DNA of 64,000 bases from Gekko japonicus (taxonomy: Eukaryota). Under the pieces are notes generated by a model, which had not been told where the DNA came from, did no database searches, and worked only from the letters and a program-made list of their open reading frames with translations. The translations under genes were made by a program, and so were the position numbers. Of the stretch, positions 1 through 64,000 are shown one piece after another. Position 1 is the stretch's first letter; every line of letters starts with the position of its first letter. The stretch lies in NCBI RefSeq assembly GCF_001447785.1, contig NW_015163100.1, positions 679,408-743,407 of the forward strand. Direction: 5' to 3'.

Positions 1-153
1 GAGCGGAGGGGAACATGGGTTGGCCCTTGGGGGGAGGAGGAGGAAACAGAGGGGTGGGCCTGTCTTCAGGAGGGGGACACAGGAGGGGGCTGTTGCCCCT
101 TTGTGCCTCCCCCCTTCCTCGTTGGCTGCCTTCTTGCTTGCTTCCTTCGGCAG

Positions 154-3100
154 GGCTGACAACTGGCTGGTGGACACAGCGGCAGAGGAGCCAGTGCACC
201 ACGGGCTCTCCAGCTTTGGGAAGGTGAGATGAAGGAAGAAGGCAGGCAGGCGGCAGAAGGGCAGCTCTGCTGTGGTGGGAGAGCAGCCCCTGGAGCAAGG
301 GACGCTTTGTCGCTCCGCTCAGAGGCTCTGCCCTGCTTCCACACTTGCACTCCCGGCATGAAAGATTCAGTCCCCTGCAGGGAGAAAACCACGGGAAAGG
401 ACACGGCCCAGGAACAGTTATTGCTTCTCCCTGAAAGCATTGCAATCACCCGCTTCCAAACCGCACAGACTAACACAATTGCCACTTACCTAGATGTCCT
501 GATGGATAGAGATTAAGCCCCGCAAGCGCTACCGCTTTGGAAAAGGTTCCCAGCATCCAGAGGTCCATGTTCACCCGGAAAAGACAGGGGGCTGGATGCA
601 AACCTAAGCCATGCAATCCAAGCCAGGCCTCTACTCCTCGGGTGACCTGCCATGTATTCCGTTATCCTCCAAATCTCCGCAGCGTCCCACCTGCCCAGAG
701 TGGGTGGGTTCACAAACGGCGTTGCTCAGGGCAAGTCCACTCCGTTTTCTAGATGGCCTTTCGAAGTATCTATTGTGAGTGAGTTGCAGGAACACCCGCC
801 TGTACACCCTTACGCAGCCCCTGCCCCGCACAGAGGGTTCTGGCTTCTACAGCACGATCTTCCCAATCTCCCTTTCCCCCTCCCTGGCTCAGCGCGTGGT
901 TAAGGAGATGAACCGTTTGGGCATGATGGTCGACCTGGCTCACGTCTCGGTGGAGACCATGAACGATGCCCTGAGCGTCTCCAGAGCACCAGTGATCTTC
1001 AGTCACTCCTCTGCCTACGCCATCTGCCCCAGCCGACGCAACGTGCCCGACGACGTGCTCCTCCGAGTGGTGAGTGAGGCCAGGGCCGGGCAGGGCGGGC
1101 TTGTGCCAGAGGCACTGGTGGGGGACAGCTTGGAGGAAGAGAAGCCCCCCCTCACCCCCACCACAAGAAAGACATCCCGGCTCTCATCTTGTGGGGCAGC
1201 TCCCCGCCTGACCCCCTTGAGGTAGCCCTACTGGTTCCCTTTATTTATTTATTTAAATTTATAACCCGCCCTCCCCGCGAACGGGCTCAGGGCAGCGTAC
1301 AGATGGGGCCAATGCCCAGTACATAAAACATTAAAACTGCATTTTAAAAACATTCAGTGCAACATAAGCGCTCTCCACAACAACTAACAAGGGAACCGAT
1401 GACGTCACCAGGGTGGTATCCTTAGTGGCCACAGTTCCACGCAGTACCACCACTTTTGCACTCACGGCGAGTTGGTAATAAGGGCTAGGACAGATGGTAA
1501 CAGTCGTGGCGGCTCCTACTCAAACGCCTGGCGGAAGAGCTCCGTCTTGCAGGCCCTGCGGAACTGTGCAAGGTCCCGCAGGGCCCGGATCTCCTCTGGG
1601 AGCTCGTTCCACCAGGTAGGAGCCGCCACCGAAAAAGCCCTAGCCCTAGTCGCCGCTAGTCTGGCCTCTTTGGGACCTGGAACCACCAGGAGATGTTTAG
1701 TCCCGGACCGTAGTGCTCGTTCAGGAATATATGGGGAGAGGCGGTCCCGTAGGTATGTCGGACCCTGGCCATCTAGGGCTTTAAAGGTAAGAACCAGCAC
1801 TTTGAAGCGAATCCGGTATGCTATCGGCAGCCAGTGCAGCACTTTCAGCACAGGCTGGATGTGTGCCCCCTAGGAAGGCCCATCAGCACCCTTTCTTCTC
1901 CCCAACCTGGCCTTGGAGAGGAGAGGCAATTCCTACTTGCAGAGCTGCAAGGGATTCATAGCCCATGCAGTCACCTCTCTTTCTCTGGAGGGTGCAAAGC
2001 AGATAAAGCTCTCCCTTCGTGGGACCTGTGCAGGCTGATGCAGACAGCGCTGGAACTCTTCGCTGTGGCTTGTTCAGGGGCCATACAATATGGGGGGGAG
2101 GGGGGACCATGCGGAAAGACGCTAAGAAAAAGAACAGAATCATGACAGTGTAAAAATAAGCAACTCTTAGGCACTATTCAAATGAGAGTGGTAGGAATAC
2201 ATGTATAGCATCTACAAATACCCAGCACATAATAAACATATTTAGTATTCCAGCAGGTAGCATGCAATGTATTTCCAGTCTTCCAACAGGTAAATATACA
2301 AATATAGAACAAGTCTACAGTACAAGTGCAAAGCCTTCCTCAGTAGAGGCTGATTAGAGTACATCATAAGCATTCATCATGGTTTTCCAAGGTAAGTATA
2401 CATGTATTACTACCAGGGGTCATTTTGCAGAAAAAGAGGTGCAGGAGCTCATTAGCATAACTCATTTGCATGTGCCACCCCCCCTGACATCACCGGAAGT
2501 GTGTCAGAAGGCAACACCCACCGCTCAGGCTCCACTGGACTGTTTTGGATTGCTAGCTATTTGGGGGGGGGGGAACATGCAGATCTGCCCTTGCAGAAGA
2601 GGGAGAGCTTGTACCTGAATAAAACTTGGTCTTAAAGGTGCCACTGGACTGTTTTGGACTGGGGGGCCGGGGGGAAGGCTCTGCAGCTTACCTGGCTGCT
2701 TCTTGTTCTGACTGAGGGCTGCTGGGAGCAGGGGGTGGGGCTTGTTGCATGTGCCCGCCCCCTGGGCTCTTTACTGCCAGAGGTCCACTCCTGTGCACTC
2801 CTGCAGGAAACGACCCCTGATTACTACCACTCTAATTTGAATAGTGCCTCCTAAGAGTTGCTTATTTGTATATTGTCCTGATTGTTCTTTTTCTCAGCGT
2901 CTTTCCGCATGGTTCCCCCCCTCCCCCCCGATGTTGTATTGTTCACTGTGTGATCACTTAACTGGGTTTGTTCCGGAGCCAGCCAGCCAGCCAGCCAGCC
3001 AGGCTGGGTGGCATCAGGGTGAGAAGCAGAGCCGGGTCTCCAGACCTTGTGACGGGAAGGGAAAGGGTGCCACGGCTCACAGGCCCCAGCCCCCTCCTTG

Positions 3101-4975
3101 TGCCTGACCTCGCCCCGCGGCCTCTCCCCCTAGAAAGAGACCCGCGGCCTCGTGATGGTCAACTTCTACAATGACTACGTGTCCTGCAGCTCTAAGGCCA
3201 CCCTCGCTCAGGTGGCGGGTAAGTCCAGGAGCGGGGGAAGGAGGCCGGGTGGGGAGGACTGAAGCACCCCCAGGGCTGCCTGACCCGCTGCTGCTGCTGC
3301 TCCTGCCTGCAGACCACATGGACCACGTCAAGCGGGTCGCTGGGGCCGAGGCTGTCGGACTCGGAGGAGACTACGATGGCGTTGGCAGGTATCTTGGGGT
3401 GGGGTGGGGGGAAACCCTGCTGGATAGCCAAGCCCCTCCAGTGTAAGGCTGGTCCTGAGAGACACTCCGGCCTGGGACAGGGTGCCACGTGGCCTGGCTT
3501 GGAGACGACTTCGGTCGCTGCCTTGGACAGCCTGCTAAAGGGCCAGCAAGGACAGGCGGTTCTCGGGGCTTACGGGTGCCAAGGATTGACCTGGGGTGGG
3601 TCTCCCTGCAGCCTCTCTTTCCTGGCCCCTCCGGCAGGGCCCGCTGATGCTGCCTGTCTCCTGCTGGGTGCCCCCCATCTTTGCTGGGGCCCTTGGTGGG
3701 GTCCTCCCTCCTCCTGGGGCCCCTGCTGGGGCAGGGCAAGGAAGGCTGGGCTCTTGCTCCCGGGGTTCACCTTGGCGCTCTCCGGCACCACAGAGTTCCG
3801 GTTGGCTTGGAGGATGTCTCCAAGTACCCAGACTTGGTTGCAGAGCTGCTGCGGAGGAACTGGACGGAGAACGAAGTGAGGAGCGCCCTGGCAGGCAACT
3901 TGTTGCGCGTGTTCCGGGAAGTGGAGCAGGTGAGGTGGGGAGATCAGCGGGCGCCAAGGGTGGGGGGCAGGGAGCAAGTGGCGCCGGAGACCCTCCAGTC
4001 ATAAGCAAGGCTCCCTCTAAGCTGTGGAGCCTTGTGAGCAAAAAACTACTTTGTGAGCTACTGGCATTAAAGTTGTGAGCGAGCCATTTGGCTACTGCAG
4101 AAATCAGTTTGCTCTGGAGCCCATCCCTTCCTGAGCTGAGACAAAATTGTGTGAGTCGGAGGCTAAAAAACCGTGAACTAGCTCACACTCACTCAGCTTA
4201 GAGGGAACACTGGTCATAAGCTGGTTCTACTCAGCCCCCACTCCCCCGAGCAGCCTCCCGTTCCCTTCTCCTCTTTGACGCGGCACTGGGCCCCTGACGA
4301 TTCAGAGCCATGTGTTGGGTGATAGTGAGATATTGAAAAAATGGTATTTAGCAGAGATAATATAGCCCAGCAGAGCCAGAGTAAAATAATTCAGACTGAG
4401 AGTCCATGCGTGATTAAAATATAAAGTTTTTACTAAATCCTAGCATGGGAAGGGTAACTGGGATGAAAATAACAACAGAGCTAAATAGGCTACATCCTTA
4501 CACTACAAAGACAAAACTAGAAGAGAGANNNNNNNNNNNNNNNNNNNNNNNNNNNNNNNNNNNNNNNNNNNNNNNNNNNNNNNNNNNNNNNNNNNNNNNN
4601 NNNNNNNNNNNNNNNNNNNNNNNNNNNNNNNNNNNNNNNNNNNNNNNNNNNNNNNNNNNNNNNNNNNNNNNNNNNNNNNNNNNNNNNNNNNNNNNNNNNN
4701 NNNNNNNNNNNNNNNNNNNNNNNNNNNNNNNNNNNNNNNNNNNNNNNNNNNNNNNNNNNNNNNNNNNNNNNNNNNNNNNNNNNNNNNNNNNNNNNNNNNN
4801 NNNNNNNNNNNNNNNNNNNNNNNNNNNNNNTCTTTCCCTCCCCCAGGTGCGGGACAGGATGTCTCTGGAAGCTGCCGTACCTGACGACGTGCCCATTGCA
4901 TTTGAGGAGCTGCAGGGGTTGTGCCGAACCCGCTACGGGTACTCTGCCAGTGCCAGTGCTGACCAAAGCTGCTAG
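154..4975 (+). CDS. DPEP1: Dipeptidase 1 (renal membrane dipeptidase), 3' part; exons 154-223, 893-1069, 3134-3218, 3313-3388, 3794-3929, 4847-4975
   Basis: Exons of 70/177/85/76/136 nt with AG/GT ends splice in frame: ADNWLVD..., [19 protein letters not shown]...[10 protein letters not shown]...[77 protein letters not shown]. These are family M19 dipeptidase motifs. 5' exons lie upstream of the window. Confidence 0.95.
1238..1875 (-). mobile_element. L2-clade LINE 3' fragment
   Basis: ORF 1516-1851 [35 protein letters not shown]...[15 protein letters not shown] is typical of the L2 ORF2 C-terminus; A-rich tail at about 1240. Confidence 0.85.
2084..2967. mobile_element. Inverted-repeat (Penelope-like) insertion containing a nested hAT MITE
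   Basis: Arms ~2084-2193 and ~2823-2940 are reverse complements; degenerate TSD ttgttcaggggcca / ttgttccggagcca. Confidence 0.6.
2414..2819. mobile_element. Non-autonomous hAT MITE, family A
   Basis: TIRs caggggtc / gacccctg with exact 8-bp TSD attactac. Related copies at 27950-28362 and 29897-30209 (TSD gatagtac); a similar hAT-type element at 55927-56307. Confidence 0.85.
4006..4212. mobile_element. Non-autonomous hAT MITE, family B (~205 bp)
   Basis: TIRs ...ctccctctaagctg / cagcttagagggaacactg with 8-bp TSD gtcataag. Further copies at about 22157-22363, 30931-32068 (split), 48047-48254, 52117-52324, 56503-56709, 60592-60797. Confidence 0.85.
4313..4528. mobile_element. LTR-like repeat, truncated by an assembly gap
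   Basis: Nearly identical to 50094-50285; begins TGTTGGGT while the second copy ends ACCCAACA. Confidence 0.55.
4529..4830. other. Assembly gap
   Basis: N-run; others at 5489-5515, 49835-49952, 55888-55922, 57552-57590, 61015-61039. Confidence 1.
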
Positions 4976-5461
4976 GGGTTCCCCGCCAGTGCAGACCGTC
5001 CCAGATCCCTTCCTGCTCAGCCCGCCCTCTTTCTCCTGGCTGGATGGCTGCTGTAGAAGCCCCCGAACCCACCGAGCACAGCAGCTGGGCAGGTCCTGAT
5101 GGGAAGCCGGCACCTCAGCCAACACTCCACCACCGTTGCCCCCAAATGTCTCACGCTGGAAAACTCAGGAGAACCAGCAGCTCTTCCCTCCTCTTTGTTG
5201 GGTTTTTGGTTGACCGTGATGGAGGGTTTAAAAGGATCTTTTTGACAGCCGAATGCCATCACTTTCATGTCTCTTATTTCTCTGCTGCTTGCTTATCCTG
5301 CCTTCCCTCTAAGGAGCTGCAGATTGAGTAGAGTCTCTCTCCCAGTGTTTGTCTCCACTACCGCCCTGTGAGGTAGGCCGGGCTGAGAGGTGACTGCCCT
5401 CAGATCACCCAGAGAGCATCAAGACTGAGTCCGGATTTGAACCCAGGTCTCTCCCCGTGCC

Positions 5462-5800
5462 GGGGCCGCGGTGGCTCAGAGGTTAAGANNNNNNNNNNNN
5501 NNNNNNNNNNNNNNNGTTCGAGACCCGAGTGCCATGTGACGGACTGAGCTCTTGTCTCTGGCCCCAGCTCCTGCCAGCCTAGCAGTTCGAAAGCAAGAAA
5601 CTGCAAGGAGATAAATAGGTACTGCTTCAGTGGGAAGGTAACAGTGTTCCGTGTGCCTTGGCGTTTAGTCATGCCGGCCACATGACCACGGAAACGTCTT
5701 CGGATAGCGCTGGCTCTTCGGCCTGGAAACGGAAATGAGCACCGCCCCCTAGAGTCGGATTCGACTAGCTTTCGAGCAAGGGAAACCTTGACCTTTAACT
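5462..5800 (+). mobile_element. Sauria SINE
   Basis: cctagcagttcgaaagca...aaataggtac...gggaaggtaac...gccggccacatgacc and ACCTTT-type tail. Confidence 0.85.
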
Positions 5801-7257
5801 CTCCCCATGCCAGTCTGACACTGCGCCCTAGTCTCTGCTCCCCTGGAGCTCCGTAGTCACTGTTACCTATTCTCACTCATGTGGAGGCTGCTGCCCGAGG
5901 CATGCAGGGCACAGCCCTTCTAAAGCAGCATCCACTGTCCCAGGAAGGATGTCTCCTGGTGGCAAGGACTCTCTCGCTCTCCCTCTTGGCCTCGCCTAGG
6001 TGGCAAGAGCTGCCTGGCATTCCCCCGGGGGCAGAGGCAGGGATCTTTTTGGAAGCCCCAGGCAGGGCTGGTGGCAGCGTTCCTTGAGGCAAGGCAGGTG
6101 CGGGGGCCCAGGGTTTCTGGGGGGGGCCCACTGGCCACGTTGCCCGCATTCCTCACCCGCCTTCTTTTTGGCACCACCACCCGTGCTTCCTGACACAGAC
6201 ACCTCCCAGCATCCCTGCGGAAGGGTGTTCAGGGAGATGGGGGGGAGTTTGCGGAAGTGACCGAAAGGGAACTGCCCCGTGCCATGCTGGAGAAAGGGTG
6301 GGTGGGAGGGACCACAGGCAAGTGGGTGAGGGGGAAAGGAGAGCCTGGGGGGGGGCAGTGGCCAGCAGAGCCAGCCCAAGCACAGAACGTTCACCTTTTG
6401 GGGCCAGGAGCGGTCAAGAAGCAGCAGCTCCAGTCCAACGCCGCCCTCCTCCTCCTCCTCCTCCTCCTCCTGGCATCACGCAAAGGCAGCCCCGTCTCCA
6501 GGCACAGATGGAGACGCCGAACGCCAGCCAGCCGGGTGTCCCGTTTCACAGGCTCTGTCCAAGCATCCATCACCAGCTAATTAATTGGCTAATCAAGCGG
6601 CTCATTATCAGCTTCCGCTGGCATTTCAGGAACAGCCTGTCTTTGCCAGGCCGGCAGCAGAAGGCACCTGCACACGCCGGCTGGGAGGGAGCCAGCTTCC
6701 TGCTGTGTTTGCTAGCTGGCGGGGAAAGGTTCGGTCCCATGGGGGGGGGGAGCAGAGAGAGATGTGGCTGTCCTCCTCCAGCAAGGGCCATGAGCCCCCC
6801 ACCAAGGGGGCAGCAGAAAGAAGAAGGTTCCCTGCTCAACAGCCGGCTGGCCTTGCAGCGCAGATGAGGCATGAGTGGCTCTCAGAACTGCATGGGAGGA
6901 AACCAGCGGGGCTCCAACTGTCCCTGAAGCCTGTGTGTGTGTGGGAAAGTGCTGGCAAGACTGAGGGCCACCCTGTTGGGTTTTTCCGGGCAAGAGACAT
7001 TCAGAGGTGGTTTGCCATTGCCTGCCTCTTGCATTGCAACCCTGGACTTCCTTGGTGGTCTCCCATCCAAGTTCCAACTGGGGCCGGCCCTGCTTAGCTT
7101 CCGAGATCCGACTAGACTGCACTTGCCTGGGCCGTGTAGGTCAGGGGGCTGCTGAGGCAGGGAAACTGGTGGCAGTCCACCAGAGTTTCCACCTAGACGG
7201 AACCAGGAGGCATCACAATAGAAGAGACCTGCTCCTGGAGATCTTCCCAGCCATTTT

Positions 7258-7620
7258 CTTTTTTTAAGGATTTATTCTTTTCTTATTAAGTTACAATACA
7301 TAAAAGTATAAAAAAGGCAAGAAAGAAAAAAAAGAACAGAAAGGGGGAGAAAGGAGGGGGGGAGAGGGAATAGGTTTTGACTTTCATTTACATCTAGTAA
7401 AACTGAATTCTGTCCCGTCTCTCTAAATGTGCAAACATACAAGAAACCCTCTCGTCTATCCATAGTTCTTTTCTTGTCTTAATCTTCACACCCGTAGATC
7501 TTCAATTATTATTTTTCCCCGTTTCATGCAAAAAGTCCATAAATGTCCAGTTGGCCATAATGTCTTTCCTCTGATCAAAGAAGTCAATTTAGCCATCTCC
7601 AGCCGTCCCTGATCCTTTGG
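7258..7620 (-). mobile_element. Degenerate L1-like 3' fragment
   Basis: Poly-T end, AT-rich; minus-strand peptide EMAKLTSLIRGK...W..F resembles L1 ORF2 C-termini. Confidence 0.5.
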
Positions 7621-7861
7621 TGATGTGCTAAGACATCTGTGTCCACTTCTCCTTCCTGGATTCCTTGCAACGAAAGGCCTGGGGAGACCCAGTGCTCGGG
7701 ACTCCGGCCTTCCCCCATCCCCTCTTTCCCCCACTCTAAACATCCACTCCTGAGGAACAACTCCTTACGATGTGGAAACTGGCTTCCAGCAGTATTTCCT
7801 CGCTGTGGTGGGTCTGCTGCTTCTGTAAGAACAAGCTAAGAACTGCAACAGCAATACTGTC

Positions 7862-8550
7862 TGTTGGATTTCCCTCATGGGTGCCACCCTGCACGGACCG
7901 ACTTCCCACCAGTGGGCCAGACCCAGGGTACGTTCTCACCCCCATGACAAGACCATTTGTATGATGCAGGCTCTGGGTTCTCTGCCAGGACACTCGGCTT
8001 CAGGCGCCACACTCGGTTTCGGTAAATCAGGCAAGAGTACTTTTATTAGCAAAGAAAAGGCAAGGCAACCTTGATCAACAATAATTAGAGGAACAAAGGA
8101 AAAATTCAGCGTCCTTCAATGGTTGCCAAAATACAGTGATTAAAATCAGCTGAAACTTACTCAAACCCCAAAAGGTAGGGAAATCCTGCCCAAAAGATGT
8201 GCGCTTCCCCCCCACACACACACACCTTTTTGGCTTTTATCCTCAGAAGGGCCTGTTAAGGCGCTACCCTCCCCCTCTATCCAGTCCAGCTGTTAATTAA
8301 GATATCTCAGCTGTGCATCTCTTGCGAAGCTAAGAACCGGGCAGTTCCTGCAAGAACTTGCAAGGTCGATCCTCCCCCTCCTACCCTCGTTCGGCTCTTC
8401 AGTGTTGCTGCTTTCCACACAAGCCGGTCTCTTCCTTACACCATTGTCACAGATACTGGTGCACCCTAGCCCCCAAGGTTAGCCCTCTGGGCAGATTTAT
8501 TTCACAGCACCTGTGCAGGGCTTCTGTCCCCTCAGACTCTTGTCTAACGG
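7862..8550. mobile_element. Possible LTR-like element
   Basis: Begins TGTTGG, contains a minus-strand AATAAA near 8042; no TSD confirmed. Confidence 0.25.
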
Positions 8551-9479
8551 CAAACCACCAGCGAGCCAAGTTCACACGTGCTCAGTAATGCAGGTCGCTG
8601 TGAGCAAAGAACAGGAAGGTGCTTTAAACCACACGGGAAGCCGGTTCCCAAAATGTGTGCAGAAAGGTGGCTCGACTGGCGCGTTTTAGGCTCCCGTGCT
8701 CTTCAAGGCACACATGTGATTTGGTTCTGGCGTGCGACAGACCAGTCTGTGGGGCTGGTCTGTGGAATCGTTAAGGGGAAGGAGCCCTCCAGTGGCCAAA
8801 TCAATGACTGCAAAAAATGTTTTGAGTCCAACAGGTATATTCTGGGTGTAAGCTTTCGTGTGCACACACAGCTTATATCTAGAATAAAACTTTGTTGGTC
8901 TTAAAGGTTCTCCACAGGACTCAAACTCTGTACACATGAAAGCTTATACCCAGAATAAAACTTTGTTGGTCTTAAAGGTTCCCCACTGGGTTCTGCTGCT
9001 TCAGACCAACACAGCGACCCACCTGCAAAAAATCGATGCCCTGACGTTGATTTGGGGGGGGGGGGGCTCCCTGCTCTTGCGACTGCTCTGCCCCCTAATA
9101 AGAATCCATTCATGTTGGTCCCGGAATGTGCGAGAGCCTGCACAACCCCGTGTCATCTGCTCAGGGGGTGGATCCTGTGACACACTTCCATAATGAAGAT
9201 ACACAAAGGACGGATCTCACACATTACGCAGAACACCAAGAGTGAGAACCTGCAAGCAAGCAAGGCTGGGTGGACTGTGGCTCACTTGCTCAGGGGTGCC
9301 TCTTAAATCCAGCCCTATCTGGAAACTGCCGTTCAGGACGTGAATTAGGGACTGATGGGGGAACAAGTTAAAAACAATCCCCGATACTCTGTTGTGGATT
9401 CCCTCCTGCCCTCTGCAGTTCCAAACAGACTCAGGGGGAGGGAAATGTAATGCCACCAGTGATTTCCAGAGGGTATTCA

Positions 9480-9485
9480 TTTATT
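9480..9485 (-). terminator. Candidate CHMP1A polyadenylation signal
   Basis: AATAAA on the minus strand about 1.25 kb downstream of the stop codon. Confidence 0.4.
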
Positions 9486-9529
9486 TAAAACAACATCAAG
9501 GAATTGACAGTACTCAGTTTAATTCTTTT

Positions 9530-9534
<5 letters not shown>

Positions 9535-9561
<27 letters not shown>
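9535..9561. repeat. (AG)n microsatellite
   Basis: Direct reading; other simple repeats at 2978-3002 (CCAG)n, 6445-6471 (CCT)n, 15918-15938 (CAT)n. Confidence 0.9.
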
Positions 9562-9565
<4 letters not shown>

Positions 9566-10733
9566 AAGGCAAACAAGAACACACTTTCCCGAGAGTTGGA
9601 GGACATGCTGCTCCATTGACTGAGAAGGGCTAGGACACATGCTTCCTCCCCACACACACACCTTTATAGCAGGAGCAGCAGACGGAGGAGCAGGAAAGGC
9701 ACAAGGCCCGTGAGAAACTGGGAGGGGGGGTGTCAAAAGAGAGCTACAGCAGCCTCTCTTCAGATTCCAGCAACAGAAGAGACTGAGACCCTCTGCCTTG
9801 GGTCCCACTCTGCAGGGCTGACTTCTCAAGCAAGGAGCTTCTCAGCGCCACTTGGGCAGAAAGGACCACAGCAGCTGTGCTCCAGTTCAGTGCCCAAAGC
9901 CCATCCAGCCTCCCTCTGTTTGGAGGTCCCAAGTCCTCCTGACAACAGCAGGGATGTCCGGGAGGAGACAGACAAGTCTCTCTGACAGCAGAGGCCTCAG
10001 GAAAAGGGCCACAGCTGACTTGCACTCGGGGGCCACCCCTTTCCGTTGGGGAAGGTGGACGAGGGACCCAGCCAAGCTGAAATAGCAGACGGCCAGATGG
10101 GAGTTCGTGGGAGGGGAGGGGGCGGAGGCAGCGTGTCCCTGGGCAGGAGAGAGTGAACAAGTCAATAACAAAGGTCACTTAACGGTGCGCGCCAGTCCCA
10201 GGCAGGGAACAGAGTTGCCGGCAAAGGGTCATCTCACCCCCACAGGCCACCGGTGGGAGCAACAGAAGGAGGAGCGCCATGCCACGCCTGCCTCTAGACA
10301 CGCAGGCAGCAGTGTGGATCGGGATCCTGTTCCTTTTAAGAATGCACGCTAGCTAGCTCTCGCAAGGGCCACGCCTGAATTAGTTTACCAGGGCTCTGGG
10401 ATCCAATTCCTCCCACTTCCCAAACACGATCATGTGATCCAAAGCCAGGACTGAGAGGAGAGTCCCTGGAGCAAAAAAACAACAACCCCGCAAAGTGGTC
10501 CCCTCCCTGCTCAAGTCTAGACAAGCCTGCCGCTGCTGCTTCAGAGAGGAGCTGCGCTGCCATCACCGTGTGTGCGTGTGTGTGTTTAGCAGTGGTCTTG
10601 CCACATGCCCACGGAGTGAGGGACCAGTCCAAAGAGGAGGAGGGGGGAACGGAAGGCTGGGAGTCTCTCAGAGGGACCCCACAAATCATACATGGCCAAG
10701 GCAGAAGCAGTCCTTCACGGGAGCGAGGGAGGG

Positions 10734-17551
<6,818 letters not shown>

Positions 17552-17639
17552 CTGTGGAGAGAAAGAAGAAAGCAGTTGGAAGATGGCGGGGACAAAGAGG
17601 GGGATGAGTGTTTTGGTTTCTGCAGGAAAGAGCCTGCCT

Positions 17640-17990
17640 ATGGTGGGGTGGCTTAAGTGGTTAAGACGCTGAACTGCAGGCTGTGGAAGGTCAGTAGTTC
17701 AGCAGTTTGAGACCTGGGTGCCGCATGACGGAGTGAGCTCCCGTCTCTAGTTCCAGCTCCTGCCAACCTAGCAGTTCGAAAGCGAGAAATTGCAAGTAGA
17801 TAAATAGGGACAACTTCGGTGGGAAGGTAACAGTGTTCCGTGTGCCTTGGTGTTTAGTCATGCCGGCCACATGACCATGGAAATGTCTTCAGACAGCGCT
17901 GGCTCTTTGGCTTTGAAACGGAGATGAGCACCACAACCCTAGAGTCGGACTCGACTGGCTTTCGAGCAAGGGGAACCTTTATCTTTACCT
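17640..17990 (+). mobile_element. Sauria SINE, near full length
   Basis: tRNA-like head, same body as 5462-5800, tail aacctttatctttacct. Partial copies at about 31225-31370, 31685-31840, 50545-50775. Confidence 0.85.
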
Positions 17991-19719
17991 AAGGTGGGGT
18001 GGTGGGGGTGAGATGGCACTTCTTGTTCTCGGACACCCCCACCCCAAACATCTTTTCTGCCTCAGAGAGATCCAAACTGTGCGCCTTTCTGTAACCATTT
18101 CCAGAGATCTGGAAGAATCCCACACCTTTGAGAGCCGAGTTTAGAACTCAAGGCTGGAATGTGAACTGTGAAACACAGACAGTGCTGTACAGAAAGCAAA
18201 CGCCTGAAAGCATTAGTCTAAGTGCTAACCCACAGAATATTTTTCAGTTCTGCCATTCTAGAAAAGCAGCTGCAGCATGTTGGAGGATAACCTTTTGTGC
18301 CTGTCATGAACCAAGAGAGCCAGTACGGTGTACCAGCTAGGACTGGGAAGACACCAAGTCCCCTCTCTGCCACAAAGTCTCATTATCTCTCCCCCCCCCC
18401 CCCCCCCGGGTGGTGGTGGTGGTGGATACTGCCTGATTAGTTGCCCTGAACTTCTTGGGAAAAACAACACAATAAAAATGCAAATACTAGCCCTAACAAC
18501 AAGTGCTTTCTCAAGCAACAGACCATTAGCCACAAGTGCGGAGTTCTGGCTTCTGGAGACTCGTTCATCCGATTCCAAAATGCCACCAACCTTTTTCTTT
18601 CCTGGAACTAAGTGACCCAGAGTTTTGTTTCTTAGTACAGTCAAGAGACAACCTTTGACCTGAGAGCCTTGCCCTACCGTTGGAGCAGCTACCGCCCAGG
18701 TGAATACCTCCAGGTGACGTCACCCGCCTGGCATGCAGGACCAGGAAGTGGTGCACCAGGGAGGCACTTTGGAAGACTCTATTCTTATCCTGCCCCTCTT
18801 CCAAGGATCTTGTGACTGTGTCCACGGCTTTCCCGCATTTCTATTTTGCCCTCACAACTGTGTGAGGTAGGTGAGGCTGACAGACTGACAAAGGAGACTC
18901 AGTGTGCGGGGATCAGAACCCACGGTTCCTGGCTCTTACTCCAGTATTCTAACCCATGCACCACACTGACTCTCAGGCAGTCTGTGTCACCCACAAAGCA
19001 ATTTCCTGTTTAGTAAAATGCCAACAGGCCCTGATTGTTTCCATAATCACAGTGGGACTAAAACTGGTCATAAGAACATTGTGCTAGATTCCAGTCCAGT
19101 AGAACCCACCCCCCACTAAGCAGCATATGTCACCAAGAATACGAGCATGACGCTAGCAAGGGAAGGTTGCCTTCCCCATGGAACCATCACACCCTTGTCT
19201 TAGCCCTCCTCCAAGGATCTCAGGTTTCTCCCGTCTTCTCTTTGATCCTGACAACACTCTTGAGATAGATTAGGCTGAGAGAGGGAGTGATTGGTCCTAA
19301 ATCACCCAGCCGGCTTCATGGGAGAGTGAGAATTTGAACCCAGAACTCCCCAGTTCTGTTCTGACCCAATGCCACACTGCCTGCACCAATTTTTGGCCTG
19401 AAGCAGCCTGCTCACAGGTTGCCAACAGCTTGTTCTAAGAAGACACCTGTACCAAAAGATTCACAGGTGAAGCTTCGCTTCCCAATGGGAAATAACCTTC
19501 TTCTTTTACATTCCTCACAGAGTTGTTCAGGATAGAAAGCAACAGCATCCCTCAGACATGTAAAGCTGTAGCAAGACAAGCAGAATAGCTCATGTCCATT
19601 ATGTATTTATCGGTTCTTTCCATTCCACGAGCCAAGCCTGGTCTGAAAAGCGGAGGCACCTTGCCAGACAGAGAGACGCTGGCCACCCTGGTGGCCAAGC
19701 AAAAAGAAAGGCTGGTGGG

Positions 19720-20370
19720 AGAGAGGAGAACTCGCGGGACAATCCAGGGCACGCCCCTACACACACACACACACCCTGAGCCCAGACGGGACCGCCCAAT
19801 CAGCAAGGCTGTCAACTCCAGCCTGGGAAATTCCTGGAGATTTGGGTGCCTGGGGAGGTGAGAGTTTGGGGAGAGGCGGGAGCTCAGCGGGGACGCGATG
19901 CCGCAGAGTTCACATTGCGAAGGTGCCATTTCCTTTCCTCCAGCGGATCACCCGTAATTCCAGGAGGGCTCCAGGCCCTGCCTGGAAGCTGGCAACCCCA
20001 ACCCCCCCGGACTTCCGGGTTCCCTTTCATGCCACTTCCGGGTTGCCTCGCGCATGATCTCTAGAGAAAGCGCTGACGGTCACGTGGCCAGGCCTGGGAC
20101 GCCTCCGTCGCGGGTCGCGCTTCTGGCGGTCGCTATGGCAACAGAGGGACCGGAAAGGGGCCTGTCGAACATGGAGAGGGGGGGGAGGTCAGTCGGCGTG
20201 CGTCGTTCCGGGAGGAGGAAGCTTAGTCCGGCCGGCGGGGCCTGTCGTTCGTTAGCCCCCCCCTCCGCGCCACTAACCGAAGCGGCTTCCAGTACAGGAG
20301 TAAGCAAAGCGGAGTGCTCCTGCGACACCTTCCGCGCTGAAACGGAAGTCCAGCAGCAGCTCTCATGAGC
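19720..20370. promoter_or_regulatory. CpG-island promoter region, probably divergent CHMP1A/SPATA33
   Basis: CpG-rich; CCAAT near 19796, ETS ACTTCCGG at 20011 and 20034, E-box GTCACGTGG near 20079, X-box-like GTCGCTATGGCAAC 20129-20142. Confidence 0.7.
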
Positions 20371-22732
20371 CAGGGCTGACCTGAAGCAGACAGGCAGAGA
20401 GGCTTGTCCTGTAACGGCATGGGACGAGGAGAAGCCACTTTTAAGACAATGTCCAATCAAAAGAGTCATTCGTCCGAGGCGCTTGAAGATGCCGCTGGAC
20501 CCCTGCTTTATTTTGTGCTGCACAGCTGCCCGTCGGGAACTGTCCCATGCAGCAAGGATGAGAACAACGCAAAAGTTGCATTAAAGCATCATGGGCCAAA
20601 TTGGCAGAGAGTCATAACACAGTTGCAGGCAAAGCCGTCTCCGCATGACATTTCCATCCCGCTCTTCTTCCTCTGGGGTTCTCCCCTGCTCTGCCCTTAC
20701 AACAACCTCCTGCCCTGCAAGAAGAGAGAAGGAGGCTGTGAAATGCTGAGGTGGCACAATGGACTAGAGGGGGAAGCAGCTCATTTATTGGGAATGTCCC
20801 CTATGCCAGAACACCCTGCAAGCAGAAAACCAGCACAGAAGGCCAAGAAAGGGACTGCCAGACTTCTAAGGGCAGGGAGCTGTTTCACGCACAGCGCTCA
20901 AAAATGAAATCCACCACTTGACAGTCTGGCAAGAAGGGCTATAGAATCCAGGGAGTCCACTGACTTGTTGCTTGCTTCGCAGTGCTCAGCTTGAGTCTCT
21001 ACATCCATGCCATTCTAAGAAGAGTGCCAAAAAAAGAGAACACTTTAAAAGCAAGGACAGTGGAAGGCAAGTTGCCTTTGATTGTGCAAAATTTCTGAAA
21101 ATTGCCAATTGCTGCTTAGCTATGACACTCACAGGGTGGCCTCAGCTTCTCTTAGTCTGGTCTGGTTTATGAAGTAGTTTGGGGGATGTAAGTACTGTGT
21201 TTAAAAACACAGCAATCTGTCAATAAAATAAGTCAAATGTAACCCACCATGAGCCCTTTGGACGGCAGGGGTGGGGAGGGCCGAAATATACCGAATGGGA
21301 ACTGAGCCCGGGATAAACAGACAAGAGAAATCTAACCTGTACTTCCTGACAATTTCCAGGAGGAAAGACCAGAACTGCTTTGTAGTGCTAATATTGTTCA
21401 GCTTTACATTTGCCAGTCTTAAACGCTGTAAAGAAGGGAAACAAATAGCCGTTCTGTGACATGACCCACTCAGGGGATCCCCAGTATTGATAACGGCTTC
21501 GAATAAATCTCACTGGCTCAGTTTCTCTTGTCCAATTCTCCCCTGTTTTTAATTCTGTGGGAAGGAGCCCCATGGCTTTGAAGGGGGCTCAAGGCAGTCC
21601 AGCCCCCACCTGAAACCATTCTGATCTTTCACTGTTGAGGTACCACAGACTTTTCAGATGGAGTAAGAGAAGAGAGGGGCCGATTTCCCAGGGTCTTTCT
21701 TGAGCTGCAGTCCCTCCTTGGGCAGCAGCATGGTGGTGTGCAGCTTCTTTGATGATGATGCCGCTGGTTGGTGCTGAGTCACAAAAGGACCCCGGCAGTG
21801 CAACAAGATGTAGCAGTGCCAATGAAAGGGGGGGGGCAAGGACTGTTGGCCTATCTATGGGGCGCTCTCACAGCAAACATGAAGACGGGGCAGGAGGTAA
21901 AGCATTCTCATTCCTCTTAACAAAGTGACGCTGCGGAAGGACACAAGCTGGGATGAGTGAGGCCGAGTCAGGAGGGAACCTTAATAGTCAGGGCCTCTTG
22001 GTTTGGTGAGCAGCTTCCACTCCAAGCATCCTAACTTGGAGGCTTGGGTTGAAGTCCTAAGCATACTTTCCCACAGAGATCCAGGGGAGTGACCTCTCAG
22101 TAAACATGCTGCAGACCAGGATATCAGAGATGCAGCTTTTTGGGGTGGCTCCCAACCAGTGTTCCCTCTAAGCTGAGTTAGTGTGAGCTAGCTCACGGTT
22201 TTTCAGCCTCCGGCTCACACATATTTGTCTTAGCTCAGGAAGGAGGGCTTCAAAGCAAACTAATTTACGCAGTAGCCAAATCGCTCGCTCACAACTTTTA
22301 ATGCCAGTAGCTCACAAAGTAGAATTTTTGCTCACAAGACTCCACCGCTTAGAGGGAGCATTGCTTCCAACACAAATTGAGAGAAGAGAGAGTTCTCAGG
22401 CTTCTTTGGATTTGGGGCCCTTTTCTAGATAATGATGCCCTCACTGAAGATCGGTTTTGGTGTAGTTTTGGTGTAGCACTCTTCTTTTCATCGTCCTTAC
22501 TGCTTGGGCCTTTCAGACAGCAGGTTTTTCAAGTGTCAGGTACCTTAGATCAGGCCTAGATCACAAGCAGTGGTGTGGAGGGTAAACCTGCACGTGGACT
22601 GTATTGTAATGTTCAGCAATCCATTTCATGTTCTATATTAGTTCCAGTATCCTAGAATCTGGAGCAGCCCCGGTCCAGGTTTTATCATGTCTTTAGATAA
22701 GCTGACTAGAGGAATGACTGTGAAGGACTCTG
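20135..22732 (+). CDS. Tentative 5' exons of SPATA33: 20135-20299 and 22648-22732
   Basis: ATG in the CpG island reads open to a gga|gtaagc donor (phase 0). 22648-22732 has ttccag acceptor, ctg|gtaagc donor and phase 0-1, compatible with 24007. No recognisable protein homology; inferred from splice signals only. Confidence 0.3.
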
Positions 22733-24006
22733 GTAAGCCTTGTGTTCCTTCCTTCATTGTTTTCCTGAATAAAGTCGCTACATGTTTATTAAAGAGATCG
22801 TGAGCATCTTCCTGAAGGATTGCAGCATCTTTCAGCATCTTTAGGAGCAGGCCCATCCGAATGAACATGTCTCCATACAAAACAAACACAGGATGCCTGC
22901 TGATAGGAAAAATAGAATTATTTATTTATTTATTTATTTTGTATTATTCAAATGTATATCCCGCCCGGGGCTTAGCTTTCCGTGGAAGGATTTTCTTGTT
23001 GTCATGATGCAGTGCTCCATCATGCCAGCCCCCACAAGCATTCTGAAGAAGCACAGCGCAGGCGCAGGTGAATCACGTCACCATCTCTTGGTGGGAGCTA
23101 AGGCTCAGTGTGCCTGGAGCCCAGAAACCGCATCAGGATGCAGCCAGTCCTCATGCCGGTCACTGCTAACTGCTGTGCCCGATGGATGACCTGGACTGGC
23201 ACTGGTGGCACAGACCCAGCCAGGGACTTCAGAACTCCTTCTGCCGTTTCCTTTCCCCACTTTCCCGTTAGCGTCACAGTCGTTGTGAGAAGGTTGTCAG
23301 CTCTGGCTTGGGGAATTCCTGAAGGTTTGCGTGGAGGGCCAGGGGCATGCAGAATCTGGGGGGACGGCGGGGATCTGGCTCCAGAGAGTCTGTCCTCCAA
23401 AGGTGCCACTTCTTTATGGCCCGGAGGTTGGCATCTTTAGGCCACCAGGAAGCACTGCTGCTGTCCAATTCCCCTTGAGAAAATGGCTGTTTTGGAGGGT
23501 GGACTCTGTGGCGTTATACCACACTGAGTATTTCTCATCTGGGAGTTGGCAACTGTAGTTGTGGCCCTTTGACTTCCTCAGTTCTGTTGAGTCCATCAGT
23601 AGCACAAGCCCTCTGAGGAGTGATGGTGCTTCCTCTGTATCCTGAAGGGTGCCCCAAATGTTATTGACAGACGACACAAAATAAACAATGGGAAGTGTGC
23701 AACTACAAAGCGTTCAGAGCAGACTCCTAAAAGCATGGCTGGAAATGGTTTATCGTTAGGCCTCTTCAAAAAAGATTAATGGAGAAAAAGTCTGTCGACA
23801 GCTCGATGACCCCCTCCCCCATATTCTGCACCAAGAAGGGGTGAGGGGCTTCCTGGATGCTTGTCTGGAGAAGTCCCTGGTTGGGTACACGAGGGTTCTT
23901 CTGCTGTAACTGGCTGCTGGTCCTTGGCAAAGGTCACTGCAACCACACAGCATAACAAAGGGGAAGGAGGGGGATGTTGTATCTTTCTGGTTTTTCTTTT
24001 TCTTAG

Positions 24007-27000
24007 TGGTGCATACTCACACAGGCATAGATACTGGCAAGATTAAAGATCCCAAGGCACAAGTCAAACCGGAGCAGAATGCACACACACACCAGGGTGT
24101 CTCCCAGGCCTCAACGTCCAGACCACAAAGGAAGTCACTGGCACATTCTACTCATGTAGAAGGTATGTATCAATCACATGTTCTCAAGCGCGCACACCCC
24201 TTTAATGCCCATTGTACATCTGACAAAACAGAGTAATTGCATGAAGAGGGCTGTGGTTCAGTGGCAGAGCATCTGCTTGGCCTGCAGAAGGTCCCAGGTT
24301 CAGTCTCTGGCATTTCCAGATAAAAAACATCTGGCAGTAGGTGATGTGAAAGACCCTTCTCTCCCTGAGACTCTGGAGAGCTGCTGAGTAGACAAAATTT
24401 GTGCCACAGTAACATTCTTTATGAATACATTTCAGGATCCAGGATGCAGTAGAACGTTAGATGAGCTTTATTAACTAATTACATAGCTTAGAAATCGGTA
24501 TTCTAAGGAGCAGACTGACTGACTTGCTGCTTCAGCTGTGACTTTGCTCACCTGCCCTGAGTCTCTATGATCTATCATCATGTTCATCTGAGTGAATTAT
24601 TATGCTAACTATGTTCCAGGCACTAGACTGCCTGTTCTAGGTGGGCCCAGTTGGTTTGAATGCCAGAAGGTTTGGTCACAAGTGTGAGATAAAGCGGGGA
24701 GGGGGGAGCGAGGCTATTTCCTCCGGAGGAATTTGACCTGCAGTTGCGCAATCACACAGTTCTTGGAAGCTGCAGGCACAGCCCGCCACTGTGAGGTCAG
24801 ACACAATCGTGGGTGAGTCGGGTGGAGGGGTTTTTGCCATTTGTTTCCAATGCACTTAAACGAGGAATCAATTAATCGCATCTCCGCACTGAGGCTGGCT
24901 CCCTATGGAGTTTGTGATGATCTGCATACTGAGAATGGGGGTGGGGAACAACGGCACGGAGTCGGGATGGCCCAATCAGACCATCCCGACACCATGAGAG
25001 CGCGCTGGGGAGATCAGACACGGGAAAATCCATCTGTGGCCCGTCGCAACCCATTTACTACCGGATTTTCCCCAGTGTCTTTTTACTCCACTTCTGTGGC
25101 AGAGCAGAACTGGTTGCCGACAGGTACGGGGCGGTTCCCAGATGTTCGTGTCTGGTCGTGTCCTTTAAATCTGCCCAGCATTCGCACCTATGTCGGGGCT
25201 AATTGTGCGTGTGATCGCAGCCAGAGAAATGTTGGTGCTGTTCTTAGGTTTCTCTCTCACTTAGGTATTTTAATTGTTAAATTTTTAAAATCTGTATTTT
25301 GTAATCTGCCTTGAGTGCCATTTTAATGGTAGAAAGGTGGACTATGAATTTTCTACACATATGACAGTCTTTCATCCGAAACTGAAGCAAACCTGATGCT
25401 GCTGATCTGGAGGACAGAAAGTGTTCTCAGGTTTTGTTTTTTTTGGGGGGAGCCCAGCCAAGATCTGAGGAAGAAATTCCTTATGATCATTGTGTGTGGC
25501 GGGCTGAGCTCTGATTCAAGAAGTCTCACCTCTGCTACAAGCTCACTTGGCAGCTTCAGGCAAGCCTCTTTTCTCCACCTCAGCCCCCTAGCCTCAATAC
25601 AATATTCTTTAGAACAAAGTTTGAGTCCAGAGTGGCACCTTTAAGACCGACAAAGTTTTATTCAGTGTATGAGCTTTCATGTGCATGCACACTTCCCCAG
25701 ATACAGTGAAATGGAATTTACCAGTCCATACGTATAGGCAGAGGGTGGGCAGTAAACTTGCATGCAACATAATGAATATATTTATCAGATTCAGGATACC
25801 CACCGGAATCTACAATAGTCTTTGTAAGGATTTTTAAAAAATTACGTTTGTGAGCTGCTCTGAACATTTGGAAAAGCTGTACAAATGTAAAGCATCCTTA
25901 TACCAAATAGCCAAGAGATTACTCAGATGTGGATCAAAAAATGCATTCAGTGGGGTTTAGGGTTTTACAAAGCCAGGTAAAACTTTAGGTTTGTAGAAAA
26001 AGCCAGTTTGGTGTAGTGGTTAAGTGCGCGGACTCTAATCTGGGAGAGCCGGGTTTGATCCCCCACTCGCACCTGGCTGGATGACCTTGGGCAAGCTGTA
26101 GTTCTGATAAGAGCTGTCCTTGAAAAAGAGCCGTTTCTGTCAAGAGCTCTCTCAGCCCCACCTCCCTCCCAGGGTGTCTGTTGTGGGGAGGGGAAGGGAA
26201 AGGAGTTTGTGATCCGCTCTGAGACACCTTCGGGTAGTGAAGGGCGGGGTATAAATCCAATCTCTTCTTCTTCTTTGTTTTAGGGGGGGGGGCAAAGCAC
26301 CAAAAATGTAAAGAGCCTTCAGACACAGAGATTGGAGGAAAAAACGTTTTGACAATATCGTAGTTTGCCATAGCAACCCAGCATGGCACCTGACAGCCAC
26401 CAGAGGAGAAAGAGAAGGCAAAAGCAAAGTCAGGAGACAGAGAGGCAGTGGGGAGATGGGAAGGGAGGGGAGGAAATGGCTCAGAGGGGGGAGTTAAATT
26501 TTGCCTCCCCTCTGCAAAACCCCGTGTGTTACTAAAAATGTAGATGTTTCTTTTCTTTTTTTGTATTCTTATAGTCCTTAGTTGTTCTCATATCAAATCT
26601 GCAAGGATGTCTTTAATGCTCTAGTTTGGCAGATAGATGACAGAAACTGCCTTGGAGAATGTGCTGCATTGGACAAGGGGCACATCTTCCCCTTAGAAGC
26701 TGCTCTCAGGGCCGGCTCACCCGCTAGGCAAACTAGGCATTCGCCTAGAGCACGGGCCGGACCTTAGGACGCCAAACTGCACCCGGCCCCGCCAAAAGCC
26801 CTGCATTCAGTTCTGCTTTCGTTGAAGGGGGGGGGCCCTGGATGGGGCGCTGAACTGTGCCTCCCCCCCCTCCGCGCCCTCCCCGTCCCTGGCGCCAGCC
26901 GTCCGTTGGGGCTCACCTTCTTCCGGGGTTGCCATTTCATCATGTCGGGAGGGCAAGAGGCTGCGGACCATCAAGGCACGGAGGGGCAGCGGCAGGCAGG

Positions 27001-28729
27001 GGGCCGGGGGAGGAGCGGAAAAGGAAACCGGGGGGAGGAGAAAGCGCGATTCCCAACTAGGGATTCCGAGGCTAGCTTGTGGACTGACTCCCAGGTGCGC
27101 GGGTGCAGCCACCGGACCCCATCCTGATGCTCGCTTCCAAGGAGAGAATCCAGCCGGGCTCTCATGGAGCATCCCACTGCCAGGCGCCTGAGTGCGGGTC
27201 TTGAGTAGATAGTACTGACCTTGATGGTCCGACAGTCTGATTCAGTATAAGGCAGCTTCCATTCCCCTATATCCAGGACTCTCATGTGGGATTGGGTGGG
27301 GGAGGTGTTTGCATAGGGGTCATTTCGTAGAAAAAGAGGTAGGTTTGCAGGCCCCACCGGGAGGTTGGCATGTGCGCTGAGGGGGCGCGGGCGCCACAAG
27401 CTAGCCTCGCCTCAGGCGCAGAAACACGTCTGGCCGGCCCTGGCTGCTGTTATGCCTTTGGAGTGCCTTCCTCTCACCCTTCTCACATTCTAAGCAGCAG
27501 CTTCTGTTTTTTTGTGTTTCCCTGGTGTCAGACACACAACACACACGTTTGGAACTTGCGGTTTTGTGGTAAGGGAGCTTTACAAGCTCCCCCTTTGAGG
27601 ATCTCCTGAAAATATCCAAAAGTAGAAGCAGCAATTTTTTGCTTTCTGGTGCTGTTGAGAAGAGGTGACGAAGCTTCCAGGCTTCCTCACCTGGGAAGGG
27701 CTGTGTGGCTCAGTGGAAGAGCCTCTGCCTGGCATGCAGAAGGCCCCAGGTTCAGTCCCCAGCATCTCCAGTTGAAAGGATCAGGTAGTTGGTGATGTGA
27801 ATGACCTCTGCCTCAGACCCTGGAGAGCTGCCACGGGTCTTGAGTAGAAAGTACTGACCTTGATGGGCCAACAGTCTGATTCAGTATAAGGCAGCTTCCA
27901 TCCCCCTATATCCAGGACTCTCATGTGGGATTGGGTGGGGAGGTGTTTACAGGGGTCATTTCGTAGAAAAAGAGGTGCAGGAGCTCATTAGGATAATTCA
28001 TTAGCATAACTTATTTGCATATGCCACACCCCCTGACATCACCGGAAGTGTGTCAGAAGGCAACACCCACCGCTCAGGCTCCACTGGACTGTTTTGGATT
28101 GCTAGCTATTGAGGGGGGGGACGTGCAGATCTGTCCTCATAGAGGAGGGAGAGTTTGTACCTGAATAAAACTTGGTCTTAAAGGTGCCACTGGACTGTTT
28201 TGGACCGGGGGGCCGGGGGGACTCTGCAATTTACCTGGCTGTTTCTTGCTCCGACTGAGGGCTTCTGGGAGCAGGGGGTGGGGCTTGTTGCATGTGCCCA
28301 CCCCCTGGGTTCTTTACTGCCGGAGCTTCGCTCCTGTGCGCTCCTGCACGAAATGACCCCTGTGTTTGCATGAGGAGGGCTTCACAGGCAGCTTCAACTG
28401 TGGCTCGTCTCCTTTTAAACAGGAAGCACCAGGACGGGTGCCAGGACTGTCTGTGTTGGTCTTAGATTCCTGAGACAGCAAGAAGTTGGCTGATGCGCAT
28501 TTCCCTCTCTCCCTTTCTTGCAGCATGTTCTGATAAATTTGGAAAGAAAAAAAGGATTATTCCTAAAATCGTTGTCAGTGGTCCTTCCAACGAACAGCTG
28601 ACAACCACGATTAGTGATGAGCTCCCTGAGACGAAAACCATCCGAGATACCGAAGACTATGGTCCATACACTGTGCATTCCAGACCCAGCACGATAGATG
28701 CTTATAAGTCCACCAGAGGAGAGCAGTGA
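24007..28729 (+). CDS. SPATA33: Spermatogenesis-associated 33; last exon 28524-28729, probable preceding exon 24007-24162
   Basis: Last exon KKKRIIPKIVVSGPSNEQL...TIRDTEDYGPYTVHSRPSTIDAY resembles the mammalian SPATA33 C-terminus (VVPQIIITRASNETL...TIREPEDWGPY..H..PST..AY). Exon 24007-24162 (tttcttag / gtatgt) is phase 1-1 and joins in frame. Position between CHMP1A and CDK10 is syntenic. AATAAA at 28812 and 28948. Confidence 0.8.
26708..27442. mobile_element. GC-rich hAT-like non-autonomous element
   Basis: TIRs cagggccggc / gccggccctg with subterminal ctaggc/gcctag motifs. Confidence 0.6.
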
Positions 28730-29249
28730 GTCAGCAGACCAGGGCGTCAACCAAGCTCATGGTGACGGGCACCACCAAAGAAAGCTAGAAGCACAGCCCT
28801 CGTCCCCTCTCAATAAATGGGAATCCATCCCAATGAATCTTTCCTGGTGTAACTGTCCCCACCGTAACTGCTGCACGTGCAGGTGGAGGAAGAGGAGGGG
28901 GCAGAGCTTAGCCAGATGTAAGTGCGGGAGCAAGATACTCACTTCCAAATAAATATGTTTAGTAAATGCTTTATGATTCCCAGTTAATAACAAAGCAGTT
29001 TTCACGGATGCATTCATAACATTGGGGCAGGGGGCACTTCTGAGGCGTAAGGCTCACTCCCACATTTTTAGGTGCCCACCTAACAATCCCAAATCACCCC
29101 CTCAAACCCTTGCTTTGGGGAAGAAGCAAATGGGTGCCTGGAAACTCATCAGTGGATGCCACTTTGGGGATTCCTGTACTTGAGACATTGACACTTTATA
29201 CGTTTTTGAGAGCCAGTGTGTCCAGAGGGCCACTCTACCATGGAATCTT

Positions 29250-29590
29250 AAGAACATAAAAACATAAGAGAAGCCAATGTTGGATCAGGCCAAAGGCCCA
29301 TCCAGTCCAACACTCTGTCACACAGTGGCCAGAAATACCAGTGCCATCAGGAAGTCCAGCAGTGGGGCCAGGACCTTAGAAGCCCTCCCACTGTTGACCC
29401 CCCCAAAGCACCAAGAATACAGAGCATCCCTTGCCCCAGAGTCCCTATCTATACCTTGTGGCTCATAGCCACTGATGGACCTCTGCTCCATATGCTTATC
29501 TAATTCCCTTTTGAAGCTGTCCATGCCTGTAGCCGCCGCCACCTACTGTGGCGGTAAATTCCATGTGTTGATCACTCTTTGGGTGAAGAA
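29250..29590 (-). mobile_element. CR1 LINE 3' end
   Basis: Tail aagaacataaaaacataaga; peptide MDSFKRELDKHMEQRSISGY. Same family at 34851-35092, 62345-62570, 63485-63910. Confidence 0.85.
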
Positions 29591-32243
29591 TCACTCTTCC
29601 TGGGTGACCTTTAGTCAGTCACACACTCCCAGCCTAACCAACCTCCAGGGCTGTTGTGAACGTAAAATGGAGGACAGGAGTACAGGGTAAGCCCTTTGGG
29701 TCCACACGGGGAGAGGCCAATAAAGAAAAAAAAAATGTGTAGCAATCCTGTGGGTGGGGGTTTGCATTTGTAACACCCTCAGTCTAGGGACTGCCTGACA
29801 GAGCATACATTTTCTCAGTCTTTGTGTACATTTCAGGCACCTTTTTAAAGGGGGGTAAAAAAGCTTCCATGTTGCTATAGAGACCAGGGATAGTACCAGG
29901 GGTCTTGTTGTAGAAAAAGAGCTGCCGGAGCTCATTAGCATAACTCATTAGCATAACTTATTTGCATATGCCACGCCCCCTGACATCACCGGAAGTGACA
30001 GAAGGCCACACCCCCTGACATCACCGGAAGTGTGTCAGAAGGCCCGGCTACTTACCCTCCTGCTTCATCCTCATTCCCAAACGGAATGAGGATCGAAGCA
30101 GAGGGCGGGGTAAAAAAGGGGGCGGGGCTTCACCACGTGACCGCCCCGCCCCCTAGAGGTTCTCTTCCGGAGCTCCGTACCTGAGAGCTCCCCCCCGACT
30201 AGAGCCCTGGATAGTACTATGGCAAGCAAGCGCATTGCTCATGAAGTTCACCTGTCTTTAGGAGCCAGGAATGTTCTTGAGGAAATCTGAAAGATGTCTG
30301 GAGCTGTACCTCCTGGGCTCCCTCCAAACCAATGTTTTGTGTGTGTGGCACTGCATGCCTCCAAAGGGCAGTCCCCATAGTCAGGGCCTCAGTTCCTGGA
30401 GCTCCGGTTGCTGCCTCACCTTCCCCCACGCCTTGGGCAGCAAGGGTCCTTTCCCCCAAGGCTGGCACTGGCAGTGTGGAGCAGCGGTTAGAGTGTCAGT
30501 CTAGGATCTGGGAGGCCAAAGTTAAAATCCCTGGTCTGCCATGGAAGCTCACTGGGTGACCTTGGGCTAGCTGCACGTTCAGCCTACCCTGCCTCACAGG
30601 GCTGTTGTGAACATGAAACGGAGAACAGTGTAAGCTGCTTTTGAGTCCCCATTGGAGAGAAAGGTGAATAAATAAACTTGTGCAGCAATCCTGTGGGGAT
30701 CTGAACTTGTAAAATCCGTTTCCCTCGTGTACATTTCAGACACCTTTTTTTAAAGGGGGAAAAATAAGCTGTGTTACTATAGTAACCAGGGCTAAACGTC
30801 TCAGCTTTATTAAGATGCAACAAGGCTCCCGGAACTCCAGTTCCTGCCTCACACACACACACACCCCACCCGGTGCCATTTCCCTCATGGTGGACATGGC
30901 TCCCCCCCCTCAATTTTCACCCCCCCCAATCAATGCTCCCTCTAAGCTGTGGAGTCTTGTGAGCAAAAATTCTACTTTGTGAGCTACCGGCATCAACGTT
31001 TTTTTAAATTGCAGATATAATTACAGTTAAAATTATGTACAACAAATTAAAAGAAACTATCAAGAAGTAATATCCAGTTCGGATGCTTATATTGTTTCTA
31101 TTATACTTTTTAAAAGTTGAAACTAGTCTATGTAGATCCGGCATTTAAAAAAAATTCACCATGTTGCTCTAATAGTTCAATATAGGGTACCAAATAGACT
31201 CAAAATCTGATTTATACTTCTCAACCGAGCAGTTCGAAAGCAAGAAATTGCAAGTAGATAAATAGGTATTTATCTTCGGTGGGAAGGTAACAGCGTTCCG
31301 TGCACCTCAGTGTTTAGTCATGCCGGCCACATGACCATGGAACGAGCAAGGGAACCTTTACCTTTACTTTTTACAAATTTAAAATTCAGCTGTTCAGTTA
31401 ACCGTAACCATAATTTCCTATGCCACAAAGAGAGCAGAGGAGCTATCGCACTTTTCCAGCAGGGCTAAGGTCTTTTTGGCTATTGTCAGTAATATTGTGA
31501 TTGTTACCCTTCGTTGATATGGGCAAATTTTGTCTATCGTATAACTTAAGAATAAAGATCCAAGTGTCGGCTCAAGAGTATGACCTGTAATTAGAGCTAT
31601 TTTTTGTATAATTATATTCCAAAAAAATTTAATTATATCACACTCCATCCAGCAGTGGATAAAGGAACCTATACATCCACATTGTTCCGTGCGCCTTTGT
31701 GTTGAGTCATGCCGCCACATGACCACGGAAACGTCTTCGGACAGCGCTGGCTCTTCGGCCTGGAAACGGAGATGAGCACTGCAACCCTAGAGTTGGACTC
31801 GACTGGCTTTCGAGCAAGGGAACCTTTACCTTTACTTTACCATCTAGTAAGAATCTTAAAGGTCTGAAGCTTTATTGATAAAACTGACTTGTGAGCAAAA
31901 ATTCTACTTTGTGAGCTACCGGCATCAAACTTGTGAGAGAGTAATTTGGCTCCTGCATAACTTAGTTTGCTCTGGAGCCCTCCTTTCTCAGCGAAGACCG
32001 AAATGGGTGAGCCGGAGGCTAAAAAGCGGTAAGCTAGCTCACACTATCTCAGCTTAGAGGGAACCCTGCCCCCCCCATCCCGCAGTTTTTGGAGCAAAGG
32101 CCGTGCGTAGCAACCGTTGCTAGGGGATCGCCGAGGAGGAGGGAAGCCAGGGCGAAGGGCCGTACGGCGCCTGCGCGGAAGTGTGTGAGCATGCGCAGTG
32201 ACTCCACCATGAGAACGGGCAGACTGTGTCTTCGGGAAGTGTC

Positions 32244-40626
<8,383 letters not shown>

Positions 40627-41649
40627 GCCTGTTCGATGGCACGTGAGACGGAGAGGAGTGGCGCGGCTTGCCTGTGCGGGGCAAAGAGCCGGAGCTTTTC
40701 ATGGGTGGAAGAGGAACCTGGAGAGGAAGAGAACCCTTCCCTTCTCTCTCACGGGCTCCTCAAATGTCTCAGGGTTTCTAGGAACAGACAGGAGGATGAT
40801 CTCACTGGATGCCAGCCAGTATTCTCTTGCTGGGTGCCTCTGGACACCGACCAGCAGGGCGTGATGGCACCGGCCTGCCCCTCGCTGCTCACCCCAGCAC
40901 TGATGGATCCAACCTCTACACACATAATCACGCTTCACCATGAGCCATTCCAGCTGGCCGCTAGCAAGTATTATAAGGACAGGCTATTCTGTATGTTACT
41001 TTGCACAGCTAGAGGCTCTCTTGGATGCATCCAGAGCTCTGCCTCAGAGCCCAGGCCAGCCGGGGGCCATGCACCATGCAGAGCAGTATCGGGCAGCCAG
41101 GTGAGACGATGCAGACAGCCACTGATCAACCCATCCCCCACAAATATGTCTAACCCTATTAAAGCCTATCACCAGACCTGCTGGCAATAGATACCAGAAT
41201 TTGATTTGTATGAAACCACCTCCTTGTGTCTGTGCTCAGTGTACTGTCCTTCAGCTTTGTGGGTGACCCCACATCCAAGTATTACGGGAGAAGAAAAGTT
41301 CCTTTTTGTTGACTCTTCCACAACCTTCAAACATATAGGTTTTTAAAAAAACAAAAACCCACGTCTTCTCTTAGTAATCGGTTCCCCCCCCCCCCAACTG
41401 AAACCCACCGACTCTTCAGCCTTTTAATTAGGGAACATCCTTTTTTCTTGGGCTGCTTTTCCAGTTCTATGAAGCAATTATACATAGTATTCCAAATATG
41501 GCAGCACCATAGATGCATCTATAAAAAGGGTGCTATTCTGCTGGCTGTTATAGCAAAGACTTTGGCTTTTTCATTCCCATTAAAATTTTCATTGAGCTTC
41601 CCACTACAGCCTCAGATTTCCTCTCCCTTTCGGTCTCCACTAGTTCAGA

Positions 41650-42183
41650 GAACAAATGTAAAGGAAACAGTTGTGAGAGTCTGACCCACAGATCAAGCAG
41701 TCAACAAGACTTGCAGAGAAAATGTTTCTGTATATTATGATCAACAAGCACTACAACACAATAAACAAATTCCTTCAAATCATAAGCAAACCCTAGTGTG
41801 AAAATGCATCATCAATGTCGTCTCCGGCTTCTATAACGACGTTTCAGTAGTAGAAAAGCTCTCTTGCTCATAAAGTGCTTTACAAAAAATCAGGCAAGAT
41901 AATACATTTAGATGGGATGGTGATCTCAGTAAGTATTCAGGCTCATATATGCTGCTAAGCTTCTAATGGATCCTGGAGATGACGTTGATGATGTATTTTC
42001 ACACTAGGATTTTCTCATGATTTGAAGGAATTTGTTTATTGTGTTGTAGTGCTTGTTGACCATAATATACAGAAAGCATTTTCTCTGCAAGTCTTGTTGA
42101 CCGCTTGATCTGTGGGTCAGACTCTCACAACTGTTTTCTTTACATTTGTTCTGATTAGGATGTGATTGTCCACATTTGTCTTG
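41650..42183. mobile_element. Inverted-repeat (Penelope-like) insertion inside an old minus-strand CR1 fragment (~41200-42900)
   Basis: Arms ~41650-41825 and ~41975-42152; exact 15-bp TSD ctccactagttcaga at 41635 and 42184. Confidence 0.8.
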
Positions 42184-45100
42184 CTCCACTAGTTCAGAAC
42201 CTGTCAGTGTATATTTGAAGTTAAGGGCTTTTTGCCCCAATGTGCATCACTTCACGCTGGCTTACACGGCCCCTCATTTGCCATGATGCCACTCATAAAC
42301 CCAGCAGGGAGAGATCCTTTTGGAGTGCTTAAAGATGTTTTGGTTTTCACTATACTGAATAATTTGATGTCACCTGCAAACCTGGCCACTGCACTGCTTT
42401 CCCCAAACACCAGACCCTTCAAGAAGCACTAAAGAGCACGGTCCCACTGTCCTTGCATTTACATCCTCCTCACCTCTGCTTCCTGTTGTAACAAGTTATT
42501 AATGACAGAACTCATCTTGTTATTCCATAATTGCTGAATTTATTAATGGGCCTTTGGTGAGGGGCCTTTGTCAAGTGATTTTTGAAAGCCCAAATAAATG
42601 CCTACCACCATCTCACTCTTATCCATACACTTGTTAATCTTCTCAACAAGCTCAGAATGTGGATGAGGCAGGGCTTTCCTTTGCAGAAGCCATGTTGATT
42701 CTTCCACAGCAAGGCTTGTCCTTCTGTATGCTTACCAGTTTCACTTTTTACCACTTTGCCCAGAACTTTAGGGGAAATGGCCTGTAATCCCCCTGGATCT
42801 CTTTGTTAAGGGCATGTTACCTCTGGTGAGCTGTTTGACAAGTTGCACGTGACTATAAGAGCTCAACAAGTTCACATTTGACTTCCTTAAGAACACTAGG
42901 GAAGGGGAGTGTACCATTCTCACTCGCTGACTTAATTCATCTGTCACTTGGCCGGAGCTTGGTGTAGTGGTTAAGAGCGGCAGACTCTAAGCTGGAGAAC
43001 CGGGTTTGATTCCTCACTCCTCCACATGAAGCCAGCTGGGTAACCTTGGGCCAGTCAGTTCTCTCAGAGCTCGCTCAGCCCCACCTCCCTCACAGGGTGT
43101 CTATTCTGGGGAGAGGAAGGGAAGGTGATTGTAAGCCGCTCTGACACCTTCAGGTAGTGAAGGGTGGGGTACAAAAACCAGCTCTTACTGACTTACAACT
43201 CTTCTGTCCCCCTGCATTTCACTCAGTTCTTCAGTCACCAACTAACAAAGCAGCAGCTCCGGCCTGGACATCCCCCAGACACCTTTGGCAGTGCTCCTCC
43301 TACAGAGGTTTTATTGATTTCACTAGATATTGCCCACACAGCACTTTTTAGCAGCTCTTTGCAGATATGGGTTAGAAACCTGGGAGTAAATTTCTGACAG
43401 CTGAATTCTGCCCCCATATGCAAACTCCCCCCCACCCCCAGGTGAGCGCTCTTTCCGGCTCCAGTGGAATCATGGCACCAAGACACACGCTTGCCAGGCA
43501 CAGTCAAACTTTACATTTTGGAAACAACTTGGCAGTACCGAGTGCTGACAAAAACAGTCCCGAGTGTTGGCAAACAAGCCTGGCACAGAGAACGAAGGCG
43601 AGTCGGCGAGAGGCACAGGGGCCCTGGCCACAGCCTGCCTCACGGCAAGTTATTTCACCTTCCCTTTTGGAGGGACAGAGTTGAGGCAGGACAAAGCAGA
43701 GGACTGCCCCCGGCATCGGGAGGAGCTGCCAGGACTCCCCCGTGGCTGTCAAAGCACTGTGGTTTTTCATGGCACTCCGCCCAGCAGGCTCCTCGCAACC
43801 CTACTGCAGACCACCTCCCCCCCCCACCGCAGCTCTCTCTGCAACTCCCCCCCCCCGATAATTTTGCAGGAAAGGCAGCGGCGTCGCAATCAAGACGTCT
43901 GCTGCTCCCTGCGAGTGCTGTGAATGGAGGGGGGTGTGGGAGAAAGTTGCTGCACAGCTGGAGAAACAGATTCCGGCTGCCAAGGAGGCAGTCCTATAAA
44001 TAGCTGAAGAAACAGCCTCCCTCGACGGCGTCTTCCTCCCACCCAGTCATTTCGTTTCTGCCTACAAAGGAAGGGATCTGGAGCTCTGCATCTGCCGCAG
44101 GCCCTGCTTGGGCGGGGAGGTGCTGGGGGCCACCCCAGCTGGAGCAGCCCTCTCGCCCCACGACGCCACTGCCCTGCCCAAATCAAGGGGTTGGCACGCC
44201 CAGCCTCAGTGAAGCCACTACACCGCCTGCTCTGTATCTTAGCAGCCAATTCAAGTGGTGAAAAGCCACCCCCTTGAAACCCATCTCTTTGCCTGCCTGC
44301 TCCCAATGCATTTCCTGGGCAACAGGAACCGGGGGGGGGGGGGGGGTTTCGCCAGCCGGGGATCACACCGGCAGCGTGGCAGGGAGAGCTGGTGCCGGAT
44401 TCTTGTGCCTCCCGTGTATGACTGTGGTGGGCGAGGCTCCCTGGCTTCCCCTGTTATCTTCTGGCCAATGCAGCAAATCGCTTCTTTACCCATCTGGCTT
44501 TTCTGTCCAGTTACACAACTCTCGAAAGCTCTGGTGGGGGCAAGCACTGAGTTATCTGTCTGGGCTTTTTGAAATGAGAACTTCAGCCCAGGATGAAAGT
44601 CCTTTTGCTGAAATGTCCCACTGGCCCCCACAAGGGGGGGGGATGGACATCTAGAGAACCTGCCAGTTTCTATTTAGCGTATTTCACACTGCACCTTCTG
44701 TCAGACACGGAGTTCTTCCACAATAAAAGGAGGCTGAGGGCCTCCTTTGAGGGTGATGTCCTCGGACTAGAACCAACGTGAAGACCCGTGGCCCCCTTCA
44801 CCCCTAACCAAAGGGGGGGCCCCTGCTAATCTTGTGGCCTCTTCAACCATTCCAGGTAATGCAAGCTGAGCTGCCAGAAACTGCCTACCCTTTGATGCAT
44901 TAGGACTGCTGGGCTAGTCAGACACCCACAAGAGACCCCTCTTGCAAAACTTTTGCAGTCTGAAAGTGCGCAAGATGGACTTTTGCAGCAGGGCCCCCCC
45001 CCAACTCCTGTTTGTTGAGGAGCAGGTGGAGCTAATCAGGCTGGCGGGGTCCGGAGCAGCTTGCCCAGCGAGGCCTCTGCCTGGCCTTTTGCCTCTGCTG

Positions 45101-45400
45101 GGTTTTCAGCGTGAAGCACCAGGTTTTGGCACACATGAGAGAAAAAAGGAAACCCACCCAGAGAAGTGTGCACCTGTCCTCCCCCCACACATTTTCACAC
45201 TGAGAGTTGGGAGAAGTCCTCTCTGGGCGGAGGGTAAAGAGAGCCAAGCAGAAAGGATGAAGAGCGAGTTTAGTGGGTGCAGCCCCAGGTGGGCCGACCA
45301 GGCAAGCGAACCCCCAGAGGAGCAGCTGTGCCCCCTCCCCCCCGTTGCCGGTCGCAGTCCCAACAGGCCCCCGGCTCCACTGCCAGGCCCCGCCCCCCTC

Positions 45401-46829
45401 CTACAACAGCTTGTCCACCTCCGTCCGCTGCAGCCAGAGGGGCTCCTGCTTCTCACTCTGCAGCTCTTCGACGTGGTGGGCGCTGCGGCAGTGCTGGGCC
45501 ATTTCGCAGCCGCTGCTGTGCAGCAACCGGCAGCTGCCGCAGCAGGACGAGGGGAGCACCCCTGGGAGCAGGCACGAGTGCAGATTGTAGCGGGGGAGCT
45601 CTGGGCCTGCCACCCCCGAGCCCAGCCCCTGCGCTCGCCGCAGGACCACGGGGCTCAGCTGGGGACTCCTCGGCTGCCTCGCAGAAGGAGAAGCTGGGCT
45701 GCTGGCGCCGTGCGGCTGAGGGCTGGGGCTGCTGTAGTGGGGGCTGGGGGACAGGAACCGGCTTCCCGGCTGCGCGGGGTAGTCCGTGTCACTCGACCTG
45801 CTGAGCTCCCGCCTCAAGGAGATGAAGGAGAAGGAGGTCTCCAGATCAGGCCCCTCGGGGGCCATGAGCCCATTCCCGTAGGGCTGCTCTGGGCCAGGCC
45901 CCCACAGCTTGCTTCGGCCCTCCGGCAGGCCCTGGGGGCTCCTCACAAGAAGTTCCTTGCTCCTCAGCCTGGGGCTGCTGCTGCGCTCGTAGGGGGCAGG
46001 TGGATGCTGAGGCGGGACCCTGGGTCCTGGAGGCTCACAATAGGGGTTCAGTGCCTCGGGGCTCTCCCTGTAGAGGTCGACCCCGTCGGCTGGCTCCCCG
46101 CAGAAGTCTTTGTCCCTGGGCCAGCAAGCCAGGCTCCGCAGCTTGGCCACACAGCCCTCCAGGCCGCCCCTGGCCTCCTTCCGGGCCTGCAGCAGCTCTT
46201 CAGAGGAGATGCCGCAAGGCTCCACCTCCTCCACGACCTTGGCCAGGATCTCGCACTCCACCCGGGCGGCAAAGAAGCTGCCAGCGACACGGAGTAGGCC
46301 GCCCCCCGGTGGCAGCTGAGAAATCACCAGGTGGAGGTTGTCTCTCTGGACGTAGCCCATCCGGTGGAAACTCCTGGCAATGTCGGCCTCGGAGAGCACC
46401 CCTTGGAGGACGTGCACGTAGACGCCTGAAAAGGTCTGCAAAGAGAAACACCCGTCAGTCCCCTGGCCCGCTCTTACGTCTCCCCTCCTTCCAGCACCCA
46501 ACTACCCCAGCAATGCTCACTTTTATGGTGCTAAATTCTTTCCGCCAGGGGAAGAAGTAAAGATGGACAGCGGCCAGCTCCAGCACCTCAAAGGCTCTGC
46601 AGAGGTTCCGGAGGGCCACGCCCAGGTCCAGCTGTCCCCGCAGGGCCCCCGCAATCATGGCAAAGGTGTCTTCCCCTTGCAAGGCACCGTGCAGCTCTGG
46701 GTCCTCCAGCAGCTGACGCCACATCATCTGTTTCAGGGATGAGTCTGCACACACTCCTGTGTGGCCCCTGCGGAAGTCCCTCTCCAAGCAGCGGCGGTAT
46801 TCCTCCTGCAGCACAGTGCCGGGATTCAT
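45401..46829 (-). CDS. SPATA2L: Spermatogenesis-associated 2-like; exons 46829-46521 and 46435-45401 (~447 aa)
   Basis: PUB-like N-terminus (EEYRRCLERDFRRG...AFEVLELAAVHLYFFPWRKEFSTIK|TFSGVYVHVLQG) and Cys/His C-terminal region (HSCL...CCGSCRLLHSSGC...CRSAH). Phase-0 intron aaa|gtgagc...ctgcag|acc. Confidence 0.94.
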
Positions 46830-47139
46830 CCTGCAGCAGAACAAAGGCCAAGCCCTGAGACCCTTCCTGCTCAAAATCTCAGCGACATCCGCGTTCCCAC
46901 AGCCGATCAAGCCGGCACGCGGAGGTGGCCCTTCCCAGATATGAAAGGGACCAGAGCATCACTTACACACAGCGGCAAGAGCACGCTGTGACAAAGTAGT
47001 GCCAATTCAGTCCTAAAAGCTGCAGACCTAAACGACACCCCGAAAACCAACAGGACACACAGAGGTGATCCGCCTGCAGATCTGTTGCTACTTTTTGTGC
47101 ACTACGCTCAGCACACTGAGTTTTTAAAAATTAATTTAA

Positions 47140-47420
47140 AAGATTTATTAGTCACCTTTCTTCCATGCAGAGCTCAAAGCAACTTACAGTATAGATAAAA
47201 TACATAAAAAGCAAAGTTGAAAATAACAATCCACAACCACTAGTAAACTTAACCAAATGCAATCTTAAATAAAACCATCCTCAGCGGCCTCCTGAAGATC
47301 AACGGTGAAGGGGCCAGGCGCACCTCCCTGGGGAGGCTGTTCGATGATCGTGGTGCTGCCACTGAGAAGACCCTCTCTCGTGTGCCCCCCCAGATGAGCT
47401 TCTCTGTTTGCTGGGACAGG
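47140..47420 (-). mobile_element. Degenerate L2 LINE 3' end
   Basis: TRERVFSVAAPRSSNSLPREVRLAPS..FRR...LFKIAF. Confidence 0.65.
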
Positions 47421-49199
47421 CAGGAGGGCCTCTCCTTGCTGGGCAGGAACAACACAGGGGAGAAGATGGTTCTCTGGCCGGCACACGGCTACGTGGTGGC
47501 ATGGGCAGACGACAGCCCAAGCAGCGAGCCCCAGGGAGACCTTGCTGCACACACAAGCGCAGTTCCTTGAGCACTCTGCAGGCCACAAGAATCTAACGAG
47601 TCTCTTTCATTTCTTAAAGAAAGGCCAGGGTCATTCAGTTTCCCACAACAGACCGGGACTGTCAAGTTCTGCACCTGTGAACTCCTACAGGGGGGCACCT
47701 TCCCAGTCACCATTTCCTTGTTCATCCAAAGGCCCACAGTTCCCCAGCTGTCCTCCCGTGAATTTCCCCAAGTGATGGTTTCTTCCTCTAAAGCTTCCAA
47801 GGCAACGGCAGCCCAGGCTCTTACCATCTGGTCAGTCCAGAGCCATCCGTCACTCCACTGACCTGCACGCTGGTGCCTCGACTCGCTCGCTTCCCTCTTC
47901 ATTTTCTGCACCCCTTTCCCTGTGTGTCCAATACTGGGGATGTTATTGTGAGGTGTAAACGGCTTTGAAATGTAGCAGGCAAAACGGTGGAATGCAAGTG
48001 TACCAAATAGGTAAGGAATCAGCAGCCAGGTTGCTTGAGGCAGGGACAGTGCCCCCCTCTAAGCTGTGGAGTCTTGTGAGCAAAAATTCTACTTTATGAG
48101 CTACTGGCATTAAAGTTGTGAGCGAGCGATTCGGCTGCTGCATAAATTAGTTTGCTCTGGAGCCCCATCCTTCCTGAGCGAAGACAAAAACGTGTGAGCC
48201 GGAAGCTGAAAAACTGTAAGCTAGTTCACACTCACTCAGCTTAGAGGGAACACTGGCAGGGAGTGAGCTGGAGTCCCACCTTTCGGCCTCATCGGAGACC
48301 CACCGCGGTATACTGGTTAAAGACCTGGGAGAGCCAGGTTTGAACCTCCCCACTCTGACACGGAGGCTCGCTGGGTGGCCTTGGACCTCTCACACGCTTG
48401 GCTTCCCGCACCTCACAGGACTGTTGTGAAGATAAACTGGAGGAGAGAGGAATGCTGTGGGCCGCTTTGGGTCCCCCACTGAGGAGAAAAGCGGGCTTAT
48501 GTTCATTAAATGTACTTCATATATAATGAATGAATACTAGTTAATACAGGAAATGTGTTATAATACAACTAAGTGTGTTAAAGACACAGAAGAGTAATTT
48601 TCTTTGGTGAGCCCTATTTTTCCTATTGCAATTACACCAAAGCTTGTCAGAACTACGGCTTGCCCAAGGTCATCCAGCAGCTGCGAGTGGAGGCGTGGGA
48701 AATCAAACCCGGTTCTCCCAGATCAGAGTCCGTGCACTTCACCACGACACCAGACTGGCTCTCAAAAGTGTCCCGGGGATCCGGCCACGGCAAGCAGGGG
48801 AAAGGGGTGGGGGCTCGCTCCACAGACGACGCCTCTCTTCCTCTTAACGCCCTGCACCCAAGGGTGCTGCTCCAAGCCTCCCCCAAGACAGCCCACCCGC
48901 AAGGGAGGAAGGCAACCTGGCAGCCCGGTACAGCTGGCACACCTGGGCAAAGGGGGGGGGGCGTTCCTATCTGACCCCCACGAGGTCTTCCTCGAAGCCG
49001 CCCGCCCACCACGGCTTGGGGGGTCTGGATCAGGCAAAAGTGCCACGAAGCCAGCCAGCCCGGCTCTCCCTGCTCTCTTCCACGGGCTGCCAAGCAAGGA
49101 GCCCCTGGAAAGCAAAGGGGGGGGGGCACCGGCGGGGTTTTTTCCCTCCTCTGCCCCCCCACCCCCTCTCTTTACGGGGAGGGGATATTTTTAAAGGCT

Positions 49200-50050
49200 T
49201 CGTCCCGACAAGCCTTGGAAGGTGGCCATGGAATGCCTGGGACGCGCAGGCAGACGATGCCGCGGGTGGCACCACCGGGGCGGCCAGGCTCTCGGGGCGC
49301 CCACGGAACCCCCTGCCACAGGAACCGTCGCCCTTGGCAACCGAGGAGACGGCGGGGACGCACCTGGGGCACGTGACCGGCCGCTGACGTCACACTCGCT
49401 TTCGGGGGGGGCGCCCGCCTCGCCGGAGCCCGAACGCGACCCGGCCGCTCCGCCGCCAGCGCTCCCTCGTCTGCTCTTCGCGTCTCCTCCGCTCGCCGCC
49501 GTCACTTCCGGCTCGCCTTGGCCCCGCCCCGGAGCGCCTGCGTCACGCGGCCGGCCGTTAACCCCTGCCGCGCCTGCCTGGCTTCCTGGAAGCGCGCGAC
49601 GGAGCATGCGTGGCTCGGACCCGCGTGCGGGGGAAGTCCGCGTGCCCACGTGCAGGCGGCGGGGGCGCGTTCGAGGCTCTTCCACCCGGCTGGGCAAGGG
49701 GGCTTGGGCAGAGGGGGAGGGAGAGACCGGTCCCTGTGCAGCAGCAGCAGCAGGCCGGGCCCCAGGGCAGGGGGCGCGGCGCACGCGGAGGCCGAGGGTC
49801 CCCGGCATGCAGCTGGGCGCAGACTCCGGGGGGGNNNNNNNNNNNNNNNNNNNNNNNNNNNNNNNNNNNNNNNNNNNNNNNNNNNNNNNNNNNNNNNNNN
49901 NNNNNNNNNNNNNNNNNNNNNNNNNNNNNNNNNNNNNNNNNNNNNNNNNNNNCGGGAGAGAGCGCGAGGCCTCTGCTGTTGCCGCCTTGCGGAAAGGGCT
50001 GCGTCTCGTGGCCTTGCCTCGCGGGCCTCCCTAGCAATGTCTGCTGCAGC
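49200..50050. promoter_or_regulatory. CpG island, probable bidirectional promoter of SPATA2L and the SDR-like gene
   Basis: Very CpG-dense; CACGTGAC near 49370, CRE TGACGTCA 49385-49392, ETS CACTTCCGG near 49503, GC box near 49520. Both neighbours have an acceptor directly before their ATG (cag|gATG), implying non-coding first exons here. Confidence 0.75.
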
Positions 50051-50090
50051 TAAGGCTGAAGGAGCCGTCTGCCCGGCGGGTGGAACCTTC

Positions 50091-50524
50091 TTTGGTGATA
50101 GTGAGATATTGAAAAAATGGTATTTAGCAGAGATAAGAGTAAAATAATTCAGACTGAGACTCCATGTGTGATTAAAATATAACGTTTTTACTAAATTCTA
50201 GCATGGGGAAGGGTAACTGGGATGAAAATAACAACAGAGCTAAGTTCCCTACATCCTTACACTACAAAGACAAAACTAGAAGAGGGAGAGTATGGCTGCT
50301 CTTCTTCTTCTTCAGAACACCAAACAAAGACGGGAAGAGGAGCCATAAAATGGTAATACACCTTGACACTTTAGTCCCAATCAAATTCCTGGATCAGGGA
50401 GAAAATTCCCGGGCAATCCACATCTAAAGAACATTGGTTACATGAGAAACCTGTGACTTCCTGTGAGTAACATAAACATTTAACCCCAGATATACTGAGT
50501 GTTTTCAACTTGTAATACCCAACA
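50091..50524. mobile_element. Probable solo LTR (~430 bp) in the first intron of the SDR-like gene
   Basis: Same family as 4313-4528; ends in ...aatacccaaCA; no internal ORF. Confidence 0.55.
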
Positions 50525-51122
50525 AACCTCCCTGCAGGGACCGCCCAGAGGAGCCTGCCAACCTAGCAGTTCGAAAGCAAGAAACTGCAAGTAGATAAAT
50601 AGGTACTGCTTCGGTGGGAAGGTAACAGCGTTCCGTGCACCTTGGTGTTGAGTCATGCCAGCCACATGACCACGGAAACGTCTTCGGACAGCGCTGGCTC
50701 TTCGGATGGGAAACGGAGACGAGCACCACACCCTGGAGTCAGATTCAAATGGCTTTCAAGCAAGGGAAACCTTTACTAGAATCCTGTTACGTCTCTCAAC
50801 AGGGAAGCTGCTTTGGAGCAGTTTTGATGTTGTGCAACCCGCGACAAGCCCTGCGGTCATTTCATTTCACCCAGAGAAGCAGAGCTGACAGCAGAGGAAG
50901 GAGCGGCCTGCCCCGCTGCCTTTGTGTCTGCCACTCTCTGTCCAGGGGACCCACACAGCCTCCATCTGCCCAGCAGAACTGGGGAGGGGGGGCAGTGGGT
51001 GTGCCGTGGAGGCGGAGCTCTTGGAGGCTTTCGCTGCCTGCCTGTGTGTGGGATCTGCTGCCCCACTTCTCCCACAGTGACCTTCTTCCAAACGGGGGAT
51101 TGATCTCCCTCCGTGTGCCAGG

Positions 51123-54100
51123 ATGTCAGTATCGGAGCGGGTGGCGGTGGTGCTCGGGGGAGCCGGGACAGTGGGCTCTGGGATCGTCAAGTCGCTGCTG
51201 GAGAAAGGTAAGGGCCGTTTTGTCAAAATGCTGCTCTCCAGACAGAGCCTGGGTCGGTGCGCAGTTGCCCTATATGTGTGGATGCGTGCGCAAAGGGTAT
51301 ACGAACGTGTCATTCTGTGGTGGTAGGATCCCGCAGCTGGTGGTCCAGTTCTACCAAGAGGTGCTGGAGCTCAAGGCTGCCTTGGAAGCTTTGAGCCTCT
51401 GTCCTCAGATGATATTGCGCGCGCGCGTGTGTGTGTGTGTTTTGGTATGGAGTGGCTAGCATCGGGGCACATGCCTAGAGGTACTCTGGTCTGGGGCTGG
51501 GCCCTACCTTTCTAAACCACCCCCAAAGTCAAGTCCCAGTTAAGGAGTGGCAGCAGTCAGTGAGAAGTGGGGATTAATGTGTGCCCGCGCCCCCCCCCCC
51601 CCCCCGGTCTTGATGCTCTGCCGTCTGTACAGGTTTCCAGGTTGCCGTCATCTCCCGGGATGGAAGCAGGTTGGAGAAACTGAAACATTTTTTGCCAGCG
51701 TCGCTCCAGGGCCGCTTGCACACCCTCGTTGGGGATGTGGGTAAGGGCTTGCTTGGTTGCAGCTAGGTGGGCGGTGCTGGGGAAGGCAGCTTTGTCTGTG
51801 GTGAAGAGAGCCCTCCCCCTCCCGGCTCACGAGGAAGTCTGGGGGGGGCAGGCATGGGGGGGCTGGGCACCAGCAGGGCAGTCAGCCAGCCGGTTGGCCA
51901 GCCCACCCATGCCTGCTTCCCCCTCTCCGTGTTGTGGTTTGAAGGTGGCCGCCCAAAGGGCATCGGGCAGGTAAGCATGAAATTGGAGGACACTTCCCAA
52001 TTGGGATTTCTAGGCAGTTTCATTTCAAATCCAGGAGATATTGTTAAGAAAGTTATGCCCCGTTTTTGTAAAGTACAAAGTATTAACTGGCCACTCCCCC
52101 CCATTTCAGTCGCATCCAGTGTTCCCTCTAAGCTGAGTCAGTGTGAGCTAGCTCACAGTTTTTTAGCCTCCAGCTCACACATTGTTGCCTCCGCTCAGGA
52201 AGGAGGGCTCCAGAGAGCAAACGAATTTACGCAGCAGCCGAATCGCTTGCTCACAACTTTAATGCCAGTAGCTCACAAAGTAGAATTTTTGCTCACAAGA
52301 GTCCACAGCTTGGAGGGAGCATTGGTAGTTTAGGTGTCCCAAGTACAATACCACGAAGAGAAGTGTGAATTCAAAACAGCTGTTGAACTGGGAGAAATCC
52401 TTTAATTCTCTTGAATTCAGTTCAGTCAGATGAACGGCCTCCTAAACAGAGCGAGTTTCGGGTCACGCCCTCCACTTTAGCAGGCTTCACGCCTTGCTGA
52501 ACACCAGTCTGGGGCTCCTTTGTGGAACGTGGATTCGTGGGGGGAGGAGCTTCCTTGTGACTAGAGCCCCTCTTAGCAGATGGGCTGGTGTGGGGAGTGT
52601 GTCCCCAGATCAGACGCAGGCACCCGTGGGTGTACAGGTCCAGGGTAGGGAGGGGGGAAGTTGTTGACGGAGGAAATGGGCAGGGATGCAGCCAGTCCCA
52701 TTTCTGCCCAAATCTCTGCCCTTCCTCCTCCTCTGTGGCTGTTCCCGGTGATGGAGAGGAATGCTTCCCCTTGCACCCCCTCCAGGTTCCGAAGAGGGAG
52801 CCGAAGCAGCCCGGGAGGCCGTGCTGAAGACCCTGGGGAAGGTGACAGATGTGGTGTCCTGCCTGGGCTTCAGCTGGTGGCAAGAGGGGCCCCCTCACAC
52901 CCAGTCACGGGAGGAGCTGCAGCGGGTGAGTGGGGGGGGGCACGGAAGGGGAGCTGCTGCTGGTGCTGCTGCTGGGGGGGGGGACGGCAGTGGTTAGGGC
53001 TGAGCATCGGATCTCTCTCTGTGTTGCATTTTGTCCTGCAAAGCTGGGGGAGGGAAAGGGGCTGTCCGTTTGCAGGGCTGACATTTCCTCTCGTGATTTT
53101 GCTGGAGAAGCGGTCTGTCCTTTGCTTCAGCCTGGAGAATCATCACTCCCCATGCCTTGCTTGCAGGTCTTGGACACGCTGCTTCTCAGCACCTTCACTT
53201 CCTGGAAGGCTTTCTTCCCCTTGGTCCGGGACGACCCCAGTGGCTCCTACACCCTCATCACAGGTGAGAGGGACTCTCTTGCCCAGTAGTGGAGGAGGCT
53301 TGCAGCCGCTCGTGTGTGCCACTTTCCACTGGAGGCAGGAGGCACTCATTGCTTTCTACGTGCAGGAACGGAACTGGGGTGTTCAGTCACTGCAGGCCTG
53401 GGCACATGAGCAGAGAAGTGCCCCTTCCTCTAAAGTGACAAAGGGGAGGGGATACGTCTCCCACTAGGCTGTCACGACACACCCTTTCCAAAGACTAACA
53501 GTGGGGCATCTCCCTTCCAGGGGGGGCCGGCGAGCGTCTCCTGCTGCCAGGCACTGGTTTCCTGACCCTGGGGGCAGCAGGGGCACTGGCCTTCTGCCGG
53601 GTGCTGCGTGAGGAGTACCCAGAGATTCCCTGCAAACTGAACGAGGTCAGTGCTGGGCCTTGAGGCCCTGGAGGGTTGGGCAGGTTTCCCTCCCCGTTCT
53701 TTTGAGTATTTGCAGGATGCTTCAGGTGTCTTTGTCCCTCTAAAAAGGCCAAAGGGCCGCTGCTCCCAGGGAGCTCAAGGCGTGCCAAACTTGCTTTCTT
53801 GGTGCTCTTAAATTCTCCTCCCTCCACACACACCCTAACTGTGCATTCACATGAAGCTGCCTTATACTGAATCGAGAACCTGGATCCATTAAGGTCAGTC
53901 TTGTCTACTCAGGCTGGCAGCCGCTCTCCCGGGTCTCAGGCAGAGAAAGGTCTTTCACATCACCCACTGCCTGGTCCTTTTTAACTTCGGGGCTCTGCCG
54001 GAGATTGAACCAGGGACTCTTCCACTGAGCTACAGCTGCTCCCAATGAGGACAGTTTGCTGGGGGGGGGGGGGCAAACACCATTCCAGGCCCCCAGCCGG

Positions 54101-54426
54101 ACTGAAGGTGTTTCTGGCTTCAAGGAACCAGCTGCTTTAATACACGGCAGTTGCTCCCAGTGAGATGCAGCTATGAGAAGGGGTGTGTGTGTGCAGCTCT
54201 GAGTCTCTCCGGCCCACTGAAAACCACCATCCTTTGTGTGCCTCTGCAGGTAAAGATTAACATGGGGGTGACAACCCCAGAGCACCTGGGCCCGGGCTAT
54301 GTGAACCATCTGGAAGTGGGCGAGGCTGTGGCCTCCCTGGTGGAGAAGAGGCGTGTCTCCCACGCGGTGCTGACTGCTAGCTCGCCTGCCGACCTCAAGA
54401 CCCTCACTGTGGAAGGGAAATTGTGA
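51123..54426 (+). CDS. Uncharacterised atypical short-chain dehydrogenase/reductase-fold protein, 243 aa; exons 51123-51207, 51633-51740, 52786-52925, 53167-53263, 53521-53645, 54250-54426
   Basis: Six exons (85+108+140+97+125+177 = 732 nt) with GT/AG ends and matching phases give one open frame: MSVSERVAVVLGGAGTVGSGIVKSLLEKGFQVAVISRD...LVGDVGSEEG...VTDVVSCLGFSWWQEG...YTLITGGAGERLLLPGTGFLTLGAAGALAF...EGKL*. GxxGxxG Rossmann motif; AATAAA at 54820. Confidence 0.92.
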
Positions 54427-54819
54427 GGTGGCGCCCCCAGGAGGGCCCTGCAGCAGCACCCACCTGCCTGACCCTCCCTAGGACCCTCTTGATTTCCAGA
54501 AAACAAGCGTGGTTGGGTCTCTTTCTGCTCAAGATGCCACCAGTGCCGGCCAGGCAAATTTACCTTCAAATGACAGCTGGGTTTCACTTGCACCTGGGTG
54601 GAACCATTCCTTTCTGGCTTGCCCTAGCCCTGAGCAATGCATGGTACTCCCAGGCCTACCCCAGACACTAGAGAACTTCTCCCCCCCCCCACACCGGTTG
54701 TGCCCTGTTCCAGGGCTGCTGCAGGCTGTGGCCCCTTAAGACTGGATGAGGCAGGATCCCTTGATCGTCATTGTGTAGGGCCTACTCAGTTCCCCTGGTC
54801 ATGTTGTTCTGCACCACTG

Positions 54820-54825
54820 AATAAA
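54820..54825 (+). terminator. Candidate polyadenylation signal of the SDR-like gene
   Basis: AATAAA about 400 nt after TGA 54426. Confidence 0.55.
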
Positions 54826-55044
54826 CATTTCCAGATATTGACTAGAACCCCTGCAATGCTCTCTTGTGACTTTTTTCAGAGCAGGCTGGGAACTGCTGGG
54901 GGGTGGGGGGAGCATCTGCAGGTGACATTTCAGGGGCAAGAAGAGGGGAGTGTTGGCACTGGGCTGCAGCTTGGAGGAGCCTGACCACCCTCACCCAGAC
55001 TAGGCACTGTGGCAGTGATGCACACCTGCAGCAACCATTGTCTG

Positions 55045-55478
55045 AAGAGGGTTGGAGTCCCAGTCTTACGAGGAAAGGCTGAAAGAGCTGGGTCTGTTTA
55101 GCCTGGGAAAGAGAAGGCTTAGAGGGGACAGGATTGCAGTCTTCAAGTATTTGAAGGGCTGTCATGTAGAAGATGGAGCGGATCTATTCTCTTCTGCTCC
55201 GGATTGCAAGAGTAGATCTAATAGGTGGACATTACCAGGGAGTCGATACCGGCTCAATATCAGGAGAAACTTCCTGACTGTAAGAGTGGTTGAGCAGTGG
55301 AACAGTCTGCCTCGGGAGGTGGTGGAGGCTCCTTCGCTGGAAATTTTCAAGCGGAGGCTGGACGGCCATCTTTTGGGTATGTTGTAGGGCTATCTTTCGG
55401 CTGTGCTCCTGCAGAGTGCAGGGGGTGGGGCTAGATGACCTGCAAGGTCCCTTCCCACTCTAACATTCTATGATTCTA
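55045..55478 (+). mobile_element. CR1 LINE 3' end
   Basis: SYEERLKELGLFSLGKRRLRGD...RNFLTVRVVEQWNSLPREVV; tail attctatgattct. Degenerate relatives at about 15690-15880 (-) and 61960-62330. Confidence 0.9.
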
Positions 55479-58400
55479 AGTGAGCAGTGACTCATGAAAG
55501 CTCCCCCCCCTGCCACAAATTTTGTTAAGTCTTTCAGGTGCTGCTGGACTCTTGCTCTTTTCTACTACTACAGCATGGACTCATACGGCTAGCCATCCTG
55601 ATCTGTCTACAGGAACCTGTTCCAGTCACTCTGGGGGCAGCACAGGTAGCCGGGGAAATGCAGCAGGTCTGGAGAACGTTTCTCATCCCAGGCTACCTGT
55701 CTGGATCCCCAGCCCTTGACCCTTGCCCTCCTCCCCAGGAAGGTACGTGCTTTTGGACAGGGAAGAGTGCAAGAATGAGAAACATTCCAGCCCCGGAGCA
55801 GGTGGGCCAGGCAGGAGAGTAAATGCTGAACTATTTCTACGAGACGGGGGGGGGGGGGGGACCGACAAAGAGGGGGCCCCCTTCTTCNNNNNNNNNNNNN
55901 NNNNNNNNNNNNNNNNNNNNNNCATTCAGGGTTATTTTTGGGCAGGAACGCACAGCAACGGAGTTCCAGCTGGCTCCTGAGTTGGCCACACCCAGCAGGA
56001 ACTCATTAGCATAATAGGCCACACCCAACAGCAGAAACTCATTAGGATTGGCTACATTCGGGGTGTGTGGCCTAACATGCAAAGGAGTCCCTGCTACAAA
56101 AAAAGCCCTGAGTTTTGACAACAAGGTAAACAGAATAACAAGCAAAAGGTGGGTGTGGCTAATGACCACACTTCTGGTGACATGGGGGTGTGGCCTAATA
56201 TGCTAATGTGCTGTGCTGTCAGGGTGTGTGCTAATGAGTTCCTGCTGTTGGGTGTGGCCTGTTATGCTAATGAGTTCCTGCTGGGCTTTTTCTACAAAAA
56301 AATCCCTGCCGTCATTCATGTACATGGCGTGTTTGGAGGCTATTGGGGGTGGGGGTCCACTGGCAGCCAAGAGATCTCCAGTGCGGTGGAGTGGTCAGAG
56401 GGTCAGACCAGGATCTAGGATATCCTGGTTCAAATCCTCACTCTGCCCTAGACTTTGGGCCAGTTACATCCTCTCAGCCTCACCTACCTCACAGGGTTAG
56501 GTCCAGTGTTCCCTCTAAGCTGAGTCAGTGTGAGCTAGCTCACAGTTTTTTCACCTCCGGCTCACACATTTTTCTTGGCTCAGGAAGGATGGCTCCAGAG
56601 CAAACTAGTTCATGCCGTAGCCAAATCGCTTGCTCACAACTTCAATGCCAGCAGCTCACAAAGTAGAATTTTTGCTCACGAGACTCCACGGAGGCTTAGA
56701 AGGAGCCTGGGCGAGGTCCCCATTGGGGAGAAAGGCAGGGCATCAATTGCATAAATATAAACAGATGTCACGGTTCTTCCTCTTCAAGACCCGCCCCTGC
56801 AGCTGCTTTCTTGGTTTTATCTTTTTAAAAACACTTCATTCCAGGCAAGCAGTCTTCCAGCTCCAGCCTCTGGCTTGACCTGCCCTCTGATCCTTCCTCT
56901 TCCAAGCCCCACAAGTGCTCCATTTCCTCCTCCCCGTTTCCCTCTTCAGCTCTGCAGCCACTGCCCATTAGGCTGCCGTGGGCCCTGCTTGTCTCTCTCG
57001 CAAGGAGGCTTGGCAGTGGAGTGGGTTGGGCAGGTGGCAAGACACTGAAAACAAACCAGGCCTGGCCCTGACAGAGGCTTGGCCGTGGGGGCTGCAAAGG
57101 TTTCCGCCAAAGAGGTGTGTGGAAGGGTCACAGCAACGATTGTCAGGAATGCTCCAAGGTGGGGCTCCCGACAGGCACACGGGCCAGCACCTTCGAGGAA
57201 TGGTTTCCAAAAATATGACTGACCGGCTTTCTTGTAAGGATCGGGCTCCTCGAGCTTATACCGCCTTCAGGGGGAAAGGGGGCAGCTGGCAGAAAAGCCT
57301 TTTCCTCCCCCCAGCCCCACATTCCAACAGTGCCGCTCCTGGAGCAGAGTGAAGCGGAGCAAGGGGAAGAGCTCAGGAGGATACGGGTGTCGAAGGGGTC
57401 AGGCAGGGAGTGCCAGAGGACACACACGGCAGCCTCTGGCCCTTCACCTCTTCCCAGAAGGGGCCGGCAGCGGATCCTGCTTCCCAGCTCTGCCGAGTCT
57501 GGGCACATGGGCCCCGTTCCTTCCCCCACTGTGGCCCCTCCCCAGACTCAANNNNNNNNNNNNNNNNNNNNNNNNNNNNNNNNNNNNNNNCTCGACGGCA
57601 GCGCCAAGACGCTTCCAGCAGCATCACACATTCATTCAGTGTGGACAAGGTCCTTTTTTAATCTTTGATTTTCAGCAGATGATGCACATTCTCACTAGGA
57701 TACCCCACAACCACCGCAAATCCAGTCACCATCTTCAGCAGTTGTTGACCAAGCAGCAGCTGTAGCCGGTCCAGAGTTTCAGAGCGGCTGAACAGAGAGC
57801 AGCACGCCCTGCCTCGGGTTAGTGTCTGTACATTTTCCCCCTCATCCACACAGTTGGGAGAGCCAGCGCGGTGCAGCGGTTATGGTGTCAGATGCGGATC
57901 CGTGACGGTCCACTTCAGAGCCCCACACTGCCGGGGCAGCTTGCCGGGTGACCTTGGGCCAGTCCCAGACACTTTGCCTAACCTACCTCACAGGAGGAGC
58001 GGAGACCGTTGGGTCCCCACGGGGAAGAAAAGGTGTGGGGGGGACCAAGAAAGCCAATAAATAAATAAAAGTGTTGCCGGCTGAACCAGCCGTCTCCCAT
58101 CTAGCTCTAGGATTCCCACGGACGACTCCCCGTGTCAGGACCACTGCTCCACAGGGGCCCCAGTGGATGGCAGCAGGAGGGCTGGGGGGGCGACTGCCCC
58201 CACCACCCAAAGCCCTTGATGATTCTTCCTATGCGTACGGGGGGAGTGGGCCATGCACGTGGGAGCAAGTGAGGCATGGAGGTTTTGGGTTTGGGGTGAA
58301 CACTGCAGGTTCCCCTTGGTCAAGTCAAGGGGGACAAGCAGACAAGCGTCCCGCCTCCCCTCCCGCTCGCTGGTGCAGCAGTAACAGGAAGCAACAAATC

Positions 58401-58726
58401 AGCAGCAGTCCCAGGCTCAGGTAAAGCAGCTCTTGAAGCCAAGGGAGGGCCGCCCCCCCCCCGTCTCCCCTCTTCCAGGAAGACGCTCCTCGTCGCATCT
58501 GAGTCAGCACAGAGTGTGCAGGACCACTCCTCAAGTAGTGCACAGGATCTGGGGGAGGGGAGGCTGTCAGTTGAGTCTGGGGGTGTGTGTGTGGGGGGGT
58601 TACAATAAGGGCCGCCAGCAGCCCTTGCGACTCACGTGGGGGCGAGGAGCACAGAGGCAGAAGTGGGCCGAGACAGAAAAAGGTGCTTTGGCGACAAGGG
58701 CGCGTGGGAGGGAGGGAGGGGCTTGG

Positions 58727-61700
58727 CTACTTGCCGAGGGCCAGCCCGTGCAGGGATTCCACGTAGGAGAGGGCGCTCTGCAGAGAGGTCAAGCAGTAGC
58801 CTTCCTCACCAATCAGGTACCTGCCACGGGAACAAGAGAGACCGCTGTCAGTGCTGCAGGGGAGGGGGGGTTCCTGCTTCCCCCTCCGGCAGAGCCTTGT
58901 AACGAAGATGGATGCTTCCGGCAGCTGCTGCCTGAGAAGACACTAAATACAACGGGACCACGGAGATACTAAGTACAATAACAAAAACAAAATGCCCCAT
59001 GGAGAGAACATATTGCTCCGGGTCAAATACCACTACAGTGTTACTTAAAGGCATGTGTCTCAAACATAACCGCTTTGCCGTAAGGAGTGTAACGAGCCCT
59101 TGTGGGAGCATGATAAGGCATGCAAAGTGTGTAAACTGTGTGGTTCCATATGAATATACTGGCTCTGAAGAAGCAGAATCGAAACTCTCGGCCGACAGGA
59201 GACGTCAGCCCCGTTTCTCGGCCTCCCTGCAGACCTGAAAGTTTGAAATGAAGAAACAGCGAAGAAGATTACCGTGTTTTCAAGAACTGTACGCAGCCCA
59301 TTTACTGGTCTTGCTTTAGGAAGGCTTCTTTATACTTCTGTATTTGTTTCATAGTGCTTTAATCAGCAATAAGTACGTGTGGATCATACTAAAAGATTTA
59401 CTGTTTAATCTCCATGCATGATTTTCTCATTTATTATGTTTGAGACATATGCCTTTAAGTAACACTTTAGTGGCATTTGACCTTGAGCAATACAGTCTCT
59501 CCACACTGCCTGAGAAAAGGCAGTGAGGCCAAAGCCTCCCTTTGGCCCTCCTGACGGCTAGATTCCCGGCAGGCAGCGGACAAGGCTGGTTGTTCAAAGC
59601 ATTGAAGAAAAGGGGTGGGGGAGGGGGCAGTGGACGCCCTGAAAGGCTGCAGAGGGGATGCCCCGCGGGACCGGAGGCAGAGACAGGTGAGGCTCGGCCG
59701 ACAAGGCTTCAGTGCCCTCCAGAGAGGGGGGTACTTAATTTGGAGAGCTGCAGGCATGAAGCGGGCTGGCTCTTCCCGGTAAGCAAGCAGCTCTTGCGCA
59801 TGCAGGGCTGCAAGGAAAGGCTTCCAGGAAGAACTCGGCCAGAGCACGGCCAGGAAGAGGTGGACCCGATCCGGAGCTGTTCTCCAAGGCGGCTGCAGAA
59901 GCCACTCAAGGGCTGCCCCCGACTCCAGCCCGTCTTGCTGCCGAGCTGCCGTCCCCACGCCTGTTTTGTCAGATTAAGTCTCGCCCGCCTCCTGCGCTGG
60001 GTCTCGCTCAGACGCCTTCGGGGGCAGGCCGCCTAAGTGAAGCTGAGAGGATGAGATGGCAGGGCACGTAACGCCCTTCCCCCCACCCCTGCAGGCAAAT
60101 CGGGGAGCTCTGCCGTGGCCCTGGTGCTGTCCTTGTCCGTCTTCAGCCAACTGGAGGAAGAAAGGCTGAGGGCACCAGAGATCTGTGGGTGGGGAAAGGG
60201 GGGCCAGACCTCCCCCCCACAAGACACACTCCTCCTTCAGGACTCCACCGCAAGCCGGGTGTGTTCGGGAAGAAGATAGCTGATACCCTGCCCCTCCCCC
60301 CTGCTCCATGAAGGAGAGGCAAGAGGCAAGAGCCCCCCCGCCCCCCCCCCCAAGCCGGCTGGGAGATTCCAGGGGCGGGCTCTGCGCCTACAAAAGTCTC
60401 ATCCGGTTCCCAGCAAAGTCGGTGACAGGCTCCCAACAGAGATTCATCCCACAGCAGGGTGGGGGGGGGGGGGTAGATGCCACTGGTTTCAATGAAATCC
60501 GTTTCCAAGAGCACACGCAGAAGGTTTGCAGCGACAGTTTGATTCTGTTCGCACCCTAAGCTCTGCATGTATACCGCAGCCCTATCTGGACCAGTACTCC
60601 CTCTAAGCTGAGTTAGTGTGCGCTAGCTGACATTTTTTTAGCCTTCAGCTCAGACATTTTTGTGTTAGCTCAGGAAGGATGGCTCCAGAGCAGGCTAATC
60701 TGTGCAGTAGCCATATCACTTGCTCACAACTTTGATGCCAGTAGTTCACAAAGTAGAATTCTTGCTCACAGGATTCTACAGCTTAGAGAGAACATTGGTC
60801 AGGGAAGGCGCCTGCAACTTGACACGCCGCCACTGCCACTGGACACTGCTGCCGGGTTCCAAGCAGAAAGACCGTGCCACTGCCGCGTGGTCTACGCCCC
60901 CAAGGGCTTCAAACGAATCCCCTGATTTCTGAGCAGGATGGCCTTGTTTTTGCCTCCTTCATTGACAAAGAAGCCCCCCCCAAGGCTGCTGACAGCCCCC
61001 TCCCCCCCTTCCCTNNNNNNNNNNNNNNNNNNNNNNNNNTTCCCTGCCTCCCCCCCCCCGCCTACCCTTCATGGATGAACTCCTCCAAGGCGGCGCACTC
61101 CGACACCAGCTGGGGCAGGTTGCTCTTCAGCACCACGTAAGACAGGATGGGAAGCAGGTCGTCGGCTCCGCTGCGGGGAGAAGGCGAAACTGACGCTGCG
61201 CGGCGCTGCAAAGGCCCCGTGCAGCACGAGATCGTGGCCGGACCAGACAAAGACTCCAGCCAGAGACAAGGAGGAGCTGCCTTCCCAAACTGGCAGCCCA
61301 AAGGAAGGGCTCTGGCTTCGCCCGCACGGAGGTGGCCAAAAGAGACACCTCAGGAAAGCAGAGCCCAAGGAGGGGAGCTGGGGAGAGGGAAAGGGGCTCC
61401 CGCAGTGGGAAGGGCTGGCCTGCTCAAGTGCTCCGTGTCCAAGCCGCCTTTGGGCTGCCCACCACTCCTGCTGGCCAAGGACCAGAGGGCCAAGGGGACT
61501 CTGAGGCAAGAGGCCGCAGCGGCCTGGCTGCCGAGCCCCGGGAGGTAGACCGATGGAGGCTCTCCCCCTCCCCGGCAAGGAGCCCGGCTTCTCAGAGGGG
61601 TTCCTCACTCACTCCACCGCCTGCCTCGCCTTCGCCCTCTGCCCTAGCCTCCAGGCCACCTCGCTCTCCCTGCCTCCATCCTTTTGACAGGCCACGCGTC

Positions 61701-62751
61701 CAGCTCCCCACCCCCCACCCCCACGAGCGCTGCTTCGCTGGGAGGGGCTCTGCTCCCCCTGCTTGGGGCTGTGTCTCTGGGAGAGAGCCCCAGCCCGAGG
61801 AGGAGGGGAAGGCCCTGCGTCAGCAACCAGCCCCCACGCTCTGGGCCGACACAGCGGGGAGTCCTCCTGTCAGAAGGGATCCATCAAGGCCAAGCGCCTC
61901 GCTGGGGGCCTCCTCGCCAGGCAGAGAGCGGGACTCTCTGGAGACCCAGCCGGACAGGGAAAGGCGGAGGGACTTGGGAAGGTCCAGTCTGGAGGAGAGG
62001 AGGTTGAGGTGGGACAAGATGGCTCTCTTGAAGTGTCTGAAGGGCTGCGTCACTCAGAGGAGGGCAGGGAGCTGTTCCTGTGGGCAGCGGAGGAGAGGAC
62101 TCGCAAACATGGGTCTAAATTAAGGGTGGGGAGGGTACCGGCTGGATATTTACAGTAAGGGTTGTGCAACAGCGGAATCGGCTGCCCAGGGAGGTGGTGA
62201 GCTCCCCCTCCCTGGCAGTCTTTCAGCAGCAGCTGGACAAACCCTGGTCAGGGATGCTCTGGGCTGATCCTGCATTGAGCCGGGGGTGGGACTAGACGGC
62301 CTCTAGGAACCCTCCCAACTCTGTGATTCCACTCTACTCTACGGCTTGCTTAGCCACCAGGGATAGATAGGAACTCTCGGTCTGGGGCAAGGGATGCTCT
62401 GTCTTCTTGGTGCCGGGGGGGGGGCAACAGTGGGAGGGCTTCTGGTGTCCCAGCCCCACTGCTGGACCTCCTGGTGACCCCTGGTATTTTTGGCCACTGT
62501 GTGACACAGAGAATGTTGGACTGGATGGGCCTTTGGCCTGATCCAACATTGGCATCTCTTATGTTCTGCTGAAAAGGAAAAGCTGCCCCCCCCCACGCTC
62601 CATAAAGCACCAGACATCCCTCCCCATACACCGTTTATGCCGTGGGGGCTGTGGTACTCTACTCACATGGCCGCTGAGGCTGGTTGGGCCTTGCCTTCTC
62701 GGCTGCCCCAGTATTCTTCTGCACATTCACAGATGACGCGCAAGGCCCGCA
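58727..62751 (-). CDS. VPS9D1: VPS9 domain-containing 1, last three coding exons 62751-62667, 61170-61066, 58820-58727
   Basis: (V)[14 protein letters not shown]..., [66 protein letters not shown]; VPS9 GEF motifs GADDLLP and GEEGYCLT. Upstream exons lie beyond the window. Confidence 0.95.
58939..59505. mobile_element. Inverted-repeat (Penelope-like) insertion with internal hammerhead-like motif
   Basis: Arms 59000-59069 and 59434-59503; 11-bp TSD ctgcctgagaa at 58928 and 59506. Confidence 0.8.
59161..59210 (+). ncRNA. Candidate type I hammerhead ribozyme
   Basis: GGCU-CUGAAGA-agcagaauc-GAAAC-ucuc...gaga-c-GUC-AGCC: intact core, stem I GGCU/AGCC, stem III present, stem II reduced to about one pair. 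Confidence 0.45.
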
Positions 62752-64000
62752 CTGCAAAGGAGGGAAACACACGGGGTGATGGGGGGCGGGGGGGGGACTT
62801 CGCAAGACGAACCAGTGGCTTTGCTCCCGGGAACAGCGTCTGGCTCCCGGAACCCCCGCCCCAATCCACACGGCTCCCTCCACACCACAGGGATGGGAAC
62901 TGCTCCCACGTGTCTCCTGCTCAGCCCACTGCTGAAGGCAGACAGCCGGTCTGCAGCCCGTGAAGCAAGGCGTCTCCTCACAGAGAATGAAGGAAGGGGG
63001 AGGCTTGGGGAGGCCTGTAGTTTGCTGTGCGGCTGCTGGACCCAAGCCCACCCCGGCGGGAAAGGCACAAACCTCCACCCTGCCGAGTGGATGCCCCCAA
63101 ACTGACTTCTTGGAGAGAGGGCAGGCAGGTTGCAGCTCATGGCCATGCAGGGAGCACCTGAATCGCGGGCTCTGGCAGCCAGGGAGGCCGGGGGAGGGGG
63201 TGACAGCAGGCAGGGATTGCCAGCGACAGGCAGCCGTCGGTGGACACACAAACCCTTCTGCTGCATGGAAAATTTTTAAGCATTTATCCCTGCCTGGGTT
63301 CTCCACCCACAGGGCTCCCTTCTCCAACATTCTCTTCCGTTGTTGAGGAGGCCCGGAGAGGGGGCGGACACAAGAAGCTGCCTTGCGCTGAATCAGACCA
63401 CCAGTTCATCAAAGTCACTGTTGTTTACGCAGACAACTGCTGGCAGCGGCTCGCCAAGGTCTCAGTCAGAGATTTTTTCCAGTAACTCGTGGGCACTCCA
63501 TGAAATTGCTGAGCAGTCGGGTTAGAACAGATAAAAGGAAGTACTTCTTCACCCAAAGAGTGATTAACACTTGGAATTCACTGCCACAGGAAGTGGTGGC
63601 GGCTACAAGTATGGACGGCTTCAAAAGGGAATTAGATAGGCATATGGAGCAGAAGTCCGTCTGTGATTCCACTCTACTCTACGGCTTGCTTAGCCACCAG
63701 GGATAGATAGGAACTCTCGGTCTGGGGCAAGGGATGCTCTGTCTTCTTGGTGCTTGGGGGGGGGCAACAGTGGGAGGGCTTCCAGTGTCCTGGCCCCACT
63801 GCTGGACCTCCTGATGGCACTGGTATTTCTGGCCACTGTGTGATACAGAGTGTTGGACTGGAGGGGCCTTTGGCCTGATCCAACATTGGCATCTCTTATG
63901 TTCTTATGTACCTATTACCCTATTCGTTAACGGGAGATGCCAAGGATTGAACCTGGGACCTTCCGCTTGCTAAGCAGAGGCTCTTCCACTGCCCCACAGC

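Follow-up and report, generated by a model that had tools for sequence, protein, structure and literature searches.

A jawed-vertebrate SDR-fold protein without catalytic Tyr and Lys, encoded by LOC107106546 of Gekko japonicus, as a candidate NADP(H)-sensing pseudo-dehydrogenase

SDR-fold proteins that lack the catalytic Asn/Ser/Tyr/Lys tetrad are already a recognized kind and include redox sensors, regulatory subunits and non-canonical reductases. NmrA and HSCARG/NMRAL1 have a GxxGxxG-type loop, are without catalytic Tyr/Lys chemistry and take NADP(H) as a signal rather than as a substrate; catalysis does occur among atypical SDRs that have no YxxxK, biliverdin reductase B being an example. 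Pseudomonas aeruginosa Q9HYA2 (3LF1/3LF2), described as having an 'atypical catalytic center', combines a classical SDR fold and bound NADPH with a replaced tetrad, the replacements reportedly being polar or basic (Lys/Ser/Thr/Arg). The family of zebrafish si:dkey-238o13.4, whose Gekko japonicus member we describe here, has no entry in the catalogue of tetrad-less SDRs. Mentions of this family in the literature were found only in the differential-expression tables of two papers, where the gene is down 4.5-fold with oestradiol in trout liver and down after mild injury in zebrafish brain.

The best sequence match to the gecko protein among solved structures is the NADP-dependent short-chain alcohol dehydrogenase of Thermococcus sibiricus (3L77/3TN7; E 2e-11 over residues 5-217, 24-26% identity, Z 24.3), which was crystallised with an NADP derivative. 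Like the gecko protein, it is a short single domain (235 aa) with an Arg after beta-2; unlike the gecko protein, it has Ser, Tyr and Lys (GGGYVSTK) opposite gecko G144, F157 and G161, has a TGxxxGxG loop rather than GGAGTVG, and is without the WW loop. Human PECR (1YXM) is the top profile match (E 6e-10) and the top Foldseek match (E 2e-14) and has the GGA-x-G start of the Gly-rich loop in common with the gecko protein, but its alignment is limited to residues 6-139 of 243, the cofactor half, at 21-23% identity, and the catalytic half is unaligned. Q9HYA2 is among the top structural matches to the gecko model (TM 0.79-0.80, Z 24.2) at 21-23% identity, with a sequence match confined to residues 3-93; its reported Lys/Ser/Thr/Arg replacements differ from the Thr/Gly/Phe/Gly of the gecko family.

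The window analysed is a 64,000-nt stretch of Gekko japonicus contig NW_015163100.1, and all coordinates refer to its first letter. The coding sequence of LOC107106546 lies at 51123-54426 on the + strand in six exons that total 732 nt (243 codons plus TGA). A script run on the window sequence found no in-frame stop inside the joined exons and reproduced the six-exon, 243-aa model and all motif placements of the initial annotation (GGAGTVG at residue 12, VISRD at 34, GDV at 62, SCLG at 89, FSWWQ at 93, TGG at 143 and LTLGA at 158), including the three tyrosines (139, 176 and 202), none of which has Lys at +4. All five introns are GT..AG and carry a polypyrimidine tract.

Exon 1 (51123-51207, donor GT at 51208) encodes the start ATG, beta-1 and the Gly-rich dinucleotide-binding loop L11-G12-G13-A14-G15-T16-V17-G18, and exon 2 (51633-51740) encodes beta-2 with its terminal, NADP-type S36-R37, alpha-2/3, beta-3 and G62-D63-V64. 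Exon 3 (52786-52925) carries alpha-3, beta-4 and S89-C90-L91-G92 at the place of NNAG, followed within the same exon by the loop of invariant S94-W95-W96, which also holds H102 and Q104. Exon 4 (53167-53263) contains alpha-4, with T115 at the tetrad Asn position, and beta-5 as far as T143. The former active site falls in exon 5 (53521-53645), which holds G144 at the Ser position, a Gly-rich loop, F157 and G161 at the Tyr and Lys positions, and alpha-5. Exon 6 (54250-54426, TGA at 54424-54426) supplies beta-6 (K187-I-N189-x-G191-V192), a short equivalent of the substrate loop and the C-terminal helices.

RNA-derived reads and contigs mapped on the window show all five introns as GT..AG joints at the exact predicted borders, among them the exon 1/exon 2 joint 51207|51633. 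Logan contigs of run X1 contain the five joints at a depth of 21-41, and raw RNA-seq reads cross introns 2-5 (1-3 per intron across X14/X15). The junction support that the initial annotation had called for is thus present at five of five introns, and with its open frame the gene is intact, spliced and transcribed. One X1 contig (record 1, 464 nt) runs unbroken from 51000 to 51205 and then into exon 2, with about 130 more bases past 51000; the 5' UTR therefore covers at least 51000-51122, and the transcript runs on upstream of 51000. Compared with the window, this contig carries a deletion of 11 nt at 51090. The 3' UTR probably extends over 54427-54842. It contains a single AATAAA (54820-54825, 394 nt past the stop), and the length of X1 contig 7 (621 nt), which begins in exon 5 and spans 54248-54600, would put the end near 54842.

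From residue 1 to residue 243 the spliced protein shares 100% identity with the RefSeq entry 'uncharacterized protein LOC107106546 [Gekko japonicus]' (P0157), so the same gene model was reached by an independent annotation pipeline. The locus is the G. japonicus orthologue of si:dkey-238o13.4, a single-copy jawed-vertebrate gene. Orthologues align end to end at 243 aa, carry the motifs GFSWWQ, WKxFFPLV and PGTGFLTxGA, and were found in sharks, rays, chimaera, ray-finned fish, coelacanth and lungfish as well as in amphibians, turtles, alligator, tuatara, lizards, platypus and marsupials. Identity to the gecko protein is 68-82% over residues 1-243 across the other vertebrate classes, including 74% to the shark orthologue. 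In the family tree, mammals, frogs, cartilaginous fish and ray-finned fish each form a clade, and branches are short (median 0.07). A search of 1.84 billion proteins with exon 6 alone retrieved 14 clusters of the family at E<=1e-10. The description of the gene as an orphan does not survive these results, since a RefSeq prediction exists and orthologues occur in nearly every jawed-vertebrate class; the unnamed fish proteins mentioned in the initial annotation are real and belong to si:dkey-238o13.4.

A chance ORF, a pseudogene still decaying or an annotation artefact might be suspected from the low expression of LOC107106546 in the runs sampled, read depth being low in the three RNA-seq runs, and from several orthologue database models that are mis-spliced or fused to neighbours. 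Yet RNA-derived data support all five junctions, the frame is intact, and the protein retains high identity across vertebrate classes with 43 invariant residues. Together with the identity to the RefSeq entry, this evidence effectively refutes such an origin, to which we assign next to no probability. Among the faulty models, P0016 has a peptide-deformylase N-terminus and P0014 is without exon 2.

No placental mammal, bird or snake was among the best 120 matches listed in three protein searches, in line with the expectation that human has no coding orthologue. The suggested loss in the mammalian lineage was too broad, since an intact 243-aa copy is present in platypus and in four marsupials, and any mammalian loss would therefore be eutherian; birds appear to have lost the gene separately. 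Genes on bird microchromosomes are frequently absent from assemblies. The family has probably gone unstudied because it is absent from placental mammals. For an uncharacterised protein it is highly conserved (74% identity between gecko and shark, 43 invariant residues), and the parallel apparent losses in eutherians and birds provide a comparative handle on its role. A search for the motifs GTGFLT[LV]GA and WK[AV]FFPLV over 185,579 prokaryotic species genomes gave 53 pattern matches with zero relatives among them, and hence no hint that the family came from bacteria or has a bacterial counterpart with these motifs.

The product of LOC107106546 is a soluble single-domain protein with a classical SDR fold. 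P0157 passes the Pfam model adh_short (PF00106) with 56.1 bits against a cut-off of 26.6 (E 4e-15), a match that covers only profile positions 1-141 of 195 and ends ahead of the catalytic Tyr, and passes adh_short_C2 with 44.4 bits against 27; shark, platypus, teleost and frog orthologues also pass the adh_short cut-off. The AlphaFold (AF2) model (pLDDT 87.6, pTM 0.89) is a single alpha/beta domain with a central parallel sheet, whose strands include 31-36, 57-61 and 86-93, and a lower-confidence loop at 94-105. Foldseek against solved SDRs agrees with the Pfam assignment (probability 1.0, TM 0.72-0.80), and VIA-align against classical SDRs yields Z 23-25 with an rmsd of 2.5-3.1 A over 214-230 residues.

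More specific family assignments were rejected. In NCBIfam, the full protein had 104 generic SDR matches, but all scored at or below 51 bits against cut-offs of at least 215 and none places it in a bacterial SDR subfamily. The labels 'L-fucose dehydrogenase-like' and '17-beta-HSD 14' on family members are not supported, and the label of PECR (peroxisomal trans-2-enoyl-CoA reductase) given by automatic pipelines rests on half-length similarity and finds no conserved C-terminal signal. The family C terminus shows no conserved [SAC]-[KRH]-[LM] and ends in GNL (29), GKL (16), RNL (13), GKI, KNL and others; with no conserved PTS1 and no hydrophobic segment, peroxisomal and membrane localisation were both discarded. 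Scans of single exons are uninformative on family because single exons are too short: exon 1 alone gave weak generic Rossmann/SDR matches (E 0.007-0.3), and the other exons had either no match or spurious ones (TMEM61, SRC-1).

In its cofactor half the protein departs from classical SDRs. TGxxxGxG is absent and L11-G-G-A-G-T-V-G18 (GxxGxxG / GxGxxG type) stands in its place: an invariant Leu occupies the Thr position, and T16 falls where the classical motif has its second Gly. NNAG after beta-4 is likewise absent; the gecko S89-C90-L91-G92, which reads S-S-L-G in 95% of the family, keeps the Gly alone. An extended-type Gly motif combined with missing catalytic Tyr/Lys is the combination seen in NmrA-like atypical SDRs. 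Matches confined to the N-terminal 40-60 residues, to Pfam NmrA (PF05368; residues 6-48, 17.4-23.6 bits against 27) and NAD_binding_10 (PF13460; 16.5-20.8 bits against 27.2) are below cut-off, however, and NmrA-like proteins are about 300 aa long with a C-terminal extension, whereas the gecko protein has 243 aa and classical SDRs as its nearest folds. The NmrA-like features are a resemblance and not evidence of common descent with NmrA; we propose NmrA/HSCARG as a functional analogy, compared here through the Pfam model only.

Tetrad residues were placed by sequence alignment and secondary structure. In the alignment to 3L77, Asn/Ser/Tyr/Lys fall on T115/G144/F157/G161, and an alternative register from the alignment to 1VL8 puts Tyr/Lys on T159/A163; neither register has a Tyr or Lys at the catalytic positions. 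None of the four residues T115, G144, F157 and G161 is capable of acid-base chemistry. The initial annotation was right that both residues are missing, as are the Ser and Asn, though its placement of the two at L158 and A162 agrees with neither register. Conservation was measured on 121 full-length family sequences, in which 100 of the 243 positions are conserved at >=95%. G144, G154, T155, G156, F157, L158, G161 and A162 are invariant, from sharks to marsupials in the case of G144, F157 and G161. YxxxK occurs at the active site in 0/121; elsewhere in the protein the pattern arises once, by chance, at Y176 of a single fish sequence.

The same alignment retains the elements expected of a dinucleotide binder. 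Invariant positions include L11, G12, G13, G15, V17 and G18 of the Gly-rich loop. Residues that follow three of the later strands are invariant too: V64 (beta-3; residue 63 is D or N), G92 (beta-4) and G191-V192 (beta-6). The Ser-Arg after beta-2, read earlier as a sign of NADP(H) preference, supports that reading: S36-R37 is invariant in all 121 and R37 lies opposite the corresponding Arg of the NADP-bound T. sibiricus enzyme. From these features we infer that the family binds NADP(H) through R37 and the Gly-rich loop and is probably unable to run the SDR Tyr/Lys proton relay. As a counterpoint, the missing Tyr and Lys remove two nicotinamide ribose contacts, so cofactor binding is put forward here only as a prediction.

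Conservation peaks in segments 86-104 and 140-162, which line the former active site (nearly all positions >=95%), and is lowest in the C-terminal third, encoded by exon 6. This pattern may mean that the cleft was rebuilt and re-purposed before the jawed-vertebrate ancestor and held under strong purifying selection afterwards. The rebuilt cleft would comprise the S94-W95-W96...H102 loop and the G144-G161 Gly-rich loop. These two loops combine the highest conservation with the lowest model confidence, consistent with mobile lids. We give about an even chance that the protein is an NADP(H)-state-dependent binder, acting either as a redox sensor or as a non-catalytic regulatory or scaffold subunit. 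A most-conserved former active site would equally fit an enzyme that uses S94, Q97, H102, T143, T155 and T159.

Such an enzyme would be an active, non-canonical NADPH-dependent oxidoreductase, in which the W95-W96/H102 loop holds the substrate that receives hydride from bound NADPH and the proton comes from His102, from Ser/Thr (S94, T143, T155, T159) or from solvent, as in SDR-fold enzymes without YxxxK. The conservation of segments 86-104 and 140-162, the intact cofactor-binding elements and the nearest solved relatives, all of them enzymes and one (3LF1/3LF2) titled for its atypical center, speak for this possibility. It is weakened by Tyr/Lys positions that offer no basic or acidic side chain in either register, by G144 and G161, which have no functional group, and by a C-terminal third, the source of the substrate-binding loop in classical SDRs, that is the least conserved part and has only a short loop; we regard activity as a real possibility that falls short of probable.

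Helices alpha-4 and alpha-5 contain further invariant residues in the 121 sequences (W124-K125, F127 and P129; R173, E175, Y176 and C181). An NADP(H)-state-dependent binder would probably oligomerise through these almost fully conserved helices, which form the SDR dimer interface. Their conservation on almost all faces, and the presence of the human CBR4/HSD17B8 heterotetramer (4CQM) among the structural matches, would also suit a structural or scaffold subunit that binds no dinucleotide and is kept for its fold and oligomer interface as the heterotetramer partner of another SDR. A Gly-rich loop and S36-R37 that stayed invariant over about 450 million years are hard to explain without bound NADP(H), which makes a subunit of this kind improbable. 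Returning to the NADP(H)-responsive binder, we tentatively propose, as a fuller account that may well prove wrong in part, that the family represents a jawed-vertebrate-specific NADP(H)-sensing pseudo-dehydrogenase of ancient origin that predates the shark/bony-vertebrate split, whose dead active site was remodelled into an invariant Trp-Trp/His lid and a Gly-rich loop with a new role in binding a ligand or partner, and which was lost independently in placentals and birds (possibly also snakes) and kept in monotremes and marsupials.

Around the gene, window positions 50500-55500 had no Rfam match at gathering score, and no inverted repeats were found in the two intronic repeats. Long ORFs on the downstream side had no Pfam match, and a VPS9 exon was located by motif scan. 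The neighbours of LOC107106546 are a SPATA2-family gene on one side and a VPS9-domain gene on the other, as first described.

Sequence reading of positions 50800-54800 and a script check confirmed the proposed six-exon model on the plus strand (exon 1, 51123-51207; exon 2, 51633-51740; exon 3, 52786-52925; exon 4, 53167-53263; exon 5, 53521-53645; exon 6, 54250-54426). The five introns are all GT..AG with a polypyrimidine tract, the phases are consistent, and the coding length is 732 nt (243 codons plus TGA). The motifs are positioned as the initial annotation had placed them (GGAGTVG, residue 12; VISRD, 34; GDV, 62; SCLG, 89; FSWWQ, 93; TGG, 143; LTLGA, 158), and the script likewise confirmed its claim that none of the only three tyrosines (139, 176 and 202) has a lysine at +4.

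Alignment of same-species public runs to window positions 51000-54600 supported the predicted splicing throughout. Assembled (Logan) contigs of run X1 carry exact GT..AG joints at the predicted borders of 5/5 introns (contig depth 21-41), and introns 2-5 are additionally spanned by 1-3 raw reads across the RNA-seq runs X14 and X15. Exon depth is low, ~0.2-2.5x across the portion of three RNA runs that was sampled, so the gene is transcribed, though not highly in the tissues of these runs. The X1 contigs reach at least 250 nt 5′ of the ATG; judging by its length, the downstream contig would end ~20 nt beyond the single AATAAA after the stop codon, at 54820. Relative to the window, the public runs carry A>G at 54284 (CAC to CGC, H197R, toward the family-consensus Arg), a synonymous T>C at 54408 (ACT to ACC), and an 11-nt deletion at 51090 in the 5′ UTR; all three are probably population variants.

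Relatives were first sought exon by exon. Single exons were uninformative against Pfam and NCBIfam, and an exhaustive phmmer search of 1.84 billion representatives with exon 6 alone (58 aa) returned 15 clusters (14 at E≤1e-10), named "si:dkey-238o13.4" in carp and cichlid and "uncharacterized protein" in salmonids and soft-shelled turtle. Word searches with the carp, turtle and wombat members as queries yielded >200 clusters each. By local comparison, P0157, the RefSeq "uncharacterized protein LOC107106546 [Gekko japonicus]" later used as full-length query, matches the spliced model from residue 1 to 243 with 100% identity. The window thus stems from Gekko japonicus or a near-identical relative, and the gene had already been predicted; with a presence across nearly all jawed vertebrates it is not the orphan it had been taken for. 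One match to exon 6, the highly repetitive metagenomic protein P0003 (ENA assembly, 1071 aa; E 1e-14), aligns along no more than 30 residues (33% identity) and seems to reflect low complexity or repeats rather than kinship. Several database models of orthologues are mis-built: a peptide-deformylase N-terminus is fused onto the Coregonus model (P0016), turtle isoform X2 (P0014) skips exon 2, and among P0008-P0010 the cichlid model skips exons 3-5 while the Ensembl-derived carp and salmon models have no exon 1 and hence no Gly-rich loop. Automatic names are also inconsistent between species (PECR, L-fucose dehydrogenase-like, HSD17B14, RhlG).

The best 120 of the >200 clusters from each of the carp, turtle and wombat queries list intact ~243-aa orthologues in sharks, rays and chimaera; Polypterus, gar, Amia and very many teleosts; coelacanth, lungfish, frogs and salamanders; turtles, alligator, tuatara and lizards of several families; and platypus and four marsupials (wombat, koala, dunnart, Gracilinanus). 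Identity to the gecko protein by local comparison is 95% in Gekko kuhli, 82% in turtle, 79% in tuatara, 77% in alligator, 74% in platypus, wombat and shark, 73% in Xenopus, 72% in chimaera and 68-70% in teleosts. A maximum-likelihood tree of 45 members, with short branches (median tip 0.07), recovers mammals, frogs, cartilaginous fish, ray-finned fish and teleosts each as a clade and suggests no old paralogues. No placental mammal, bird or snake appears among the best 120 matches of any of the three queries; those of the turtle query still include teleosts at 56% identity, and the weakest of those of the marsupial query has E 2e-94. GC-rich genes of birds are frequently missing from assemblies. 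Given this and the 120-match scope, the eutherian absence is strongly suggested, that of birds is suggested, and that of snakes is no more than a hint. Since monotremes and marsupials keep the gene, the previously proposed loss in the mammalian lineage is narrowed to a loss in placentals. A scan of prokaryotic genomes with the family motifs found no counterpart.

The SDR fold is well supported. P0157 scores 56.1 bits with Pfam adh_short, above the cut-off of 26.6, and also passes adh_short_C2 at 44.4 bits; the adh_short match ends at profile position 141/195, just short of the catalytic Tyr. Pfam NmrA, NAD_binding_10, Epimerase and KR align to no more than the first 40-90 residues, below threshold, and NCBIfam gave generic SDR matches with none above threshold. 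AlphaFold2 with a 45-sequence alignment produced a confident model (pLDDT 87.6, pTM 0.89; lower confidence at 94-105 and 145-160) in the SDR strand and helix order, and Foldseek with VIA-align matched it to hundreds of classical SDRs (TM 0.72-0.80, Z 23-25, 15-26% identity), none of which stands out. Nearest by sequence are the T. sibiricus NADP-dependent alcohol dehydrogenase (3L77/3TN7; E 2e-11, residues 5-217) and, over its N-terminal half only, human PECR. Neither a targeting signal nor a membrane segment was found in the protein.

Alignment to 3L77 places the catalytic Asn, Ser, Tyr and Lys at T115, G144 (adjacent to T143), F157 and G161. With 1VL8, another solved SDR, the helix is offset by two residues, so that Tyr and Lys fall on T159 and A163; the AlphaFold2 helix begins at residue 158, compatible with both. 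Whichever register applies, the stretch 154-165 (G-T-G-F-L-T-L-G-A-A-G-A) is devoid of Tyr, Lys, Arg, His, Asp and Glu. Across 121 full-length members, 43 positions are invariant (among them G92, S94, W95, W96, G99, Q104, W124, K125, G144, G154-L158, G161, A162, R173, E175, Y176, C181, G191 and V192) and 100/243 are conserved at ≥95%; YxxxK occurs only once, by chance, at Y176 of one fish. This very strong constraint centres on the loops of the former active site and on helices alpha-4 and alpha-5, while the C-terminal "substrate loop" region is short and weakly conserved. That the gene is an artefact or a pseudogene is highly improbable.

The Gly loop (L11, G12, G13, G15, V17, G18) and S36-R37 are also invariant in the 121 members, R37 aligning with the Arg that binds the NADP 2′-phosphate in the classical SDR. 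By these alignments, the dinucleotide-holding elements of classical SDRs are kept and frozen, and the acid-base machinery is replaced by chemically inert residues frozen to the same degree, a replacement older than the jawed-vertebrate common ancestor. The protein is an uncharacterised member of a recognised kind, proteins that have the SDR fold and lack the catalytic tetrad, and the initial annotation of a conserved SDR with NADP-type cofactor motifs and missing catalytic residues was right in substance. It would bind NADP(H), and a scaffold free of cofactor is an unlikely alternative beside the invariant Gly loop and S36-R37. The rebuilt cleft would serve a purpose different from the carbonyl or alcohol chemistry that Tyr and Lys mediate. 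H102, Q97, T143 and T159 are each kept in 120/121 members. A non-canonical reductase employing H102, or Ser/Thr plus solvent, is a plausible if somewhat less likely reading. We favour, with middling confidence, a role without catalysis, as a sensor, regulator or scaffold that depends on NADP(H) in the manner of the NmrA/HSCARG-type atypical SDRs. In the literature searched, two papers mention si:dkey-238o13.4, both in expression tables and neither studying the protein itself: it is down 4.5-fold in brown-trout liver among 17-beta-oestradiol-repressed genes (PMC4556936), and is among the genes whose expression falls in zebrafish brain following mild traumatic injury (PMC5752677).

The proposed SPATA2L/VPS9D1 setting holds at the family and domain level, where paralogues are possible: an ORF with a PUB-like domain of the SPATA2 family occupies 45401-46498 (E 1.4e-11) and a VPS9-domain exon, containing a 13-residue stretch, within 61065-61349 (E 4.9e-09). 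Both neighbours are on the minus strand, so the gene is divergent from the former and convergent with the latter. Intron 2 contains a long GC-rich hairpin (51841-51924, plus strand; MFE −74.8 kcal/mol for 51830-51935, z −5.4 versus 200 shuffles). Rfam matched it to about a dozen unrelated miRNA-precursor models on both strands, all far below gathering score (best, mir-341, 36 bits versus 90), and no supporting reads were seen in libraries of a kind that does not capture small RNAs; it resembles a generic hairpin or, possibly, an intronic small-RNA precursor. The same intron carries a very high-copy interspersed repeat (52116-52330; summed depth >100,000 in X1 contigs, >1,000x in RNA reads), with no inverted repeat detected in it. 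Most reads continue into unlike sequence at either edge, and the repeat is a transposable-element copy and no part of the gene. A second repeat, in intron 5 (53904-54040; 13-27x in RNA reads, 571 in X1), has no Rfam match, and its tail (…GAGATTGAACCAGGGAC…CACTGAGCTACAGC…) resembles by eye a tRNA-derived SINE.
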